This document shows positions 1 to 64,000 of a stretch of 64,000 bases of DNA, piece by piece. The position numbers and the translations under genes are program-made. The stretch's first letter is position 1, and each line of letters starts with the position of its first letter. The DNA is from Candidatus Heimdallarchaeum aukensis (GTDB lineage: Archaea; Asgardarchaeota; Heimdallarchaeia; Heimdallarchaeales; Heimdallarchaeaceae). The notes under the pieces were generated by a model. The model saw only the letters and a list, made by a program, of their open reading frames with translations. It made no database searches and was not told where the DNA came from. The stretch is taken from positions 768,001-832,000 of the forward strand of contig CP084166.1 in NCBI GenBank assembly GCA_021513695.1, given 5' to 3'.

Positions 1-1071
1 AGTCGTATTATTGTATTTAGGATAGTTCAAATCCTCTTTTCTTATAATTCCATTTTCTATTAATTTTTCAACATCTGGTTTTATTTTTTTCAATTCAGAG
101 ATAAGATGCTTTACTGTTCTACAGACTTTAGCAAAACCTTCTTCTCCCCATAACTTTGTTTTGTTTGCAAAAAGACACCTTCCTCCACACAAATCATATA
201 CTTCACAACTTAAACAAGGTTCTTCTATCAATACAGAGTTTAGAACATCAGAAGGCTTATTCTCTTTAATGTTTCCTACCACTGAAAATTCATATTCTGG
301 AGGAAGAGGACAAACTGTTATAACTCCATCAGTTCTTACAGCAAAACTTGTTAATCCTGCTTGACATGGAAGAGAAGTTTTCTTATCGTTTAAAATATTC
401 CAAAAAATACCCAAAAAAGGAACTATTCCGAGAATTTTTCCTTTTTTCATCTCTTTTAACCAATAATTAACTAATTTCGATATACCATTATTGTAATTTA
501 TGATCCAACTATCCAGATCTTTCCACCTGGTGTGTTCTATATCATCCCATAAAACATCAAGTTGCCAATGAACATGGTTAAATCCTAACTCTTCATCATT
601 CAGTAAGAAATATACATCCCGAAAAATGTCTGCTGTTTCAGAAACTGCCATTCTTGCTATTAAATCTCCTTTAAATCCTTTTTCCCTTATAATCCTGATA
701 TTATCCTTTATTTTATCAAAAACTCCTTCTCCTCTGTTAGCATCTGTAATTTCCTTATCACCATCAATAGATATTAGAATTGTTGAAAATCGCAGTAAAT
801 ACTCTTTAGATAACTTGTTTAAAAGCCATCCGTTAGTCTGAATTGTGTAATGTTCCGCATGGATCTCATCCATTACTTCTTTAATCAGTTTTAGATTAAG
901 TAGTGGTTCTCCGCCATAAAAAGCTATAGTAGGATTAGGATCTTGAGAAATAAAATTCTTCAATTGTTTGATATCCCAGCTTGCATTAACTGGTAAATCG
1001 GGATGGGGTTCATTTTGGCAATATTGACAGTAGAAATTGCACCTATTTGTCGTTACTAAAAACCAGTTCAT
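1..1071 (-). CDS. radical SAM enzyme with SPASM-type C-terminal Cys cluster (C-terminus cut by window edge)
   Basis: Absent from the ORF track because it has no stop in the window. The minus-strand ATG at 1071..1069 opens MNWFLVTTNRCNFYCQYCQNEP (CxxxCxxC). GGEPLL follows, and CQAG..VCP and CLSCEVYDLCGGRC lie near the edge. The frame stays open to base 1. Confidence 0.8.
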   Translation of the reverse strand, partial: MNWFLVTTNRCNFYCQYCQNEPHPDLPVNASWDIKQLKNFISQDPNPTIAFYGGEPLLNLKLIKEVMDEIHAEHYTIQTNGWLLNKLSKEYLLRFSTILISIDGDKEITDANRGEGVFDKIKDNIRIIREKGFKGDLIARMAVSETADIFRDVYFLLNDEELGFNHVHWQLDVLWDDIEHTRWKDLDSWIINYNNGISKLVNYWLKEMKKGKILGIVPFLGIFWNILNDKKTSLPCQAGLTSFAVRTDGVITVCPLPPEYEFSVVGNIKENKPSDVLNSVLIEEPCLSCEVYDLCGGRCLFANKTKLWGEEGFAKVCRTVKHLISELKKIKPDVEKLIENGIIRKEDLNYPKYNNTT

Positions 1072-1128
1072 TCTTACTTTCACTTGAAAAAATTTCTAGA
1101 TATTTAAAAGTGCTTTTAATTGGTCACT

Positions 1129-1150
1129 CCTACATATTACCTACATATTA
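1129..1150. repeat. perfect tandem 11-mer CCTACATATTA x2 in a divergent promoter region
   Basis: 1129-1139 and 1140-1150 are identical. The pair lies between the minus-strand start at 1071 and the plus-strand start at 1239. Confidence 0.6.
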
Positions 1151-1238
1151 TCACAGATTAAGTTATCAAATAAAATAAATTGAATTAGGATTTAAACCTT
1201 CAAAATTAGAGGTTAATCTAAACTTAAAAGAATAATAT

Positions 1239-2219
1239 GTGATGCGTTTGAAAATAATCATTACAACAGAAACTGGAGAATTGCTATTTTCATATGATTC
1301 CTTTACTGAAAATAGAAAATACGATAACGTACTGATTACTGGGTTGATTTCTGCAATTGTGGTTCTATCCAATGAAGTAGTTAGTTCTTTTCCAAGAGAA
1401 ATCGAATTTGAAGGAAAAATTCTTTATTTTTATAGAGAAAATGAATTTATAGCAGCTTTACTTGCAGATATAGAGTCACCTTTTAATGGTAGTATTCTTC
1501 CAGTTATTTTAGGAGAATTTAAGAAAGTACAAGAAAAACATGGCTTTCCTACACATAAAGCAATGAGATATGACAAAGAAATTGCTTATGCAGTAAAAGA
1601 TTGTTTAGCCATGTATTTAGCAAACATGCAGAAAAAGATGGTCAAATTATTAGATGACACAGATGTAGCGGATTACAATTCAATTATAAAAGTTAAAGCT
1701 GTAGCTAAAGATTTTTTGAAAGATGCAGCTCAATTTTTGCCTATTGATTTAATTTGCAGAATGATTCCTGATGGAATGGATAAAATTCTTTATAGTTTGA
1801 TTGTAGGTATTCCTATTGTAATTTCAGGAAACAAAGATATTGTTGAGCAGTTAATTAATAGTCTAAGAATGCTTTGTCCTACAAGAATTTTAAAAATAAA
1901 ATTTTGGTCAGACAAATATATTACAGGATATGACATTATAGGAACAAATGACATAAAAATAGTTAAACCTTCACTTTATCAATTGTACATTGATATTAAT
2001 AACGGAATAGTTTTAGGGGGTAAATCATCACAATATTTCAAAGATATTGAATGTCAAATATGTAATCTAAATACTGTAGAAGCTTTTAACTTCATAAGAA
2101 GCGAGTTGAATTGGATTTTCCAAGCATTCGAAGAATTAAAAATAGATGTTTTTTCTAAAAAATCACTACCACTTGAAAAACAGCTAATTTTGTTTGAACT
2201 TTTAAAAAGGTTACATTAA
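1239..2219 (+). CDS. longin/roadblock-like N-terminal domain plus DENN/folliculin-like C-terminal domain protein
   Basis: The N-terminal ~95 aa have a roadblock/longin-type strand/helix pattern (MRLKIIITTETGELLFSYD, EFEGKILYFYRENEFIAALLAD). The C-terminal half contains ILYSLIVGIPIVISGNKDIVEQLINSLRMLCPTRILKIKFWSDKYITGYDIIGTN, which resembles the core-DENN strand-helix-LxP segment. This is motif-level recall only. Confidence 0.45.
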   Translation: MMRLKIIITTETGELLFSYDSFTENRKYDNVLITGLISAIVVLSNEVVSSFPREIEFEGKILYFYRENEFIAALLADIESPFNGSILPVILGEFKKVQEKHGFPTHKAMRYDKEIAYAVKDCLAMYLANMQKKMVKLLDDTDVADYNSIIKVKAVAKDFLKDAAQFLPIDLICRMIPDGMDKILYSLIVGIPIVISGNKDIVEQLINSLRMLCPTRILKIKFWSDKYITGYDIIGTNDIKIVKPSLYQLYIDINNGIVLGGKSSQYFKDIECQICNLNTVEAFNFIRSELNWIFQAFEELKIDVFSKKSLPLEKQLILFELLKRLH

Positions 2220-2278
2220 AATTTCAATTACGAAAAAACTATTAATAACCATTTTTAATTTAGATTAAACTTTAAATA

Positions 2279-2599
2279 GTGATGATTGTGGAGAAAAAAT
2301 CTAAAACTACTATAAAAAAATGGATTTCAAATTTAGATATCAGAAAATTAAGTTTTAGAGGAAAACTCATAATAATTATTTCATTTCTCCTTATCAGTTC
2401 TGCAATCATAATTAATTACATCAATAACTTTCAAGGAAAGATAGTAAAATATTCTGTTTGGATTCTTTTCGGTTGGTTTTTTCTCATAATAATTTTCTAT
2501 ATATCAATTAAACTACTCTCATTCACAGTTCTACGAAATAAGCAACAAAAGTTAAAAGAAGAAATAGAAAGTGATAAATTTGATCAGAGTAAAGATTAA
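2279..2599 (+). CDS. small two-TM membrane protein
   Basis: 106 aa with two hydrophobic helices (LIIIISFLLISSAIIINYI, VWILFGWFFLIIIFYISI) and a charged tail. First of three overlapping small ORFs. Confidence 0.55.
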   Translation: MMIVEKKSKTTIKKWISNLDIRKLSFRGKLIIIISFLLISSAIIINYINNFQGKIVKYSVWILFGWFFLIIIFYISIKLLSFTVLRNKQQKLKEEIESDKFDQSKD

Positions 2600-2900
2600 A
2601 CCAAAAATTGCACACGTTGTTTTTGAAATTATAGCACTACTTGCAGCCATTGCAGGTTCTCTTTACATTGCTTCTATTGCTAATAAAATTGTATTATGGA
2701 TTTTTGAGACAATAATTGTCATTGTTCTGCTTTTCTTTGGTGGAAAGAGTATATACAATAAAATGAAACCATTTTATGTTTCAGCTCCCTTAAGAGAAGA
2801 CATGATAAAGGATCAAGAAGGTAGAAAGAGAATAATAACAGAACCTACAAAAAGAGGATTAACCAATGAAGACAAAGAAATTCAAAAAAATGACGAATAG
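2571..2900 (+). CDS. small two-TM membrane protein
   Basis: 109 aa with two helices (VVFEIIALLAAIAGSLYIASI, LWIFETIIVIVLLFFGG) and a charged tail. Overlaps the upstream ORF by 29 nt. Confidence 0.55.
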   Translation: MINLIRVKIKPKIAHVVFEIIALLAAIAGSLYIASIANKIVLWIFETIIVIVLLFFGGKSIYNKMKPFYVSAPLREDMIKDQEGRKRIITEPTKRGLTNEDKEIQKNDE

Positions 2901-3096
2901 AGAATATTCAAGAGTCTATGCTACTGTTTTTCTTTTAATAATTAGTTTTCCTGTTGTTTTTATATCACAAAAATATATAGTTCCTTTTTTAGGAAATTAT
3001 GAAACAATTTATTGGTTTAGCGTTTTTTTATTACTTTCTTTTACTTTTCCCTTATTTAATTCAATTTTTTCAAAGATCATAGATAAAGAAAAATGA
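2866..3096 (+). CDS. small two-TM membrane protein
   Basis: 76 aa with two helices (VYATVFLLIISFPVVFI, IYWFSVFLLLSFTFPLF). Overlaps the upstream ORF. An alternative start, MTNREY, lies at 2890. Confidence 0.5.
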   Translation: MKTKKFKKMTNREYSRVYATVFLLIISFPVVFISQKYIVPFLGNYETIYWFSVFLLLSFTFPLFNSIFSKIIDKEK

Positions 3097-3181
3097 ATTA
3101 AACAATTCCCGACATTAATCGCAAAATAATGATTGGTGTAAGACACACATTTATATACCCTAATAAGGATATATTCAAAAA

Positions 3182-3400
3182 ATGACTGAAAGAATTATCC
3201 CTTTAATCTCACATTGTAAACAAGAAAAGATATCTATTTCACTACTTCTTTCTTCTTTAAGACTAATAGAAAAAGGCTTGATAAGAAAACAGTCTGAACT
3301 TAATGAATATCTCAAAAGAAGAGCAAAATATGAACCTCGAATCTTGAAAGATATTGAAAAAGTAGAAAGGTTGATTGTTGAAAGTAATATCATCAAATAA
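3182..3400 (+). CDS. small hypothetical protein, possible helix-turn-helix fragment
   Basis: 72 aa, charged and protein-like, with LRLIEKGLIRK. TTTATATA lies ~25-30 nt upstream of the ATG, which is compatible with a leaderless transcript. The antisense ORF 3175..3396 is low-complexity and hydrophobic. Confidence 0.35.
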   Translation: MTERIIPLISHCKQEKISISLLLSSLRLIEKGLIRKQSELNEYLKRRAKYEPRILKDIEKVERLIVESNIIK

Positions 3401-3405
3401 TTAAA

Positions 3406-4782
3406 TCATTCTATAACTTTCTTTCTTTTAGCATATTGTATCAGCATTTTAATGGCATAAGCAGCTTCTCGTGGATTTAGAAATATGGGACTACTTTCTT
3501 TTTTGGCTATTCTCTTAGATTCATTTAACAAATTTCCACTCATGAATATGGGAATTATAGGTTTCTTTCTACCTGTTTCATTCCACGCTCTAATAACTCC
3601 TTCATAATGTTCTGATGTGGTCATTCCTAAAAATGTGGGTATTACTGCAATTGGAACAACAATATCAATGTTAGGATCTTCTAGCATTGCTTTAGTTACT
3701 TCATAGTACTCTTTTCCAGTTGCTCCTGCTATCATATCCAGAGGATTAACCTTTTTTACTAAAGGAATCAAAAAAGGATCAATTTTCTCTTTGAACTCTT
3801 CAGTAAATGTGGCTAGTTTTAGTCCGAAATCATCCGCAAAATCACTGAACATCACTGCACTTCCTCCACTATTTGTTAGTACTCCTATTTTTTCGCCTTT
3901 AGGAAGTGGAAGAAATGAAAAAGCTTTAATTGCAGCAATGTAATCTGTGATACTTTCACACATTATGGCTCCTGCTTGTTTAACTGCTGTTTTTAGAGAA
4001 CTATAGTCTGTAGCCATAGAACCTGTATGGCTTGAAGCTGCTCCCATTCCAGTAGCAGTTCTTCCTCCTTTAAGTACAACAACGGGTTTATCTTTTGCTA
4101 CTTCATGTAGTTCTTCATAAAATACTCTTCCATCAACAACATTTTCTAAATAAATAGTTACCACTTTTGTGTTTTCATCTTCCTTATAGAACCTTAAAAC
4201 ATCTGTTAAATTTATGTCTGCCATATTTCCTAAATTTGCAAATTTAGAGAATCCTAATCCTTGCCAAACCATTTCATACAAAACTATTGCCCCAACTGAA
4301 CCTGATTGTGTAATCATGCTTACATTTCCTTTAGGTGGGGTTTGAATGAATGATGCATTCATTCCTATATCTACATTTTGTATTCCTACACAGTTAGGTC
4401 CTATTAACCTTATTCCTGCATCTTTCAATTTTTGAGATAACTGTTCTTGCACTTTTCTTCCTTCTTCATTAATTTCTGCAAAACCAGCAGTTACGATAAT
4501 AATCCTCTTAACTTTTTTCTCTATACATTCATCGACAACATGAGGAACAATCTTTGCAGGAACAAGTAAAATCGCTAAATCGATCTCATCTGGTATTTCT
4601 AGTACAGACTTATATGCTTTTAATCCTCCAATAGTTTCAGCTTTAGGATGAACAGGACACAATTTTGCTTTCAGATCTTTATTCTCCATTAAGTTAGCTG
4701 TTACAGCATGTCCAAACTTTTTTTCATTATCTGTCGCACCAATAATTGCAATAGAATCTGGATAGAAAAACTTCCTAGTCAT
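3406..4782 (-). CDS. ADP-forming acetyl/acyl-CoA synthetase, alpha (CoA-binding/ligase-CoA) subunit
   Basis: FFYPDSIAIIGATDNEKKFGH, IIIVTAGFAEINEEGRK and RLIGPNCVGIQN are typical of the NDP-forming acyl-CoA synthetase alpha / succinyl-CoA synthetase-like fold. No ATP-grasp beta subunit is adjacent. Confidence 0.85.
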   Translation of the reverse strand: MTRKFFYPDSIAIIGATDNEKKFGHAVTANLMENKDLKAKLCPVHPKAETIGGLKAYKSVLEIPDEIDLAILLVPAKIVPHVVDECIEKKVKRIIIVTAGFAEINEEGRKVQEQLSQKLKDAGIRLIGPNCVGIQNVDIGMNASFIQTPPKGNVSMITQSGSVGAIVLYEMVWQGLGFSKFANLGNMADINLTDVLRFYKEDENTKVVTIYLENVVDGRVFYEELHEVAKDKPVVVLKGGRTATGMGAASSHTGSMATDYSSLKTAVKQAGAIMCESITDYIAAIKAFSFLPLPKGEKIGVLTNSGGSAVMFSDFADDFGLKLATFTEEFKEKIDPFLIPLVKKVNPLDMIAGATGKEYYEVTKAMLEDPNIDIVVPIAVIPTFLGMTTSEHYEGVIRAWNETGRKKPIIPIFMSGNLLNESKRIAKKESSPIFLNPREAAYAIKMLIQYAKRKKVIE

Positions 4783-4872
4783 TGTTCTTTTTAGAAATTG
4801 TGTCCTTTTAATTTTTTCTTATTGAACTAAAAAAAGAGTGAAAAAGAGTTTTCAAAATATTAAGACGATTTT

Positions 4873-5835
4873 TTATTGGTTTATATATCCGTGCTCAATT
4901 ACACACTTATCAGCGTCTAGATTTAAAACACTTATAGTATACTTTTTGATGTCATCATAACTTGTACTCGTCTTATCTATAAGATCAGCGAGAATATCAA
5001 GCAACCTCCTAGCTTCCTCGTGACTTTCATCAGTTTTTATTACCAATCCAAAGATATGAGATTGTGAAGAACGGAGAATGAATTTATAGTCTTTAGACAT
5101 GATAAACTGAATAATATTTTGTTCATTGAAAGTTTTTTTTGCAAAAGTTTGTATAGCTGAGAGAAAACCAGAATAGAGAGATATTTTATCTGAAAGTTTT
5201 TTCTTTGAGATACTTAAAATTGGCAATCCATCTCTATCTGCAAGTAAAAAAGACTCAGGAGTAACTTTTCTTTTTTGAATAAGTTTAGATAACTGATTTT
5301 GTAACCAATATAGGACAGAATCAAAATTTTCTCCAGTTTGCATGCTTATCTTAAAAAATTGAAAAGAGGCATTTGGAATCATAGCGAGATTATATATTTC
5401 CACGGTATTGATAATTTCTTCCAGGTTCATACTATTTTCTAAATCTGCTTTGTTACACAGAAATAGAATTAGAAACTCATCTCCGTTATCTTTTAACTTT
5501 ATTGACTTCCAAAATTCTTCTTTTGCTTCAAGTAATGATTCTCTATCTGAAGAATCAATGATAAAAATTATCCCATAAGCTAACTTAATGTAATTTTCCC
5601 AGATAGTCTTTCTAAAAACTTCTTGTCCCCCTAAATCAAAAATATTTACTTTTAGATCAAATAGTTCATATTGTTCTAACTGAACCCCCATAGTTGGTTT
5701 AGGACTAGTGAATTTTCCTGTGAGAATTCTGTTAACAAAAGTAGTTTTTCCAGCATTAGGTAAACCTAAAATTACTAAAGGAATTCCTTTTTTCTCAAAA
5801 GAAAGTAGTTTTTCAGATATTTTCTTCTTACTCAA
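4873..5835 (-). CDS. Arf/Arl-like small GTPase fused to a C-terminal roadblock/longin-like domain
   Basis: G1 is GLPNAGKTT, G3 is DLGGQ, the Arf-like interswitch is WENYIKLAYGIIFIIDSSDRESLLEAKEEF, and G4 is NKAD. The C-terminal ~130 aa (FLLADRDGLPILSIS..SGFLSAIQTF..HIFGLVIKTD) fit a roadblock pattern. TTG start. Confidence 0.8.
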   Translation of the reverse strand: MSKKKISEKLLSFEKKGIPLVILGLPNAGKTTFVNRILTGKFTSPKPTMGVQLEQYELFDLKVNIFDLGGQEVFRKTIWENYIKLAYGIIFIIDSSDRESLLEAKEEFWKSIKLKDNGDEFLILFLCNKADLENSMNLEEIINTVEIYNLAMIPNASFQFFKISMQTGENFDSVLYWLQNQLSKLIQKRKVTPESFLLADRDGLPILSISKKKLSDKISLYSGFLSAIQTFAKKTFNEQNIIQFIMSKDYKFILRSSQSHIFGLVIKTDESHEEARRLLDILADLIDKTSTSYDDIKKYTISVLNLDADKCVIEHGYINQ

Positions 5836-5840
5836 TTTCG

Positions 5841-5856
5841 TTTAAACATGTTTAAA
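5841..5856. promoter_or_regulatory. perfect 16-bp palindrome TTTAAACATGTTTAAA just upstream of the Arf-like gene start
   Basis: The sequence is self-complementary, as read directly. It contains two opposed TTTAAA TATA-like hexamers and lies 6-21 nt from the TTG start at 5835, in a divergent intergenic region. Confidence 0.5.
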
Positions 5857-6016
5857 ACAATTAATAAATATATTGATAATAATAAAGAAACAAGATAATT
5901 CTAATTAAAAGCGTACATTTATTCTATTAAATTTAGGAGTGCGCTCAAGGAACTTATGATTACAGCATATCTTTTTTATATTAAAAGAGTAATTTGAAGC
6001 TAGAAAGGTGAAATAA

Positions 6017-6961
6017 TTGACAAAAAGGATTTTAGTAACTGGTAGTTACGGACAAATTGGTCAAGTTCTTGTTCCTGCTCTAATGAATAGATATGGAAAA
6101 GAAAATATTATTGCAACAGGAAGAAAAAAGATTCCTTCAGTTTTTAAAGAAAAAGATGTTCATTATCATCGATTGGATGTTCGAGACTTAGCACAAATGC
6201 AGACTCTTCTCGTTGAACACGATATCGATATCTTAATTCATAATGCATCTGTTCTTTCTGCTACAGGAGAAAAAAATCCTCAACTTGCACATTCAATTAA
6301 TTTTGAAGGTTTTTATAATGCTTTAGAAGCCACAAGAATGCTAAATCTTGAACAACTTTTTGCTCCAAGTTCTATTGCAGCTTTTGGCCCATCTACTCCA
6401 AGAGAGAATACTCCTAATGATGTAATCACTCGACCTACTACAATATATGGAATAAGTAAAGTCTATATAGAGCTAATGGGAGAGTACTATCATCAGAAAT
6501 ATGGTTTGGACTTTAGATCTCTTCGTTATCCTGGAGTAATTTCTCCTGAAGAACCTGGCGGTGGAACAACAGATTGGGCAATATGGATTTTCTGGGAAGC
6601 TTTACGTAATAAAAAATACACTTGCTTCTTAAAAGAAGATACTTCTCTTCCAATGATGTATATGCCAGACTGTATTAAATCCACTATTGATTTAATTGAA
6701 GCAGATAATTCAAAGCTTGAACATCGTTCATTTAATGTAACCGCATTTAGTTTAGCTCCCAAAGATTTAGTAGAACCTATAAGAGAGGTTATTCCTGAAT
6801 TTAAAATAGCATATGAACCTGATTTTAGACAACAAATTGCTGAATCTTGGCCAGCTTCAATTGATGACAGTGTAGCTAGAAAAGAATGGGGTTGGAAACC
6901 TGATTACGATATTCCTGCTATGACAAAAGATATGCTAGAAAAAATATCCAAAATGATTTAA
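6017..6961 (+). CDS. tdh: L-threonine 3-dehydrogenase, UDP-glucose-4-epimerase-like (extended SDR) type
   Basis: VTGSYGQIGQ Rossmann motif, YGISKV (YxxxK) and PGGGTTDWAI are characteristic of SDR-type TDH. TTG start with GGTGA 8 nt upstream. Confidence 0.7.
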   Translation: MTKRILVTGSYGQIGQVLVPALMNRYGKENIIATGRKKIPSVFKEKDVHYHRLDVRDLAQMQTLLVEHDIDILIHNASVLSATGEKNPQLAHSINFEGFYNALEATRMLNLEQLFAPSSIAAFGPSTPRENTPNDVITRPTTIYGISKVYIELMGEYYHQKYGLDFRSLRYPGVISPEEPGGGTTDWAIWIFWEALRNKKYTCFLKEDTSLPMMYMPDCIKSTIDLIEADNSKLEHRSFNVTAFSLAPKDLVEPIREVIPEFKIAYEPDFRQQIAESWPASIDDSVARKEWGWKPDYDIPAMTKDMLEKISKMI

Positions 6962-7104
6962 TTTATTTTGCATTAGTATGTAAAATTCTTTAGCAAATTT
7001 TTTTTCCATTTTTTATAGTTTAGGACTTTTTAAGCACAATGATTATTTGAAAAATATCATCTTTAAGAAAAATTAAAAAGGAAAAAACAAATGAACGGAA
7101 TGGA

Positions 7105-8541
7105 ATGAAAATAATGAAAGAAGGATTAACTTTTGATGATGTTCTTCTTATTCCTAAACGTTCCTCTGTCCGCTCTAGACGAGAAATAGATACTTCTACA
7201 CAGTTATCTAAGAATATTAGATTGAACATCCCTATAGTAAGTGCAAATATGGACACAGTTACAGAAAGTGCGATGGCTATTGTTATGGCACAACAAGGAG
7301 GAATAGGAATCATACATCGATTTATGCCTATAGTTGAACAAGTAAACGAAGTTAACAAAGTTAAACGTGCTGAAATGATAAGAATTGACAATCCTTATTG
7401 CTTAAAGCCTGAAACCTCGTTACAAGAAGCTAAAGAGTTTATGAAAGAAAAAGGAATATCAGGATTGCTCATTACAGATAACAATAACATTTTACAAGGA
7501 ATTCTTACTTCACGAGACATTAAATTTACAGAAGATGAAAATGTTTTAGTAAAAGAACTAATGTCAACAGATCTTATTACAGCAAGACCAGATATTTCGA
7601 TTGAGGAAGCAAAAAATATTCTAAAGAAGAATAGAATTGAAAAACTTCCCCTTGTTGATGAAAAAGGAGTAGTAAGAGGACTAATAACAGCAACAGATAT
7701 TATCAAGGCTAAAATATTACCTAAAGCAAGTAAGGATTCTAAAGGAAGGTTAAGAGTAGGTGCAGCAATAGGAGTAGTAGGAGATTATTTAGAAAGAGCA
7801 GAAGCCCTTTATAATGCTGGAGCTGATGTTCTAGTTTTAGATATCGCACATGGTCATTCAGATTTGGCAATAAATGCAATAAAAGAAATTAGAAAGAATC
7901 TTGGAGATGTAGAATTAATTTCGGGAAATGTTGCTACAGCAGAAGGAGCAAAAGATCTAATTGAAGCGGGTAGTGATGGAATTAAAACTGGAGTGGGGCC
8001 AGGTTCAATATGTATAACAAGAGTAGTGGCAGGAGCTGGTGTTCCACAACTTACAGCTATAATTGAAACATCAAAAGTAGCTAAAGACTATGGGGTGCCT
8101 GTAATCGCAGACGGAGGCATTCGTACTTCAGGAGATATTACTAAGGCTATAGCTGCAGGAGCACAAACAGTTATGATTGGAAGCTTACTAGCAGGAACTG
8201 AAGAAAGTCCTGGAGCAGCTATTCTAAGACATGGGAGAAGATATAAAGTTGTCAGAGGAATGGCTTCTCTTGGAGCTACATTAGGTCGAGAAGCAAAAGA
8301 AAAGAAAGGAAGTTTTGACGAATTTGATTTAGGTTCTGTGGTTCCAGAAGGAGTAGAAGCAATGGTGCCATATCGTGGTTCAGCAGTAGACGTATTGAAT
8401 CAGCTAGTAGGTGGATTTAGAAGTGGTGTAAGTTACTGCGGAGCTTCTTCGATTCCAGAAATGCAAGAAAAAGCAGAATTTATAAAAATAACCTCTGCAG
8501 GAAGAAAAGAATCAACATCACATGATGTAGAATTAATTTAA
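7105..8541 (+). CDS. guaB: IMP dehydrogenase with CBS pair insert
   Basis: [24 protein letters not shown], a CBS region, and [24 protein letters not shown] with ADGGIR. Confidence 0.95.
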
Positions 8542-8568
8542 ATTGAAACTTTTTAAACACAATTTTAA

Positions 8569-8577
8569 TTTTTTTTT
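8569..8577 (+). terminator. oligo-T tract (T9) downstream of guaB
   Basis: T9 run 28 nt after the guaB stop. Archaeal terminators are typically oligo-T. Confidence 0.4.
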
Positions 8578-8620
8578 AAAAAAATATTTATAAACTTATA
8601 AACTTGGTTTATCCTAACAA

Positions 8621-10060
8621 ATGAATAGTGTTGATGGGGTTAGCCTGGTAATCGGGGACATATGTAAAAGAGACATTCGTTTTTTATTAGAAAAAAGAAA
8701 AAATTCTCTCCTACCTTATAGTCCATATTGCTTTTCAACAGTTTTTGGAGACATTACCGAAGAAGATAAACAATTATTTGAAAAAATAAAGAAAAAATAT
8801 GGGTTAATTACAACAGATATGTTTTATCGATTAGTGGGTTTAAGGATTTTAATTCAAAAGGAACTTATAATTATTCAACAAAGAAAGGAGGAAGAAACAA
8901 ATAATCCTCAAGAACAGATTCATAACATAGATCAATTTCAGTTGTGCCTATTCCTTCATTCAATGCATGAGTGCGGAGAATATTCTTTTTTTTCGGAAAA
9001 GATAAATAAACAGATAGTTATAAAGCAATATTTCTTTACTCCTCCCTATTCTGTAAAGATTAAAAAAAGAAATACAAAGTGGTTTAATTTTAATAAACTA
9101 TCCAAAAAAATAAACAACTTAAATATTCATTTAGACCCTCTTTCAAACCTTTTTTTTGAAATTTTTTATGATAGAAAATTTAATTTATTTGAAACAATTA
9201 AACGCTTAGAGTATAAAGAAGAAAAATCCAAAATCAATCCAAGTTTATGGCTTTTCAAACATAAATCACCTATTGTTCCTCCAGATAATTATATCAACAC
9301 ATTTGTTGTGGGAAATAAATACAAATATATTATTGATCCTGGAGCTGACAGTAAAAAAGAAATGATAAAATCAGGTTTTCTAGACTTTATAGAAAATCAT
9401 GTAACAGAAATTGATGGAATACTACTGTCACATGGTCATTTAGATCATTGTAATCAGATCGATTTCCTTAGGAAAAATTATGGTATCCCTGTTTTTAGTT
9501 CCAAAAATACAGCAAAAAAATTATTAGAAAAAACCAATTTTAAGATTAACGGTTTCTTAAATGATAACCAGCTCATAGACCTCGGGAACTCACCTTTTTC
9601 TAAAAAAAGATGGTATCTAAAAGTAATAAACCTTAATGGTCATACAAAGGGCTCTATTGGTTTCCTTGATATGAATCGTGGTTTCTTATTTAGCGGGGAT
9701 TTTATTTTGGAAGGAAGACAAACCATTGTAGATCCAAATTATGGTTCTTTGGTAGATTTAAGGAGAAATATTAAAAAATTGCTTAAACTAAATATCACTT
9801 TTATTCATCCAGGACATGGAGATATCTTTAAGTTTGACAGAAAATGGGTAAAAACAAATCTTACATTACTAGACAATCAAGAAGAAAAAATAAAAGAGAG
9901 TATAGAATCAGGATATTCTTCAATTGAAGAGATAACTAAACATGTTTTCTCTGATAGTACAGCCCACATAGGAAGATTTCTCACTTTAGCCCACATTCAA
10001 CATCTCGAAGAAAAAAATGTTGTTATAAAAAGAGGAGAGGACTATTTCTTGAATAAGTAA
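8621..10060 (+). CDS. metallo-beta-lactamase-fold hydrolase with an uncharacterised ~230-aa N-terminal region
   Basis: SHGHLDHC (HxHxDH) and later HPGHGD in the C-terminal half. I recognise no motifs in the N-terminal half. Confidence 0.7.
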   Translation: MNSVDGVSLVIGDICKRDIRFLLEKRKNSLLPYSPYCFSTVFGDITEEDKQLFEKIKKKYGLITTDMFYRLVGLRILIQKELIIIQQRKEEETNNPQEQIHNIDQFQLCLFLHSMHECGEYSFFSEKINKQIVIKQYFFTPPYSVKIKKRNTKWFNFNKLSKKINNLNIHLDPLSNLFFEIFYDRKFNLFETIKRLEYKEEKSKINPSLWLFKHKSPIVPPDNYINTFVVGNKYKYIIDPGADSKKEMIKSGFLDFIENHVTEIDGILLSHGHLDHCNQIDFLRKNYGIPVFSSKNTAKKLLEKTNFKINGFLNDNQLIDLGNSPFSKKRWYLKVINLNGHTKGSIGFLDMNRGFLFSGDFILEGRQTIVDPNYGSLVDLRRNIKKLLKLNITFIHPGHGDIFKFDRKWVKTNLTLLDNQEEKIKESIESGYSSIEEITKHVFSDSTAHIGRFLTLAHIQHLEEKNVVIKRGEDYFLNK

Positions 10061-10118
10061 AAGTCTTATTGTTCACATAAGGATTAAGTTTTTAAAATAT
10101 TTTTTTTAACGTAAAAAC

Positions 10119-11561
10119 ATGACAGTTAATGTTCTTGCAGATAAATGTGAAATATCTAAATGTAATAGTGAGTGTGTTGAAGTTTGCCCTCAAAATAAAA
10201 AAGGCATTTCAACCATTATAATAGAACAAAATAAAGCTCAGATATTTCACAAAAACTGTATTGAGTGTCTCTTATGTATCCAATATTGCCCTCTTAAAGC
10301 TATAGAAATTCAGCAATCTAAAGAAAAAAAAGCAAGAAGAAAAGATAAAAAAAAGAGAAAAGCAAAGTTAAATCAGTCTCCTTTTGAAATTGATGAAAAA
10401 ATATATCAGCCAATGAGTGAAAAAAAGACTATTTTTGCTAGAGTTATGTGGGATGAATCATTTAAAGGTTACCAGAGAGGAATTTTTGAAGGAGCAAAAA
10501 ACAAAATTCCTCTAAACTTGGATGGATATTCTGAAATTGAACATGCTGCTATTTCTGGTGCATGGTCTATTGATAGTGTTATTGGTATGTTCGAAAGAGA
10601 ACAGTTAACAAAAATGAACCAAGAATCAAGAGCAGCAGAGAACAGTAGAGAAAAAAAGGAAAAGAAAGATCTACTTAATCCTGAGCAAAGTGTAAAAAGC
10701 AAAAGATTAATGGAAAATAATCCTTCTGAACTAACTACATGGGTAAAAAAAATAGCTATGGTTTATGGAGCAGATCTTGTAGGAATTACACCTATAAACC
10801 TTAAGTGGATATACACTGAAGATAGAAAAGGTGACCCTCTGAACCTTCCTGAAGGATTAACACATGCAATAGTTTTTGCAGTAGAAATGGATATTGATGC
10901 AATTAATACTGCTCCAAAATATCCGAGTGGAATAGCAACAGGTTTAGGCTATTCTAAAATGGCTTTTATTCGTACTCTACTAACATTTTTTATCAGAAGG
11001 ATGGGATATAAAGCTATTCCAGCAGGAAATAATATCGCCCTTTCAGTTCCTCTAGCTGTAGAAGCTGGACTTGGTGGATATGGAAGACATGGATTACTTA
11101 TTACAAAAAAATATGGGCCTAGAGTGAGAATTGCAAAAGTTTTAACTGATATGCCCTTGGTTCCAGATAAACCTGATTATAAATTTATAAAAGCAGTCGA
11201 GCGTTTTTGTAAAACTTGTAAAACCTGTGCTAAAAAATGTCCAAGCAATTCTATTCCTTTTGATAAAGAACCTAGCTTCAAAATACAAAGTGAAGTGAGC
11301 AACAATCCAGGAATAAAGAAATGGTATGTAAATGTTGAAACTTGTTATATGTTTTGGACTGAAAACGGATGTGACTGTAGTAGATGCATTTCTGATTGTG
11401 AATATAATCATGTCTATACACTTCCTCACAAAATTGTTAATTGGATTGTTATGAATCTCCCCTTCCTTAACCCTATTTGGCCTTTTATTGGAAAAATCCT
11501 AGGATATGGAGGAAATAAATCAGCAAAAAAGTATTGGAAGAAAATAAAAGTTTATCCCTAG
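10119..11561 (+). CDS. ferredoxin-domain-fused reductive dehalogenase / epoxyqueuosine reductase (RdhA/QueG) superfamily Fe-S protein
   Basis: The N-terminus has CIECLLCIQYCP plus a second Cys cluster and a Lys-rich linker. The core VEAGLGGYGRHGLLITKKYGPRVRIAKVLTDMPLVPDKP is followed by FCKTCKTCAKKCP and GCDCSRCISDC. There is no Tat signal. Confidence 0.7.
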   Translation: MTVNVLADKCEISKCNSECVEVCPQNKKGISTIIIEQNKAQIFHKNCIECLLCIQYCPLKAIEIQQSKEKKARRKDKKKRKAKLNQSPFEIDEKIYQPMSEKKTIFARVMWDESFKGYQRGIFEGAKNKIPLNLDGYSEIEHAAISGAWSIDSVIGMFEREQLTKMNQESRAAENSREKKEKKDLLNPEQSVKSKRLMENNPSELTTWVKKIAMVYGADLVGITPINLKWIYTEDRKGDPLNLPEGLTHAIVFAVEMDIDAINTAPKYPSGIATGLGYSKMAFIRTLLTFFIRRMGYKAIPAGNNIALSVPLAVEAGLGGYGRHGLLITKKYGPRVRIAKVLTDMPLVPDKPDYKFIKAVERFCKTCKTCAKKCPSNSIPFDKEPSFKIQSEVSNNPGIKKWYVNVETCYMFWTENGCDCSRCISDCEYNHVYTLPHKIVNWIVMNLPFLNPIWPFIGKILGYGGNKSAKKYWKKIKVYP

Positions 11562-11584
11562 TTTCTTGTTTTTCTTTCTTATTT

Positions 11585-12472
11585 TTATTTTTCAAGGAAA
11601 GATTCAAGACTTACTTGTCCTTCATATTTATCGGTCAAAGGGTTAATAGGAGAAAAACCCTTTTTTTCAAACTCTTTAACTAATTGTTTAGCTGTTGGAG
11701 GAGCAAAACCTGTTAAATGATTGTTTACATAAATAAAACATGTATCTTTGGTTTTATTCTTTGAAAAATAATAAGATACAAGTTCAACAATATCTTTGAG
11801 TAAGTTAGTTCTATCAAGAACTATTTTTCCTTCTTCTATGTTAACATCCCAAGACCCTATTAATCTTAAGTAAAAGTAGTTAACTTCGACTTGATCTATT
11901 ATTTTAAATTTAATATACGGAAGAAACGAACTTACAAGCCCAACTTTAAAACTGTTTAAAATTTCAAAGATATCGTTTGAAAACCAATTTTCATCTCTAA
12001 ATTCAATTGCTAATTGAAAATTTTTTAATGGAAATTCTTCAAGAAAAGCTTCAAGTTCTTTTTCAGTTCTTTTCTCTTTCTTAAAACTAGGTGAGAATTG
12101 GAGAACCAAAGGCCCTAAATTTTTCTTTAAAGGTTCCATAGCATCTAGAAATTTATCCAGATAATCTTGTGTTTGAGAAACATTTTCAGCTTGAGAAATT
12201 ACCTTTGGTATTTTTGCTGTAATTATAAAACCTTCTGGCAAACTTTTAGCCCATTTTTGTGTAGTTTCTTTACTTGGAATCGTATAATAAGTTGAATTAA
12301 CCTCTACTGTAGGAAATTTAGTAACATAGTACGAAAGTAGTTTATCTTGAGATATTGAAGGTGGGTAAAATCCTCCTTTTTTAGCCATCCAACTATTATA
12401 GTTAAAACCAGTACATCCTACATAAATTTTCTTTGTTTCCATTATTTTCACTAATAATTTACACTTTTCCAT
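11585..12472 (-). CDS. DUF72 (UPF0759) family protein
   Basis: YVGCTGFNYNSWMAKKGGFYPP and FPTVEVNSTYY match the DUF72 N-terminal signature. Confidence 0.8.
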   Translation of the reverse strand: MEKCKLLVKIMETKKIYVGCTGFNYNSWMAKKGGFYPPSISQDKLLSYYVTKFPTVEVNSTYYTIPSKETTQKWAKSLPEGFIITAKIPKVISQAENVSQTQDYLDKFLDAMEPLKKNLGPLVLQFSPSFKKEKRTEKELEAFLEEFPLKNFQLAIEFRDENWFSNDIFEILNSFKVGLVSSFLPYIKFKIIDQVEVNYFYLRLIGSWDVNIEEGKIVLDRTNLLKDIVELVSYYFSKNKTKDTCFIYVNNHLTGFAPPTAKQLVKEFEKKGFSPINPLTDKYEGQVSLESFLEK

Positions 12473-12609
12473 TAAAATACCTTTGTGAAGAATTTCAAAA
12501 TAAAAGGTTTTTAAAAATAATGAAGAACTTTTACTAGAGTTTTTCTAATTAATTTTTGTAACATATTGCGGACAAAACTACCAATATTGATTTAAAAAGA
12601 GAAACATAT

Positions 12610-12666
12610 TATAAATTGCCCTAGTACCCCAAGTAAAAACTAGGAAATAGGGGGTTTATGGTTTTC
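12610..12666. other. two adjacent G/C-containing hairpins in an AT-rich divergent intergenic region
   Basis: H1 is CCTAGT (12610-12615) paired with ACTAGG (12629-12634). H2 is AATAGGGGG (12636-12644) paired with CCCCCTATT (12658-12666). Both loops are 13 nt. Confidence 0.5.
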
Positions 12667-12808
12667 TCCCCCTATTCATCTTCTTCTTTAGTGGATTAAA
12701 TATTAATGACAATTTGTTTTTCATTAAATATAAGAATTCTCAGAGTATATACAAAAAAATTGATATAGAAAAGACCTTATCTTTGGTAGAATATTAGGAG
12801 GAATTGTT

Positions 12809-14122
12809 TTGACAGCACTAGATATTTTAAAAAAGCACATGCTAGTAGATGGTTATCCAATTGTTTTAGATTTACAAAAGAGTGAAGGGTGTTATATTTA
12901 TGACAAAATTACAGGAAAGAGATATCTCGACTTCTTCTCCTTCTTTGCTTCTGCACCTTTAGGAATGAATCATCCTAAACTTACTACTAAAGAATTTAAA
13001 GATAAATTGGCTTATGTAGCAGTTAATAAACCAAGTAATAGTGATTTTTATACTGATGAGCTTGCAGAATTTGTAGATACTTTAGAAAAAATAGGTATGC
13101 CAAGCTTTTTACCTAATCTCTTTTTAATTAGTGGAGGAGCTCTTGCTGTTGAGAATGCACTTAAAACAGCTTTTGATTGGAAAGTAAGAAAGAACTTTTC
13201 TAAGGGAATCAAAGAAGAGAAAGGACATCAAATTGTTCATTTTAAAGAAGCATTTCATGGAAGATCAGGATATACTCTCTCTTTAACTAACACTTTTGAT
13301 CCAAGAAAATATATTTATTTCCCAAAATTCGATTGGCCAAGAGTTTCAAATCCCAAAATAAAATTTCCATTAGAAAAACACATTGATGAAGTCAAGAAAG
13401 CAGAAGAGCAAAGCCTTAATGAAATAAGAGAGGCCATAGCTTCAAACAAAGATGATATCGCAGGAATAATAATCGAACCAATTCAAGCTGAAGGTGGAGA
13501 CAATCATTTTAGACCAGAATTTTTCCATGAATTACGAAAAATAGCTGATGAAGAAGATATAATCTTGATTTATGATGAAGTACAAACAGGAGTAGGTTTA
13601 ACTGGAAAGTTCTGGGCTTTTGAGCATTTCGGAGAAAAAGGAAAACCAGATATCATTAGTTTTGGTAAGAAAATGCAAGTTTGTGGAATAATGGCTTCTG
13701 ACAGAATAAAAGAAGTAGAAAAGAACGTTTTTGAGGAATCAAGCAGAATTAACAGCACTTGGGGTGGAAACTTAGTTGATATCGTCAGAGCAACTAAATA
13801 CTTAGAGGTTATAAAAGAAGATAAACTTGTTGAAAATGCTTCTAAACAAGGAGAATACATATTGAAATTACTACACGAGATTCAAGACAAGTATCCTGAC
13901 AAAATAAACAATGTTAGAGGAAAAGGTCTAATGATAGCTTTTGACCTACCAAATAGCGAAATTAGAGACAAACTTAAGAACATAGCATTTGATAAAGATT
14001 TGATAATTCTTCCATGTGGAGCTAAATCTATTCGCTTCAGACCACCTTTAATCATTGAACAGGAAATTATTGATAAAGCATTTTCTATTCTAGAAGAATC
14101 AATAAAAGAAGTACAAATATAA
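12809..14122 (+). CDS. lat: L-lysine 6-transaminase (class III aminotransferase)
   Basis: HMLVDGYPIVLDLQKSEG, YLDFFSFFASAPLGMNHP and DIISFGKKMQVCGIMA (PLP lysine) fit lysine epsilon-aminotransferase. Confidence 0.75.
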   Translation: MTALDILKKHMLVDGYPIVLDLQKSEGCYIYDKITGKRYLDFFSFFASAPLGMNHPKLTTKEFKDKLAYVAVNKPSNSDFYTDELAEFVDTLEKIGMPSFLPNLFLISGGALAVENALKTAFDWKVRKNFSKGIKEEKGHQIVHFKEAFHGRSGYTLSLTNTFDPRKYIYFPKFDWPRVSNPKIKFPLEKHIDEVKKAEEQSLNEIREAIASNKDDIAGIIIEPIQAEGGDNHFRPEFFHELRKIADEEDIILIYDEVQTGVGLTGKFWAFEHFGEKGKPDIISFGKKMQVCGIMASDRIKEVEKNVFEESSRINSTWGGNLVDIVRATKYLEVIKEDKLVENASKQGEYILKLLHEIQDKYPDKINNVRGKGLMIAFDLPNSEIRDKLKNIAFDKDLIILPCGAKSIRFRPPLIIEQEIIDKAFSILEESIKEVQI

Positions 14123-14332
14123 TTAGTTCTTTAATTTCTTCCATTTTTTCTCTATTTTAGCTAAAAATAGCTCTAAATCCTTTTTAACCTATTTTTTTAG
14201 TAAGTTTTTATAATACATGTATTTGATTTTTCGTATATTTGTTAAATCAGTTAACTATGTAGCTAAGTATTTTGCGGTAGTGTTAAAAAGGGTGAGAGGA
14301 AAACAGCTTATCAAAAAAAAAGGTAGAAATAA

Positions 14333-15229
14333 ATGCCATTAGTAGAATGTGTTCCTAATTTTTCGGAAGGAAGAAGAAAGGAAGTTGTAGACAAAATTGT
14401 AGAAGAGATTCAAAAAGGTGGAAAAGTTACTTTGCTTGATTCAAGAATGGATCCTGACCATAATCGTGCAGTAGTAACTTTCATTGGAGAACCACAGGAA
14501 TGTTTTAAAGCAGCATTTGCAGGATGTAAAAAAGCTGCAGAGCTCATAGACATGGACCAACATACTGGAGAGCATAACCGATTTGGTGCCACAGACGTAA
14601 TTCCATTTATTCCTATAAGTGACATCACTATCGAGGAATGCGCAGAACTTGCAGATAAGCTTGCTAAGAAAATTGGTGAGGAATTAAATATTCCTACTTA
14701 TCTCTATGGTGCAGCAGCCAAAAGACCAGAGCGTGAAGTTCTTCAGAAGTATAGAACAAAATCATTCCAATATGAACAACTAAAAGAAGAGATAGCTACT
14801 AATCCTCTTTACGAACCAGATTATGGTCCTAAAGAAGTTCCAAAGGCAGGAGCTACAAATGTTGGTGCAAGAGAGTTTTTGATAGCTTACAACGTCTATC
14901 TTGATACTAATGACTACGAAATTGCAGCAAAGATTTCAAGAGCAATACGTTTCAGTGGAGGAGGATTAAGGTACATTCAAGCTGGTCCTATGGAAATAAA
15001 AGAGAGAAATTGTGTTCAGGTTAGTATGAATATTACAAACTACAAAGGAACGCCTATTCATAGAGTTTTAGAAATGATTAAGCGAGAAGCTGCACAATAT
15101 GGAGTAAATGTTACTGAGACTGAAGTTTATGGAATGATTCCATTAGATGCTTTGCTTGATGCAGCAATTCATTATCTTCAATTACACAACTTTGATAAGC
15201 AACAAATAATTGAAAAAAGAATAGAATAA
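14333..15229 (+). CDS. glutamate formimidoyltransferase
   Basis: The N-terminal LVECVPNFSEGRR is the hallmark of the formiminotransferase domain of FTCD. Confidence 0.9.
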   Translation: MPLVECVPNFSEGRRKEVVDKIVEEIQKGGKVTLLDSRMDPDHNRAVVTFIGEPQECFKAAFAGCKKAAELIDMDQHTGEHNRFGATDVIPFIPISDITIEECAELADKLAKKIGEELNIPTYLYGAAAKRPEREVLQKYRTKSFQYEQLKEEIATNPLYEPDYGPKEVPKAGATNVGAREFLIAYNVYLDTNDYEIAAKISRAIRFSGGGLRYIQAGPMEIKERNCVQVSMNITNYKGTPIHRVLEMIKREAAQYGVNVTETEVYGMIPLDALLDAAIHYLQLHNFDKQQIIEKRIE

Positions 15230-15230
15230 G

Positions 15231-15881
15231 GTGAAAAAAATGGGAGAAGAATTACTAATTAATAAAAAAATAGTAGATTTCTTAGATGAACTTGCTTCAG
15301 ATAGCCCTGCTCCTGGAGGAGGTTCTGCGGCTTGTATAGCTGGAGCAATGGGTGCGTCTCTTGGTTCAATGGTTGCCAGACTAACCATTGGTAAGAAGGG
15401 ATATGAAGAAGTAGAAGAGTTTTTCAAAGAGAAACTAGAAAAAACAGAAGAACTAAGAAAAGATTTAACCAATCTAGTTGATAAAGACGCCAACGCTTTT
15501 TCAGGAGTTATAGAAGCTTTTAAGATGCCTAAAGAAACTGAAGAACAAAAAGCTGCTCGTTCTGCAAAAATTCTAGAAGAGTATAAAAAAGCAGCTGAAG
15601 TTCCAATGCTAACTTGTAAAAAATGCCGAGAAGTCATAGATTTATTGGCGGAAATGGGTACTAAAGGAAATAAAAACGCTCTTTCTGACATTGCAGTAGG
15701 AGCTCTATGTGCATTAACTGGTCTACGTTCTGCAGCTCATAATGTAGAAATAAATCTCGGATACATAAAAACTAAAGATGCAGAATATGCAGACAAGATG
15801 TACAAAGAGCTAGAAGAACTTCTAGAAGGAATAGAAGAAAAAGTTAACAAACTTGATGAAGACGTAAGAGCAACATTCTAG
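15231..15881 (+). CDS. formimidoyltetrahydrofolate cyclodeaminase / methenyl-THF cyclohydrolase (FTCD C-domain family)
   Basis: LASDSPAPGGGSAACIAGAMGASLGSMVARLTIGKK. Starts 1 nt after the transferase stop. Confidence 0.85.
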   Translation: MKKMGEELLINKKIVDFLDELASDSPAPGGGSAACIAGAMGASLGSMVARLTIGKKGYEEVEEFFKEKLEKTEELRKDLTNLVDKDANAFSGVIEAFKMPKETEEQKAARSAKILEEYKKAAEVPMLTCKKCREVIDLLAEMGTKGNKNALSDIAVGALCALTGLRSAAHNVEINLGYIKTKDAEYADKMYKELEELLEGIEEKVNKLDEDVRATF

Positions 15882-15886
15882 TTTTC

Positions 15887-15895
15887 TTTTTTTTT
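15887..15895 (+). terminator. oligo-T tract (T9) after the cyclodeaminase gene
   Basis: T-run beginning 6 nt after the stop at 15881. Confidence 0.4.
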
Positions 15896-15923
15896 AAAAA
15901 TTTATTTTTAATTAAGAAAAAAT

Positions 15924-16514
15924 ATGTTTTTAAGTACATCTTTTTCTCTTTTTTTAATGAATAAATCTCTTAATTACGAGGCAATAAAATTAGAGCTGAT
16001 TCCTTTAGATGCACCTATCAAAAAAATTCCAGAACTTAAACTTGGTACTGTACTTATTCCTATCTTTCCCTCTAGCAACCAAATAATGTTTACAAAAAGA
16101 TCCAATAAAATGAAAAATCATCCAGGGCAGATATCTTTTCCTGGGGGAGCAGTAGAAGAAGGAGAGACAATCGTAGAAGCTTGTCTACGAGAAACAAATG
16201 AGGAAGTAGGAATTAATAATGAAAAGATCCAACTTTTAGGTCGTCTACCTCCTCTAGCAACAAGTAGTAATTTTTTTGTTTATCCAATTGTTGGTTTAGT
16301 TGAAAGCGATGTAAAGATTTCTGTTAATCCAGATGAAGTAGAAAAAGTTTTTTTTGTTCAAATTGAGGAACTACTAAACGATAATAACAAAGTAGTAGAA
16401 AAAGAATCGGATTCCTCTAAAACTTATTATTTAGCTGGAAACTACACTATTTGGGGAGTGACCGCTCAGATACTTGAGGAGTTATTCTCAACAATAAATA
16501 AAATAGAAAATTAG
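15924..16514 (+). CDS. Nudix hydrolase, CoA pyrophosphatase-like
   Basis: Nudix box GGAVEEGETIVEACLRETNEEVGI, preceded by KRSNKMKNHPGQISFPGG (CoAse-type motif). Confidence 0.8.
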   Translation: MFLSTSFSLFLMNKSLNYEAIKLELIPLDAPIKKIPELKLGTVLIPIFPSSNQIMFTKRSNKMKNHPGQISFPGGAVEEGETIVEACLRETNEEVGINNEKIQLLGRLPPLATSSNFFVYPIVGLVESDVKISVNPDEVEKVFFVQIEELLNDNNKVVEKESDSSKTYYLAGNYTIWGVTAQILEELFSTINKIEN

Positions 16515-17672
16515 TTAATTATTTCTAATTTTTAATTCTCTAACTGTTGTCTTAAAGCAAACATTTCTCTTTTCTAGTTCATTTATTAAAATCTCAAATA
16601 CTTCGTGATTCTCGCCTATTAGTTCTGGGGGTACAAGTGTTTTAGGAGCATACTTTCCTTTGACTACTAAGTTTGCAATAATAGAGCATGTAAAACCTGT
16701 AGTTCTGGCCATAGAAATCATTTGCTCTTGTTTGTCATATTTATCTAGTAAGTAGTACCTGTGTTGGACTATTTTATTTTCATGTTTACCTTCTACTTCA
16801 ATCTCCATAATAGTATAATCTTCTTCTCCAGGGCTTAGTTTCCATTCTTTAAAAAGCAGTTTAGTTGTTAGATCAATAGGTTTTATTTTTACCCCCTTGA
16901 TTTCAATATCTTCTTTTCCAAAAAAGCCAGTTTCTCGAAGTATCTTCATCTTTTCAATATGTCCTGGATATCTCAAAGTCTTTTCTTTTAGATTTGGAAT
17001 GTGAGGCATTGTCTTTAGGAGTGTTCTCAAGCCATCAGTATTGAAAGCTTCTAGTGTGCCTATTCCTTCAAATTCCAACAATTCTGGATCAGATAAGGCT
17101 GGTTTTACAACTACTTTTCCATTTTCTACAAAACGTGCGGGACGAGTATATTCTTCTATAACATCGATTGGCGAAAAAGGTGCTTTATATTCATATGGCC
17201 AAGTTCGTATAACGGGAAGACCACCTACATAACAAAGAAAAGATTCTACTTTCTCCATTATATTATTAACATACCCTAAAATTATATTACTTAATCCTGG
17301 AGCAACTCCGCAATCTATAACTGCTGTTACTCCTTTTTCTTTTGCTAATTCAGATAAAGAAAATGGGTCTTCATCAAAGAATGATATATCTACAATATCT
17401 TTTCCTTCTTCAATTACAGTTTTAAGTGTTTGATAACCCATGAAACCAGGAACTGCTCCAACCACCAAATCAAAATCAGCTATAATTTTCTTTAAATTTT
17501 CAGTGTTTGATAAATCAGCCTTAATACCTTGTATATTGAAATTGCTTTTTAGAAAATCCAAAGCTTTTTGATTAATATCTGCTACAGTAACTTCAATTTC
17601 AGGATCTTTTGCTAAATCTCTTGCAATTACGTTTCCTACTAAACCTGCGCCTAATACAACTATTTTTTTCAT
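16515..17672 (-). CDS. saccharopine dehydrogenase-family NAD(P) oxidoreductase
   Basis: MKKIVVLGAGLVGNVIARDL Rossmann N-terminus. Length and C-terminal region are consistent with the saccharopine DH / carboxynorspermidine DH family. Confidence 0.65.
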   Translation of the reverse strand: MKKIVVLGAGLVGNVIARDLAKDPEIEVTVADINQKALDFLKSNFNIQGIKADLSNTENLKKIIADFDLVVGAVPGFMGYQTLKTVIEEGKDIVDISFFDEDPFSLSELAKEKGVTAVIDCGVAPGLSNIILGYVNNIMEKVESFLCYVGGLPVIRTWPYEYKAPFSPIDVIEEYTRPARFVENGKVVVKPALSDPELLEFEGIGTLEAFNTDGLRTLLKTMPHIPNLKEKTLRYPGHIEKMKILRETGFFGKEDIEIKGVKIKPIDLTTKLLFKEWKLSPGEEDYTIMEIEVEGKHENKIVQHRYYLLDKYDKQEQMISMARTTGFTCSIIANLVVKGKYAPKTLVPPELIGENHEVFEILINELEKRNVCFKTTVRELKIRNN

Positions 17673-17829
17673 TTTAGCACCTATTTGCTATTATGCAATT
17701 ATCTTTTTAACTTTAACCTTAAAATTCGAAATAGTTCTAAAAAGTGTTCTAGAAGAAAAAAGAGAATAAAGAAGAACTTCATTACAAGAAGAATATTCAA
17801 TCTTTGGATTCTTCAGATTTTGCTTCTTC

Positions 17830-19140
17830 TTAATGGTTACTTGAAATTTTGTCTTCTTTTTTTACACTTTCACCTTTTGTTTCTTCACTACTTTGTTCTT
17901 CTTCCTTTTCTTCCTTATCTCCCTTTTCTTTAAATACTAGCTGTAACATCAGTGGCGTTAGGAGAACTGTTACAAATACAAGTAGAATAACTACTGTAAA
18001 TATATTTTCATCAAATATCCCATTTTCTAGGCCTATACCAGCAATAACTAGTAAAATTTCAGCTCTAGGAGTTATTCCAGTTGCTATACGTAGTGCTGAT
18101 TTTGAGGAAAAACCTGTCATTTTTGAACCTACAAAAGCTCCTATTCCTTTTGATAGAATAGCAAAGGGTATCACTAACCATATCCCCCATGGAAAAACGT
18201 AATTAGCGCTTCCTAGTTGAGTAAGATCAATCTGGAAATTAGACCCGACAGAGAAGAAGAATAATGGGATAAACACTCCTTCACCAAATTTTGTGATTGT
18301 TCCTTTTATTTCACCTACTATTATTCTATCTTGCTGAATTGATATTCCGAGTAGAAAAGCCATAACAGCACCAGAAAAATGTAGTTCTTCCGCAAAATAA
18401 GCTAACAAAGATATTAAACCAAAAACTATACCTAGCGTGAAGTTATTAGTGCGAGAACGAGTGAAAACATTAAAACGGTATTCTATCCAATTCAAGAATT
18501 TAGGTAAAAGAACAACTACTATCAGAATGAAAGCTGCTAAAAGACCTAAATCTTTCAGAATTATTGTAGCGATATTTCCTTCTTCAGTATTGAATAAAGC
18601 ACTAGCAAGTATTAAAACAAGAATTAGTGCGATAAAATCGTCCAAAACGGCTATAGAAAGTAAAGTTTGTCCTTCTTCAGAACCAAGTTTCTTTAAGTCA
18701 GAAAGAGATCTTACGGTAACACCTATAGAAGTAGCTGTAAACAAAGTTCCAAAAAAGATTGCAAATCTTACATCTCGTTCAAGAAAAATAAAGGCTGTTA
18801 GAAATCCTCCTAATAAAGCCAAGCTAACCTCAGTAATCGATATAGTCATACTTCTTTTTCCAGTTTTTAACAATGAGTTTACGTTTATCTCCATTCCAAC
18901 AATGAATAATAGCAAAATTATACCAATTTGACTAAAGGAACGCAATGAGTTTTTATCCATAAATAAATCATTAATTTCTGATAAACCTAAAATAGAAAAT
19001 AAAGGCCCACCTAACAGAATACCTGCGAATAATTCTCCTAATATAGCAGAAAGTTTCAATCGTTCAAATATTTCTCCGAAAATCCTCGCAGCAAGAATTG
19101 CTACACCAATATATAGAAGCAAGGAAGTGGCTTCGTTCAT
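17830..19140 (-). CDS. monovalent cation:proton antiporter (CPA2, Kef/NapA type)
   Basis: Polytopic protein with FGEIFERLKLSAILGELFAGILLGGP at the N-terminus and an acidic/Lys-rich C-tail. Confidence 0.8.
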   Translation of the reverse strand: MNEATSLLLYIGVAILAARIFGEIFERLKLSAILGELFAGILLGGPLFSILGLSEINDLFMDKNSLRSFSQIGIILLLFIVGMEINVNSLLKTGKRSMTISITEVSLALLGGFLTAFIFLERDVRFAIFFGTLFTATSIGVTVRSLSDLKKLGSEEGQTLLSIAVLDDFIALILVLILASALFNTEEGNIATIILKDLGLLAAFILIVVVLLPKFLNWIEYRFNVFTRSRTNNFTLGIVFGLISLLAYFAEELHFSGAVMAFLLGISIQQDRIIVGEIKGTITKFGEGVFIPLFFFSVGSNFQIDLTQLGSANYVFPWGIWLVIPFAILSKGIGAFVGSKMTGFSSKSALRIATGITPRAEILLVIAGIGLENGIFDENIFTVVILLVFVTVLLTPLMLQLVFKEKGDKEEKEEEQSSEETKGESVKKEDKISSNH

Positions 19141-19668
19141 TTAAATATCACCTTTACAAGAGAGATCGTTGTTAGATTTTTCTTTGTATTCTAACCATTT
19201 GTCTTTGACAAAATTTAGTATATCAATAAAGAGAATTACTCCTTTTACTTCGCTTTTTCTATCCTTAGCTCTTGGAAGGACATTCGTAGAGTATTTTAAC
19301 ATTAATTCTGCCACATCCTCTAGCTTTAGATCATCATAAACAACGGGTAACTTTTTGTCTACTATTTCATCAGCAGTAGCCTTCTCGAGATAAATCTTCT
19401 GAAGGAAAGGATCACGTAAGTCTGAATGAACAGGATTGAATAGTTTGAGAAAATTTTTTGGTGTTAATAGTCCAAGAAAGTTTTCTTTTTCGTCATTAAT
19501 AATCATAACAGGACTATCATAATCAAAGAAGCAACTAAATAGCTTGTCACAGGAAATAGTTGAGGGTAACTCAGGTACCTTTTTCATAGGTATCTCTAAA
19601 ACACTTACATTTCTCATATTTGTTAAAAAATCTTCTAATGAACCAGTCATGCAGTTTTGTGTTAACAA
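19141..19668 (-). CDS. CBS-pair domain protein, translationally abutted to the antiporter
   Basis: Two CBS-like repeats (VMIINDEKENFLGLLTPKNF, VLPRAKDRKSEVKGVILFIDIL). Its stop abuts the antiporter start at 19140. Confidence 0.6.
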   Translation of the reverse strand: MLTQNCMTGSLEDFLTNMRNVSVLEIPMKKVPELPSTISCDKLFSCFFDYDSPVMIINDEKENFLGLLTPKNFLKLFNPVHSDLRDPFLQKIYLEKATADEIVDKKLPVVYDDLKLEDVAELMLKYSTNVLPRAKDRKSEVKGVILFIDILNFVKDKWLEYKEKSNNDLSCKGDI

Positions 19669-19715
19669 ACTACTAATTAAACTTTATTCTTTGTAAAAAA
19701 AAAGAAAGAAGGCTA

Positions 19716-20537
19716 TTAAAATAGAAAAGGTATTAGTGCTTTCCTATTATTTGGGTAATCAGTGAATTTTTCTTGATACCAATTGTGATGAGCTCGGGCT
19801 CTGGGTGCTAAGTTGAAAAATGTCCATAAAGCAAAAACCAATCCAGGAACTGACCAAGTTAATATTGCCCAACCTATCCATTCCATTATCTCTCCAAGAT
19901 AATTAGGAGATGAGACAAACTTGAACATTCCACCATAAGGAATCTTATACCCATCTTTTGCTCCTTTTTCTCTGAGATTGCGGAGAATATGATCTGATTG
20001 CTTGTTAATAAAAAATCCAGTAATAAACATAATAATGCCAATGATAAATTGTGGAGAATAAAACCATGTATTGGTGTACATATTTTCTGGAACAAGGTAA
20101 AAAAGCCATATTCCCTGAATATAAGTATTGAAGAGATTAAAAGTTACTCCAAAGAGCATTATCAATATAGGCATTTTTTTCCTTCCTCTTAACATCCAAG
20201 GATAAATTAGGGCCCGATGAATATAGTGAATTTCAAATATTGCAATAAAGACAATGAAAACTGGATCCTTTATTCTTTCACTTCCAAAAAAGTAAATTGC
20301 CATTAACAATGCGGACGGAAATTCCATTATAAACCAAGCTACTCTATCATCTAAAGTTGGCCCCCATCCTTTTCTTCTATGACGTCCATAGGGTGCTGTT
20401 ATGAAAAACAGTAAGATGAATATTGAAACTCCTAACCCTAAAAAAACGTACATTACAGCTTTAAAATATAAAGGGTTACCAAATACAGAAAGAATAGATT
20501 CCATAAGTGAAGATAGTAAAGACATTATTCTTTTCAA
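19716..20537 (-). CDS. 3-oxo-5-alpha-steroid 4-dehydrogenase / polyprenol reductase family membrane protein (SRD5A-like), paralog 1
   Basis: APYGRH, HYIHRALIYPW, YKIPYGGMFKFVSSPNYLGEIMEWIGWAILTWSVPGLVF, HHNWYQEKFTDYPNNRKALIPFLF. The C-terminal signature resembles SRD5A1/2. Confidence 0.85.
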   Translation of the reverse strand: MKRIMSLLSSLMESILSVFGNPLYFKAVMYVFLGLGVSIFILLFFITAPYGRHRRKGWGPTLDDRVAWFIMEFPSALLMAIYFFGSERIKDPVFIVFIAIFEIHYIHRALIYPWMLRGRKKMPILIMLFGVTFNLFNTYIQGIWLFYLVPENMYTNTWFYSPQFIIGIIMFITGFFINKQSDHILRNLREKGAKDGYKIPYGGMFKFVSSPNYLGEIMEWIGWAILTWSVPGLVFALWTFFNLAPRARAHHNWYQEKFTDYPNNRKALIPFLF

Positions 20538-20586
20538 AAAGCAGCTTTTATTTAAATTTTATTTAAAACCTAAAAAAAAGAAGAAA

Positions 20587-22074
20587 TTAGGGGAGTTTAT
20601 TCATATTTTCAGCTATACTCCGTATAACCTCCCATATTACACCTACACTTTCTATCTCCACTTTTTCATCGGGAGAGTGGGGAGAGAGAATTGTTGGTCC
20701 AATCGAAGTCACTTGTAAATTAGGATCTAAAGCTAAAAACAGACTGCATTCCAATCCTGCATGAATGGCTTCTAGCTTTACTTCTTTTTTATACACTTGT
20801 TCATACTGTTCTTTAACAAGTTTCAAGAATGGTGAATTAAGATTTGGCTCCCAACCAGGATAAGCTTTTCCTTGAGAGACATTGGCACTCACTTTTTCTC
20901 CGATTTTCTTCAGTTTTAGTCTTACTTCTTCAAGCTCATTCATTACTGAACTTCTGGTTGAAACATGAATTTCAACTTGCTTCTCACTAGTTTTTACAAC
21001 TGCAAGGTTGTTAGAAGTTTGAACTAAATCACTTATTTCTTTGCTATATGAAATAACTCCATGTTGAATCTCATCTAAAACATAGATTACATTCTTTGTT
21101 GTTTCTTCAGTAAATATTTTTTCTACATTGTCCTTTTCAAACATTTCAAACTTGAAGTTAGGTTCATATTCTTTAATTTCATGTGAATTCTTTCTAAACC
21201 ACTCTTTCAAAGCTTTCTTTGCTTCTTTCTCATTTTCCTTAGGTAATGCTATTCGAACTGAACAATCTCGGGGTATTGCATTATGTGCCGTTCCTCCTTC
21301 GATACTTACAAGATGAAAAGGCTTTACTTCGAGTTCAGTCAATTTATCTCTTAAGAAGTTTAAGGCTGAAATAGCAACTTTTATTGCATTAGCTCTTGGT
21401 AAATTAATGTCTACTCCTGAATGTCCCCCTTGAAGTCCTGATAGAACAAAACGAATCTCTACCCAATTCTCAGGGTTATCTATGCTCTCAAACTCTATTG
21501 GAATATCTATCTGTGTTCCTCCTCCCCCTGCGCTACTTATTGTTATTTTACCTAAATCCTCAGAATCAACATTCAGCAAATATTTTCCTGTGAAAAAACC
21601 TTTCTTTACATTAAAAGCTCCAGTCAATCCCGTTTCCTCGTCAACAGTAATAAGCAACTCCAGTTTTCCATGCTTTACCTCATCATCTAGAAAAAGAGCT
21701 AAACCCATAGCCAATCCTAAACCATTGTCAGCTCCTAAAGAGGTTCCTTGTGAAAAAACATACTTATCGTTAAAAGTTACAGGAATAGGGTCTTCTTCAC
21801 AATTAAAATTTGGATCATCTGCTTGACAAACCATGTCCATATGAGCCTGAATTATAAGAGTTGGGTATTTTTCACATCCTTTACTTGCTTCTTTCGTTAA
21901 AAGAAGATTTCCTGTCTCATCCTCCTTAAACTTAATATTATTCTCTTTCGCCCAACTTTTTATCCATTCTCTAATTTTTTCTTCTTTTTTTGAAGGACGG
22001 GGGACTTGTGTTATTTCATAAAAAATTCTCCACACTTGTTCAGGTTGTAATTCAGATAATTTATTTGAAGTCAT
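20587..22074 (-). CDS. pepD: aminoacyl-histidine (Xaa-His) dipeptidase, M20 family
   Basis: VWRIFYEITQVPRPSKKE, IIQAHMDMV, GADNGLGLA, ITVDEETGLTGA. Confidence 0.9.
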   Translation of the reverse strand: MTSNKLSELQPEQVWRIFYEITQVPRPSKKEEKIREWIKSWAKENNIKFKEDETGNLLLTKEASKGCEKYPTLIIQAHMDMVCQADDPNFNCEEDPIPVTFNDKYVFSQGTSLGADNGLGLAMGLALFLDDEVKHGKLELLITVDEETGLTGAFNVKKGFFTGKYLLNVDSEDLGKITISSAGGGGTQIDIPIEFESIDNPENWVEIRFVLSGLQGGHSGVDINLPRANAIKVAISALNFLRDKLTELEVKPFHLVSIEGGTAHNAIPRDCSVRIALPKENEKEAKKALKEWFRKNSHEIKEYEPNFKFEMFEKDNVEKIFTEETTKNVIYVLDEIQHGVISYSKEISDLVQTSNNLAVVKTSEKQVEIHVSTRSSVMNELEEVRLKLKKIGEKVSANVSQGKAYPGWEPNLNSPFLKLVKEQYEQVYKKEVKLEAIHAGLECSLFLALDPNLQVTSIGPTILSPHSPDEKVEIESVGVIWEVIRSIAENMNKLP

Positions 22075-22166
22075 TTATGGTCTTTTAAACATTCTTTAGA
22101 TGATGATAAAAATGTTTTTGAAAAACGATATTTGTTTTTTTCAATTCTAAATAAACTAATGAATAG

Positions 22167-22841
22167 TCACTCATAGTTTTTTAGAAATTTATCAAGTACC
22201 AGCTTACTTACTATTCGATAAGAAGGATTATAGTTCGTTCTAAATATAGCTGAATGAGAAATAAGAGGAAGATCCAAACACGACTTATATCCTTTAAGCT
22301 GAATAGAAATGTCTGATAAAGTATTTTTCAGCAATCTTATTTGATTGTCTTCTGTTGTTAATATTCCCTCCTTAAAAAAGTAACAAATTTGATTCCAACT
22401 ATCAATAAATATCAATAATGTTTGAGGGGTAGCTCTTAAACTTTCTTCCATTAATTTCCATATATAAGAAGAGGATAAACCAAGTTCTTCTTTCCAAACC
22501 CTCAAATTCAGTCTTCCAAACATGGTTTTTTCATTTAATAACTCAAACAGTACTTCATCTTCTCTTTTCTTATTACAAGCATCCAGTTCTCGTTCTAAAT
22601 AGACTTTTACTCGTTCTAAATTTGAGATCTTCTTTAAGTGAATCCACCCACAACTTCCTTGGTAAATAAATTTATACAAATCTCCCCACGTTTGTTTTGG
22701 ATACTTCTTCAGATAAAATAAAAGGGAAGAAGGAATTTTTTCTTCTATTATCTCATTAAACTTAGTAATAAGATTAAACTCGTGTAATAGTTGAATATTG
22801 TTCTGTTCGTTCATTTTCCTTAGAAAGTTAATTGATGCCAA
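22167..22841 (-). CDS. hypothetical protein
   Basis: 224 aa in a non-repetitive ORF that overlaps the upstream gene by 22 nt (operon-like). I recognise no family. Confidence 0.5.
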   Translation of the reverse strand: MASINFLRKMNEQNNIQLLHEFNLITKFNEIIEEKIPSSLLFYLKKYPKQTWGDLYKFIYQGSCGWIHLKKISNLERVKVYLERELDACNKKREDEVLFELLNEKTMFGRLNLRVWKEELGLSSSYIWKLMEESLRATPQTLLIFIDSWNQICYFFKEGILTTEDNQIRLLKNTLSDISIQLKGYKSCLDLPLISHSAIFRTNYNPSYRIVSKLVLDKFLKNYE

Positions 22842-23155
22842 CCTTCTTTAAGCATTTCAGTGACTAATGTGCCCACGTACTTTACATCAATTCCTAATTC
22901 TTCTAGCTTATCGCTAACACCGAAGTTGTCACTACATGCTTTGCAAGCGATTACTTCTACTCCTGCATTAAGTAAGGCTAAAACATATTCTTGAAAATTT
23001 TTATCTTCTGCAGCTATTTTTTCTGTTGGCCCCCAGAGAATTACACGAACTTCATCCATCCATTTAAGCTTTTTTGCATTAATTGCATAAGGAAAACTAG
23101 CTTCTTGATGCACTACTACATCTCCACTTGTTAGAATCAAAAATACTTTGTTCAT
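22820..23155 (-). CDS. DsrE/DsrF-like family protein
   Basis: 111 aa. KVFLILTSGD and VIACKACSDNFGV fit the small DsrE-like fold pattern. Confidence 0.55.
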   Translation of the reverse strand: MNKVFLILTSGDVVVHQEASFPYAINAKKLKWMDEVRVILWGPTEKIAAEDKNFQEYVLALLNAGVEVIACKACSDNFGVSDKLEELGIDVKYVGTLVTEMLKEGWHQLTF

Positions 23156-23231
23156 ACAATTTTTTTTGAACCCAGTTTTTATGTTTTTTTAAAAGTAAAA
23201 AAGTAGTTAAAGCTTCTATTTTCATCTTCTC

Positions 23232-24314
23232 TTATTTATTAACAGTTTTTATTATAATCTCTGCTAGTTCTTCAGATTCTAGACCTTCAATTTTATTTTC
23301 GCTAAATTGGTAAAAACTATCTATTTTTTGTTTTAGTAATTCTTGAGAAAGTTCTGTTCCCATAAGGTTTTCTTCTAATTTCGAGAGATTAAAGGGGTTC
23401 TTGATGAAGAAATCTCCTGTTATTGCTATGTCTGCTATCGTATTTTCTTCTACTTGAATATAGAGTGATATAAGTCCTCCTTTAGTTTTTACTTCGTTAA
23501 AGAAGCATCTTACTCCAGATTTAATTTTTAGTGAGATTAAATCTTTGTGTCTTCTTTCAACATAATTTATCCATTCTTCTGTCTGGTAATATTGATTTAA
23601 CCTTTGAATCTCGTTTTTCTCTAGCTCTGTTAACGAACCAACTTCAAGAGATATTCCTAAAATGTCCTCGAATTCTTTCTTAAAATTGTAAATTAAATCT
23701 AGTTTATCTGGAGAATAACCCAAAAAGTACTTTATACTACCTATTCTTTCCTCAAGTGTTTTTGCTATCTTGTCTCTAAATTTCTCGTCTGGCACTTTAA
23801 GAATTCTAGACATCTCTTTGACAGGAAAATCTAGAATAAAGTTCCCCACTAAGATTGTTGATCTATCTATCGCACTTGCTCCATTCCCACTGATTTTTTT
23901 ATCTAAAGCTACTATATCATTTAACGGTTGGTATTTTGCGGGTATACCTAAATATCTATAAGTAGAAACAACTGGCTGCAAAAAATGTTCAAACAACTCT
24001 TTTACAGAGAAAGGGTAATCATTTTTGTTAAAAATCAATTGATAAAACAACTGGTTTTGATCTAAATAAACTGCCCCTCCTCCAGTTATTCTTCTTATCA
24101 AAGGAATATCCATTTCTGATATTGCGTTGGTATCTACAACTAAATCTATAACCTGATGTATTCCAATAGAAACATAAGGGGTATTTGGCCAAGTAAGAAT
24201 AAGAGTATTAGGAGAGTTATGTTTAGACTGGATATTAGCTAATGCGTGGTAAACTGTTTGTGTTTCAAGAGGGGGGAGATCAGGTAAAACAATTAATCTC
24301 CAATTATTTTTCAT
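23232..24314 (-). CDS. lplA: lipoate-protein ligase A family protein
   Basis: IRRITGGGAVYLDQNQ (RRxxGGGAV.D) and KKISGNGASAI (lysine motif). At 360 aa it has both catalytic and accessory domains. Confidence 0.75.
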   Translation of the reverse strand: MKNNWRLIVLPDLPPLETQTVYHALANIQSKHNSPNTLILTWPNTPYVSIGIHQVIDLVVDTNAISEMDIPLIRRITGGGAVYLDQNQLFYQLIFNKNDYPFSVKELFEHFLQPVVSTYRYLGIPAKYQPLNDIVALDKKISGNGASAIDRSTILVGNFILDFPVKEMSRILKVPDEKFRDKIAKTLEERIGSIKYFLGYSPDKLDLIYNFKKEFEDILGISLEVGSLTELEKNEIQRLNQYYQTEEWINYVERRHKDLISLKIKSGVRCFFNEVKTKGGLISLYIQVEENTIADIAITGDFFIKNPFNLSKLEENLMGTELSQELLKQKIDSFYQFSENKIEGLESEELAEIIIKTVNK

Positions 24315-24326
24315 TTTAATCAGCGT

Positions 24327-25022
24327 TTAGCTTCCCTTTACAGGAGACCATGCGTCTTCGTTGGATAAGAATAAGATAGGATACTCATTGTTATCAATTA
24401 AAATTACTCTTCCAAAACTGATTTTGTAATTTCCATCTTCTCTTTCTAGATTTGCATTAAAGGTCACTGTTATTATGTACTTTAGTTGTATTCCCCTACT
24501 ATCAATTTCATCAATAATATTTCCAATAGAAGGATATTGTCCAGTAGCAAATGTTGAATAGGCGTCTGTTTCTATATCCAATTTTACAAACATGAAGGTA
24601 CTTGAACCATTTAATGTTTCATTATATTCTGTGTAAAATGTATCAGTATTATTATCCCACAAACTTATTCTCATTGTTAAGTTGAAGATGTGGACATTAT
24701 CTTTAAAACCACCATAGTTTTGAGTATTTACAGTTGCGAGGAAGTCTTCTTCTCCTATAATAAGTTCTGTAATGTTATTAATATAGCTTAATTCAGGAAG
24801 AGCACCTAATGAATCCCAATAACTCGAACTTCCATTTATTTTTGCTGTTTCGTTTAATATCATTGCACTTCTTCCATCTTGCACAGTGTCTATAATGTTT
24901 ATTTCAGAATAGAATTGCTCGGGGGTTGGAGGAACAGTACTGTAATGTATAAGTATTATCGGTAAACCTAGTAAGAGAAATCCCAAAATAATTACAAAAA
25001 AGTTGAAACTTGAGTTACTCAT
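24327..25022 (-). CDS. secreted/anchored protein with many N-glycosylation sequons
   Basis: N-terminal hydrophobic segment FNFFVIILGFLLLGLPIILI. Multiple NxS/T sites (NGS, NIT, NLT, NNT, NET, NGS). Confidence 0.6.
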   Translation of the reverse strand: MSNSSFNFFVIILGFLLLGLPIILIHYSTVPPTPEQFYSEINIIDTVQDGRSAMILNETAKINGSSSYWDSLGALPELSYINNITELIIGEEDFLATVNTQNYGGFKDNVHIFNLTMRISLWDNNTDTFYTEYNETLNGSSTFMFVKLDIETDAYSTFATGQYPSIGNIIDEIDSRGIQLKYIITVTFNANLEREDGNYKISFGRVILIDNNEYPILFLSNEDAWSPVKGS

Positions 25023-25103
25023 AGATAGTATTAGAATCTTATAGTTAAAAAATCTTATCTTTTTAAAAAGTAATAAAAAATTAAGAAGAGATTTATACCT
25101 TCT

Positions 25104-26375
25104 CTATTTAGTGTTCTTCTTTACCTTTGAAAAAATAAAATTAACAGTAAAAACGACCACAAATAAAGCAAGCGTACCTATAAAGTAATAGATTGCGGGA
25201 TTGTTTAAGAATGTGTAAACACCAAAATAGGAAGTTGTCCATCTATATCCATCTTTAGAGAAGAAGAAAGCTATTTCAGGTGTTTGAAGACTTGATTTTA
25301 CACTTGGCCCTTGTTCTGTTGCTACAACGACATTGTCCTTAAATGTTGTTACTTCAGGAACACGTTCATAATAATCATCATGAAGTGGAGAAGAAATGTT
25401 ATGGAATTCTAGCGTTTCTTCTTTTGTAATGTCTTCTACCCAGAAGCCCCAGAGAAACATTTCATAACGATTGACTTTATGGATAGTTGTATTGCTGATA
25501 TCCTGGGCAACAACGTAAAATCCATCATTCCATCTTGTTAATGATGGATACAACAAACCTACATCTTGAGCAACAACTTCAGTTAAGTTTGCATCTGCTA
25601 AATCTAATTGGAAAGGTGCTCCTACAGATATTCCAGAACTAAATGAACTACCATCTACGGTGGATGTAAGTTTAACTAGATTGTCTTCTGTATAAGTAAT
25701 ATACAATAAATTATTATATGAATATAAGTTAAAATCTCTTCCCAAACTTATTGAAGCAGAAGTTACTTCTGTACTATTTTTAAATGTCTGTAAATCAAAA
25801 TGAACAATGCTTGTTAATACTCGTGTATGTACGATAACTTTGACTTCATAGCTGAAAAATATAACTAATTCATTATTGAGAATAGCAGAGTCAAACCACA
25901 CAAAATCCTTATTGAAGACAGTAGAATTACCCAGTTCTACATAGTCGCTCCATGTTTTTCCATCATCATCTGAATATTTCATAAAGAAATATGTGAAATC
26001 AGTGTCATTTCTTTGTATTGCAAAAAGTACCATAGTTCGTCCATTATAATATATAGCATCACTCTTCTGAACTTTAAAGGAAGTTTTATTGATCACAAAA
26101 GTTGTCGGAGTTATCTCTATTTCTTCAGTATCATGCGTTTTAAACTCTGTAACAGTTTCATAACATGGTCTAGCATAGATTTCCGAACTAACTACTCTAT
26201 CAGCGTCATAACCAATTTTAGTATAAATTAGCAAATACTGTTCAGGAGAAGTTTCTATGAAATATGGACTCTTTTCGTGATAAAGTATTTTTGCCTTTGC
26301 TACATAAGGATTAAATGCATTAAGAAGCAAAATGAATATTGATAACAAAACGATTTTTTTCACTGCTCTTCTCAT
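25104..26375 (-). CDS. BNR/Asp-box (sialidase-like beta-propeller) surface protein with C-terminal TM anchor
   Basis: Signal-like N-terminus, a perfect Asp-box SDDDGKTW plus a weaker SKDGYRW, and the C-terminal helix IYYFIGTLALFVVVFTVNFIF followed by a basic tail. Confidence 0.6.
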   Translation of the reverse strand: MRRAVKKIVLLSIFILLLNAFNPYVAKAKILYHEKSPYFIETSPEQYLLIYTKIGYDADRVVSSEIYARPCYETVTEFKTHDTEEIEITPTTFVINKTSFKVQKSDAIYYNGRTMVLFAIQRNDTDFTYFFMKYSDDDGKTWSDYVELGNSTVFNKDFVWFDSAILNNELVIFFSYEVKVIVHTRVLTSIVHFDLQTFKNSTEVTSASISLGRDFNLYSYNNLLYITYTEDNLVKLTSTVDGSSFSSGISVGAPFQLDLADANLTEVVAQDVGLLYPSLTRWNDGFYVVAQDISNTTIHKVNRYEMFLWGFWVEDITKEETLEFHNISSPLHDDYYERVPEVTTFKDNVVVATEQGPSVKSSLQTPEIAFFFSKDGYRWTTSYFGVYTFLNNPAIYYFIGTLALFVVVFTVNFIFSKVKKNTK

Positions 26376-26645
26376 TTACTAAACACCATTAAACTTACAA
26401 CCTAATTCAAATTGAAATATATATAAGTTTTGTCAAAGAATTTCATATGGTTTTATTCAAGATATAGTGTCGAGAAAGAAAAAATTCTCCATTTTTCTCA
26501 ATTATGCATTTCTTAGCTATTTTTTGTCCTTAGAATTCACTAATAGATAAACAAAATTCTTGTTTCTTCATCGAGAAAATTTAAAACGAAAATTGGGCTG
26601 ATGTGATAAGGTAAAAATTTACTCTTAACTACTATACTGAGAACT

Positions 26646-26879
26646 CTAGGATATTATGCTTATGTAAGCTTTAAACCCTAGATAGTTCAAAGAACGAACT
26701 ACTTTTTTTCTGTTAATTATTGAGGGGTTTAGTCTAACTTTCACATTTTTTGCCTGAAAATCTACGTTACTGTCCATGATTCCTTCTAAATACTTTAAAG
26801 TTATAGCAATTGTCTTCGCACAATTCTTACAGTGAATATCTGGAATGGCAATTGTCAATTCTTCTTCAAATTCTTTCAT
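26646..26879 (-). CDS. heavy-metal-associated (HMA)-like small protein
   Basis: 77 aa. IAIPDIHCKNCAKTI carries the CxxC in the position of the HMA metal loop, and the length suits a beta-alpha-beta-beta-alpha-beta fold. Confidence 0.5.
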   Translation of the reverse strand: MKEFEEELTIAIPDIHCKNCAKTIAITLKYLEGIMDSNVDFQAKNVKVRLNPSIINRKKVVRSLNYLGFKAYISIIS

Positions 26880-27074
26880 TTAATCATCTCAAGATAACGT
26901 ATTTTTAAACCCTTTTTAAAGTTGGGATAATACTAGATGTTGAATCAAGAATATGTAGAAAAAACTTATTTTTTGAAATATTAATAAGTTATTTGACTTA
27001 ACTCGAAAATGAAATGGACTAAATATTTAACAATTAAGAGTTATTTTTTATTTAGATAGTGGAGAGCTGTAAAA

Positions 27075-28376
27075 TTGCAATACTATATTCCAGAATGGGA
27101 CGATATGGTTAGTTCAAGGTATGACTATTGGAATGACACTGAACTACCTGATTCTAGAAAGGTTTATGCACATGAAATTTATCCCAAACCCAACTATGAT
27201 GGAATTTTAGTATCTAGAATGAAGATTGAAGAGAGTAAAACTAAGATTGAAAAAATAAAGAAAGTAGGAGTGCATAGATTTTTCAAGTTCAATGGACCCA
27301 TTTTTGGAGATTGTGGAGCTTGGGGATATATAAATGAAAAAGATCCTCCATTTGAAACAAAAGACATGTTAAATTACTATGAATCTTTTGGCTTTAATAT
27401 AGGTGTTTCCATTGACCACTTATGTATTCCCCAAGTTAAATCAGAATGGTATTATAGACAAGAATTGACACTAAAAAATGCAGAAAAATTTTTCAAATAT
27501 TATGAAAGTGGAGACTATTCTTTTGAAGCAGTAGGGGCAGCTCAAGGATGGGATTTAGAATCGTATAGATATGCAGTGCAAGAATTGCTAGATATAGGAT
27601 ATGATTTTATTGCCTTAGGAGGATTAGCACGAGCACAAACAGGAATAATTATTAAGATTCTTAAAAATATTCAAGATTTAATTAAAGAAAAGAAAATAAA
27701 GATCCATTTATTTGGTGCTGCAAGATTAGATGGCCTACGTGCATTCAATAATTTAGGAGTAACAAGTTTTGATTCAGCTTCTCCTCTTAGAAATGCGTGG
27801 TTAGGTTCTAAAAAGAATTATAGAGGTTTAGATTGGAAGGGTTATACTGCTATTCGTTTACCTTTCCTTTCAAGAACAAAGAAATATCAAAAGTTAGTAG
27901 AGGAAGGACTATTCACTATCAAAGAGCTAGAAGAATTCGAAAAGTCTATCTACGCTCTCCTAAGAAGATATGAAATAGAAAAATCTAGAAGTCCAGAAGA
28001 AATAATAGAAGCTTTTGAAATGCTCAACCAGACATTTACTTTAAGAGATGATCTTAAAGAAGACTACCTTGAAATCTTGAATGAACGACCATGGGAAAAA
28101 TGCTCTTGTCCTGTTTGCAAAGAAGCAGGAATGGATGTAGTTATTTTTAGGGGGAACAACAGGAACAGAAGAAGAGGTTTCCACAACACCTATGTTTTTT
28201 ATCAATTAATGCAGAAAATTCTTAATGAACCTAATTTCAAAGGAACTCCGCATTTAAATTTAATAAATGAAAAAGATTTTTCAATTCCAATTCAAGTTCA
28301 AGCGAAAAAATTAAAATCCAAATTTAACAAACAAACAAAAATTGATAATTTTATAGAACAAATAAGTGAGGAATAG
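27075..28376 (+). CDS. tRNA-guanine-transglycosylase-fold base-exchange enzyme, DpdA-like (no PUA domain)
   Basis: Ordered TGT motifs: FGDCGAWGY, IALGGLARA, HLFGAARLD, and SFDSASPLRNAWLG (catalytic Asp position). The Zn site is CSCPVC followed ~21 aa later by His. The N-terminus YIPEWDDMVSSRYDY..VYAHEIY..YDGILVS resembles DpdA rather than canonical TGT. TTG start with GGAGAG upstream. Confidence 0.65.
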   Translation: MQYYIPEWDDMVSSRYDYWNDTELPDSRKVYAHEIYPKPNYDGILVSRMKIEESKTKIEKIKKVGVHRFFKFNGPIFGDCGAWGYINEKDPPFETKDMLNYYESFGFNIGVSIDHLCIPQVKSEWYYRQELTLKNAEKFFKYYESGDYSFEAVGAAQGWDLESYRYAVQELLDIGYDFIALGGLARAQTGIIIKILKNIQDLIKEKKIKIHLFGAARLDGLRAFNNLGVTSFDSASPLRNAWLGSKKNYRGLDWKGYTAIRLPFLSRTKKYQKLVEEGLFTIKELEEFEKSIYALLRRYEIEKSRSPEEIIEAFEMLNQTFTLRDDLKEDYLEILNERPWEKCSCPVCKEAGMDVVIFRGNNRNRRRGFHNTYVFYQLMQKILNEPNFKGTPHLNLINEKDFSIPIQVQAKKLKSKFNKQTKIDNFIEQISEE

Positions 28377-28378
28377 CA

Positions 28379-29200
28379 ATGAATTCAGAGTTTGAGAATA
28401 TAGCCACCGAAATTATGATACAAGTGGGGACTGAAAAAGAAGAAGCATTAAGATGTCTTTATTACGAACCAAAAAATGAAATAAAACAAACTATTGTTCT
28501 TATTCCAGGTTTTTTTTCTCTGCCTAGTGCTTGGGACGAACTTTTAATAAATGCAAAAGAAGATTATAGAATATTCTTGATTGAAACCAGAGAGAAGCAT
28601 ACAGCAAAAATAAATAAAAAAAGTGACTTTTCTCTGGAACGTTTTGCTAATGACATCGCTGAAGTAATTGATTACTTAATGTTAAAAGATTATATTTTAG
28701 TTACAAGTAGTATGGGAGGAGCTTTCACATTAACTGCAATGAAAGAAAGCTTAATTCACCCTAAACATAGTTTTCTGGTAGGTCCTGTTTTAAGAGTTGA
28801 AATTCCTGATTGGTCATGGCCTTTAGTTAGAATAACTACTCCTTTCTTTTATCGTTTTATCTTAAAACCTTCAATAAAACTTTATGTCAGAAGAAAGTTC
28901 GAAAGAGATCAAGCTGAAAAATACTGTGTTTCATTAGATAACTTAGAAATTAGAAGAGTAAAGAAAACAATGCTAACGCTTAAAAAATTCCGCATTACTG
29001 CTGAAGACCTTAATGTCATAAATTCTCATTGTGTCCTCATAGGAGCTGAAAAGGATAAGCTCCATCAGTCTCAAATTACAAAATGGATTCATGAACAAAT
29101 ACCTAATTCAGACTATGTAGATTTAGGGTCAAATGTAGTTGCACATGGAATTCCACTCTTAGAATTAATAGAAAAAACAATAGAAAAAGATAATAATTGA
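28379..29200 (+). CDS. alpha/beta-fold hydrolase
   Basis: IVLIPGFFS, the nucleophile elbow VTSSMGGA, a late Asp (GAEKDKL) and His (VVAHGIP). Starts 2 nt after the TGT-like stop. Confidence 0.7.
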   Translation: MNSEFENIATEIMIQVGTEKEEALRCLYYEPKNEIKQTIVLIPGFFSLPSAWDELLINAKEDYRIFLIETREKHTAKINKKSDFSLERFANDIAEVIDYLMLKDYILVTSSMGGAFTLTAMKESLIHPKHSFLVGPVLRVEIPDWSWPLVRITTPFFYRFILKPSIKLYVRRKFERDQAEKYCVSLDNLEIRRVKKTMLTLKKFRITAEDLNVINSHCVLIGAEKDKLHQSQITKWIHEQIPNSDYVDLGSNVVAHGIPLLELIEKTIEKDNN

Positions 29201-29278
29201 TTCCTATTATAAAGCAAATTTCTTTTATAAATACCTAATATACCAAAATTTAAAAATTCTTATTTTTTTAATTTAAGT

Positions 29279-30871
29279 ATGCAATTTCTCGCACCTTTTT
29301 CTATAAGACATTCAAAGATATTGGATCAAGATACTTTAGAACAACTAAAAAACGCTCTAAGCAATATAAAAGGGAAAAATATTCTTGTGGAGTTTACCCG
29401 AAACTTTTCTACATTGCTAAAAAACAAAGAAAAAGATAAAGATTTCACAAACTTGGCTTTAGATATCTTTTTCTCAATTGAAGATTATGAAAAAATCCTA
29501 GAATACTCATCGCCCCTTTACGCCGCAGAGTATTATTTTTATCGGGCATTAGCTTTCTATAAACTTAATCAGTTCAATAAGATTGCAAGCCTTAAGCTAC
29601 AATTTGAGATGAAATTTGAGAGAGCATTAGATTTACCTCGTAATCGCTTAATACTTGCTTTTTTAGATCTTTTTATTACTCTTAAAGAAAATCCTGAAGA
29701 AGTCGATCTTAAACTAGAAGAAATAGGTGCGTTTTTAGATAGCCAAGATGAAGAATTCAAAAGTAAATTTTGGGTCATAATAGTATTTTCCTATTATTCT
29801 GAACTCTTATTTATAAGAGATCACTTGAATAAAACAGAAGAAATTGCTAGATTGATTCTTTCCTATTCTCTTCAAAATCAAGACCCATACTTACAAAGTA
29901 ATGCACTCATATTGCTTTCCTCAATTTATATAAGAAAAGGAGAATTTAGAAAAGCAAAACAAATGATTAAATCCTCTCTTGTTCCTGTTAATCAAACAGG
30001 AGAACTAACAAATAAAGCTAAAATACTAAACAATCTTCTGCTTTTAGATTTAGCAAAAATGGACTATCTAAAAGCAGTTGATAGAATTTCAAAGATGAAA
30101 GAACTAAAAATAAGTGATACAAAAAGAAAAGAGTTAGAGATACTTGAACTCAAGTTAAAAATTCATTTAAAACTTGAAAATAATATAGAAGAAAAAATTA
30201 ATGAAATAACTTCAGATTTAGAAAAAGAAGATGAATTCTATCAAGATATTCTCCTCCTACAGTGTTGGTATAGCTTAAAAAAGAAGAACTATGACGAAGC
30301 AAAGAAAACAATAGAAGAACACCTAAAACTCACAGAAAATAACCTAAGTTCATTGTTGAAAAATCGATATTATTATGGATTATATCATAAAGAAGTAGAA
30401 GACTATGAAAAAGCTTTTTCAGATTTTGAGGAAGTAATTGAACTAAGTAAAAAAGACTACAAAATAGAATTATTAGTAAAAAGTTTGATGCATTTCCTTG
30501 ATCTTGCTTTCTCTAATAATAACGAAAAGTATTCGCTTTCTGAAATTATTCAAAAGATAAACATTTTGGAAGAAACTTCAACAAAGCAATTTATTCCTAA
30601 ATTGCAAGTAGATGCTTTAATGATAAAAATGATTTTCACACTTCTAAATTCAACAGAAATAGACATTATGGAAGATTGGGAAAATGCAATGAAAAAAGTT
30701 CATAAATTTAGATACATTGATCGTGTTAAACAACTAAACATAATAAGAAGTTGCTCTGAAAACAATTCTGAAAATAACAATATATATCAACTTGAAGAAT
30801 TATTCAAAGAAATAATACAACCTTACGAATGCTTCTTTTTTATTAAGAAGCCAAAGAAAGAAGAGGGGTAG
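29279..30871 (+). CDS. TPR-like all-helical repeat protein
   Basis: 530 aa of repeated helix pairs with Y/A/L spacing (AEYYFYRALAFYKLNQFNKI, LLSSIYIRKGEFRKAKQMI, YYYGLYHKEVEDYEKAFSDFEEVI). No NTPase motif. Confidence 0.6.
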   Translation: MQFLAPFSIRHSKILDQDTLEQLKNALSNIKGKNILVEFTRNFSTLLKNKEKDKDFTNLALDIFFSIEDYEKILEYSSPLYAAEYYFYRALAFYKLNQFNKIASLKLQFEMKFERALDLPRNRLILAFLDLFITLKENPEEVDLKLEEIGAFLDSQDEEFKSKFWVIIVFSYYSELLFIRDHLNKTEEIARLILSYSLQNQDPYLQSNALILLSSIYIRKGEFRKAKQMIKSSLVPVNQTGELTNKAKILNNLLLLDLAKMDYLKAVDRISKMKELKISDTKRKELEILELKLKIHLKLENNIEEKINEITSDLEKEDEFYQDILLLQCWYSLKKKNYDEAKKTIEEHLKLTENNLSSLLKNRYYYGLYHKEVEDYEKAFSDFEEVIELSKKDYKIELLVKSLMHFLDLAFSNNNEKYSLSEIIQKINILEETSTKQFIPKLQVDALMIKMIFTLLNSTEIDIMEDWENAMKKVHKFRYIDRVKQLNIIRSCSENNSENNNIYQLEELFKEIIQPYECFFFIKKPKKEEG

Positions 30872-30952
30872 TTTTTCTTTAGAAATTTTGTAATTAAAAA
30901 AAAGTTAAATAGGAAAAAAAGGATATTTTTTTACCAAAAAAGAGGAATAAAA

Positions 30953-31120
30953 ATGACACAAAAATGGATTTGTACTTTATGTGGCTACATTTATGACCCT
31001 GCCGAAGGAGACCCTGACGGAGGAATCGCTCCAGGAACAGCTTTTGAAGATATCCCTGAAGATTGGGTTTGTCCTGAATGCGGAGCTGCAAAAGAAGATT
31101 TCGAACCCTATGAAGAATAA
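30953..31120 (+). CDS. rubredoxin
   Basis: A 55-aa ORF below the track cutoff: [55 protein letters not shown]. It has two CxxCG knuckles and the conserved YDP and PG..F..P..W.CP pattern. AGAGGA lies upstream. Confidence 0.92.
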
Positions 31121-31142
31121 TAACAAAGTTTTAAATTGTTTT

Positions 31143-32327
31143 TTACAACTTTCTATTTTTTCTTGATAATTGAACTATTTTTTTTATTACTACAAATTCT
31201 GTTTCATTTAGGACGTTTTTTGTGATTTTTATTTTTTCTTGCTGAATTCTTACTTGGTTTGCATATTCATTCTCAACTAATAGCTCCATCTCCTCTGTTA
31301 TCGCTCCATCTACATTTGTTTTAATAACTTCCATGAGGTTATTATATTTTTCTAGTATTTTTTCATAAACAGCTAATTTTGAAGAGAATTTTGATGTATA
31401 CTTATTTATTTCTTCAGCTCGTTTAATGTCTATAGAAGTTAAACTATCAGTAGCTTCAGATAAATCTCTTAATTCTTCTTCACTAAATTCTCTTTTAACA
31501 AAACTTGAAATTATAGAAATAAGTGATTTATCCAGCAAATAATCTGTTTTTCTCTCATAGCTTATACTAGGGATTGATTTTGATAGAGAAGATTTTTTAC
31601 TTTTGAAGGTAGTATCTTTTTTTTCTGTTGTTAAATACTTTTCAACAAGAACTAATTTTTCATTCCACCATTCCTTAAAAGAAAGACCAGGAGTATATTC
31701 AATAGCAAAATTTAGAAAAATTGTTCCTTTAGCTAAAACTGTTGCGCCTATAGGTTTTTTGAATATGGGTTTACTTGTTCTTTTACCTACAAAGTCATAT
31801 GTACTAAAAGAATGAAAGTTTGAGGGAAGATCTTTTGCTTTACCAAAAAAAATTATTTCTTTTCCAAGATTTGCTAAATCTTTGAGATCTCCTAAAGTTA
31901 CTAAATAATCTTCTCCTAACGAAAGATAAACAAGATCATAAGTTTTTTTGGATAATTTTCTAACAGATTCTGGAATAGCTAATTTTTCTGCTCTTTCTTT
32001 TATTGCTTTTTTTGATAAGCCTGAAAAAGTGCACTCATAAGGAGGAAGAAGTTCATTCTCATTAACTAATCCAAAACCTGCAGAAATAATGTAATAATCA
32101 ACTTCAGCTTTTGACGAAAGAATCTTAACAGCTTTTTTTATTGCAAGAGCTTGTCCACCTATGTATAATTCTCCTGCTTCTCTTAATAATGAAGAAAATT
32201 TTTCTTTTGCACTTTCTCTTTGATCTTTTGTTTCTAGGTCCTTACATGTTGGTTGATCATCATGTTGTACAGACTTTTTCTTTCCACAAGAGTTAATAAC
32301 AAGTATTGAAGGTTTCAGAGATCTCAC
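31143..32327 (-). CDS. DUF6884-like N-terminal domain fused to a long coiled-coil
   Basis: ILVINSCGKKKS, ELYIGGQA and YYIISAGFGLVNENELLPPYECTF match my recollection of the DUF6884 pattern (SC.k.K .. LY .. ilSA..GL..p...l.PYd). The C-terminal ~170 aa are heptad-rich. Confidence 0.45.
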   Translation of the reverse strand: MRSLKPSILVINSCGKKKSVQHDDQPTCKDLETKDQRESAKEKFSSLLREAGELYIGGQALAIKKAVKILSSKAEVDYYIISAGFGLVNENELLPPYECTFSGLSKKAIKERAEKLAIPESVRKLSKKTYDLVYLSLGEDYLVTLGDLKDLANLGKEIIFFGKAKDLPSNFHSFSTYDFVGKRTSKPIFKKPIGATVLAKGTIFLNFAIEYTPGLSFKEWWNEKLVLVEKYLTTEKKDTTFKSKKSSLSKSIPSISYERKTDYLLDKSLISIISSFVKREFSEEELRDLSEATDSLTSIDIKRAEEINKYTSKFSSKLAVYEKILEKYNNLMEVIKTNVDGAITEEMELLVENEYANQVRIQQEKIKITKNVLNETEFVVIKKIVQLSRKNRKL

Positions 32328-32333
32328 CTAAAG

Positions 32334-32753
32334 CTATTCAGTATCCTTTTTTGCCAAATATCGATTATAAAATCTTTTAATTTTCTTTTTTTCGAGATCA
32401 AAATCTAGATCTTTACTATTTTTGCCTTCTTGCCTTTCCATTTTATTGAGTTTACTTTGAATTTTGCTTAGTTTTAGAGCAAGCATTGAATTTCTTCTAA
32501 AAAGTTCACTGTTTTCAAAAAACAAAACCCCATATGCTTTTCTAAGTTTACTATACTTTATTGTTAATTCATTATATCGTTCTCTTAATTCTTCAAGATT
32601 CTTAAGTAGACTAACCTCATCAATTTGTAAATCCTCGCTGTTTAATGCCAGAAAATCATAATAATCAAGGAGTGTGTTAATTATATCATCAGTATATTCA
32701 GTAACATCTTCAAAAATAGCAGGAATCTTGACATTAGTGATCATTTTCTTCAT
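32334..32753 (-). CDS. coiled-coil protein
   Basis: 139 aa, helical and charged. Its start overlaps the upstream stop by 4 nt, and a 6-nt gap separates it from the downstream gene. Confidence 0.5.
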   Translation of the reverse strand: MKKMITNVKIPAIFEDVTEYTDDIINTLLDYYDFLALNSEDLQIDEVSLLKNLEELRERYNELTIKYSKLRKAYGVLFFENSELFRRNSMLALKLSKIQSKLNKMERQEGKNSKDLDFDLEKKKIKRFYNRYLAKKDTE

Positions 32754-33106
32754 TTTGCTACACCTTTTAGAATACCATCTAACTTCTCTTCAAGTTCAGT
32801 AATAACATTATAATCTTCATTATATTCTTTCTTCATTTGTTTTTCTTCTTCTATACTTTTTTTCAATTTTTCAATTTCTTTTTCTCTTTCTGGAATTTTC
32901 TCCAAAAGAGCCTTATATTCTAGTATATACTCCACAAATGCCCAAGAAAGCTTTTTTTCTTTGTTATATTCTGTAAGAAACTTAAAAAATTGGTTTACTT
33001 TTTCTATTATTGTTTCAGATTTTTCCTTTCTCTCTTCAGCGATTCTAGCAATTTTTCGCTGAATTCTTGAGGAAAAAGAAATCTTTACTTTCTCTTGTTT
33101 TTTCAT
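32750..33106 (-). CDS. possible ribbon-helix-helix DNA-binding domain plus coiled-coil
   Basis: The N-terminus KVKISFSSRIQRKIARIAEERKEKSETIIEKV fits the strand-helix-helix of CopG/Arc-type RHH. The remainder is coiled-coil. First gene of the minus-strand trio. Confidence 0.4.
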   Translation of the reverse strand: MKKQEKVKISFSSRIQRKIARIAEERKEKSETIIEKVNQFFKFLTEYNKEKKLSWAFVEYILEYKALLEKIPEREKEIEKLKKSIEEEKQMKKEYNEDYNVITELEEKLDGILKGVAK

Positions 33107-33246
33107 TTACAACTTTTTTTTCAGCTTGCTGTTTTAAAAGTTTATTAAGTTTAACTCAAAATCAGATTTTTCAAAACTTTTTTCTTTTACTTCCATCATT
33201 TTTTTTAAATCAAATAACTTTAATAGCTCTAATTCAAAGTTAAATT

Positions 33247-33576
33247 ATGGAAGAAATAAGTGTCAAGGAGTATTTAGAAAAATCAGGACAATTACTAGAA
33301 AAATATAGATTTAATATTGAAAATCTTCGACATCAGAGAAAACAAATAGAACAGAAATTTTTCCTCCCTCACGAGATGGTTGACTTTTTTCATACAAATA
33401 AAAGCGAATACAAAGTTTGGTTAAAAATTCAAGACATGATTCTCACACTTGAAGATGCTTATGCAGACCTAGTTGGGAGTATGATGGAAGCAAAAGCTAA
33501 CCCTGATAATTATAATTATTATTTAGAAGACAAACGTATTACAATTATGCAACTAAAAGAAACTGAAGAAGAATAA
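33247..33576 (+). CDS. small helical hypothetical protein
   Basis: 109 aa, charged and helical. Diverges from the trio and precedes the phosphoesterase gene. Confidence 0.45.
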   Translation: MEEISVKEYLEKSGQLLEKYRFNIENLRHQRKQIEQKFFLPHEMVDFFHTNKSEYKVWLKIQDMILTLEDAYADLVGSMMEAKANPDNYNYYLEDKRITIMQLKETEEE

Positions 33577-33678
33577 AGAAATAAGTGATAAAGAAAAGAA
33601 ATTAAATTAACAATTTTAAAAAGTAAATTCACTGTTTTTCTAATAAGATTTATTTAGGGTGTTTGAATAATATAATAT

Positions 33679-35265
33679 TTGATGAGATTTGTTTTATTTT
33701 CTGATACCCATATTGGTGGAAGATATGATGAAATGATATTGATGAAAGGTATAGATTTTATTAATAACATTGATGGAGATATTTTTATTCACTGTGGAGA
33801 TTTAACTGGTTCTGGCACTTTGGCTGAATATGAGATTGCTAGACTTTATTTAGAAAAAATCAAGAAAAGGCCTTTTTTCATTGTTCCTGGAAATCATGAC
33901 TGCAAAAATGTGGGTGATTTACTTTTTGAAGAAATAGTTGGTGAGCGTTTTTGGGTAAAGACATTCGAAAAAAAGAAAACTCGGATTCTTGGTCTTGACT
34001 CTACTGAACCCGATGCAAATACTGGAAGAATGGGTCCTAAATCAATAAAAAGAATTTATGAAGAATTTGAGGATTTACCAGAATATTGGTTAAAAGTTTT
34101 AGTTTTTCATCATCAGACTTTACCAATTCCCTATACTGGTAGAGAAAGAAGTGCAATCAAAGATGCAGGAGATGTAGTGAAAGCTATTCTTGATTGTAAC
34201 ATTCATCTTGTTTTCAATGGTCATAGGCACATTTCTAATGTCTATAAGATGTCTGATGGAGTAGTAAATGCTTGGATTATTAATGTTGGTACATTATCTT
34301 GTAAAAAAACTAGATATAGAGAAGAGTATAGCTTAACTGTCGTTGATGCTTCTTTAAAGAAAAACAACCTTGCTATTCGTAGTATACTACTTAAGAAAGA
34401 GCCTATCAGAGAAGTTGTAAAATATTCTGGTAAATTCCAACGTTTTATTGCCCCTATGAATAAGAAACACATAGCAACAATAATTCAAATAGGCAATACA
34501 GCTTTTTCTAATTCACGATTTAGGATGGGTAATTTCTACAAAGGTCTCGAAACAATTAATCTCATCCCTTGTGATGTAGTTGTCCATTGTGGAGAAGTTA
34601 CAGGTGCCTCCTATGTCAATGAGTTTCAAAGAGCAAAGGCTTTATTATCTCAAATAGAAAAACCTCTTATTGTTGTTCCAGGAGATAATGATGCTTTTCC
34701 ACTTGGTTGGGATTTGTTTCCTGAGTACATTGGTGATCCTAACCCCTATTTTGAGAATGAGCATTTGATTGTTAAAGGGTTCAATACTTGCTTAATTGAC
34801 GAACAAGAGGGAAGACTCGGAAGAGGAAATATGAAAGAGATGATAACAACATTTGAGAATAAATCAAAAATAGGAGTAGTAGCTTTTCATCATTCAATAA
34901 TGCCTTTACCTCACTCTAAACATGATGCAGAGCTAATAGATGCAGGAGATGTTCTTGCTGCCATAGTAAACCACAGAATCAATCTCGTTTTAACTGGAGC
35001 TAAAAATAGAAGCGGGTGTTGGCAAGTTAACGACACTGTATTTGTAAATGCTGGAACACTCAGCTCTGAAAATATTACTACAAGAGACGGAAATAGTTTC
35101 AACATAATAACCATTAGCCAAACAGATATAGGTAAACTTTACGAGGTCGATGAGTATTTTGTTGAAACAAACGAAAGAAAAACTATTGGAGTTTTCCATA
35201 TTTCTGATAGGGGGATACCTATTCTCATTCCTGATAGAAAGGTTCCCAACACCATTCATTTATGA
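33679..35265 (+). CDS. tandem calcineurin-like metallophosphoesterase: intact N-domain plus degenerate C-domain
   Basis: Domain 1 has FSDTHIG, CGDLTGSG, PGNHD, FHHQ and NGHRH. Domain 2 has IGNTAFS, CGEVTGAS, PGDNDAF, FHHS and TGAKNRS at the same positions, so most metal ligands are lost. Confidence 0.8.
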   Translation: MMRFVLFSDTHIGGRYDEMILMKGIDFINNIDGDIFIHCGDLTGSGTLAEYEIARLYLEKIKKRPFFIVPGNHDCKNVGDLLFEEIVGERFWVKTFEKKKTRILGLDSTEPDANTGRMGPKSIKRIYEEFEDLPEYWLKVLVFHHQTLPIPYTGRERSAIKDAGDVVKAILDCNIHLVFNGHRHISNVYKMSDGVVNAWIINVGTLSCKKTRYREEYSLTVVDASLKKNNLAIRSILLKKEPIREVVKYSGKFQRFIAPMNKKHIATIIQIGNTAFSNSRFRMGNFYKGLETINLIPCDVVVHCGEVTGASYVNEFQRAKALLSQIEKPLIVVPGDNDAFPLGWDLFPEYIGDPNPYFENEHLIVKGFNTCLIDEQEGRLGRGNMKEMITTFENKSKIGVVAFHHSIMPLPHSKHDAELIDAGDVLAAIVNHRINLVLTGAKNRSGCWQVNDTVFVNAGTLSSENITTRDGNSFNIITISQTDIGKLYEVDEYFVETNERKTIGVFHISDRGIPILIPDRKVPNTIHL

Positions 35266-35343
35266 TATAACTTAGATATTTAACTAGTTATATCGATAGA
35301 TATTGTAAAAAAATTTAAATCTAAATAATGAAGTGTACACCTT

Positions 35344-36627
35344 ATGCACAAAGAGGTAAAAAATTCAAAAAACGTTTCTTTTCCAGTTGTAATAAAAAAT
35401 TTAGATGAGAGAATGAATAAATGGTTGAAAGAAGCACAGAAACGTATATTTAGTATTGCTGCAGGAGATAGGATTTCATTCATAGCTTCTGCCATAGCAC
35501 AAGTTGGTTTTGGCAAAATCCTCTATGCTGCAAATGAACTTGGGGTTGATATTGAAAAAACCAAACCATACATTTTTTTTGCTCCTGACGGAACTTGCTC
35601 ATACAACGAAATTAGAATAAAAAGAGGTTTTACATATGGTTGTATATTCAAAGCAGATTTCGAGGGACTGATTGGTACTAATAACTCAATGCCAAACGGT
35701 TGTGGATATAGCTTATATGAACTTAAAGATTGGAACGATGATGAAACTCTAATCAGAACTTTAAACCAAATAAAGCAAAATATAACAGAAGAACAAGCAA
35801 AAGAACTAGGAAAAGGCAATCATTTTATTGCTGTTTACAAGGTTTTAGACGCTATATCAGGAGAAGATACAGAAAGGAGAATGGTATTACTTCATTGTAG
35901 TGGGCATGATTTAAGCAAAAAACCACTTTATTTCTTCAACTGGTTAGAAGAAACAGATGGATGTCATAAAGTACAAACACCACATGGAGAAATTTACCTT
36001 TTAGAAAGTGAGGCAAAAAAGAGATATATCAAAGAATTTGAGAAACTTGACAAACACAATAAAGAAGCTCGTGTCACTGTCATGAAAGAGTTGTTTAGAG
36101 ACTCTTCCTATGAATTAATTTCAAGTATCACTCACCAAGGGTTATATAATAACGGTTCATATCATTTTTTGGGAATACAAAAAAGCGAAAAACTTATTCC
36201 TATAGCTTTCAATGCAGATGAAGGAGGAATTGCTGTCAAGACAAAGAAGAATCTGTCAGGACAATTTATAGATCAATGGAAACAAGGAACAAGAGTGAAA
36301 GATTTAGGATATGAAAGAGAATTTAAAGAGCTCAACTTTACTCCACACGGAGGAGGATACGAATTCAAATACCCAATCAAACGTTTTGTTATATTCTTAA
36401 ATGATCAAGGACTGGATCACTTCTCGGTTGAATTAAAAAAGCCGAAAGAGCCAAGTATTAAACTTATTGCTTCCTATTTCAAACCTATTAGAGAATACAT
36501 GACATATAGGAGAAAGTTACCAGTAATGAAAGAAGTCTTTAAAGCGGAGCTAGCAAACCACATTTATGATCTTGTTCCATTTATGCAATTACATCCTAAA
36601 GTTAGTATTCCTGGAGGACATTACTAA
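35344..36627 (+). CDS. hypothetical protein with RtcB-like motif series (possible divergent RNA ligase)
   Basis: Ordered motifs MPNGCGYS, LGKGNHFIAVYKV, VLLHCSGHD and FTPHGGGYE resemble RtcB PD.H.G.G, G.GNHF.E, HSGSRG and HGAGR. The spacing differs from canonical RtcB. Confidence 0.3.
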   Translation: MHKEVKNSKNVSFPVVIKNLDERMNKWLKEAQKRIFSIAAGDRISFIASAIAQVGFGKILYAANELGVDIEKTKPYIFFAPDGTCSYNEIRIKRGFTYGCIFKADFEGLIGTNNSMPNGCGYSLYELKDWNDDETLIRTLNQIKQNITEEQAKELGKGNHFIAVYKVLDAISGEDTERRMVLLHCSGHDLSKKPLYFFNWLEETDGCHKVQTPHGEIYLLESEAKKRYIKEFEKLDKHNKEARVTVMKELFRDSSYELISSITHQGLYNNGSYHFLGIQKSEKLIPIAFNADEGGIAVKTKKNLSGQFIDQWKQGTRVKDLGYEREFKELNFTPHGGGYEFKYPIKRFVIFLNDQGLDHFSVELKKPKEPSIKLIASYFKPIREYMTYRRKLPVMKEVFKAELANHIYDLVPFMQLHPKVSIPGGHY

Positions 36628-36651
36628 TCAAGATTTAACCAAAGTGATAAT

Positions 36652-37395
36652 ATGCATTCTAACCCTTACATTATAGCTCATCGGGGTTTTTCTTCTAAAT
36701 ACCCCGAAAATACTATTCTAGCGATTAACAGGTCAGTAGGAATAGCAGATATTGTTGAATTTGATGTTCAACTTACAAAAGATAGGTATGTAGTTTTATT
36801 TCATGATGAAACAACAAAAAGGATTTTCCCAGAAATCGAGGAGAAGAGAATCCAAGACTTATATTATCATGAACTAAAAGAATTAAATGCTGGTAAATGG
36901 TTTTCATCAAAAATAGAAAAACAAACTATTCCCAAACTCGAGGAAGTAGTAGAAAAGATAAACAACAAAATCTCAATGATTATTGAATTAAAGAACAAGG
37001 GAAATAAAGAAAAAAAAGAAGAACTAGCTACTATAGTATTGAATATCCTAGATGACAACAATGTCTCTTTAAACAAAGGGTATCTTTCAGTTCGAGACTT
37101 AGAAATGCTTGAAATTATTAACTCTCTTTCTTCAAAATACAGAATTGGATTAATGCAGAAAACGAGAACACCGGAAGAATTTATAGAACTAGTTAAAAGT
37201 AACAATCTTGAATTTGCTCAAATAAGATGGAAGAATTGGACTGAGAGTAATTGGCAAGAACTTTTGTCTTTAGAAACTAAAATTACTGCTTTTTATGCTG
37301 ATGAAGAAAAAGAATACAATTTTTTAATTGAAAAACAAGTTTATGGAATTTTCACTAATTTTCCAGATAGATTAAGAAAACTGCTGAACATGTAG
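36652..37395 (+). CDS. glycerophosphodiester phosphodiesterase
   Basis: IIAHRGFSSKYPENT, EFDVQLTKDRYVVLFHDET. Confidence 0.85.
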   Translation: MHSNPYIIAHRGFSSKYPENTILAINRSVGIADIVEFDVQLTKDRYVVLFHDETTKRIFPEIEEKRIQDLYYHELKELNAGKWFSSKIEKQTIPKLEEVVEKINNKISMIIELKNKGNKEKKEELATIVLNILDDNNVSLNKGYLSVRDLEMLEIINSLSSKYRIGLMQKTRTPEEFIELVKSNNLEFAQIRWKNWTESNWQELLSLETKITAFYADEEKEYNFLIEKQVYGIFTNFPDRLRKLLNM

Positions 37396-37403
37396 AATTT
37401 AAT

Positions 37404-38147
37404 TTATTGAGGTTTCTTTCCTACAGTCGCTGCATAAATTACAAATTGATCTTTTCCATTAATGTTTAACAATTTATTTAGTTCATCATCATGAAAAGCT
37501 CCTATAGCACATGTTCCACAATCTATATTTTCAGAAGCAAGATAGAGATTCTGACAAACATGTCCCGCATCTAAGAATAGATATCTATACCCTCTTTCTC
37601 CATATCTCCAGGCCATACGGTAAGGAACAGCAACCCAAAAGAATGTTACAGCACTTCTTTTTACAGTACTTTGGTTATAAGATGCTTTTGTAAACTTTTC
37701 TGCTAGATTTTTTGAATTATCAATAGGCATCAGACTATGTTTAGAAGCAATATATCTATAGAGACCTGGTTCTATGTTGTCTACATTATTAATTAACAAG
37801 AAAGTTTCAAAAGCATGCCTAGCTCCTGCTGAAGGAACAGTTCTGAGAGTATAAGCTTGTCTCATAAATTCTTTTATTCCTTGAGAAGACCAGAGTAGCC
37901 AGCTTAACTCTAGTAAGCTTATTGGATCAGGAGCATATTTTCTTAAAGATCTTCTGTTTGTGATGCACTCTTTTAAAGAAACTTGAGGAATATTACTAAA
38001 ATCTCTACTCAATTCAATTAATTCTGCATTTTCGTCCCATGGGAGCTCTAAAGGGGGAGAGGGAGCTCCTTTACCTTGATCACTTCGAGAAAGATACTTA
38101 TACTTAGTTTTTTCAATAAACTCTTTTCCAATATTTTTGTATGTCAT
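37404..38147 (-). CDS. SagB/ThcOx-type nitroreductase-family dehydrogenase
   Basis: RRSLRKYAPDPISLLELSWLLWSSQGI, RTVPSAGARHAFE, PGLYRY, FLDAGHVCQNLYL. Confidence 0.8.
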   Translation of the reverse strand: MTYKNIGKEFIEKTKYKYLSRSDQGKGAPSPPLELPWDENAELIELSRDFSNIPQVSLKECITNRRSLRKYAPDPISLLELSWLLWSSQGIKEFMRQAYTLRTVPSAGARHAFETFLLINNVDNIEPGLYRYIASKHSLMPIDNSKNLAEKFTKASYNQSTVKRSAVTFFWVAVPYRMAWRYGERGYRYLFLDAGHVCQNLYLASENIDCGTCAIGAFHDDELNKLLNINGKDQFVIYAATVGKKPQ

Positions 38148-38242
38148 TGCTATAGTATAGAAATAAGATTTTTTAAATTGTTCCTTTTAATAATGCATTA
38201 ATACTTTAAAAAACTTAAAAAAGCATAAAAACAATTTGTCGT

Positions 38243-38788
38243 GTGATACAGAGGAACTACAAAATAATACTTATTGGAAATGCTCTTGTTGGAAAAACTG
38301 CTATTGTAACACGTTTTGCTAAAGATTACTTTGAACAGAACTATTTGAGAACGCTAGGAATCAATTACTACATAAAGACACAAGTAATTACTAATGTAGA
38401 AGTAAAGATGATTATTACAGACACCGCAGGACAAGAAGCGTTTCAACGCCTAAGAAGTTCGTATTACAAGGGGGCAAGAGGAGCAATAATTGTTTATGCA
38501 ATAAATGACAGACATAGCTTTGGACAAGTTGATTATTGGAAGAATGAAATGTTCAAGACTTTAAAAGAAATCCCAATAATAATTGTCGGAAATAAAATTG
38601 ACTTAATCGATCAAAGAAGAATATCAACAAGTGAAGGACGCTTGTTAGCGAAAAAATTGGGTTGTTTATTTATTGAATCATCTGCTAAAACAGGAGAAAA
38701 TATTGATAAAATCTTTGAAATGATAGTTAAAGATATACTAAGAAAAGATAATTTAATAACAGAAGAAAAAGAAGAAAGTTCTACTTAA
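38243..38788 (+). CDS. Rab-like small GTPase
   Basis: G1 is GNALVGKT, G3 is DTAGQE, then YYKGARGAIIVY, G4 is GNKIDL and G5 is SAKTGEN. There is no C-terminal Cys, so no prenylation motif. Confidence 0.85.
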   Translation: MIQRNYKIILIGNALVGKTAIVTRFAKDYFEQNYLRTLGINYYIKTQVITNVEVKMIITDTAGQEAFQRLRSSYYKGARGAIIVYAINDRHSFGQVDYWKNEMFKTLKEIPIIIVGNKIDLIDQRRISTSEGRLLAKKLGCLFIESSAKTGENIDKIFEMIVKDILRKDNLITEEKEESST

Positions 38789-38918
38789 GTAATTAAAGTA
38801 GATGAAGGACAAAATCCATTAAATGAAGATCAAGAAGTAGAAAAAAATTAGAAACTACAAAGAATATCTCAAAAAGAAAGATTAATTATAGAAATTATGC
38901 ACAAAGAAGGTTCTAAGA

Positions 38919-39683
38919 ATGCTAGAAAGAGTTTTTTTTATTTATTACCAGTATATCTTTTTATCTTTAGGTATAGTAACTTTTTTTCTATTACTTAGAA
39001 TTACAGCTCCTTATGGGAAACATTTTTCAGAAAAATTTGGTCCTTCAATTAAAGGTTCTTGGGCTTGGTTGATTATGGAATCACCAGCAGCAATTACGAC
39101 TACGATTCTATTCTTACTTTCGCTAAAAGAACTATCACTAGTTCCTGTGCTTTTGGTTTGCATTTTTTGTATTCACTACTACCCTAGAGATTTTATTTAC
39201 CCTTTTTGGGCTAGAAGAGAAGCAAAAACACCTTTGATTATTATGTTCTCTGCTATATTCTTTAATATTAGCAATGCTTATCTTCAGACTAGATGGTTAC
39301 TCAAATTCGCTCCTGAAGATAAGTATACTATTAGTTGGCTTTATAGTCCCCAATTTATTGTTGGAAGTTTACTATTTATTTTAGGATTTATATTTAATCG
39401 AAAAGCTGAATTCTCATTAAGAAAACTAAGAAAGAAAGGAGAAAGTAGTTACAAAATACCCTATGGGGGAATGTTTGAGCTTATATCTTGTCCTAACTAC
39501 TTCTTTGAAATTATTGAATGGATAGGTTGGGCAATAATAACTTGGTCAATTCCAGGGCTTGTATTTATGATTTGGACTATAGCTAATCTTGGCCCAAGAG
39601 CAGTTAGCACGCATAACTGGTATAAAAATAACTTTCCAAATTATCCAAAATCAAGAAAAGCTCTTATTCCATTTGTTTTTTGA
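38919..39683 (+). CDS. SRD5A-like steroid-5-alpha-reductase / polyprenol reductase family protein, paralog 2
   Basis: APYGKH, HYYPRDFIYPF, YKIPYGGMFELISCPNYFFEIIEWIGWAIITWSIPGLVF, THNWYKNNFPNYPKSRKALIPFVF. Collinear with the 19716..20537 product. Confidence 0.85.
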   Translation: MLERVFFIYYQYIFLSLGIVTFFLLLRITAPYGKHFSEKFGPSIKGSWAWLIMESPAAITTTILFLLSLKELSLVPVLLVCIFCIHYYPRDFIYPFWARREAKTPLIIMFSAIFFNISNAYLQTRWLLKFAPEDKYTISWLYSPQFIVGSLLFILGFIFNRKAEFSLRKLRKKGESSYKIPYGGMFELISCPNYFFEIIEWIGWAIITWSIPGLVFMIWTIANLGPRAVSTHNWYKNNFPNYPKSRKALIPFVF

Positions 39684-39754
39684 ATATTCTCTTTTTAATG
39701 AAAAATGAAGAGTTTAGGGAAAGTTTTTTTATTCAGTCGATTTAATTTTATTCT

Positions 39755-40669
39755 ATGAAAAAAATAACAAAAATCTTTTTTTCTGTTTGCTTTCTTCTTT
39801 TAATCTCTATCCTAACCTTTAGTCAATTTTCTAAAGGGCTATATTCTCCAGATTTGAAGGATAATACAGTATATACCTGGAATGTTCAAACTCTCGCAAA
39901 AGTAGGTACTTTTGATACACCTTACTTATCTATTGATGATAGTACAATAAAACAAGGTGATGTCATTAAGTTACGGCTATTAAATAACACAGATGAAGTA
40001 GCAAATGGATCCGTAAGTAATCTATGGGGAAGAAGTAACGTTTGGTTCGACCTCTTTATAAACAACGAATTTGTTACAAATGATTCTGATGTACCATTAT
40101 TTGCCTTAGATTGGATGGGAATTCCCAGAATATATTTTGATTGGGCTAACCAGTATGACTTTTATTGGGTACTTCCAGTAGAATTTACTAACGAAACAGG
40201 GACATATGAATTCTTTGAAGTAACACATAGTCTTTTTAATAATTTAAAACTAAGTCAAAGTTCTGTTCAAGATTACCACGGATATTATAGTTCGGTCAGT
40301 TGGAACTTAAAACAGATATCAAAATTATCTAACTTAACTTGGTCATTAGTTGTTAAATGGTCATATAAAGAAAAAACAGAAGATAGAACCTCACCAGATT
40401 GGAGTATCATAAATCTAGAAGAAACAATAAGCACAGAATTTAGATTTAATAGAAAAACAGGACTACTAGTATATTTGTCTTATAAATATACTCTAAAGCA
40501 AAATGAAAAATCTGAAGGTGTTGAAACTAACGAAAACGAAAGTTTAGATTTGCTAATAACAAGTAATGAATTACCTACAAAAGCTTCTACAAACTTTATA
40601 TTATATATGATAACCATCCTTACAGTTACAAGTATTAAAATAGTCTATAGTAAACGCAAGAAGAAATAG
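39755..40669 (+). CDS. secreted protein with C-terminal TM anchor
   Basis: Signal-like FFSVCFLLLISILTF, several NxS/T sequons, and the C-terminal FILYMITILTVTSIKIV followed by KRKKK. Confidence 0.6.
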   Translation: MKKITKIFFSVCFLLLISILTFSQFSKGLYSPDLKDNTVYTWNVQTLAKVGTFDTPYLSIDDSTIKQGDVIKLRLLNNTDEVANGSVSNLWGRSNVWFDLFINNEFVTNDSDVPLFALDWMGIPRIYFDWANQYDFYWVLPVEFTNETGTYEFFEVTHSLFNNLKLSQSSVQDYHGYYSSVSWNLKQISKLSNLTWSLVVKWSYKEKTEDRTSPDWSIINLEETISTEFRFNRKTGLLVYLSYKYTLKQNEKSEGVETNENESLDLLITSNELPTKASTNFILYMITILTVTSIKIVYSKRKKK

Positions 40670-40723
40670 TAGCTTTCTTCTTCTCTTTTTAATTTTTCAA
40701 AAAAGTTTATTAGTCCAAAAAAA

Positions 40724-41101
40724 ATGAGTTATTTAATGAGTTCCAGCAATTTAAGTGAAAGATATATTGACCTAGAGCAGATTTGCAACGAATATGATAT
40801 CAGACTTTTTAAACCTTTAAGTTGGATATTAATTTTAAACCTCGAACTAATTCCAGAAGAAGATATTCAAGCTGATCCAAAACTAAAATTTTCCCACGCT
40901 TTACTTGAGGGTAATAAAGAAGAAGCTTTGAAAATAGCAAATGAGTTAAAAGGAAAAGATACTACCATCTCGAAATACTTTAAGCAACTACTAGAAATCG
41001 ATCCTGAATTAAAAAATACTCTAGAAATAAGTAAAAAGTTCTTTGACTTTTCAAAAAGAAGAATAGAATTTATCAAAGAACATGGTATTAAAGCATATTA
41101 G
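40724..41101 (+). CDS. hypothetical helical protein
   Basis: 125-aa ORF with no recognised motifs. The antisense ORF 40867..41076 looks less protein-like. Confidence 0.4.
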   Translation: MSYLMSSSNLSERYIDLEQICNEYDIRLFKPLSWILILNLELIPEEDIQADPKLKFSHALLEGNKEEALKIANELKGKDTTISKYFKQLLEIDPELKNTLEISKKFFDFSKRRIEFIKEHGIKAY

Positions 41102-41126
41102 TCTTATTATTTTTACTTTTTCTATT

Positions 41127-41441
41127 TTAGTAGATACTTTCTCTCATCCATTCAATATATTCATCGGAGGCATACTTTATAGGTAAAGCTATAATCTCTG
41201 GGATTTCATATGTATGATGTTTCTTTAATTCTTCAACAATATCATGGAATTTATCAGAAAAAGTTTTAGCAATAACTAAATACTCTTCTGCCTTCTCAAT
41301 CTTCCCTTTCCACCAATATTTTGAGTGTATTTTCGAAATTTGAACACAGACTACAAGCTTTTCTTCTAGAAGAAAATTACTTATCCTTTCTGCTTCTTCT
41401 TTGCTATCAATACTTACATGCAAATGTATTGGTTCATTCAT
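41127..41441 (-). CDS. cutA: divalent-cation tolerance protein CutA
   Basis: KLVVCVQISKIHSKYWWKGKIEKAEEYLVIAKT and HHTYEIPEIIALP match the CutA1 pattern. Confidence 0.85.
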   Translation of the reverse strand: MNEPIHLHVSIDSKEEAERISNFLLEEKLVVCVQISKIHSKYWWKGKIEKAEEYLVIAKTFSDKFHDIVEELKKHHTYEIPEIIALPIKYASDEYIEWMRESIY

Positions 41442-41506
41442 TGTTTTTTTTTCCTCTTTTCTCTTTTTAAGTATATAGGAGAAGATATATATCGAAATAT
41501 TTAGAT

Positions 41507-41692
41507 GTGGCTATATGTTTAGCATATAAGGAATGTAAAAAACAGTTAGAGTATGTTCAAAGCACTCTAAGGAAAATAAACAAAGAAAATGAATACGAGA
41601 TAGAATATGTTACAGAACTGAATAAAATCGCTGAAGAAGGAATATTTCTAACACCTGCACTAATAATTGAAGACAAAGTAATAAGTGAATGA
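41507..41692 (+). pseudogene. decayed copy of the small thioredoxin-fold (redox-active disulfide protein 2-like) gene
   Basis: Collinear at nt and aa level with 45599..45844. However, GCKKC has become AYKEC (TGT to TAT), the N-terminal strand is shortened, and the C-terminus is truncated by ~16 aa. Confidence 0.5.
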
Positions 41693-41794
41693 AAAAAATA
41701 AGTAAAAACAAACTTGAAAAAATGCTTTAAAAGATTCTTTTTTTCTTTTTTTTTTATTCTTTTCAAACTGTTCTTTATTTAGAAGTTTAACCCC

Positions 41795-42595
41795 TTATTC
41801 AATAGTTGCCAAGAGTTTGTCTTTATCTTCAGATGCAATAAATATCATTGAGTTTATATAATCTGTCAAAATTTCTTTTTCTGTCTCTGTTGGTTTAAAA
41901 TTTAGCGCATGAGTTAAAATAAATATCAACTCTGTTGCTTGCTCTGGATAGTGATCAAATAAATAGATAATACTGTTGAACGGGATAAAATTTAATAATG
42001 CTGAACTAAGTCTACGTACTTCACTTTCGCTTTTTTCAGATATAGGCTTCAAAATTGAATAAAATTCTCTAAGCTGCAAAGTGATAAATTCATAATATGT
42101 CGAACCAAATGGAAACCTTTGTTCATGTAAGCTTAAAGCAATATACAAATAGACGTTAATGTAAAACTGAATCTTCAGAATAATGGTTAAATTAGTATCA
42201 GACCTTGGAGTAAAATACAATTGATATCTTTTAAATTTGTCAGAGAATTCAATAATTTCTGAAATAATTTCTTGAGAAAATAATCCGCTTTCGTTTTCGA
42301 CTATTTCATTAAAAATAGAAGGATATAATTTGGATAGCATGAATAGGATTGTCTGTTTATCCATCTTGTTTTCTTCTATTATTTTTTTCGCAGTTAAAGC
42401 AAATACTACTAGAAGTTCAATTGGATCTTGTATTTCTTTTAGTTCTTGGCTTGATTGGGCATTAGGCATTGAAAACAAAATTTTCTCATATTCTCCATTC
42501 TCTATTCTTTCCTCACATTCTTTTGATATTAATTGAAAAAAGGAATGAGTTGGAAGATAAATTCTAATTTTCTCACGCAAGGAATACGAATACAT
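41795..42595 (-). CDS. hypothetical all-helical protein
   Basis: 266 aa. Starts 8 nt after the upstream TPR gene's stop, which looks like an operon. Confidence 0.5.
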   Translation of the reverse strand: MYSYSLREKIRIYLPTHSFFQLISKECEERIENGEYEKILFSMPNAQSSQELKEIQDPIELLVVFALTAKKIIEENKMDKQTILFMLSKLYPSIFNEIVENESGLFSQEIISEIIEFSDKFKRYQLYFTPRSDTNLTIILKIQFYINVYLYIALSLHEQRFPFGSTYYEFITLQLREFYSILKPISEKSESEVRRLSSALLNFIPFNSIIYLFDHYPEQATELIFILTHALNFKPTETEKEILTDYINSMIFIASEDKDKLLATIE

Positions 42596-42603
42596 TCTAA
42601 CAC

Positions 42604-43920
42604 CTACAAATTAAAATGATGAAATAGGTCTAGAAAATTACCTATCATTTCAGAATATGCAAGCTCTCCGTGATCAATCATCCATTGATAAATTTCTTCA
42701 ATTCCTTGCAAGAGAGATCTTACATTTGTATTTAAATTCAATTGAGTAATCTGGTAGGATAGATAAAAGAATTTTGTCATTTTTGCTTTAACAATATCAC
42801 CATAATTCTCAAAAATCGCCATTATTCTCTTCATTTCTTCTTCGATATCTAAATTCTCCAACTCTTTATCTACTTCATAGTTCATTAAGAAGCCTGAAAA
42901 ATCTCTTAACATCGACCTAGACTTATTTTGGATTAGAGCTGGTAGAAAAACAAAAGAAGTTAAAGCTTCTTCGTATTCTATATTTTCAGAAAGAAAATAA
43001 TTCTTTGCTTTCATAAAATATTGTGTAGCTTCTTTAAATTGTCCTATTGTCTGGTTTAATCCTGCAAGCAATCTATAAATTTTGGAAGCCAAATCATAAT
43101 TTTCTATACTTTCAACTGTAGACAATAACCTTTCTCCTTTTTCTATGGCTTCTTCAGGGCTTATTTGTTCTGCACGCAATTCCAATTCTATCCTATAAGC
43201 ATTTAAAGCTAAAGGTTGAATGTCTTCAGGACCATATTTTTGAATATATGAATCAATATATTCGACAGTTGTTGAGGGCTCTTCCGTAAATTGAGATAAA
43301 ATTATTTTTTTCTCGAATGCCGACCTTTCAAAAGGCGTTTCTTCAAAGTACTTGAGAGCTTTATCTAATTTAGAAAAAGCAGTCATTACATCTCCTTTTT
43401 CAGCATCGATTTGAGCTTCTAAAACATTTAATTCGTGGTAGTAAACTTCATTACCAAATTCTTTTGCTTTATCTTTAAGAGTAGAGATAAGTTCCTTAGC
43501 TTCATCAAGATTATGATAAATAATCATTATTTGAGCCCTTAATTGCCAGTATCTAAAATAGATCTGAACATTTGCGCTTATGTTGATATCTTCCTGTTCT
43601 ATAGAGTCTAACCATTCTAAACCTAAAGTGTACTCCCCATATAAAATGTAAGTCGCTGCTAACTCAATTACAGCTTCTATATTTTCTTGTAGAAGTAATT
43701 GATCTCGTGTTTGAAAATAAAGTTCTTCCAGAATTTCGATAGCTTCTTTCTTTCTTCCAACAAGAGAAAGACATCTAGCGATTTTTATTTTGATTCTTCT
43801 CTCTTCTTCTTCCATCCCTTTTGTAAAAAAAATTGTATGAGCTTTTAAATAATAGTGTAAAGCTTGTTTAAATTTATATTTAGTAAAAAGTTCGTCGCCT
43901 TTATCTCTTTCAAAGCTCAT
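42604..43920 (-). CDS. TPR repeat protein
   Basis: GDELFTKYKFKQALHYYLKA, RCLSLVGRKKEAIEILEELY and further 34-aa-type helix pairs. Confidence 0.65.
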   Translation of the reverse strand: MSFERDKGDELFTKYKFKQALHYYLKAHTIFFTKGMEEEERRIKIKIARCLSLVGRKKEAIEILEELYFQTRDQLLLQENIEAVIELAATYILYGEYTLGLEWLDSIEQEDINISANVQIYFRYWQLRAQIMIIYHNLDEAKELISTLKDKAKEFGNEVYYHELNVLEAQIDAEKGDVMTAFSKLDKALKYFEETPFERSAFEKKIILSQFTEEPSTTVEYIDSYIQKYGPEDIQPLALNAYRIELELRAEQISPEEAIEKGERLLSTVESIENYDLASKIYRLLAGLNQTIGQFKEATQYFMKAKNYFLSENIEYEEALTSFVFLPALIQNKSRSMLRDFSGFLMNYEVDKELENLDIEEEMKRIMAIFENYGDIVKAKMTKFFYLSYQITQLNLNTNVRSLLQGIEEIYQWMIDHGELAYSEMIGNFLDLFHHFNL

Positions 43921-44000
43921 TTAATGCCCTCTATTACTTCAATAAAAAATGAAGATAGAAATATATAAACTTGAAGATAATGCAAAAAAAATAAAAAAAG

Positions 44001-44152
44001 AAAAGGAAAACCTAGAAAATATTCTTATATTCTATTTTTTCTGAATATTTCTGCATCTCTTTACCTTTACTTCTTGATCAATGTGCAAAGAGCTTATTTC
44101 TAGCTCTAAGGATAAAAGTAGTTTTGTGGATTTGTTAAACACAATGCTGATG
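44001..44152. repeat. left copy of a ~152-bp direct repeat (copy of intergenic + 3' end of the 581-aa gene)
   Basis: Aligns by eye with 45914..46066, with the last 55 nt about 87% identical. The minus-strand reading gives ISIVFNKSTKLLLSLELEISSLHIDQE, against ISIVCNKSTGLLLSLELETSDMNIDQE in the real gene. Confidence 0.85.
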
Positions 44153-44173
44153 TAGATGTATTGGTTCATTCAT
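44153..44173 (-). pseudogene. orphan cutA 5' fragment (8 codons) at the duplication junction
   Basis: The minus strand reads ATG AAT GAA CCA ATA CAT CTA CAT (MNEPIHLH), identical in protein to the cutA start at 41441. It joins out of frame to the repeat at a shared CAT. Confidence 0.8.
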
Positions 44174-44243
44174 TTTTTTATCATATAGATTAAAGTGTAG
44201 AACATATCGAAATTTTTAAATATGTCGTGTTGAGTTTTGGCTT

Positions 44244-45587
44244 ATGTTTTGGCAAACAATTCTAGATATGATCTATAATGGATGGTTAAGTTTACTCGAT
44301 TACCTTTCATTTCATGTGCTCCTTTGTTTAATACCCGCTTTCTTTATTGCAGGAGCTATGATGGTGTTTGTGCCTAAAAATGCAATCTTAAAATATTTAG
44401 GGAAAGACTCGAAGAAAATTGTCTCGTATCCAGTAGCTGCAATTGCAGGTTTACTCATTGCAGTATGCTCTTGTACTGTTCTCCCCCTATTTGCAAGCAT
44501 AAAGAAAAAGGGAGCAGGATTAGGTCCAGCTATAACTTTTCTTTTTTCAGCTCCAGCTGTTAATATTCTAGCTCTGGTTTATACAGGAAGTATAATTGGA
44601 GCAGATATTGCCATAGCAAGGGCAATTTTGTCTTTATTATTTGCTATAATAATTGGATATATAATGGAGTTAATATTTGATAGGAAAAAACCAGAGAAAA
44701 AGAAAGGAAAAGAAGAAAAAAATCAAGAAATTGATCAACAAAAAGAAAGGAAAGAAGAAAAGAAAAAGCTCACAGTCAACTGGAGCAAACTAGGAACAAT
44801 TAGTCTGGGCGTTTTCGGATTATTATTAGGTATTCTTCTTTTAACTCTTGATAAGAAATTATTAGATTCAATGGGAATAGCTTCTCCGCTTATTTTTCAA
44901 ACAATAATGTGGATTATAGGGTTGGCTAGTTTAATTATTTTTTCTTTAATATACAATCAAAAAGAACTCTCTCTATTCTTTCTATTAATATACGTATTAT
45001 TTACTGGTACATCTCAAATAGCCTACTTTTCAGCCTATTGGGGAATTGGAAATTTGACTGTTAATCCATCTTTTCTTAACATGTTAACGAAAGCTCTTTT
45101 AACACTTATTGCAACCATTTATGTAGTTATTTTCACAATTTCAAGATTCGATAAAGAAGAAAGAAGAGAATGGATGAAGGAAACTTGGTCATTCTTTAAA
45201 TCGATCTTTCCTCTGATTGTTATTGGAGTTTTCGTTGCAGGAATGTTAGAGGTAATTATCCCTGAAAAATGGGTTCAATCAGTTGTTGGGAGGAATAGTG
45301 TCGTTGGAAACCTAACGGGTGTTCTTTTTGGAGTATTCATGTATTTTCCAACATTAATGGAGGTACCTATTGCTAGAATGTTTCTCAATTTAGGGATGTC
45401 AAGAGGTGTGCTTCTTGCTTATCTACTTGCAGACCCTGAATTGAGTATTCAATCTATTTTGGTTACTCGAAAATATTTAGGCAACAAGAAAAATTTTATA
45501 TTTGTGCTTTTAGTTACGATCTTCTGTACCATTGCTGGACTGATTTTCGGTCTTGTAGTTAGTAAAGAAAGTATAAAATGGTATTAA
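44244..45587 (+). CDS. predicted permease (ArsP/YraQ-type, PF03773-like) with a Lys/Glu-rich loop
   Basis: Polytopic protein. LIAVCSCTVLPLFASIKKKGAGLGPAITFLFSAPAVNILAL is typical of this permease family. The central loop is KKPEKKKGKEEKNQEIDQQKERKEEKKK. Confidence 0.7.
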   Translation: MFWQTILDMIYNGWLSLLDYLSFHVLLCLIPAFFIAGAMMVFVPKNAILKYLGKDSKKIVSYPVAAIAGLLIAVCSCTVLPLFASIKKKGAGLGPAITFLFSAPAVNILALVYTGSIIGADIAIARAILSLLFAIIIGYIMELIFDRKKPEKKKGKEEKNQEIDQQKERKEEKKKLTVNWSKLGTISLGVFGLLLGILLLTLDKKLLDSMGIASPLIFQTIMWIIGLASLIIFSLIYNQKELSLFFLLIYVLFTGTSQIAYFSAYWGIGNLTVNPSFLNMLTKALLTLIATIYVVIFTISRFDKEERREWMKETWSFFKSIFPLIVIGVFVAGMLEVIIPEKWVQSVVGRNSVVGNLTGVLFGVFMYFPTLMEVPIARMFLNLGMSRGVLLAYLLADPELSIQSILVTRKYLGNKKNFIFVLLVTIFCTIAGLIFGLVVSKESIKWY

Positions 45588-45598
45588 GAGGTGAAAAA

Positions 45599-45844
45599 AT
45601 GTCGGATAAAAAAACAATTAAAGTTATAGGTGCAGGATGTAAGAAATGTAAACTGCAATTAGACTATGTAAAAGAAGCTTTAGCAAAGCTAAACAAAGAA
45701 GATGAATATGAAATCAAATATATTACAAATGTAGATGAAATAGTGGAAGAAGATGTATTTCTTACACCAGCTGTAAAGATAGACAATGAAACAATAAATG
45801 AAGGTAAGGTAATAGGAATCAATAAGCTTGTAAAAATTCTTTAA
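45599..45844 (+). CDS. small thioredoxin-fold protein (redox-active disulfide protein 2-like)
   Basis: MSDKKTIKVIGAGCKKCKLQ with an intact CxxC. AGGTGA lies upstream of this ATG, so the track start at 45578 is probably too early. This is the usual partner of the upstream permease family. Confidence 0.75.
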   Translation: MSDKKTIKVIGAGCKKCKLQLDYVKEALAKLNKEDEYEIKYITNVDEIVEEDVFLTPAVKIDNETINEGKVIGINKLVKIL

Positions 45845-45913
45845 TATTTCTCTTTTTTTAATAGTATATATACTCGAAAATAATACAAAAAAGACTAAAG
45901 AAAAAGAAGAAAA

Positions 45914-46066
45914 AAAGGAAAATCTAAAGACTATTCTAATATCCCATTTCTTTTGAATATTTCCATAATCTCATTAACTTTTTCTTCTTGATCTATGTTC
46001 ATATCACTTGTTTCTAGTTCTAAGGACAAAAGTAGTCCTGTGGATTTATTACATACAATGCTGATG
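45914..46066. repeat. right copy of the ~152-bp direct repeat
   Basis: Covers the intergenic sequence plus the last ~45 codons of gene 45931..47676. It matches 44001..44152. Confidence 0.85.
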
Positions 46067-47676
46067 GTTTCAAGATTAAGTTCTTTTATATCGCTTGTGT
46101 CCCAGATATAGGTATGCAAAACGTTTCCAGATTCATATTCTACTTGTTTCATCACAATTTCTTTTCCTTCTAAAAATGCTTCTAAATTATTCATGTCAAT
46201 CTTTCTATTAATGTTTAAGGTTATAATGAAATCTCTTAATGCTTTTTTCTCCATTCTTGATTTACTTATCCGTAAATACACTACTAAAGCTACCCACGCA
46301 AAAATGCTGAAAATAAATAGTATAAGATTTGCTATCTGATCTCTAGCTAACGGTATTTTATTTACAATTGAATTATAAATTGTTTGGTCAGAAGAGATTT
46401 CTCCAATGGCAAAAGCTACAATCTCAAGAATTATTGAACCAGCAAGAATCAATTCGATCATATCAATAGCTTCGCTAGTTCTTGTATTAGCTTGAAGAAC
46501 TTGATTCATCGATTTTGTATTTTGTGTCATTGCTTTATTCATTTTTCTTATTTGCATTTCAGAAAGTGTATTTATGTGATCTCTCTTCCCTTCGAGCTCA
46601 GTAAGTAAACCCTTAATTACTTTAGTGCTTTCTTTTACTCTATTTCGTATGGTTTCTAATCCTTTTTCGATTTCAAAGAAAGAAAAAGTGGATAAACTAT
46701 CAAAATTATTTGTTAGCTGCTCACATGAATCATGCAAAAACTCTTTTACTTGTCCTAAAACGCTAATTGTACTTGTTAGAATAGTTATCTCTTCTTGTAC
46801 TTTGTTTAGAGCATCAGTATTTCCTTTTACAGCCATATTAACTAATTCTTGAATTTCATTGGTTTGATCATAAAGTTCCCATACTCGAGACATGAAACTG
46901 TCAATGAATATAGTTATTCCTTCTTTTATACCGTTATAAATTGAGTAATATTCCATTTCTTCAGTAAACTCTTTGGGTACAAGAATAGCCCCTCTATTAC
47001 CTATAAAATAGATGGAACCATCTATAGAATGTGCTCTAAACCCTTCTCCAATTATTTGACTTATCTCAATCTCACAATCTTCACCATCTAAGTAATCTTT
47101 TACGTCTTCAAACTTCTTGTTTATATCTTCCCCAACAATGAGAATAGTTTTAGGTCTATACATTGGGTTACCAAAAATAATTTTGATAAAGTTCCTCTGA
47201 AATTCTGTAAGAAGAGAGTCTATAACTTGTGATGAATCTTGTGAAAGATCAGCAATAACGCGAGAGAGTTTATCTAAAGACATAAAGCTATTCTTTCCAT
47301 TAATTTCACGAAGATCTAAAGAATAAATAATAAAACCTAACTTTGAAATAAATACAGCCATTTCCTCAATCTGTACTATTCCTTCTTCTTCAGGTAGATC
47401 AATTATTGCTTCAAGATTAACATAATTATTAATATCGTAATCCTTTACTGTTACTTTTGTATATTTGCCTTCTGTTAGAAAAGAGGGAGAATCAGGGTCA
47501 GAGTCAATCAATCCTGTAAGTAAAGTTTTAGAAGAACTCTTTTCTATATCTAGTTTCTTATTAAGTTCTCTCAGCTGATTACTATCAAAAGGAAGCCATT
47601 CAATTACGAAAATTTTAGGGTTTTTTAGAAAAAGTATTTCACTTAATTCATCCTTTATGTTATCTGATTTTTGCAT
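45931..47676 (-). CDS. large membrane protein: soluble N-region, long Q/N/T-rich helix, two TM helices, C-terminal domain
   Basis: MNKAMTQNTKSMNQVLQANTRTSEAIDMIE runs straight into TM1 (LILAGSIILEIVAFAIG). TM2 is ANLILFIFSIFAWVALVVYL. About 110 aa follow TM2. I recognise no family. Confidence 0.5.
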   Translation of the reverse strand: MQKSDNIKDELSEILFLKNPKIFVIEWLPFDSNQLRELNKKLDIEKSSSKTLLTGLIDSDPDSPSFLTEGKYTKVTVKDYDINNYVNLEAIIDLPEEEGIVQIEEMAVFISKLGFIIYSLDLREINGKNSFMSLDKLSRVIADLSQDSSQVIDSLLTEFQRNFIKIIFGNPMYRPKTILIVGEDINKKFEDVKDYLDGEDCEIEISQIIGEGFRAHSIDGSIYFIGNRGAILVPKEFTEEMEYYSIYNGIKEGITIFIDSFMSRVWELYDQTNEIQELVNMAVKGNTDALNKVQEEITILTSTISVLGQVKEFLHDSCEQLTNNFDSLSTFSFFEIEKGLETIRNRVKESTKVIKGLLTELEGKRDHINTLSEMQIRKMNKAMTQNTKSMNQVLQANTRTSEAIDMIELILAGSIILEIVAFAIGEISSDQTIYNSIVNKIPLARDQIANLILFIFSIFAWVALVVYLRISKSRMEKKALRDFIITLNINRKIDMNNLEAFLEGKEIVMKQVEYESGNVLHTYIWDTSDIKELNLETISIVCNKSTGLLLSLELETSDMNIDQEEKVNEIMEIFKRNGILE

Positions 47677-47680
47677 TTTG

Positions 47681-48286
47681 TCACCTCACTAACCTATCTG
47701 AAACTCTAATGAAATAGGGCTCAGAAACATAACTCACATCTTCGCTTTCTAGAAAATCAAGATCAGTATCTGATTCATCACAAATAGGGCAATCCATTTT
47801 GATAATAGGTTTTTCACCTAGTTCCATATAAAACTTCAAATGAGTGTTACATTTTTTGCAATAAAATAAATTCTTAACTTCTTCTTTTACATCTGCAGGA
47901 ATTTGTTTTAGTAACTCATATCCTTGAGGAGTAATTCTGTAAGCTGTCACAAATCCATGTTTTGCAGTGCTTAATCTTATTTTTTCTAGAATGTCCAACT
48001 CTCTTAAATCTTCGATATCATCTACTCCTTCATAACTAATGTTACAGCTATAACAGCTTCTACCAAAAAATTGAACTGAAGTAGGAGCATAGTCATAAGT
48101 CTCATACGAGCCTTTAATAATCTGATAGTAAATAACTGCAAGCAAAGGTAACTCTTTTATCCAGATTCTCTTTCCATTTTGAATAAAAGAATTATCGTCT
48201 GTTCCAGACACCCACTTTAGTAGATAGTCTATAGTATATAATAATAGTTGTTGATCTCTAGTTAAGTCCTTAATTTCAACATCCAT
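47681..48286 (-). CDS. winged-helix plus zinc-ribbon protein
   Basis: LRELDILEKIRLSTAKHGFVTAYRITPQGYELL is wHTH-like. CxxC pairs are CYSC, CKKC and CPIC. Its stop lies 4 nt before the downstream membrane-protein gene. Confidence 0.5.
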   Translation of the reverse strand: MDVEIKDLTRDQQLLLYTIDYLLKWVSGTDDNSFIQNGKRIWIKELPLLAVIYYQIIKGSYETYDYAPTSVQFFGRSCYSCNISYEGVDDIEDLRELDILEKIRLSTAKHGFVTAYRITPQGYELLKQIPADVKEEVKNLFYCKKCNTHLKFYMELGEKPIIKMDCPICDESDTDLDFLESEDVSYVSEPYFIRVSDRLVR

Positions 48287-48466
48287 ATTTAACCAGTCTA
48301 ATAAATCCTAAGTTCTATAAAATGTTTTTGTGAGTTTTGGAAATATATCTCCACAAACTTGTTAATTAAAAATTTCACAAATCTTACTATTCATACTCTT
48401 TATTTTTTCAGTTAATTTTATATTACAGTATTTTTCTATCTTTTAAACGCCTTTTGAGATGATAAA

Positions 48467-50002
48467 ATGAAAATAAACCTCAACAAATTACAAAGAAAAG
48501 AAAATGGACAAGTAAGGATAGGAGTATTAATCAGTGGAACAGGCATCGGAGTTTTTATGGCCTCTCTTGATGCCACAGTAGCAGTAATCCTCCTTGAGCT
48601 CATACGAGCAGATTTCAATGTTAGTCCTAATAGAATTCAGTGGGTAGTTCTAAGTTATTTATTAGTAATGATGGCGTTTACTATTATTGCAGGAGATCTA
48701 GGAGATAAAATAAGTAATAAACATATTTTTCAATTAGGAATGCTTATTTTTGCTTTAGGTTCTTTTCTTTGTTTTCTTTCACATAGCCTAATGTTTCTGA
48801 TTTTTGCCAGGGCAATCCAGTCATTAGGAGCTACTGGAATGATAGCTAATGGTATTGCCCTTGTTACTCGCTTTACAACTAGAAATAATAGAGGAAAAGC
48901 AATGGGTTTAAGCAACCTAATAATTTCTGTTTCTGTCATTTCTGGCCCTTTACTTGGTGCTTTAATAACCCATTATTATAGTTGGAGAGTAGTCTTTCTA
49001 GTTAATGTTCCCATAGGTTTAGTCGGATTGATTTGGGGACAATTTGCAATTCCTGAAACACCTTCATTAAAGAAAGAAAAAAAGGCTGATTATATAGGTT
49101 CGTTATCTTTTGCTTCATTTTTGACATTATTTATGTTAAGTTTAAGTCTATTTGTAGAGGAGATCGTACCCAACTCACAAACCTATGCAATAATAAGTTT
49201 AGTTGGAAGTGTTATCTTCTTTCCTATTTTTATCTGGTGGGAAGGGAGACATGATAATCCCTTAATTGATCTCAAGTTGTTAAAAGACAAAAAAATAAGC
49301 TTTGGGCTAATCACCGCAGTGATGAAACACCAAGGCTATATAATTATTCTTTATCATCTTAACATTTATCTTCAAGCAATACATATAGCAGCAAGAATAG
49401 ATAATATTGAACTTCCTTCAATAATAATTGTAGGATTAATTATTTCTGGTTTGCCTGTCGGAATGGCTATAATGGCTGTAATTTCAGGGTATCTCTCTGA
49501 TAAAATAGATGCACGTTATTTATGTACAGCTGCAATTTTGGGAGTTGTGTTAATGCTAATTCTGTTGTTTATTTTCTTATCAGTCGATGCTCCTATTTGG
49601 TTCTATGTAATTGTTACTACAATAATAGGAGTTTGTATAGGACTATTTCAATCACCAAACATTAATTCAGTCATGTCTGCAGCTCCAAAAGATAAAGTAG
49701 GCGTAATAAGTGGTCTTCACGGGTTAACAACAAGTATTGGTATAAGTTTAGGAACAGCTATTTCTACAGCAGTATTGACTCTAGGAGGAACAATAATAGC
49801 AAATAGTAAAGGGATTCAAGTAGGAAATCTTGTTGATACACCAGAAGTCTATGTTCCAGCTCTTCGTTGGATGTTCCTATTCTTTGCTATCATAACTTCC
49901 TTTGGTGCAATAATATCTTATCTCAGAGGACCAGAAAACAGAGAGAAAATAGAAGAAGAAAAAGTTAATTTGAAAAACTTTAAATCATTAATAAAAAATT
50001 AA
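48467..50002 (+). CDS. MFS transporter, 14-TM drug:H+ antiporter (DHA2/EmrB-like)
   Basis: FMASLDATVAVILLELI, WVVLSYLLVMMAFTIIAGDLGDK and many TM segments. Confidence 0.8.
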   Translation: MKINLNKLQRKENGQVRIGVLISGTGIGVFMASLDATVAVILLELIRADFNVSPNRIQWVVLSYLLVMMAFTIIAGDLGDKISNKHIFQLGMLIFALGSFLCFLSHSLMFLIFARAIQSLGATGMIANGIALVTRFTTRNNRGKAMGLSNLIISVSVISGPLLGALITHYYSWRVVFLVNVPIGLVGLIWGQFAIPETPSLKKEKKADYIGSLSFASFLTLFMLSLSLFVEEIVPNSQTYAIISLVGSVIFFPIFIWWEGRHDNPLIDLKLLKDKKISFGLITAVMKHQGYIIILYHLNIYLQAIHIAARIDNIELPSIIIVGLIISGLPVGMAIMAVISGYLSDKIDARYLCTAAILGVVLMLILLFIFLSVDAPIWFYVIVTTIIGVCIGLFQSPNINSVMSAAPKDKVGVISGLHGLTTSIGISLGTAISTAVLTLGGTIIANSKGIQVGNLVDTPEVYVPALRWMFLFFAIITSFGAIISYLRGPENREKIEEEKVNLKNFKSLIKN

Positions 50003-50049
50003 CAAACATAATAAAATCAATAAAAAATAAATAGAAAAGTGTAAACTTA

Positions 50050-50517
50050 ATGAGAGGAGTGTTTATAGCTTTAGAAAAAGAGAATAAGTTTGAATACTAT
50101 TTCAAACCAGAAAAAATCATTGATGAAATAGAGTGGACAGAATTAAAAATTCAGCAATTACATGAACAAGGAATGATTAATGAATTCTTTTCTATAAGTT
50201 TACATGAATATCAAATTGCAGGACAGTTTTTTACACTGAAAAACAATAAGAACAAGAAACACATAATAGGCTTTTTATTAAACGAAAATACGAATCCAAT
50301 CCCCTATAGAAGCCTAATAAACTCTCTTCTCTCATTTGTAAATTCATTAATAATAACGGACGAAGATAAAATTTTTGAGGAAATATTAGAAGACTTGATT
50401 AAATTGGCGAACAAACAATGTACTACAATTTCTGTAAATAACCACAAGAAGAAATTATGTGTTGAAAATAAAAAAACACTCTATGAAACACTAAAAGAAA
50501 ACTTGTGGGCTTTCTAA
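50050..50517 (+). CDS. hypothetical protein (possibly roadblock/longin-like)
   Basis: 155 aa. A weak strand/helix alternation (GVFIALEKEN.., HIIGFLLNEN..) is the only support. Confidence 0.3.
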   Translation: MRGVFIALEKENKFEYYFKPEKIIDEIEWTELKIQQLHEQGMINEFFSISLHEYQIAGQFFTLKNNKNKKHIIGFLLNENTNPIPYRSLINSLLSFVNSLIITDEDKIFEEILEDLIKLANKQCTTISVNNHKKKLCVENKKTLYETLKENLWAF

Positions 50518-50594
50518 ATATTAAATTTAATCAAATCTGTTATAATAATGGATATAGGAAAAAGCTTACTAATGTGTTTAAAAAAATATTTTAC

Positions 50595-52379
50595 ATGAGT
50601 GAAAACATTGTTCAATGGAATCTAAGCGATTTTTTTGATTCGATAAATGACCCGCGGATAGATAAGACAATATCAGAAATAGAAGAGAAAGTTGAAGATT
50701 TTGTCAAGAAAGCTAAAGGAAATTTACAAAAAATCGAACCAGCAAAGCTAAAAGAATTGTTTAAAGAATATGAAGAAATAAACGAAAAAAGTTTCTATCT
50801 GTCAGTTTATTCATACCTTGTATATTCTACTAATTCAATTGATGAAGAAGTAAAATCATTCTATGCAAAAATAGACGAGTTTTCAAGCAAAGTTTCTGAA
50901 AAAATGCTTTTCTTTGAAATTGAACTAAACACTATTTCAGATGAAGATTTTAAGAAACTTGTAGAAGCTCCTGAACTTAAAGAATATAAACACTTTTTAG
51001 AGTTTAATAGATTACAAAAACCTCATCAACTATCTGAAAAGGAAGAGCAGATAATCATAATGAAAGATCTAGTAGGCTCTAAAGCTTTTAATAAACTATA
51101 CACTGAAATCGTTTCTAGGTTTAGTTTTCAATTTGAATTGGATGGAGAAATAAAAACTTTAACTGGCCCTCAACTTATATCCTTACTTCAACATAAAGAC
51201 AGAGAAGTAAGAAAAAGAGCTTTACTTACCTATGTTGAAGCTTATAAGAACAACGAACTTGTTCTGACTCACATATATAATAACGTAATCAAGGATTTTG
51301 ATCTAGAAACAAAAAAACGTAACTATGAAAAACCAGTTCAACTTCGAAATCTAGAAAATGAGGTAGAAGATGAGATAGTAGAAGCACTAGAGAAAGCTAC
51401 AACAGAGAGCTACAAACCTTTAGTAGAACGTTATTACAATCTAAAAAAGAATATTCTAGGTTACGATGATTTGCATATGTATGATATTTATGCTCCTGTA
51501 GGCAATATAAATAAAGAATATGAATACGAAGAAGCAGTAGAAATAATAAAACAAGCAACAGAAAATTTTGATCCAGAGTTTAAAGAAATTGTTGAAAATA
51601 TGGTCAAAAAAGGACACATAGACCTTACTCCAAGGAGAGGAAAGGAAGGAGGAGCTTACTGCCACTATGGAAAGTTAAAGAATTATCCTTTTGTCTTTGT
51701 GAATTACACTAAGACCATTGATTCAGTCTTAACACTGGCACATGAGCTTGGACATGCGATACACTTTTACTACACACTAAAGAACCAAAATTATGTAAAT
51801 ATATTCCCAACAATACCTATGGCAGAAATAGCTTCAGTTTTCTGCGAGATAATGACTTTTGATTATCTAGTTAACCAGGATCTAAAAAAAGAAGAAAAAA
51901 TAGCTTTACTATGTACTCATCTAGAAGGAAATTTTGCCACTTCTCACAGACAAAACGCGTTTTATAGATTTGAAAAACAAATACATGAACTAATGAGCAA
52001 GAAACTCCCAAGCACAAAAGACTATGTAGATATTTTTACAAATGAAATGCAACTAATGTTTGGAAATGCAGTAGAAAAAATAAAAGAAGAATATTCACAT
52101 TATGCTTTCGTAGTAAATCATTTCTTACACACACCTTTCTACGTCTATGCATACAACATGTCTAATCTAATGGTAATAGCTTTATATCAACTATATCTAG
52201 AAAAAGGAAAAGAATACTTTATACCAAGATACAAAAAATTACTATCATCGGGAGGATCAGCAACACCACAAGAAATGCTAAAAGAATTCGAGATTGACTT
52301 GAAAGATGCTGAATTCTGGAAAAAAGGACTAAAGTACTTAGAAAGCAAAATAGATGAATTAGAAGAATTAATTAACTAA
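50595..52379 (+). CDS. pepF: oligoendopeptidase F (M3B)
   Basis: Contains the HELGHAIH zinc motif, and length and flanks are typical of PepF. I chose the internal ATG (MSENIVQWNLSDFF) because the track's GTG start at 50505 overlaps the previous gene. Confidence 0.85.
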   Translation: MSENIVQWNLSDFFDSINDPRIDKTISEIEEKVEDFVKKAKGNLQKIEPAKLKELFKEYEEINEKSFYLSVYSYLVYSTNSIDEEVKSFYAKIDEFSSKVSEKMLFFEIELNTISDEDFKKLVEAPELKEYKHFLEFNRLQKPHQLSEKEEQIIIMKDLVGSKAFNKLYTEIVSRFSFQFELDGEIKTLTGPQLISLLQHKDREVRKRALLTYVEAYKNNELVLTHIYNNVIKDFDLETKKRNYEKPVQLRNLENEVEDEIVEALEKATTESYKPLVERYYNLKKNILGYDDLHMYDIYAPVGNINKEYEYEEAVEIIKQATENFDPEFKEIVENMVKKGHIDLTPRRGKEGGAYCHYGKLKNYPFVFVNYTKTIDSVLTLAHELGHAIHFYYTLKNQNYVNIFPTIPMAEIASVFCEIMTFDYLVNQDLKKEEKIALLCTHLEGNFATSHRQNAFYRFEKQIHELMSKKLPSTKDYVDIFTNEMQLMFGNAVEKIKEEYSHYAFVVNHFLHTPFYVYAYNMSNLMVIALYQLYLEKGKEYFIPRYKKLLSSGGSATPQEMLKEFEIDLKDAEFWKKGLKYLESKIDELEELIN

Positions 52380-52546
52380 TTTTTTCTTTTTGTGAATTTC
52401 TTTAAAAAAGTATTTTGCATTCTAAAAAGCCAATTAGACCTATTAATTATAATTTGTGAAATTCTCCAAGGAAAAGAATACACATAATAACACCATAAAT
52501 AGAAAAATAATTAAATATAAAAATAAAGTATTTAATTAGAGTATTA

Positions 52547-53002
52547 ATGTCAGATATATCACTGTCCCTTACTGAAAAAGATAGTAGGAAACAAATGGAA
52601 GAGGAGTATAAAAGCCAACAGTTTGAAAGATTGCAAATTGCATCTGAAGAAGAAAATTCTATTAATACCATTTTAAAGAATGAAAACGTTTCAACTAAAA
52701 TTAGAGAAATAACTACAGCTATACCTATAATCAAATATAAAATAAACTTCTTAACAGATAATATTAAAGTTGTACACCTAAAAGACAAAAAAATCGAATC
52801 AGAAAAAATAAGCAATGAAATAAAAAAGTATGAAGAAACGGATGAAGATATTAGTGTAGAAAAAATAAAACCATTAATTCTTGAATATATAAAAAATAAA
52901 GAAGGTGTAAAAACTACAGAAATTATTGAACATTTCGATTTTGATACATGGTTAATATTAGAATCTCTAGATGAATTAAAAGAGGAAGGTATGATAGAAT
53001 AA
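52547..53002 (+). CDS. acidic protein with C-terminal winged-helix-like segment
   Basis: KPLILEYIKNKEGVKTTEIIEHFDFDTWLILESLDELKEEGMIE. Its stop abuts the next start at 53003. The antisense ORF 52447..53016 is low-complexity. Confidence 0.5.
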   Translation: MSDISLSLTEKDSRKQMEEEYKSQQFERLQIASEEENSINTILKNENVSTKIREITTAIPIIKYKINFLTDNIKVVHLKDKKIESEKISNEIKKYEETDEDISVEKIKPLILEYIKNKEGVKTTEIIEHFDFDTWLILESLDELKEEGMIE

Positions 53003-53212
53003 ATGACAGATATCACAAAAGAACTTAAACCAGGAGACAGATTTAGATTTGAACAGATAACTGTTCAAGCAAGAAAAATGTCTAAAGAAAAACTTGTGAG
53101 AGGAACTCAATCACATAAAGCTGTACTAGTTACTTTTAGCAAATCAGGAATAGTTTTTATAGACAAAACATGGAGGATTGCTAACAAAAGAGAAAGTGAT
53201 TATAGAAGGTGA
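53003..53212 (+). CDS. small hypothetical protein
   Basis: 69 aa, abutting the previous stop and overlapping the next ORF (coupled trio). Confidence 0.45.
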   Translation: MTDITKELKPGDRFRFEQITVQARKMSKEKLVRGTQSHKAVLVTFSKSGIVFIDKTWRIANKRESDYRR

Positions 53213-53690
53213 TAATATAACAAGAGAGGAAATAATAAATATAAGAATTGAAGAAGACTTAGACTTTGAAATTCAGCAATTAAATTTTAGCAGATACGAA
53301 GTAGAAGACGGAACTATATTAAGAATTTTAAATATACCAACAAAAATCTTTCGTTTAGCAGACTATGATAAACAAGGTTTTCCTGAGTATCTAGTTCAGC
53401 ACAAGAACATTGTTTCTGCTCTTGTTCCACAGGAGTTAAGAGGAGAAGCTTCTCATGAAATTTTTAACTTAAAAAAAGATAGAGTAGATATTATTGAATT
53501 TATTCCTCTAGAAGAGCCATTCAATGAGTTTAAATTGGGCGATGGAACTTTATTACGTATCAGACTTATAGTAAATCAAGTTTTTAAATCAGAAAAAAGA
53601 AACTACCTAGGAGAACCAATTTATGTAATAGACAGTTTAATTAGTATAACAAGGAAAATTCCAGATCATTTAAGAAAAAATAATTCATAA
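53178..53690 (+). CDS. hypothetical protein with an internal ~48-aa duplication
   Basis: FSRYEVEDGTILRILNIPTKIFRLADYDKQGFPEYLV aligns with FNEFKLGDGTLLRIRLIVNQVFKSEKRNYLGEPIYVI. The start may be GTG at 53193. Confidence 0.5.
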   Translation: MLTKEKVIIEGDNITREEIINIRIEEDLDFEIQQLNFSRYEVEDGTILRILNIPTKIFRLADYDKQGFPEYLVQHKNIVSALVPQELRGEASHEIFNLKKDRVDIIEFIPLEEPFNEFKLGDGTLLRIRLIVNQVFKSEKRNYLGEPIYVIDSLISITRKIPDHLRKNNS

Positions 53691-54261
53691 ACCACCGCTA
53701 TGTTTATCTAGTGCGCAAAAGTGTAACCCATGTCTATTGAGTGAACAACTCTTTAGAAAAAGAAAAAGAGAAAACACAAGTCACTAGCTTCAACAGTGAA
53801 GAGCTATCTATTGCTCTTAAGGAAAGGTGGGAAATTAGATAATAAACACAATATCAAAAACTCAATTCATAAATTCTTTTTTAAATTTTTATTAGAGGGC
53901 AGTAAACATTGGAAAATCTAACTTTTGTACAATTTTTTCTTTTTGCTGCAATGGTTTTTTTTCACCTCATTCTTCTAATAAGGGGTTCTATACAAAAAGC
54001 CACCACCTTTACGGCAGTGGAAAAAAGGTAAGCTTCCAGTGGAATAGCACTAAAAATAATACGCTTTTTAAATGCTTTTTCCAGCAAAGAACAATAATAT
54101 CTAAAAGTAAATTAAAAATCATAAATGCTGTTTATTCAATTATTTTGCTTTTATCCATTTTTGACCATTTATAATAAAAAATCAAGATATATCTAAAGGG
54201 TCTAATTCTAACAAAGAAGACCTCTTTCAATAAATAATTTTGGATTTTTTCAATTTTTAAC

Positions 54262-55224
54262 TTATTCATATTTTTCCTTTTTGCTTTTCTTAATTTGCCA
54301 AAATATTCTATTATTATATTCAACACGTTTTATTTTCTCTTTTTTCTCCATTTGCAAAAGTAAATCCATAATCTCATTCTTTGATACATTAGGGAATAGT
54401 GTAAATATTTGATCCTCTCTTAATGGATGCCTTTGTGTAATTTCTAAGATTATTTTTTCTGGTGAAGAATTTTTATCTATGTTTTCTACTAATAATTGAT
54501 CATAGTGAGCAATACTTTCAGCATTTAGTATTCTTAATGCTTCTTGTAGTCTTTCCGTTAGTGGAATTTTCACCCATTTCTCTGCAGGTGGTCTTATAGG
54601 GACATTAATGAATATTTTATCTGGTTGAATTTTATCAAAAATTCTTTTTAGAACTTTTAATGTATTATCATCATCATTAAGATCTTTGACAAGCATTAGT
54701 TCCAACCATAGTTGACCTGAAAAAATTTTTCTAAACTTAATCATACCTTCTGTTATTTTATCTAAGTCAAGTTCTTTTCTAGGTCGATTAATTCTTTTAA
54801 ATAGCTCTTTGTTTGGAGCATCTAAAGTAGGTAAAACAAAATCTGCTTTACTAATTTCTTTTCTCACTTCTGCTTCACATAATAAAGCTCCATTAGTAAT
54901 AACTGCAATAGGTATTTGACTAATCTTCTTAAGTTCACTTATTAGTTCTCCTAATCCCTTGTATAGAGTGGGTTCACCGTCTCCCACTATTGTTATAACA
55001 TCAATGTCTAATTTTTCTAGAAGAGCTCTTCTTACTTCATCAACTATATCTAATACAGGATAGAACATCTTTCTTGTATTGGTATAATTTGTTGTTCTCC
55101 CTAATTGACAGTAAACACAGCTAAAGTTACAAGTTTTTGATGGAATAGGGCTGATTCCCAATGAACGCCCTAATCTTCTAGAAGGAACAGGTCCGAAAAC
55201 ATATTTATATTCTTGCTTACTCAT
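54262..55224 (-). CDS. radical SAM protein with C-terminal winged-helix-like tail
   Basis: FGPVPSRRLGRSLGISPIPSKTCNFSCVYCQLGRT (CxxxCxxC), GDGEPTLY. Confidence 0.8.
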   Translation of the reverse strand: MSKQEYKYVFGPVPSRRLGRSLGISPIPSKTCNFSCVYCQLGRTTNYTNTRKMFYPVLDIVDEVRRALLEKLDIDVITIVGDGEPTLYKGLGELISELKKISQIPIAVITNGALLCEAEVRKEISKADFVLPTLDAPNKELFKRINRPRKELDLDKITEGMIKFRKIFSGQLWLELMLVKDLNDDDNTLKVLKRIFDKIQPDKIFINVPIRPPAEKWVKIPLTERLQEALRILNAESIAHYDQLLVENIDKNSSPEKIILEITQRHPLREDQIFTLFPNVSKNEIMDLLLQMEKKEKIKRVEYNNRIFWQIKKSKKEKYE

Positions 55225-55556
55225 TAATTATTAAATCTTAAATTTATTAATATCTCTTTATGTATAACAAAAAACATCTTTCGCATTTTTGATTATCGAA
55301 GGTCCTTTCAATTCCCTCTGTATTACAAATATTTACACTAGCAATACTTTTGAGATTTTTCTCACTTGTTTTGAATATTATTTCTCTTTTCTAAATCTTT
55401 TTTTTTTATTTTTTTAATATCTGAATAAATATCAGATTATTTACAGAAAAAAAATTTTTTAATGGTCTTATTTTATTAGGAATTGGCGTTCTTTTTTGTA
55501 GTAAAAAAACAAATAAAACACTAATATTTAAAGTATCATGGAAAAAGGTTAGTTAA

Positions 55557-56090
55557 ATGACAAAAACAATTAATACTTGCAAGATTGTTATTGTTGGCGA
55601 TAAAGGAGTGGGAAAAACATCACTAGTCCATAGCCTAGTCGGGAAAGAAAAAATAATTAAAATTACTCCTGGGGTGAAAATAGAAAATATGCTAGTAGAT
55701 TTAGGTGAAAATATTACTGCAGACGTTGTTTTCTGGAATTTAGAAGAAGATCCTCATTTTAGATTTTTTCAACAAGATGTTCTAGAATGTCCAAATATTG
55801 TCTTATTAGTATATGATCTAAACAACTTTAGTTCTTTATTACACTTAGAAAATGAATGTCTTCCAATGTTTGAGAAAAATGACACATTAAAAAAATCTAC
55901 ACCGATTCTGATTGGTAATAAAATTGATCTAGGACAATCAATAAATGATAAGGTAATAGAAGATTTTATACAAAAATATGGAATTCCATCTTTCAAAATT
56001 TCTGTTAAAGAAAAAATCAACATTGAAGAAGTAGCTAACGCAACAATTGAGATAGTAAAGTCTTATTATAAGAAGAAAAAACAAAGTTAA
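55557..56090 (+). CDS. Ras-superfamily small GTPase-like protein with degenerate G3 (switch II)
   Basis: G1 GDKGVGKTS and G4 GNKIDL are intact. Where DxxGQ is expected the sequence reads VVFWNLEEDP. Confidence 0.7.
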   Translation: MTKTINTCKIVIVGDKGVGKTSLVHSLVGKEKIIKITPGVKIENMLVDLGENITADVVFWNLEEDPHFRFFQQDVLECPNIVLLVYDLNNFSSLLHLENECLPMFEKNDTLKKSTPILIGNKIDLGQSINDKVIEDFIQKYGIPSFKISVKEKINIEEVANATIEIVKSYYKKKKQS

Positions 56091-56340
56091 CTAATTGATT
56101 TATTGTCAAACATTGTTTAGTCATTCATTTCATATTTTATAGCAATATTGATTTTTATTTGCGTATTTTTCTGTATAGGATCGATTCATTGAGCCATTGC
56201 TATAATGAATTGTAGAGAAATAGTTTATTCAATAATAATAGTTTGTTCATCAGCACCTTTCTTTTCAATTTCACCAATTTTTTTAACTATAATAAAGATG
56301 AATTTCTAAAAAAGTTTGAGGTCAAATTAAAAGAAAGTAA

Positions 56341-56703
56341 CTATTTTGGATATTTTTTCTTGTTTTTTTGTAATTTATTTATTATAGCTTCTTCTAAATT
56401 TATTCCTAGGATTTCAGAAAGAGCTAATAAATATATTGCCACATCTGCAAGCTCGTCAGATAAATTATTCTTATATTGTTCACTAGCTAATTCGTTAAAT
56501 ATTTCTTCATCTGTTTTCCATTGAAAAAGCTCAAAAAGTTCTGCTAACTCTATTGCAATAGATAAAGACAGATTCTTTGGGGTATGATATTTTTTCCAAT
56601 CTCTCTCGTCTCTAAATTCTACTATTTTTTTAGTCAATTCTTCAATAGTTGTCAATTTAATCAAAATAAAAAAGAGAAGGGTTAGATAATTTTTTCTATC
56701 CAA
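56341..56703 (-). CDS. MazG-type nucleotide pyrophosphohydrolase (dCTP pyrophosphatase-like)
   Basis: FRDERDWKKYHTPKNLSLSIAIELAELFELFQW and ELADVAIYLLALS. The start is uncertain: the ATG at 56703 overlaps ilvE by 22 nt, and a TTG at 56655 is an alternative. Confidence 0.8.
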   Translation of the reverse strand: MDRKNYLTLLFFILIKLTTIEELTKKIVEFRDERDWKKYHTPKNLSLSIAIELAELFELFQWKTDEEIFNELASEQYKNNLSDELADVAIYLLALSEILGINLEEAIINKLQKNKKKYPK

Positions 56704-57752
56704 CCATATTTGTCTGGTTTTTCTCCAGTTTGTATTCCTATTAACTCTTCATAAAGGTGTTGAGTTATTTTACCTATCTCAAAGTTGTTTATTTGGTAAG
56801 TTTTACTCTTATAGAATAATTCACCTACAGGAGAGATCGAAGCTGCTGTTCCCATTCCAAATGCTTCAGTACATTCTCCAGTTTCTATTTGTTCTAAAAG
56901 TTTTTCTAGTTCTATCCTCGTTTCCTTGATTTTGTAACCAAGATCTTTGGCTAGTTGTATTACTGATTTTCTTGTTATTCCATGCAAAATTGTTCCATCA
57001 AGTTCAGGAGTAAGAATTTCTTCATTTACAACAAAGGCAATATTATTTGTCCCTACTTCTTCTACATACTTTCTTTCAATAGAGTCGAGCCATAATACTT
57101 GACTATATCCTTGTTTCTTAGCTATTTCTGTTTCGAATAGTGTTCCAGCATAGTTTCCTCCTGTTTTTGCTTCTCCTGTTCCACCTGGAGCTGCACGAAT
57201 GTGTTCGCTAGCAACATAAATTTTCGTTGGATTAAATCCTGCTTTAAAGTATGGACCAACGGGAGAAAGAATAATGTAGAAATAAAATTCTGCACTACTA
57301 TGCAAACCTATTGCTGGCTCTGTTGCGATCATAGTAGGACGGATGTAAAGCGAAGTTCCTTTTTCTTTTGGAACCCACTCTTTATCTAATATTATCAATT
57401 CCTTAATTGCTTTAACGAATAATTCTTCATCAACAGTGGGCATACACATTCTTTCAGCAGAACGATTGAACCTTTTAGCGTTCTCATATGGACGGAAAAG
57501 GTTGATACTTCCGTTCTGAGAATAAAACGCTTTCATTCCTTCAAAAATTTCCTGACCATAATGAAATACTGCACATGCAGGATCAAGAGTAAATGGTTGA
57601 TAAGGTACAATCTGAGGTTGACCCCATTCACCATCTTGATATTTCATTAAAAACATGTGGTCAGTGAAAAATCTACCAAAAGGTAAATGATGCATATCTT
57701 TTGGCTTTTCTTTTAATTGTTCTGGGGTGCATTTATTGATGATTATATCCAT
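56682..57752 (-). CDS. ilvE: branched-chain amino acid aminotransferase (class IV, long form)
   Basis: FGRFFTDHMF, AVFHYGQEIFEGMKAF, GTGEAKTGGNYA, GTAASISPV. Confidence 0.9.
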   Translation of the reverse strand: MDIIINKCTPEQLKEKPKDMHHLPFGRFFTDHMFLMKYQDGEWGQPQIVPYQPFTLDPACAVFHYGQEIFEGMKAFYSQNGSINLFRPYENAKRFNRSAERMCMPTVDEELFVKAIKELIILDKEWVPKEKGTSLYIRPTMIATEPAIGLHSSAEFYFYIILSPVGPYFKAGFNPTKIYVASEHIRAAPGGTGEAKTGGNYAGTLFETEIAKKQGYSQVLWLDSIERKYVEEVGTNNIAFVVNEEILTPELDGTILHGITRKSVIQLAKDLGYKIKETRIELEKLLEQIETGECTEAFGMGTAASISPVGELFYKSKTYQINNFEIGKITQHLYEELIGIQTGEKPDKYGWIEKII

Positions 57753-57975
57753 TGTAAAAAAGAGTTAAATTATTCGTTTAAAAGCTTTTATATCCGAAAT
57801 GGAGAAAATAATAACTATTTAGTTGTCAGACTGCAAGTAGAAGAAAAAATAAATGAAACAAATGTGAAGAGTAAATAGCTCAATGTAATTTTAGTAATTT
57901 TTTCTAGAAACAAATCTTGCTCTAGGAATAAATAAGAGATAAAGATATAGTCATTACAAAAAAGAGAACAGAGAA

Positions 57976-58097
57976 CCTTTCAACCACAGAAACTAAAGAA
58001 ATAGTTTTTCAACCAAACAAAAAAGATAATTGGAGAATAAGAACAAAACGAGAAAAAGAAATCTTTCAACCTTAAAAATCTTTGAAATATCTTTGAA
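57976..58097. promoter_or_regulatory. cluster of repeated motifs (TTTCAACC x3; ATCTTTSAA x3) in a 508-bp ORF-free spacer
   Basis: The decamers ending in TTTCAACC start at 57976, 58005 and 58062, giving spacings of 29 and 57 nt. ATCTTTCAA is at 58061. ATCTTTGAA is at 58078 and 58089, an 11-nt period. Confidence 0.45.
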
Positions 58098-58260
58098 TTA
58101 AGAGCAATTCTTCTAGTATTAGGATTATAAATTTGTTAACAGTTATAAAATATTTTTGAAATCGTCAGACATAATATTTAAGGATAAAAATTAGATACGT
58201 TTAAAAATATATTTAATAAATATATTATTCAGAAATAACAAAAGCAGATACATTAATCAT

Positions 58261-59427
58261 ATGCTGCATAGTAGCTTTGTACTAAAAAATCAAAAAAGTG
58301 AAAATATGAAAGGCAAAAGAATAGTTAACTTTTCTAGTTGTTTTCTATTATGTTTAGTGATTTTCTCAATTTCAACAATTGGATCTTCTGACGAAATTGT
58401 GGAAAGAGAGGAAAGACTTTCAAGTTCAGATATTTATCTAGCAGAGGAAACAAATACATTGTACATTACATCATCAGATGAAAATATTTTATATGTTTTC
58501 AGTACTCAATCACTAGAGATACAACAAACTATTGAATATGATTCGCCAATAACACATCATATTTCAAGGATTTTTTCTTTTGGTGACGAGCTCTTTCTCT
58601 TTAATTACAACTCTAGCAATTTAGCTGTTTTAAAAATAGATCCTGATTATTCAGTAAATTTACTTTCATTCACTCAAGATTATATTCCTATTAACTATGA
58701 CTGCATTTTTAGTTATCTTGAATATATTGGTTTTATTTCTAATGAAAACAAATTAATTTTATTTTCACCTACAAATCAAAGTCTCATAGATACAGGAATT
58801 ATCATTCCTAACATAAATTTTGTTACTTCTTGTAATGAAACAATTATTGTATACAATACTTTTCAATCTTCTAGTTACAAACAATTCGTCTTTTATGATA
58901 TATTAAAGAAAAAAATCTTAGCTAATTACACTTACAATAACACAAATGTTAAACTTTCGTATCTTCCTGAAGAACATGCTTTTGCAGCGCTCTACACCTC
59001 AGCTAATAATGTCTCTATTTTCTCTACTAAAGGAGATTTCCAAAGAAATATTACAATAAATTTAGAAGAAGAAATACTTACACCAATATTTGAAAGTTCT
59101 GGAAATTGGTTCTTTGCCTCGTATGAACATTTCTATCATTATTCTAATAACAAATCAACAGAGTTACTGACTTATAATAGTAAATTATTGTCCTTTGTTA
59201 CTATAAAAAAAGTTCTAACACAAGATTCTGTTCATATTTTTATATCCACACCTTATTATACATATTTGTATGATATAAATGAAGATTCTTTTTATGCATT
59301 ATACAAAATAACAACTGAATTAATTATAAATAATAATAGTAAAAGAATCTACTTCATTGATTTTGGATTGATAGCAGCAACAATAATGTTTGGAGCAGGA
59401 GTCATTTATTACTTGGTGAAGAAATGA
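58261..59427 (+). CDS. secreted/surface protein with C-terminal TM anchor
   Basis: Signal-like FSSCFLLCLVIFSISTIG, with the likely true start MKGKRIV at 58306. It has many NxS/T sequons and a C-terminal FGLIAATIMFGAGVIYYLVKK. Confidence 0.6.
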   Translation: MLHSSFVLKNQKSENMKGKRIVNFSSCFLLCLVIFSISTIGSSDEIVEREERLSSSDIYLAEETNTLYITSSDENILYVFSTQSLEIQQTIEYDSPITHHISRIFSFGDELFLFNYNSSNLAVLKIDPDYSVNLLSFTQDYIPINYDCIFSYLEYIGFISNENKLILFSPTNQSLIDTGIIIPNINFVTSCNETIIVYNTFQSSSYKQFVFYDILKKKILANYTYNNTNVKLSYLPEEHAFAALYTSANNVSIFSTKGDFQRNITINLEEEILTPIFESSGNWFFASYEHFYHYSNNKSTELLTYNSKLLSFVTIKKVLTQDSVHIFISTPYYTYLYDINEDSFYALYKITTELIINNNSKRIYFIDFGLIAATIMFGAGVIYYLVKK

Positions 59428-59476
59428 GTAACTTAATTTACAGCTAGTGAAAAGAAAGTGTTAAAAAAAGTATAAA

Positions 59477-61156
59477 TTAGGAAATTGAAGATTCCTTAAC
59501 TATACATATAATGGGAGAATTGATTACATAATATTCTTCTAGTGAAGAATTTTGGACGTTTGCAAAAGCAAAAGTTAAACTTGTTCCAGCAGAGAACGAG
59601 GAATTAACTTTTCCAACTATTGAAAAGATACCTGTAGAATTTATTAGTACTTTTGAATAGTTTTCTTCTGTCTGGGTAATCGAAATCTGTGAATTTAGTT
59701 CAGTAGAATTTACAGAATAAATGTAACTGAATGAATCGAAATAGTCATTATTGTTTGAGTCATATATCAGACTATTAAAGATGATAATGTTAATATCGAA
59801 TCCTTTAGGAATATTTGAATAAAAGGAACTTATGTTCATTACACAAGAGAAAGTACCGTTAGTGAAAACATCCATTTGTTCAATAATAATGGTCGAATTA
59901 GCTTCCCAATGGGGATAGAATATTTTTCCCCCATCAAATAAATTGTTGTTACTGATTGATGAAAGAAAAGAAATAAGTGGAAAAGGAATACAAATTAGTA
60001 AAATAAGTAAAGATGTAAAAATAACTCTTTTGGCAGTTGAAGAGAGTTTAAAACTTTTTTTGGTTATTTGTTCAGTAATTTTTTTGATCAGTAGAAAGCT
60101 TTTTGCCTTTTTACTTTTCCAATATTTAAGTATTTCAAATAGAATAAGAGGAAGATAGAATAAAAGAAATACTACAAAAAGAGCTTTTTCAAGAGTGAAA
60201 GGAATATAATCGGTTGAAGGTATTGAAATACCAAAAAGGACGATTGTAGTTTTAACTGCTACCTGAGAAACGTGATGATTCCAAAAAGATACAGAATACA
60301 GGAATAAAACAATAAAAACAACTGATGAAAGAACTATTTTTACCAATGATAATTTAGTCGAAATAGTTTTTTCCAAATCGTTTTTTGTTTTATTCTCTAT
60401 CGCAGGTTTTTTTGAGATCTTTTCTAGAAGGAAGTTTAGAAAACTATAGATTACAATATTAACAAGAATAAAAAGAATATACCATAAGATAGCAAATCTG
60501 GAGAAAAATAGACTAAAGGTTCCACTTAAAGCTATAACAAACACACCTACAAAACTAATAGCAACAGAAGATAAAACTGGAAGATTTGATATTCTATCAA
60601 TTACATAATTGATGTTTTGATTTTCACTAGTTCTATTTGGTTTTTCTTCATGAGAAACTAGAAGAATTAACCCTTCTAAAAGTAGAACTAAAGGAAGCAA
60701 AAAAGAACTGAGAATAAATAAAGGATTAAAAGATAAACTCAAATAAAAGGAAGAGTTTTCGATCATCTTGACAACCCAAAAGGCAGTTATCGCTACTTTG
60801 TAGTTATATATTAGAAACAAATAATCAGTCAATTTAGAAAAAGCAAACATGATCAAGAAAATACCTGTTTTTCTATTATTTACAAAAACAAGATAATTTA
60901 TTGACAACACAACAAATATAGTAAACAAAGCTAAAAAGATGAAAGAAAGCATAGATTCATTTGTATTCTTAATAGTAGAGAGAGAATTTTGAATCGTAGC
61001 TGTATCCTCTTTTAATTGAGTTGAAGAAACATAAGCTCTACCAAAAACAAAGGAAGTTAGGTGTGCTGTTAAAAGGTTTAAGAAAGACAAAATTAAGGCT
61101 ATTGAATTTAGAATTAAAACTGTTATTAATACAATTTTTTTTCTCATTTTCTTCAC
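59477..61156 (-). CDS. polytopic membrane protein with sequon-rich C-terminal extracytoplasmic domain
   Basis: More than 10 hydrophobic helices over ~400 aa, followed by a ~150-aa Ser/Asn-rich domain with NxS/T sites. Confidence 0.55.
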   Translation of the reverse strand: MKKMRKKIVLITVLILNSIALILSFLNLLTAHLTSFVFGRAYVSSTQLKEDTATIQNSLSTIKNTNESMLSFIFLALFTIFVVLSINYLVFVNNRKTGIFLIMFAFSKLTDYLFLIYNYKVAITAFWVVKMIENSSFYLSLSFNPLFILSSFLLPLVLLLEGLILLVSHEEKPNRTSENQNINYVIDRISNLPVLSSVAISFVGVFVIALSGTFSLFFSRFAILWYILFILVNIVIYSFLNFLLEKISKKPAIENKTKNDLEKTISTKLSLVKIVLSSVVFIVLFLYSVSFWNHHVSQVAVKTTIVLFGISIPSTDYIPFTLEKALFVVFLLFYLPLILFEILKYWKSKKAKSFLLIKKITEQITKKSFKLSSTAKRVIFTSLLILLICIPFPLISFLSSISNNNLFDGGKIFYPHWEANSTIIIEQMDVFTNGTFSCVMNISSFYSNIPKGFDINIIIFNSLIYDSNNNDYFDSFSYIYSVNSTELNSQISITQTEENYSKVLINSTGIFSIVGKVNSSFSAGTSLTFAFANVQNSSLEEYYVINSPIICIVKESSIS

Positions 61157-61499
61157 TTAGTCAACATCTATCCCTAAAATAGCAACCTTTATTAACATTT
61201 CCAATTATTTTTCCATACAATGTTTATTCATATCTATCTGCGAGAGCATACTCATTGACTATAGTATCCCTGGTCAAGAAAGAATATAGTATCTAAATTA
61301 TAGATTACTAGCTCTGGAAAGACTACATACAATACGCAGAAGATATGAAATCTGTTTTTATTAAGTTTGTTTATTATTAAACAAGAATATTAACACAACT
61401 GAACAGATCATTTATTTTCTGCGGAAGTTATGTTTGTCTTTTCTTTGAACAATTTCCCCACAATACCATCTTTGCTTTAGGGACTGATATTCACCCTCG

Positions 61500-62606
61500 G
61501 TGAAAAAAATGATAAAAATAGAAAATATAGAAAAAACCTACTTTAGTAAAAAAATAGAATTCACTCTATTCGTAAGAAATGTAAAGAAAAAAGGAAAAGA
61601 AATCAAAAAGTCTAAACCTACTGCTTCCAGTATTAGTGAAACAAAAGTCCACTACAACCCTCTATTTAAGACTGAAAAAAAGAAAACCTATGCTCTTCGA
61701 GGAATTAGTCTGAATATTAGAGAAGGAGAAATATTTGGTTTACTTGGTCCTAATGGCGCTGGAAAGACTACACTAACAAAAATAATATCTACACTTATTA
61801 TCCCCGATAAAGGTAATATCTTAGTCAATGGATATAATGTAGTTAGTAAAGTCAAACAAGCACGTGCTTCAATAGGTTTAGTAACAGGTGGAGAACGTTC
61901 ACTCTATTGGAAACTTACTCCTCTTGAAAATTTATCTTTCTTTGGTAGAATGTATTACCTATCAAAAAAAGAAAGTTTAGAAAGAGCTAAAGAATTGATT
62001 GAAATCTTTGGGTTAGAGGAAAAGAAAAATGATCTTGTTCAAAACTTAAGTACTGGACAGAAGATGAAAGTAGCTTTTGCCCGTGCTTTGATGCACGACC
62101 CCCCAGTTTTACTACTGGATGAATACAATAGAGGACTAGACCCCCAAGCTTCAAAAGACCTTAGAGATTTCATAAAAAAAGTTCTACAGAAAGAGCAAAA
62201 CAAGACAATATTACTTTGTACTCACGATATGGTAGTTGCAGATAATTTGTCTGATAGAGTTGGACTAATTTTTCAAGGAAAAATTGTAGCTTTGGATACT
62301 CCTGAAAAATTGAAAAGTTCTCTAAAATTCAGAACAAAATTAACCTTTGTTACAGATAAACCAATTGCCCCTCTAGTTGAAAAATATGAAGGAGTTAGTA
62401 TTCTTACAACAAAAAACGTTGAAGGAGAAAACACAACAATTCTCACTCTAAAAAACGGTTTATCTAGTATTGAAATAATGGACTATATAAGAGGAAAAGA
62501 CTGTTTCATTAAAAACTTTGAAGTAAACCATGCTAGTCTAGAAGATGTATTCCTTTCTTTTACAGGAAGGAAACTAGAAGAGATAGAAAACGGAGAGGAG
62601 GACTGA
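61500..62606 (+). CDS. ABC transporter ATP-binding protein
   Basis: Walker A is GPNGAGKTT, the signature is LSTGQKMKVAFARAL, and Walker B is LLLDEYNRGLD. A Lys-rich ~45-aa insertion precedes the P-loop strand. Confidence 0.85.
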   Translation: MKKMIKIENIEKTYFSKKIEFTLFVRNVKKKGKEIKKSKPTASSISETKVHYNPLFKTEKKKTYALRGISLNIREGEIFGLLGPNGAGKTTLTKIISTLIIPDKGNILVNGYNVVSKVKQARASIGLVTGGERSLYWKLTPLENLSFFGRMYYLSKKESLERAKELIEIFGLEEKKNDLVQNLSTGQKMKVAFARALMHDPPVLLLDEYNRGLDPQASKDLRDFIKKVLQKEQNKTILLCTHDMVVADNLSDRVGLIFQGKIVALDTPEKLKSSLKFRTKLTFVTDKPIAPLVEKYEGVSILTTKNVEGENTTILTLKNGLSSIEIMDYIRGKDCFIKNFEVNHASLEDVFLSFTGRKLEEIENGEED

Positions 62607-62610
62607 TAAG

Positions 62611-63516
62611 TTGGTTAGCCAAACAATAGAACTGAGAAGAACAAAAGCTGCGATGTTAAACGAAAAATTACTGTATAGAGCTAATAAAAGATCCTTCAAA
62701 AACTCATTACGTGTAATTCTAGCTTATGCTTGGAAGAATCTACAAAATGATCTTCGCTATTTAGGAAGTTGGATTTACTGGATGGTTGTTCCATTATTAT
62801 GGCTTATTCCATACGCATTTCAAGGAAAAGCTCTTCTTGGAGATTCAGACTCAAGTTTCTTCCTTAAATATGGAGGAACTGGAGACTATTTCTCCTATGT
62901 AGCTTTAGGATTTATTCTCTTCAACATCGTCGACTCTGCTATTTGGGGCGCAGGAAATAGGTTGAGATGGGAACAAAAAAGTGGAACTTTCGAATATATA
63001 TGGATTACACCAATTTCAAGGGTAGAATTGCTTCTAGGTTCAAGTTTTTCAGAACTTGTTTGGATAGCATTTGTATGTACAACCCAGTTCCTTATTCTTA
63101 ACTTTGCTCTATCTTGGACATTCACAATAATACAAATATTACTAGCGCTAGTCGTAATAATAGTAACAATAGCTGGTTTATTCAGTTTTAGTTTCATATT
63201 TGCAAGCATAATATTAATTTTCAAAGAACCAGGAACTTTAAGTGAATTAACAGATATATCGCTGAATATATTTCTACCTGTGAGATACCCTTTACGTATT
63301 CTTCCACCTTTCTTACGATGGATAGGATATACAATACCTTTTGCTTACGGATTCTTCTCAATTAGAGCTTTCACTTTAGCACGAGAATATAATCTAGGTT
63401 TCGTATGGTTAGCTATACAGCTTGTTCTATCAACGATCATGTGGATAGTAGGTTTGAAAATATTCAAACGTATAGAACATCGAACTAGAAAAATAGGACA
63501 GATAGGAGCGTATTAA
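62611..63516 (+). CDS. ABC-2 type transporter permease
   Basis: Six-TM pattern. TTG start 4 nt after the ATPase stop. Confidence 0.7.
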   Translation: MVSQTIELRRTKAAMLNEKLLYRANKRSFKNSLRVILAYAWKNLQNDLRYLGSWIYWMVVPLLWLIPYAFQGKALLGDSDSSFFLKYGGTGDYFSYVALGFILFNIVDSAIWGAGNRLRWEQKSGTFEYIWITPISRVELLLGSSFSELVWIAFVCTTQFLILNFALSWTFTIIQILLALVVIIVTIAGLFSFSFIFASIILIFKEPGTLSELTDISLNIFLPVRYPLRILPPFLRWIGYTIPFAYGFFSIRAFTLAREYNLGFVWLAIQLVLSTIMWIVGLKIFKRIEHRTRKIGQIGAY

Positions 63517-63517
63517 G

Positions 63518-64000
63518 ATGAATGAAGAAAAATATAAAACTAAAGTAAATCAATTAAAATGTGAGCTATTTGGCTCTTTAGCAGTCTATAAGAAATCTTG
63601 GCAGGTTCAAAAACGTTACCCTTTAGCTATGTTCTTCTATGCTCTTTCTCCACTCCTTTGGTTGTTACCTCATCTAATATTTAGTTCTGCACTAGTAGGA
63701 GGAAGATACTCTGAAAATCTTTATTCTTTAATTGGATACGGTGACGTGCTAATATATACTTCTCTTGGATTAGTCTTTATGGCCATATTCTCTTCATCAA
63801 TGTGGGGAACAGCTTACAGTTTTAGAGACGAAGAATTCGCAGGTACTCTTGAAAACCTATACATTACGCCCATTTCTAGATACAGCATTATTTTAGGAAA
63901 GACACTATTTTACTTATCACAGGCGCTGATAGGTTGTATAATACAACTTATAGTAATAGGAATATGGTATAGAGAGGATTTTTCTTGGACAAATTTCTTG
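63518..64000 (+). CDS. second ABC-2 type permease (3' end beyond window)
   Basis: Not in the track because it has no stop. The ATG at 63518 opens MNEEKYKTKVNQLKCELFGSLAVYKKSWQVQKRYPLAMFFYALSPLLWLLPHLIF. The frame stays open to base 64000. Confidence 0.7.
   Translation, partial: MNEEKYKTKVNQLKCELFGSLAVYKKSWQVQKRYPLAMFFYALSPLLWLLPHLIFSSALVGGRYSENLYSLIGYGDVLIYTSLGLVFMAIFSSSMWGTAYSFRDEEFAGTLENLYITPISRYSIILGKTLFYLSQALIGCIIQLIVIGIWYREDFSWTNFL

Follow-up and report, generated by a model that had tools for sequence, protein, structure and literature searches.

A locus of the Asgard (Heimdall) archaeon Candidatus Heimdallarchaeum aukensis carries a thioredoxin-like gene, the start of cutA and the end of a gene that we call M twice each, and it raises the question of whether these repeats record a duplication made in place or the arrival of related genes from elsewhere. 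We analysed a stretch of 64,000 nt (CP084166.1:768001-832000; the window, with positions counted from its first nucleotide). A previous sequence-only reading had proposed that a unit stretching from the cutA 5' end to the M 3' end was duplicated head to tail. That layout, with its one novel junction, stands, but the divergence of the genes inside does not fit it. The probable explanation, in our judgement, is the footprint of an operon replacement: a xenologous segment (cutA 5' end, promoter, permease P2, thioredoxin T2) would have been inserted with a target duplication of ~200 bp, and the resident operon deleted.

The genome closest to the window species, that of Candidatus Heimdallarchaeum endolithica PR6 (L003), has the locus in single copy, in the order cutA / P (permease) / T (thioredoxin) / X / Y / M. 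Comparison with the orthologous locus in relatives, a check suggested in the sequence-only reading, gave a single-copy state before the event. The order P-T-X-Y is also found on a contig from a more distant member of the Heimdallarchaeaceae (L014), and cutA / P / T / X / Y / M is the ancestral order. The following genes of this order are found in the window:

41127-41441, minus strand: cutA, intact, 104 aa (Pfam CutA1, E=1.5e-31; 87.5% amino acid identity to the syntenic cutA of PR6)
41795-42595, minus strand: gene X, 266 aa, no Pfam family (81.6% amino acid identity to PR6, same position)
42604-43920, minus strand: gene Y, 438 aa, with TPR repeats (Pfam TPR matches; 94.5% amino acid identity to PR6)
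45931-47676, minus strand: gene M, MJ1566_N family, intact, 581 aa (87% amino acid identity to PR6)

The outer genes, cutA and M, are both intact, and M aligns over its full length to eight other Heimdall homologues. X follows T in L014 as well, and Y is likewise present there. Since X and Y occupy the same position in PR6 and L014, they are ancestral between T and M, and are therefore missing from the right-hand unit rather than inserted in the left one; the genes at 41795-43920 had been thought to be either inserted in one copy or lost from the other. The same arrangement is present in four assemblies besides the window, from different samples (L039, L012, L013 and L002), and thus an assembly artefact is excluded. 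L039 (Logan SRR15988954) covers the whole arrangement in a single contig of 70.5 kb; L012 and L013, from two JGI metagenomes, are 99.2% and 98.6% identical to the window.

Repeats were detected by a blastn self-comparison of 40500-48500, an ungapped repeat search and shuffle controls. Besides cutA and M, the segments involved at the ends of the two units are:

41442-41506, no strand: resident cutA/permease intergenic spacer (three-way alignment with PR6; motif search)
43962-44152, minus strand: left repeat copy (DR-L), ~66 nt of Y-M spacer and the final ~45 codons of M in dead form
44150-44173, minus strand: copy of cutA codons 1-8 (MNEPIHLH), from the repeat search and blastn
44174-44243, no strand: promoter spacer of the incoming cassette, keeping an 18-nt motif (44204-44221)
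44032-44169, minus strand: 45-aa open reading frame across the junction J1 (MNQYIYISIVFNKST...), starting at an overlapping ATG 4 nt downstream of the cutA ATG
45865-46066, minus strand: right repeat copy (DR-R), a spacer fragment and the functional 3' end of M, ending at GATG (46063-46066)

The self-comparison, which had been suggested as a check, returned three matches with E-values from 1.5e-37 to 5e-4: 43962-44152 with 45865-46066 (77.7% over 202 columns, E=1.5e-37), 41512-41744 with 45625-45859 (70.3% over 236 columns, E=1.6e-31) and 41418-41447 with 44150-44179 (27/30 identical, E=5e-4). An ungapped comparison put the M repeat at 82% identity across 93 nt (44060-44152 and 45974-46066) and the cutA 5' piece at 90% across 30 nt. 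In shuffle controls, the M 3' end reached z=25, the thioredoxin z=14 and the cutA 5' end with its spacer z=8.4. All three similarities in the sequence-only reading are therefore real and highly significant. The M repeat had been drawn too short (44001-44152 and 45914-46066); it reaches left to 43962 and 45865, and consists of ~66 nt of spacer and 136 nt of coding sequence. The proposed resemblance between the spacers at 44174-44243 and 41442-41506 also held, with a score of 18.5 that was reached in 0/1000 shuffles (maximum 16.5). Most of this signal comes from an 18-nt motif, ATATCGAAATWTTTARAT, at 41489 and 44204, and a motif search found no further occurrence anywhere in the window. The resident spacer holds the motif (ATATCGAAATATTTAGAT) at 41489-41506 and ends there, where the deletion of the resident permease begins on the left; the cassette spacer is strongly diverged from it, with indels. 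Over cutA 5' end and spacer, the resident copy and PR6 differ at 10 of 107 comparable columns of the three-way alignment.

The duplication breakpoint in cutA lies after codon 7/8 (41420/41421), directly 3' of CATG on the plus strand. At J1 (44152/44153) the copy of the M 3' end meets the copy of the cutA 5' end, and the two have ATG (CAT on the minus strand) in common. The join through a shared CAT was thus correctly placed, but it creates no in-frame cutA-M fusion: reading across J1 from the cutA ATG gives MNEPIHLHQHCV and then a stop. The 45-aa frame listed above, identical in L012, L013 and L039, is probably a by-product of the rearrangement. Adjacent direct copies, one novel junction from unit end to unit start and a single copy in the nearest outgroup are what an in-situ tandem segmental duplication produces. 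Its two copies should also be mutual closest relatives, with which the 200-bp repeats taken alone are compatible, but the thioredoxin and the permease are not.

The thioredoxin-like gene had been said to occur twice (41507 and 45599), and the homology is real, but the left one is a pseudogene:

41507-41744, plus strand: thioredoxin pseudogene, remnant of the resident operon (alignments, tree and identity to PR6)

Its start and first 4-5 codons are gone, deleted together with the whole permease; the CxxC motif now reads YxxC, the first Cys codon being TAT, and a 1-nt deletion gives a TGA at 41690. It retains 86.8% nucleotide identity to PR6 T, with which it forms a clade at 100% bootstrap, and, as judged from identity and tree, it is the true orthologue of that gene. 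A single deletion of ~1.37 kb took the resident P and the first codons of the resident T, which bears out the proposed loss of the permease on the left. The resident homologues have thus been lost (P) or inactivated (T, with neither start nor CxxC, and frameshifted), as in xenologous displacement. Since the divergence of the pseudogene slightly exceeds that of an orthologue still in function, and no more than slightly, the loss of the resident T appears to be recent. The remnant in strain L012 has other lesions: its second Cys codon is TGA, and a 54-nt miniature insertion sequence (IS) lies at 41525/41526. The remnant is decaying independently in sister strains.

The genes on the right are intact:

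44244-45587, plus strand: permease P2, ArsP_1/YraQ family, 447 aa (Pfam PF03773, E=1.2e-73)
45599-45844, plus strand: thioredoxin-like T2, 81 aa, with an intact CxxC, GCKKC (Pfam Thioredoxin_3, PF13192, E=1.8e-12)
45845-45862, no strand: stub of the T2 terminator region, 18 nt (three-way alignment)

Together with the first 7-8 codons of cutA and the promoter spacer, they make up a cassette of 1.7 kb (44153 to ~45862), in which P2 is the sole intact permease at the locus. TCTCTTTTTTTAAT in the stub matches PR6 sequence downstream of T, after which the sequence switches to Y-M spacer; this junction, J2 (~45862/45863), joins the stub to the right repeat copy. An ArsP_1 permease (PF03773) followed directly by a PF13192 protein with CxxC is found as a gene pair also in PR6, L014, L016, L019 and L021.

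The cassette is much more diverged from PR6 than its surroundings. P2 has 72.0% nucleotide and 73% amino acid identity to PR6 P, and T2 70.7% nucleotide identity to PR6 T, compared with 80-88% at the nucleotide level for six flanking genes; from end to end, the cassette stays at a uniformly low identity of 58-82%. At synonymous sites, P2 has a pS of 0.72 against PR6, whereas flanking genes have 0.41-0.65. The P2-PR6 divergence amounts to ~0.8 of the depth to L014, as against 0.15 for Y and 0.34 for X. In a neighbour-joining tree of T nucleotide sequences, T2 falls outside the clade of the pseudogene and PR6 (bootstraps 100% and 94%), and the distance ratios of P agree with this placement. Within the permease family, P2 is sister to PR6 P with 100% bootstrap. 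The excess does not come from rate acceleration: P2 and PR6 P are equally far from outgroups (65.5 vs 65.3%, 65.8 vs 65.8%), and Tajima relative-rate tests with four outgroups detected no acceleration of P2 or T2 (p=0.13-1.0). Because its dN/dS is 0.07, P2 is judged to be under purifying selection, and not in relaxed or adaptive evolution. The assumption that the right unit is a copy of the resident genes thus fails, with T2 outside the resident clade and both genes at 70-72% to PR6; on these comparisons, P2-T2 did not arise in this lineage by recent copying of the resident genes. The cassette probably derives from a lineage, itself probably a related one, that split off before the window species and PR6 separated.

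Its location among native sequence, together with its much greater divergence, suggests that the cassette was acquired from a relative, which would be an unsampled one that also had cutA beside P. That adjacency is suggested because the copied cutA start departs from both the resident cutA and PR6 at two synonymous positions only, both within a single Leu codon (TTG to CTA), while more distant Heimdall genomes carry an ArsR-type gene in place of cutA beside P. A search of 5.8 billion proteins did not find the donor lineage, the closest relative of P2 being PR6 P (72%), barring a 99%-identical strain, and no compositional anomaly was seen in the cassette (GC 31.5%, window 30.4%).

The cassette sits inside the 3' end of M, between ~200-bp direct repeats of native sequence, and M is kept intact by the repeat. 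The M fragment in DR-L has lost 2 nt and carries many replacement substitutions. The Y-proximal spacer (43921-43990) matches PR6 except at ~3 positions, as read from the alignment, and is not conserved in L014, which argues that DR-L is native. In its coding part, DR-R shows 20 differences from PR6 over 121 aligned sites (83.5% identity), as is typical of an orthologue; over these sites, 20 changes are unique to DR-L, 4 to DR-R and 16 to PR6. When the 136 nt from the 3' end of M were placed in a rooted tree, bootstrap was only 54%, and that both repeat copies look native is suggested by the branch lengths (4 vs 16, binomial p ~0.01) and the spacer. Since synonymous divergence between the window species and PR6 is already 0.6-1.5, a dead fragment older than the speciation should be unrecognisable; the repeats therefore look young, that is, post-speciation, as well as native.

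The right boundary of the M repeat (46066/46067) coincides with an insertion site in a sister strain:

46063-46067, plus strand: insertion site of a TnpB-family IS in strain L013 (GATG, then the IS; comparison of L013 with the window)

The sequence of L013 parts from that of the window immediately past 46066, and this nucleotide is also the repeat boundary J1. The partial copy of the element itself has only sub-threshold matches to PF01385 and PF07282, and sequence searches against solved structures gave no match. Full-length homologues, of ~484 aa, carry PF07282, which places the element with TnpB/OrfB proteins (RuvC-like domain, zinc ribbon); they fall in clusters of 31 sequences (including a PR6 protein) and 18 sequences (including one from Ca. 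H. aukensis), and NCBI gives a distant homologue the name [quoted passage not shown]. Five copies with different flanks all have [CG]ATG abutting the left end, and the right end of the L042 copy ends in CATG. The element is thus multicopy and motif-specific in its insertion, the absence of a target duplication having been checked in one full copy (L042). The 6.6-kb locus contains ~60 [CG]ATG sites, and no IS remnant was found at J1 or J2. The CATG on the cutA side is not independent evidence for an IS, because a join through a 3-nt microhomology would create it anyway.

Several other histories could produce this locus. Chance similarity or misassembly has some background in a 30% GC genome, whose many low-complexity A/T runs yield weak repeats; the E-values of 1e-37 and 1e-31, the z-scores of 14-25 and the same structure in four other assemblies, one with the 70.5-kb contig, leave it a negligible probability, and repeats only ~78% identical could not have been confused by an assembler. 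The history first proposed, a recent in-situ head-to-tail duplication after which the left unit lost P, the right unit lost X-Y and the surviving P2-T2 diverged fast, agrees with the architecture and the junction, and the divergence of the repeats fits an event after speciation. We regard it as very improbable, given that T2 lies outside the clade of pseudogene and PR6, that relative-rate tests show no acceleration, that the synonymous sites of P2 are saturated against PR6 beyond those of flanking genes, and that its dN/dS indicates purifying selection. Divergence, tree and rate tests together do not fit a duplication in situ followed by losses.

An older duplication, from cutA 5' to M 3' and before the PR6 split, would have left both operon copies in place for a long time. 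PR6 would then have collapsed to a single copy by recombination between repeats, and the window species would have lost X-Y on the right and, recently, P on the left, with gene conversion keeping the dead fragments similar. The layout is precisely what a tandem duplication of the native gene order would give, P2 and PR6 P are sisters with full bootstrap, and neither a donor lineage nor a compositional signal was found. We nevertheless consider it unlikely, although it keeps a real share of the probability: at a synonymous divergence of 0.6-1.5, DR-L and DR-R are still 78-82% identical and the cutA 5' copy matches at 27/30, which calls for gene conversion as an extra assumption; a traceless loss in PR6 is needed as well, and the 86.8% identity of the resident pseudogene to PR6 makes the loss of the resident genes recent. 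A further possibility combines both kinds of event: unequal recombination between two TnpB-family ISs, at CATG in cutA and GATG in M, would have made a native tandem duplication, the ISs would have been excised scarlessly, and related DNA would later have replaced the right interior (spacer, P, and T onward), with deletion of X-Y. Both unit boundaries are directly 3' of [CG]ATG, the motif that flanks five copies of the element, the element occupies the M site in L013, and the repeats look native while the interior looks foreign. Yet two rare events are needed, including recombination with ~28% diverged DNA over at most 24-30 nt of homology on the left, and none of the four assemblies has a copy of the IS, or a remnant of one, at J1 or in cutA; we hold this history to be improbable.

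The operon replacement therefore remains our preferred reading, and we infer the insertion of the cassette to have run as follows. The process would have started with a break or a recombination event at GATG in M, a target of the abundant TnpB-family IS; the left end of the captured DNA may have been joined through the 3-nt ATG microhomology, and the right end may have primed copying from ~200 bp upstream on another copy of the chromosome, giving the flanking duplication. With two copies of the operon present, loss of the resident one would have been tolerated. In a more specific version, which we think decidedly unlikely, the break was the work of the element's RNA-guided nuclease: TnpB cut the vacated site after scarless excision of an IS at GATG in M, and repair captured 1.7 kb of DNA from a related Heimdallarchaeon and copied ~200 bp from the sister chromosome.

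The fruitless donor search, the unremarkable GC content and the lack of an IS remnant at J1 or J2 weigh against the replacement, and so does the position of the cassette: a mere 2.5 kb separates it from its homologue, and its ends are those that a tandem duplication of the native locus would give. A free insertion would for this reason need a coincidence, or a process guided by homology or by an IS.

Xenologous gene displacement, or "gene displacement in situ", was reportedly described in operons by Omelchenko et al. in 2003. The term occurs in PMC3542582 and PMC1274311. As in those cases, a divergent homologue has taken over the function, the resident is lost and the neighbourhood is otherwise syntenic. 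Unlike in them, the newcomer lies at a distance of 2.5 kb, within the 3' end of a different gene and accompanied by a target duplication of ~200 bp; the two stages can both be seen, as an intact newcomer and a decaying resident; and the donor was apparently a fairly close relative with the cutA-P adjacency, not a distant taxon. Homologous chromosomal transfer between related archaeal species, seen as over-divergent genes, has been reported (Williams, Gogarten and Papke 2012, PMC3542582), and our locus resembles it in the transfer between related species and in genes diverged far above the genome average. There, replacement proceeds by homologous recombination at the same position, whereas here both ends of the cassette are illegitimate junctions, and replacement would have taken two steps, an addition followed by a deletion.

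Tandem duplication by unequal recombination between IS copies is well known in bacteria. The locus shares with it the head-to-tail layout, the one novel junction, the intact outer genes and breakpoints at IS target sites, but here the right unit was not copied from the left one, gene content differs between the units, and no IS remains at the junction. Homology-facilitated illegitimate recombination, said to have been described by de Vries and Wackernagel in 2002, likewise places foreign DNA near a chromosomal homologue with microhomology joins; here, a homologous anchor is not demonstrable, and J1 (3-nt ATG) and J2 (0-2 nt) both look illegitimate. TnpB with its omega-RNA cleaves vacated IS200/IS605 donor sites, and break-stimulated recombination copies the transposon back (Meers et al., bioRxiv 10.1101/2023.03.14.532601). 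Our locus has in common with that system an element of the TnpB family whose left end is immediately preceded on the 5' side by a short motif, [CG]ATG, and a breakpoint at such a site, occupied in a sister strain; instead of the transposon being copied back, unrelated DNA would have been captured with a templated duplication.

The gene-replacement footprint is real but fairly ordinary, and does not reveal a new kind of system. For annotation, it flags a 61-aa "thioredoxin" and the 45-aa junction frame as not being genes. It is a rare case in that the newcomer and the decaying resident of one gene replacement are both visible at a single locus, with the state before the event kept in a sister species and decay still ongoing in near-identical strains. 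The locus indicates chromosomal operon exchange between related Asgard lineages, and connects the breakpoint of a rearrangement with a site targeted by an abundant TnpB-family element. If the TnpB-driven version were true, TnpB-type elements, of which these genomes hold many copies, would directly promote the exchange of genes and the replacement of operons among Asgard archaea.

The locus carries a resident permease-thioredoxin region and, to its right, a second and divergent one. A blastn self-comparison of 40500-48500 bore out all three similarities that the sequence-only reading had picked out. These were between the 3' end of an MJ1566_N-family gene (M) and a second copy of it (43962-44152 versus 45865-46066, 77.7% over 202 columns, E=1.5e-37), between two thioredoxin-like segments (41512-41744 versus 45625-45859, 70.3% over 236 columns, E=1.6e-31), and between the cutA start with its spacer and a second copy (41418-41447 versus 44150-44179, 27/30 positions). 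Shuffle controls gave z=25 for the M 3' end, 14 for the thioredoxin and 8.4 for the cutA segment; the cutA-side spacer similarity alone scored above all 1000 shuffles. The gene order is as follows:

41127-41441, minus strand, cutA
from 41507, plus strand, 61-aa thioredoxin-like ORF
41795-42595, minus strand, gene X, 266 aa
42604-43920, minus strand, gene Y, 438-aa TPR protein
43962-44152, dead copy of the M 3' end
44150-44173, 8-codon copy of the cutA start
right of this, plus strand, ArsP_1 permease P2
after P2, plus strand, thioredoxin T2
45931-47676, minus strand, M, 581 aa

At the junction 44152/44153, native M sequence is joined to the copied cutA start without an in-frame fusion: reading from the copied cutA ATG gives MNEPIHLHQHCV*. 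Between the copied start and the resident one there are just two differences, both synonymous and both in a single Leu codon, which hints weakly that the copy may have evolved within a working cutA elsewhere. An ORF of 45 aa crosses the junction on the minus strand (44032-44169), and its ATG shares bases with the start codon of the cutA copy; a duplicate of the promoter region on the cutA side precedes this predicted ORF, whose sequence is the same in four assemblies. An assembly artefact is excluded by recurrence of the arrangement in other assemblies: a 70.5-kb Logan contig (L039), two JGI metagenome contigs (L012 and L013, from strains with 99.2% and 98.6% identity to the window, respectively) and L002 all have the same order, with no difference among them in the sequence of the junction region.

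The gene order before the event was obtained by comparing orthologous loci. Within the species collection, the genome nearest to the window is that of Ca. Heimdallarchaeum endolithica PR6 (CP084167.1, locus L003). Its flanking proteins are 82-94% identical to those of the window, a range that fits the published value of 90% amino-acid identity for PR6 against Ca. H. aukensis PM71 (PMC8813620). PR6 is single-copy, with the order cutA, permease (P), thioredoxin (T), X, Y, M, and a more distant Heimdallarchaeaceae contig (L014) has the order P-T-X-Y. These loci demonstrate the ancestral order, in which X and Y lay next to T; the right-hand unit lacks them. Of the two possibilities raised for X and Y, absence from the right copy thus holds and insertion into the left one does not. 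Eight further Heimdall genomes keep M and its upstream partner, with no P, T or cutA near them. M and the neighbouring 201-aa Cys-rich gene of the MJ1567 family (45931-48286) form a conserved pair, present in all nine Heimdall genomes found (including loci L004-L011). The PR6 M has an in-frame TAG (L003:10301-10303) where the window has CAG (Gln), giving ORFs of 101 and 476 aa; possible causes are a nonsense mutation, recoding and a sequencing error.

The pair itself occurs widely among Heimdall genomes and consists of an ArsP_1/YraQ-family permease and a small thioredoxin-like protein with a CxxC motif. An 18-nt near-palindromic motif, ATATCGAAATWTTTARAT, precedes the permease in all three spacers, the resident, the incoming and that of PR6 (window 41489-41506 and 44204-44221; L003:15641-15658), although the rest of these spacers has diverged, and does not occur again within the 64-kb window. 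It is probably a regulatory site of the operon, either an operator or a promoter element. In distant relatives the pair adjoins an ArsR-type regulator in place of cutA; in two of them (L019:5455-7650 and L021:5446-7640) this HTH_5 regulator is divergently transcribed from the pair. In Heimdallarchaeum, cutA takes the regulator's place beside the permease, with no adjacent regulator gene.

The left copy was said to have lost its permease, and alignment with PR6 revealed how: a single deletion begins ~22 nt before the permease start codon and ends near codon 4-5 of T, so that all of P and the beginning of T are gone. The remnant of T has TAT where the first Cys codon should be, and the loss of 1 nt creates a TGA at 41690. 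The lesions in L012 are different (a TGA at the second Cys codon, and a 54-nt insertion at 41525/41526); the remnant is drifting. Its identity to PR6 T nevertheless remains 86.8%, comparable to the flanking genes (80-88%). Both its orthology and its decay are demonstrated, and the left copy is the resident operon, now dead.

The right copy, a cassette from 44153 to ~45862, has a different history. P2 and T2 are only 72.0% and 70.7% identical at the nucleotide level to PR6 P and T, and this low identity runs evenly (58-82%) from spacer through terminator. In a nucleotide tree of T, two pseudogene alleles and PR6 T formed a clade with 100% bootstrap, to which T2 was sister with 94%; L014, L016, L019 and L021 fell outside. 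P2 and PR6 P are equally distant from outgroups (65.5/65.3% and 65.8/65.8% identity), and Tajima relative-rate tests found no acceleration of P2 or T2 (p=0.13-1.0). The pS between P2 and PR6 P is 0.72, versus 0.41-0.65 for six flanking genes, and the dN/dS of P2 is 0.07. From the tree, the identities, pS and the rate tests, P2-T2 were therefore not copied from the resident genes after speciation. The recent duplication in situ that had been proposed as the simplest model is contradicted by the tree and the rate tests; these nucleotide comparisons demonstrate a deeper origin of the cassette, and place the right copy before the species. No compositional sign of foreign origin was found in it. 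An origin from the Heimdallarchaeum mobile elements known as aloposons, HeimM and HeimV, which carry giant genes and use tRNA genes as integration sites (Wu et al. 2022, PMC8813620), was rejected: the window has no tRNA, and the cassette no giant genes. An Rfam scan of the window returned nothing.

The repeats that flank the cassette tell of a later date. In the left copy, the spacer next to Y matches PR6 at all but ~3/70 positions, as read from the alignment; L014 does not conserve this spacer. Between the functional M 3' end and PR6 there are differences at 20/121 sites, a normal level for orthologues. Over these 121 aligned coding sites, 20 changes are found only in the dead copy, 4 only in the functional copy and 16 only in PR6. 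Since dS between the species is 0.6-1.5 and the dead fragment has diverged by only ~17%, the fragment is younger than speciation, barring gene conversion. When the three M 3' copies were rooted on six distant homologues, bootstrap support was only 54% for this short segment, and comparing their A-rich spacers beside the M stop codon gave z <= 1.6, with the boundary misplaced in part of the comparison. That the flanking repeats are native and young is well supported by these alignments, but not proven. With the cassette of deeper origin, the second junction (~45862/45863) therefore parts old DNA from young DNA. Also rejected was Campbell-type or homology-anchored integration in which the M 3' end came from the donor: the functional end is 83.5% identical to PR6, the cassette only ~70%.

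The M breakpoint coincides with an insertion-sequence site. The L013 strain tracks the window as far as 46066, which closes the right repeat and is the nucleotide equivalent to 44152/44153, and then continues into unrelated DNA, an element within M (L013:4291-5010). A simple insertion at this nucleotide would mean the element's right end abutting GTTTCAAG... The element is multicopy, and its protein has homologues of ~484 aa with a Cas12f1-like/OrfB zinc-ribbon domain, in clusters of 31 member sequences (with a PR6 protein) and 18 (with a Ca. H. aukensis protein); a distant homologue bears the name TnpB. Searches of Pfam, NCBIfam and solved-structure sequences with the partial element protein found nothing. 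In five of five copies with differing flanks, [CG]ATG immediately precedes the left end, and the sole complete copy terminates in ...AAAAGTAAATCATG. Of 15 loci picked up by a metagenome pattern scan for the left end, only one (L031) was a real copy. The 54-nt insertion in L012 (L012:7229-7282) derives from this family as a miniature in which a left end is fused to a right end; it matches the left end of L042 exactly over 30 nt and has the same terminus as the L042 right end, which rules out that these 53-54 extra nt are a 5' remnant of the resident permease. This miniature follows a GCATG and lies in the first Cys codon of the T pseudogene; the window lacks it and reads TAT at that codon. With ~60 [CG]ATG sites in the 6.6-kb locus, the chance of an independent hit on the exact repeat-boundary nucleotide is ~1 in 60. 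The cutA-side breakpoint likewise lies directly after CATG; a 3-nt microhomology join would give the same result anyway.

We propose that the cassette came from an unsampled relative that likewise had cutA beside P. The event may have started at the GATG site in M, through a break (after excision or TnpB cleavage) or through recombination involving element copies. The ~200-bp duplication, which demonstrably left M intact, would have been made by copying from another copy of the chromosome, and the resident operon would have been deleted later, once redundant. The main rival is an ancient duplication, which the window lineage kept and PR6 collapsed. No transfer is required for this model to account for the architecture, but it depends on gene conversion having kept the dead fragments recognisable and on a loss in PR6 that left no trace.

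The locus is a real and well-documented rearrangement footprint that adds an example of processes already known: xenologous displacement and insertion-sequence-associated rearrangement. If the link to TnpB is causal, it gains in interest.

Follow-up and report, generated by a model that had tools for sequence, protein, structure and literature searches.

A Ras-like GTPase of Candidatus Heimdallarchaeum with a degenerate switch II motif beside a pseudogene remnant of its partner: a candidate orphaned pseudoGTPase

Introduction

To our knowledge, pseudoGTPases have been described almost entirely from eukaryotes, and a full-text literature search turned up no paper on any from archaea. Three classes are distinguished: class i proteins do not bind nucleotide, class ii proteins bind it without catalysis, and class iii proteins retain residual catalysis (PMC5593906). 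The class ii proteins Rnd1-3 (Stiegler and Boggon, PMC5593906) resemble the protein described here in the Ras-superfamily fold, in the retained nucleotide-binding motifs, in the degradation around switch II and the positions of Ras residues 12 and 61, and in the fixed, non-cycling state to be expected. The Rnd proteins, however, keep the Asp and Gly of DxxG, whereas in the present protein the Walker-B Asp is gone and so is the Gly of switch II; conservation of the Rnd proteins spans the vertebrates and their effectors are known, whereas the present protein is found in one archaeal genus under weak sequence constraint. The two have no specific sequence relationship beyond the superfamily, and nucleotide binding by the present protein is a prediction.

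The gene lies in a 64,000-nt stretch of Candidatus Heimdallarchaeum aukensis DNA (contig CP084166.1, positions 768,001 to 832,000 of the forward strand), referred to below as the window; all coordinates are those of the window. Its family is linked in the genome to a protein, here called X, that carries a TRAPPC3/V4R-fold domain. This recalls the eukaryotic Rab proteins with their TRAPP exchange factor, and the TRAPPC3 of Thorarchaeota (PDB 7yh2; PMC10933270). No longin subunits were seen here, a novel CxC..HxDH domain is joined to the TRAPPC3-fold domain of X or stands beside it, a GEF role for X is putative, and in the window the TRAPPC3-fold partner is represented by a pseudogene remnant only. 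Small ligands are the more usual binding partners of V4R domains. In MglA/MglB-type pairs, as in the GTPase-X pair, a small Ras-like GTPase gene stands beside the gene of a presumed regulator, but X is not a roadblock/longin protein. MglA has a non-canonical G3 motif of its own (TxxGQ) and is yet an active switch.

Results

Identity and nucleotide-binding motifs of the GTPase

The open reading frame (55557..56090, + strand) begins with ATG and encodes 177 aa. The product is 100% identical to UJG41514.1 of Ca. H. aukensis, annotated 'GTP-binding protein', and matches P0153 exactly. The original prediction had taken it for a Ras-like GTPase with an intact P-loop and NKxD but without the DxxG(Q) of switch II, and the first part was confirmed by profile and by fold. 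The protein matched Pfam Ras (3e-15, 56.6 bits; cut-off 21.6) and TIGR00231 small_GTP (45.8 bits; cut-off 42.5), as well as Pfam Roc and Arf. Its closest PDB matches by phmmer were Rab7/Ypt7/KRas (3e-11 to 2e-8, with Rab7/Ypt7 at 3e-11). An AF2 model (pLDDT 88.8, pTM 0.86) was predicted to adopt the same fold, with KRas/Rab8 as the best Foldseek matches (E ~1e-13, TM 0.73-0.81). The canonical Rab-like paralog encoded at 38243..38788 of the window scores 179 bits against the same Pfam Ras profile. A scan for bacterial-type promoters and terminators gave nothing notable, and such models carry no meaning in an archaeon.

Membership of two named families was considered and rejected. The Rab family is marked by RabF motifs and a prenylatable C-terminal Cys; in the alignment the stretches equivalent to RabF read PGVKIE, FRFFQQ and LLVYDLN, the C-terminus (tail YYKKKKQS) has no Cys, the Pfam Ras score is low beside that of the paralog, and published phylogenies place no true Rabs in Asgard archaea. 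Arf/ArfR proteins are marked by an N-terminal amphipathic helix; here only 8 residues precede beta1, and the Arf score (33 bits) is below that of Ras.

The P-loop and NKxD were both found by regular expression, as predicted. G1 (G14-DKGVGK-T21; 55596..55619, + strand), part of the GDKGVGKTS of residues 14-22, conforms to GxxxxGK[ST]. The switch-I (G2) Thr37 (55665..55667, + strand) is retained; it aligns by phmmer to the switch-I Thr of Rab7/Ypt7 and is invariant in an alignment of 88 sequences. The guanine-specificity motif G4 (N121-K-I-D124; 55917..55928, + strand), within the GNKIDL of residues 120-125, is intact; across the 88 homologs K122 and D124 are invariant and N121 is nearly so. G5 (S149-V-K151; 56001..56009, + strand) falls on the SAK of Rab7/Ypt7 and on a family consensus that is mostly S-A-K: the Ser, invariant in the homolog alignments, is kept and the Ala is replaced by Val. 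The tail ends in a polybasic run (K172-KKK175; 56070..56081, + strand), whereas the tails of the closest relatives carry a Cys instead (..QCYE, ..SCYS, ..ACYS, ..GCD).

A second degeneration, absent from the original prediction, lies within the P-loop. Lys16 occupies the Ras-Gly12 position, a column in which Gly is otherwise invariant in the family (GDG[GA]VGKT); relative to the nearest relative the codon has changed from GGG to AAA. Lys at this position was also seen in relatives with an intact DxxG (P0002, P0039 and P0050).

Loss of the G3 motif

Where the family reads W-D-x-[GA]-G-Q, the Heimdallarchaeum protein reads W60-N-L-E-E-D65 (55734..55751, + strand; within the VVFWNLEEDP of residues 57-66), followed by Q67H. 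In Ras numbering, and with Lys16 included, the changes are G12K, D57N, A59E, G60E and Q61D; the G3 codons differ from those of the nearest relative by GAC to AAT, GGT to GAA twice and CAA to GAT. The absence of DxxG(Q) was upheld by profile and homolog alignments. The phmmer alignments to PDB entries set W60-N-L-E-E-D65 over W-D-T-A-G-Q and S149-V-K over S-A-K; BLASTP against the paralog at 38243..38788, which has DTAGQ, gave an identical G3 register; and the register was unchanged in MAFFT alignments with 17 to 87 homologs. In the AF2 model beta3 is predicted to span residues 53-62 and helix alpha2 residues 66-75, which would put NLEED at the junction of beta3 and switch II.

A shifted but intact G3, or an error of sequencing, assembly or alignment, was also considered, and the chance of either is negligible. 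Neither DxxG nor [DE]xxG occurs anywhere in the 177-aa protein by regular expression, and four independent alignment methods agree on the register. The same NLEED sequence was found on at least 10 independent contigs from separate assemblies and samples (NCBI, JGI, ENA and Logan), which rules out an artefact of assembly.

By definition a pseudoGTPase combines the fold of a GTPase with degradation of one or more G motifs; here the fold is present and G3 is lost. Hydrolysis, whether intrinsic or GAP-assisted, depends on Ras positions 12, 57, 59, 60 and 61, as does sensing of the gamma-phosphate and Mg. In a deep mutational scan of KRAS, substitutions at G12 (all but Pro) and at Q61 impaired hydrolysis, and D57, A59 and G60 were loss-of-function positions (PMC11526993). 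The departure from the motif is not a chance one: DxxGQ was present in 217/311 related G domains retrieved, and DxxG without the Gln in a further 64/311. The other domains of this sample with a degenerate G3 are unrelated and scattered; they read, for example, WVYFDD, YEIKIT or, in a Hodarchaeota protein, EFGTQ, and many belong to tandem-GTPase proteins.

Two functional readings other than a nucleotide-bound, non-cycling protein follow from this site. The first, which we regard as unlikely, is a GTPase that is still active by a non-canonical mechanism, of class iii as in the RGK proteins, with Lys16 acting in cis as an arginine/lysine finger, Asp65 or Glu64 positioning the water, or a GAP residue supplied in trans as in Rap/RapGAP. 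The RGK proteins hydrolyse GTP despite several divergent G motifs (PMC5593906), the 64 domains with DxxG alone indicate that Gln-independent chemistry is common nearby, the P-loop Lys/Thr persist, as does the switch-I Thr, and Lys at the Ras-12 position also stands in three relatives with an intact DxxG. Here, however, the losses extend beyond the Gln to the Walker-B Asp and the Gly of switch II, every Ras position affected is one at which the KRAS scan found impaired hydrolysis or loss of function (PMC11526993), the NLEED arrangement occurs in no relative and gives no sign of a selected alternative motif, and the likely regulator next door is dead.

The second, less probable still, is a functional class i pseudoGTPase that binds no nucleotide and serves purely as an interaction domain, of which CENP-M and the pG1/pG2 domains of p190RhoGAP are known examples (PMC5593906). 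Asn stands in place of the Mg-coordinating Asp, and three consecutive acidic residues together with the Lys crowd the gamma-phosphate pocket; the Asn and the acidic side chains could abolish Mg2+/GTP binding and so make the protein class i rather than class ii. Against this, GxxxxGKT, the switch-I Thr, NKxD and the G5 Ser/Lys persist, whereas a loss of nucleotide binding would have left them open to decay, and known class i proteins are without several of these motifs (PMC5593906).

Parent family and origin of the degenerate state

The parent family comprises ~18 sequence clusters of Heimdall- and Loki-archaeal small GTPases with the signature WDxGGQxQFRFFQ, and sits within the Asgard expansions termed RasL/ArfL and 'divergent offshoots' (bioRxiv 10.1101/2024.02.28.582541). 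In a family profile search the members scored E 1e-74 to 5e-51 and the next GTPase group began at 2e-37. The Heimdallarchaeum protein scored 2e-64, a value that is partly circular because it was among the 6 sequences used to build the profile; independent support came from a single-sequence search, the top matches of which (5e-27 to 2.5e-19) include canonical members of the family. Members such as P0161, P0163, P0003 and P0005 (the last annotated 'Rab family GTPase' in NCBI) are 32-55% identical to it over their full, equal length, and share with it the FRFFQ helix and the convergent arrangement with partner X. It alone has G16K, D61N, G63E, G64E, Q65D, Q67H, R90N and W101C, a dead partner gene, and a polybasic tail in place of a Cys-containing one.

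Relatives with NLEED were sought by a word-indexed search, by an exhaustive HMMER search over 1.84 billion representatives and with the family profile. All three found the motif in one 90%-identity cluster only, the 6 sequences of which come from Ca. H. aukensis, Ca. H. endolithica and Heimdallarchaeaceae MAGs, while D-x-[GA]-G-Q was present in 20/20 other family members aligned. The possibility that the variant marks a conserved Asgard subfamily, which the original prediction had proposed to survey, was thereby rejected: the family is otherwise canonical. By these sequence comparisons, the NLEED state is derived from an otherwise canonical family and restricted to the genus Heimdallarchaeum. 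The one clade from which the degenerate form is known (protein identity at least 96%) is too shallow to show long-term conservation of the state.

The nearest relative, P0161 (52-55% identity), reads ADVVFWDLGGQQQFRFFQED where the Heimdallarchaeum protein reads ADVVFWNLEEDPHFRFFQQD, the motif being replaced and its flanks retained; in place of the family signature the protein has WNLEEDPHFRFFQ. At the 29 columns conserved in the family it deviates at eight (G16K, D61N, G64E, Q65D, Q67H, R90N, Y91F and W101C), whereas other members deviate at 0-3, conservatively. The remaining 21 are kept, including all G1, G2, G4 and G5 contacts. As read from these columns, the damage to the GTPase is site-selective. 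Unique substitutions numbered 21-29 on its lineage and 8-18 on the sister lineage, so the lineage is only modestly accelerated and neutral decay of the whole gene is unlikely.

A spare paralog freed by duplication was considered as the source of the degenerate gene and rejected. The family profile found no further member on contigs of at least 3 Mb, which makes the gene single-copy in these genomes, and synteny with the remnant of X described below indicates orthology.

Partner X and its remnant

The GTPases of the family adjoin a conserved partner, X, in which a CxC..HxDH domain at the N-terminus is followed by a domain of the TRAPPC3/Bet3/V4R fold; the two are fused in one subclade and split into two genes in another. 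An intact X, or a shorter form X', was found within 2 kb of the GTPase at L004, L012, L013, L093, L091, L092, L015 and L018 (twice in the last). With deeper profiles, hhalign showed X and X' to be homologous in their N-domains (probability 96.8%); direct phmmer and hhalign comparisons with 2 sequences each were negative or weak. When hhalign set the C-terminal domain of X against the V4R-like protein encoded separately, no homology was detected at profile level (probability 0.3%), and the link between these two is one of predicted fold.

At the Heimdallarchaeum locus the family's X-domain neighbour is present only as a pseudogene remnant of the C-terminal domain. The remnant, psi-X (56108..56371, - strand), corresponds to residues ~128-217 of the 225 of X, with 5 in-frame stops; it covers part of the TRAPPC3/V4R-fold domain, and the N-terminal ~128 aa are missing. 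It lies directly downstream of the GTPase gene and convergent to it, as intact X does in related loci. Its 5' end, past ~56300, is Lys-rich and less certain, and overlaps the end of a MazG-like gene. By tblastn it was recovered at E 7e-8 across several loci and 2e-13 locally, and an HMM of the X family, run against the six-frame translation of the window, gave a single match (32 bits, E 2.5e-11; next best E ~1). Every contig of the genus carries psi-X, with two stops in common and further stops and deletions that are lineage-specific; no X homolog was found on Heimdallarchaeum chromosomes.

Selection on the open reading frame

The state of psi-X raises the possibility that the GTPase is itself a non-functional relic, which also lost its function after the GTPase-X pair was dismantled and whose uninterrupted reading frame is drifting to a pseudogene. 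We consider this improbable, though the likeliest of the alternatives, and the evidence on it is divided. The partner has already become a pseudogene, the conserved gene context of the family is lost, and the degenerate state is limited to one genus. Segregating sites in the gene within the genus comprise 7 non-synonymous and 3 synonymous changes (omega ~0.6; 7N:2S and ~0.9 for aukensis versus L005), and include the radical changes E51K, G142R and I138K. The neighbouring radical-SAM, MazG-like and BCAT genes have omega 0.04-0.35, and the GTPase is significantly higher than all three (Fisher p = 0.002-0.006). With 10 sites, omega of 0.1 or less was rejected for the GTPase and omega of 1 was not, so that dN/dS is compatible with slight or zero constraint on the amino acid sequence. 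Between aukensis and endolithica there is one difference in the gene and dN/dS is uninformative; the gene lies within a ~2.2-kb block (54001-56162) that is 99.8% identical between the two, with flanks at 84-94%. Moreover, the radical replacements at conserved and invariant sites are mostly GC-to-AT, several codons adding an A-to-T change and CAA to GAT adding C-to-G. GC-to-AT change is the mutation pressure expected at released sites in a 30%-GC genome, so the acidic EED need not be adaptive.

On the other side stands the reading frame itself. Among 7 genus sequences, no indel event was found in the 534-nt ORF, against 5 in the ~260 nt of psi-X and ~4 in the 332-nt upstream spacer. By our own calculation the probability of no indel in the ORF is ~3e-4 at equal rates, and ~0.01-0.04 when scaled for the lower local diversity. 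psi-X has 5 stops in 89 codons, some of them new, and the GTPase 0 in 177; the ORF is uninterrupted in all 5 DNA alleles, which come from at least 10 contigs. For the same pair of sequences the substitution rate rises from 0.017 in the ORF to 0.027 in the upstream spacer and 0.057 in psi-X. An ORF free of indels and stops argues for continuing selection. The 21 conserved positions that persist, with all base- and phosphate-binding motifs among them, the modest acceleration of the branch and the confident AF2 fold likewise speak against a relic, and whole-gene neutrality does not predict changes clustered at one functional site.

Discussion

We favour the reading that the protein is an orphaned, non-cycling pseudoGTPase under some remaining selection, to which we give a probability of about 0.5. 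It is probably a molecular switch that has stopped switching, in one genus. The retained motifs favour class ii, and the published precedent of Rnd proteins degraded near switch II (PMC5593906) counts for the pseudoGTPase reading.

The proposed course of events is as follows. The ancestor was a member of the WDxGGQxQFRFFQ family, coupled in the genome to X. In the genus Heimdallarchaeum the partner gene was truncated and pseudogenised, and the residues that sense and attack the gamma-phosphate were replaced (Ras G12, D57, A59, G60 and Q61 by K, N, E, E and D). Those that contact the guanine base or the alpha- and beta-phosphates, namely the P-loop Lys/Thr, NKxD and the Ser and Lys of G5, were spared. 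Such a protein is predicted still to bind a guanine nucleotide, to hydrolyse it below a useful rate and to undergo no canonical switch II transition; it would be held in a fixed state, independent of a regulator. The new polybasic tail may contact acidic membranes or partners. The original prediction had likened the protein to eukaryotic pseudoGTPases that act as constitutive scaffolds or regulators. That role is conjectural: the segregating sites (7N:3S) are far more relaxed than those of the neighbouring genes, and the conserved partner is a pseudogene.

If the favoured reading holds, the birth of a pseudoGTPase can be followed closely in the archaeal lineage most akin to eukaryotes, at a locus that offers canonical sisters (52-55% identity), the decaying remnant of the ancestral partner, and natural alleles. 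If the protein is instead an inert relic, the locus represents the ordinary decay of a module.

A broader proposal, which we put forward tentatively and hold to be rather doubtful, is that the parent family and X form a previously unrecognised archaeal GTPase-regulator module, and that the double lesion in Heimdallarchaeum (the partner pseudogenised, the switch and catalytic residues erased) reveals their mutual dependence, the GTPase having turned constitutive and non-cycling once free of its TRAPP-like regulator. If true, genome layout would for the first time link a TRAPP-fold protein to one particular Ras-like GTPase of Asgard archaea, and the Rab-TRAPP relationship, like the evolution of pseudoGTPases, would have a precedent among prokaryotes. 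Asgard GTPases can generally not be matched to regulators from genome layout (Tran et al., PMC10933270). The linkage of this family to proteins with the X domain and the TRAPPC3/V4R fold is such a match; it can be tested, and it may outweigh the main finding.

The GTPase gene and its product

The GTPase gene lies at 55557-56090 (+) and comprises 177 codons from an ATG start. Its product was 100% identical to UJG41514.1 ('GTP-binding protein', Candidatus Heimdallarchaeum aukensis) and 99% identical to UJG44317.1 (Ca. H. endolithica). The GC content of the window is ~30%; a TTTAAA box at 55527-55532, centred ~27 nt 5' of the ATG, would fit a leaderless archaeal transcript. The product matched Pfam Ras (3e-15, 56.6 bits) as well as Roc and Arf, exceeded the cut-off of NCBIfam TIGR00231 (small_GTP), and matched PDB entries for Rab7/Ypt7, Rab35 and KRas chains (3e-11 to 2e-8). 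A confident AlphaFold2 (AF2) model based on 88 homologs (pLDDT 88.8, pTM 0.86) had the topology of a canonical G domain, and the best Foldseek matches were KRas and Rab8 (E ~1e-13, TM 0.73-0.81). The C-terminal tail is polybasic (YYKKKKQS); the closest relatives have a Cys-containing tail instead.

A canonical Rab/Ras-like small GTPase encoded at 38243-38788 (+), with GNALVGKT, DTAGQ, NKID and SAK (Pfam Ras, 179 bits), was used as an internal positive control. Assignment to Rab was rejected on the absence of a prenylatable Cys, weak RabF motifs and the Pfam Ras score (56.6 versus 179 bits), and assignment to Arf or ArfR because there is no N-terminal amphipathic helix. A 322-aa stop-to-stop ORF at 4876-5841 (-), with a GLPNAGKT P-loop and an NKxD motif, probably encodes a larger GTPase of the translation-factor or Obg/DRG type.

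Replacement of the G3 motif

The strings on which the original prediction of a switch II without DxxGQ was based were all found in the protein (GDKGVGKTS, residues 14-22; VVFWNLEEDP, 57-66; GNKIDL, 120-125). W60-N-L-E-E-D65 was placed on W-D-x-x-G-Q in four independent alignments: phmmer against Rab7/Ypt7, BLASTP against the Rab-like paralog at 38243-38788 (DTAGQ), MAFFT with 17 to 87 homologs, and an HMM alignment of 311 domains. In the AF2 model strand β3 spans residues 53-62 and helix α2 residues 66-75, and NLEED therefore stands at the expected structural place of G3. No DxxG or [DE]xxG pattern is present anywhere in the protein, which removes the escape that the prediction had itself allowed for, a shifted but intact motif. 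An artefact was excluded as an explanation.

In Ras numbering the G3 changes are D57N, A59E, G60E and Q61D, and Lys16 (in GDKGVGKT), which the original prediction had missed, is a further change (G12K). In Ras, GAP-assisted hydrolysis is blocked by any residue but Pro in place of G12, the attacking water is oriented by Q61, and for interactions that depend on the switch D57, A59 and G60 are loss-of-function positions (KRAS deep mutational scan, PMC11526993). Thr37 aligned to the switch-I Thr, NKID of G4 is intact, and S149-V-K aligned to the SAK of G5. Non-canonical chemistry in an enzyme that is still active, by analogy with the class iii RGK proteins, might be read into the motifs that are kept; set beside the changes at the G12, D57 and Q61 positions, this is a doubtful reading.

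Origin of the degenerate state

When 5.8 billion proteins were searched through a word index, the only matches were the near-identical cluster and a single weak one from a eukaryote; an exhaustive scan with HMMER, over 1.84 billion cluster representatives, returned 3001 relatives. The best of these (5e-27 to 2.5e-19, 34-41% identity) include single-domain proteins of similar length, all with WD[LIF]GGQxQFRFFQ. A profile from such proteins (six sequences, the Heimdallarchaeum protein among them) recovered ~18 clusters (E 1e-74 to 5e-51) and the next only at 2e-37, a gap that defines a compact family of Heimdallarchaeaceae and other Heimdall/Loki-type MAGs. The expansions of the Ras superfamily in Asgard archaea that Klinger et al. 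and Vargova et al. described include this parent family.

D-x-[GA]-G-Q was found in every family member but the Heimdallarchaeum cluster. The motif region reads ADVVFWDLGGQQQFRFFQED in the nearest relative, P0161 (52-55% identity), and ADVVFWNLEEDPHFRFFQQD in the Heimdallarchaeum protein. In a leave-one-out count over the family columns that were at least 90% conserved (n = 29), the latter was off consensus at eight (G16K, D61N, G64E, Q65D, Q67H, R90N, Y91F and W101C), with G63E as an extra change beside these; other members were off consensus at 0-3 of the 29, every time conservatively. NLEED was found in all six protein sequences of one 90%-identity cluster, and the degenerate state is limited to that cluster. 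The degenerate G3 is therefore derived and recent. The earlier interpretation is thus retained for a Ras-superfamily G domain with a replaced G3 and dropped for a conserved Asgard subfamily carrying the variant.

Sporadic degenerate G3 motifs were seen in unrelated G domains from Asgard archaea and eukaryotes (~20 of 311 sampled, many in tandem-GTPase proteins); loss of G3 is recurrent, not unique, in this protein neighbourhood. Unrelated Asgard and metagenomic examples are EFGTQ in P0033 (Hodarchaeota MFX0108875.1) and, among P0050, P0034 and P0072, the motifs WVYFDD/WNISGD, YEIKIT and FSEAEM.

A conserved partner of the family

Family GTPases in Heimdall/Loki MAGs were found linked to X, a protein with a CxC..HxDH N-terminal domain and a TRAPPC3/Bet3/V4R-fold C-terminal domain, or to a shorter type, X'. 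The GTPases P0161 and that of locus L013 are convergent with a 225-aa X; for P0166 and at L012, X lies ~1.6 kb downstream, and at L093 an amino-acid permease gene intervenes. At P0003, P0005, L015 and L018 (twice) the GTPase gene is followed by a 155-aa X' and, except at L015, by a V4R-like gene; L018 carries the whole triad in tandem duplicate. The linked genes lie at L004 779-1456 (-), L013 6546-7214 (-), L093 7113-7805 (+), L012 8066-8719 (+), L091 5552-6689, L092 5717-6874, and L018 4416-5445 and 7367-8400. The X family is well conserved (32 matches; invariant C8, C10, H39, D41 and H42) and drew no annotation from Pfam. The N-terminal domains of X and X' are homologous by hhalign (probability 96.8%, E 2e-10), with weak support from Foldseek. 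The separate V4R-like gene matched Pfam V4R in four of four copies, under the gathering score, and its best PDB sequence match was Thor-TRAPPC3. The GTPase family is thus accompanied, in its genomic neighbourhood, by an X domain and a domain of TRAPPC3/V4R fold, either fused or split. At L092 a protein of 496-519 aa whose N-terminal part is an Arf/RagA-like G domain (3055-4614, +) is encoded directly 5' of P0003, and two different GTPases thus adjoin the X'/V4R-like genes.

Decay of the partner in Heimdallarchaeum

Gene order in the genus is radical-SAM (-), GTPase (+), MazG-like (-), IS200/IS605 in some strains, and branched-chain aminotransferase (BCAT; -), at first sight unlike any other locus of the family. 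A tblastn search with X located a pseudogene remnant, psi-X, at 56108-56371 (-), covering X residues ~128-217 at 37% identity with five in-frame stops; the N-terminal ~128 residues are gone. It lies directly downstream of the GTPase gene on the opposite strand, convergent as at L004 and L013, in a seeming intergenic spacer, and is absent from the list of ORFs of at least 50 aa for the region. An X-family HMM run against the complete 64 kb, translated in six frames, returned psi-X only (32 bits, E 2.5e-11; next best E ~1). The remnant was present in every contig of the genus, with two stops common to all. Further lesions are a 3-nt deletion and a new TGA in H. aukensis, a new TAA in H. endolithica, and a 2-nt deletion in the three loci L008-L010; L009 has also lost 107 nt and L010 51 nt. 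Neither Heimdallarchaeum chromosome was found to carry an X homolog or another GTPase of this family. Since psi-X adjoins the gene and these chromosomes hold neither another X nor another such GTPase, the gene is the syntenic ortholog of the canonical GTPases, and its partner is dead.

The segment 54001-56162 (radical-SAM, spacer and GTPase; ~2.2 kb) is 99.8% identical to the H. endolithica locus (L001, CP084167.1) and its flanks 84-94%, which points to recent recombination or gene flow between the two named species. In L001 an IS200/IS605 element (11099-12663; Y1 transposase and TnpB/OrfB) lies between the MazG-like and aminotransferase genes, its TnpB ORF shortened to 275 aa (403 aa elsewhere); the insertion is also present in L002, L003, L009 and L010, and absent from the window, L005 and L008. 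Segments 52373-53908 and 57755-59464 have no counterpart in L001 and hold small ORFs (52547-53690) and a gene for a 388-aa predicted membrane or secreted protein (58261-59427), the latter also present in the MAG loci L008-L010.

Selection on the GTPase gene

Several observations count for constraint. No indel and no stop was found in the ORF (534 nt) among five DNA alleles, which come from at least 10 contigs; beside it, five indel events were counted in the psi-X region (~260 nt) and ~4 in the upstream spacer (332 nt). By our own calculation, the probability of no event in the ORF is ~3e-4 at equal rates and ~0.01-0.04 once scaled for lower local diversity (synonymous 0.0185 at the gene versus 0.027-0.057 in the flanks). 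Stops were found at 5 of 89 codons in psi-X and 0 of 177 in the GTPase gene. Unique substitutions numbered 21-29, versus 8-18 in the sister lineage, a modest acceleration (Tajima test p 0.5 to 0.0006, depending on the outgroup). The conserved-column substitutions are concentrated at the γ-phosphate/Mg/catalytic site and in helix α3; all contacts to the base and the α/β-phosphates are retained. A class i pseudoGTPase, binding no nucleotide, would accommodate the former and sits poorly with the latter, and is improbable.

Other observations count for relaxation. The segregating sites (n = 10) are seven non-synonymous and three synonymous (ω ~0.6), and H. aukensis against L005 gave 7:2 (ω ~0.9). 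In the same comparisons the neighbours gave 0.17-0.35 (radical-SAM), 0.09-0.18 (MazG-like) and 0.04-0.06 (BCAT), different from the GTPase gene at Fisher p = 0.002-0.006. On the ten sites ω ≤0.1 was rejected (p = 0.007) and ω = 1 was not. The aukensis-endolithica comparison is uninformative because the gene lies within the near-identical block. The radical codon changes mostly involve GC-to-AT steps (GAC>AAT, GGT>GAA twice, GGG>AAA, TGG>TGT, GCG>GTT), which is what mutation pressure would be expected to produce at sites freed from constraint. A non-functional relic with an ORF as yet uninterrupted would account for these values; weighed against the intact reading frame beside a decaying psi-X, it is unlikely.

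Interpretation and significance

The reading that we prefer, with a probability of about 0.5, is that of an orphaned pseudoGTPase: a folded G domain that, judging from its motifs, probably still binds guanine nucleotide, would have lost GTP hydrolysis and the switch II transition, and would no longer depend on its former TRAPPC3/V4R-fold partner. Joint loss of cycling and of the partner would be coherent in either order, as a non-cycling GTPase would need no exchange factor or GAP, and a GTPase without its regulator could stay useful in a fixed state only. The new YYKKKKQS tail may, speculatively, give regulator-independent membrane binding. The class ii pseudoGTPases (Rnd proteins) would be most alike in working, and their degradation is likewise near switch II (PMC5593906); the Heimdallarchaeum protein is not specifically related to them, and its degradation extends further, to the Walker-B Asp and the Gly of switch II. 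A full-text literature search found no description of an archaeal pseudoGTPase, and the protein appears to be a lineage-specific one.

According to Tran et al. (PMC10933270), the genes for Asgard GTPases do not as a rule share an operon with those for roadblock, longin or TRAPPC3 proteins, and their regulators are hard to assign for that reason. The linkage of this family to X and the TRAPPC3 fold is an exception to that general absence, and is worth following up as such. The main value of the finding lies in the context of partner decay and in the conserved pairing of the GTPase family with a TRAPPC3-fold partner.
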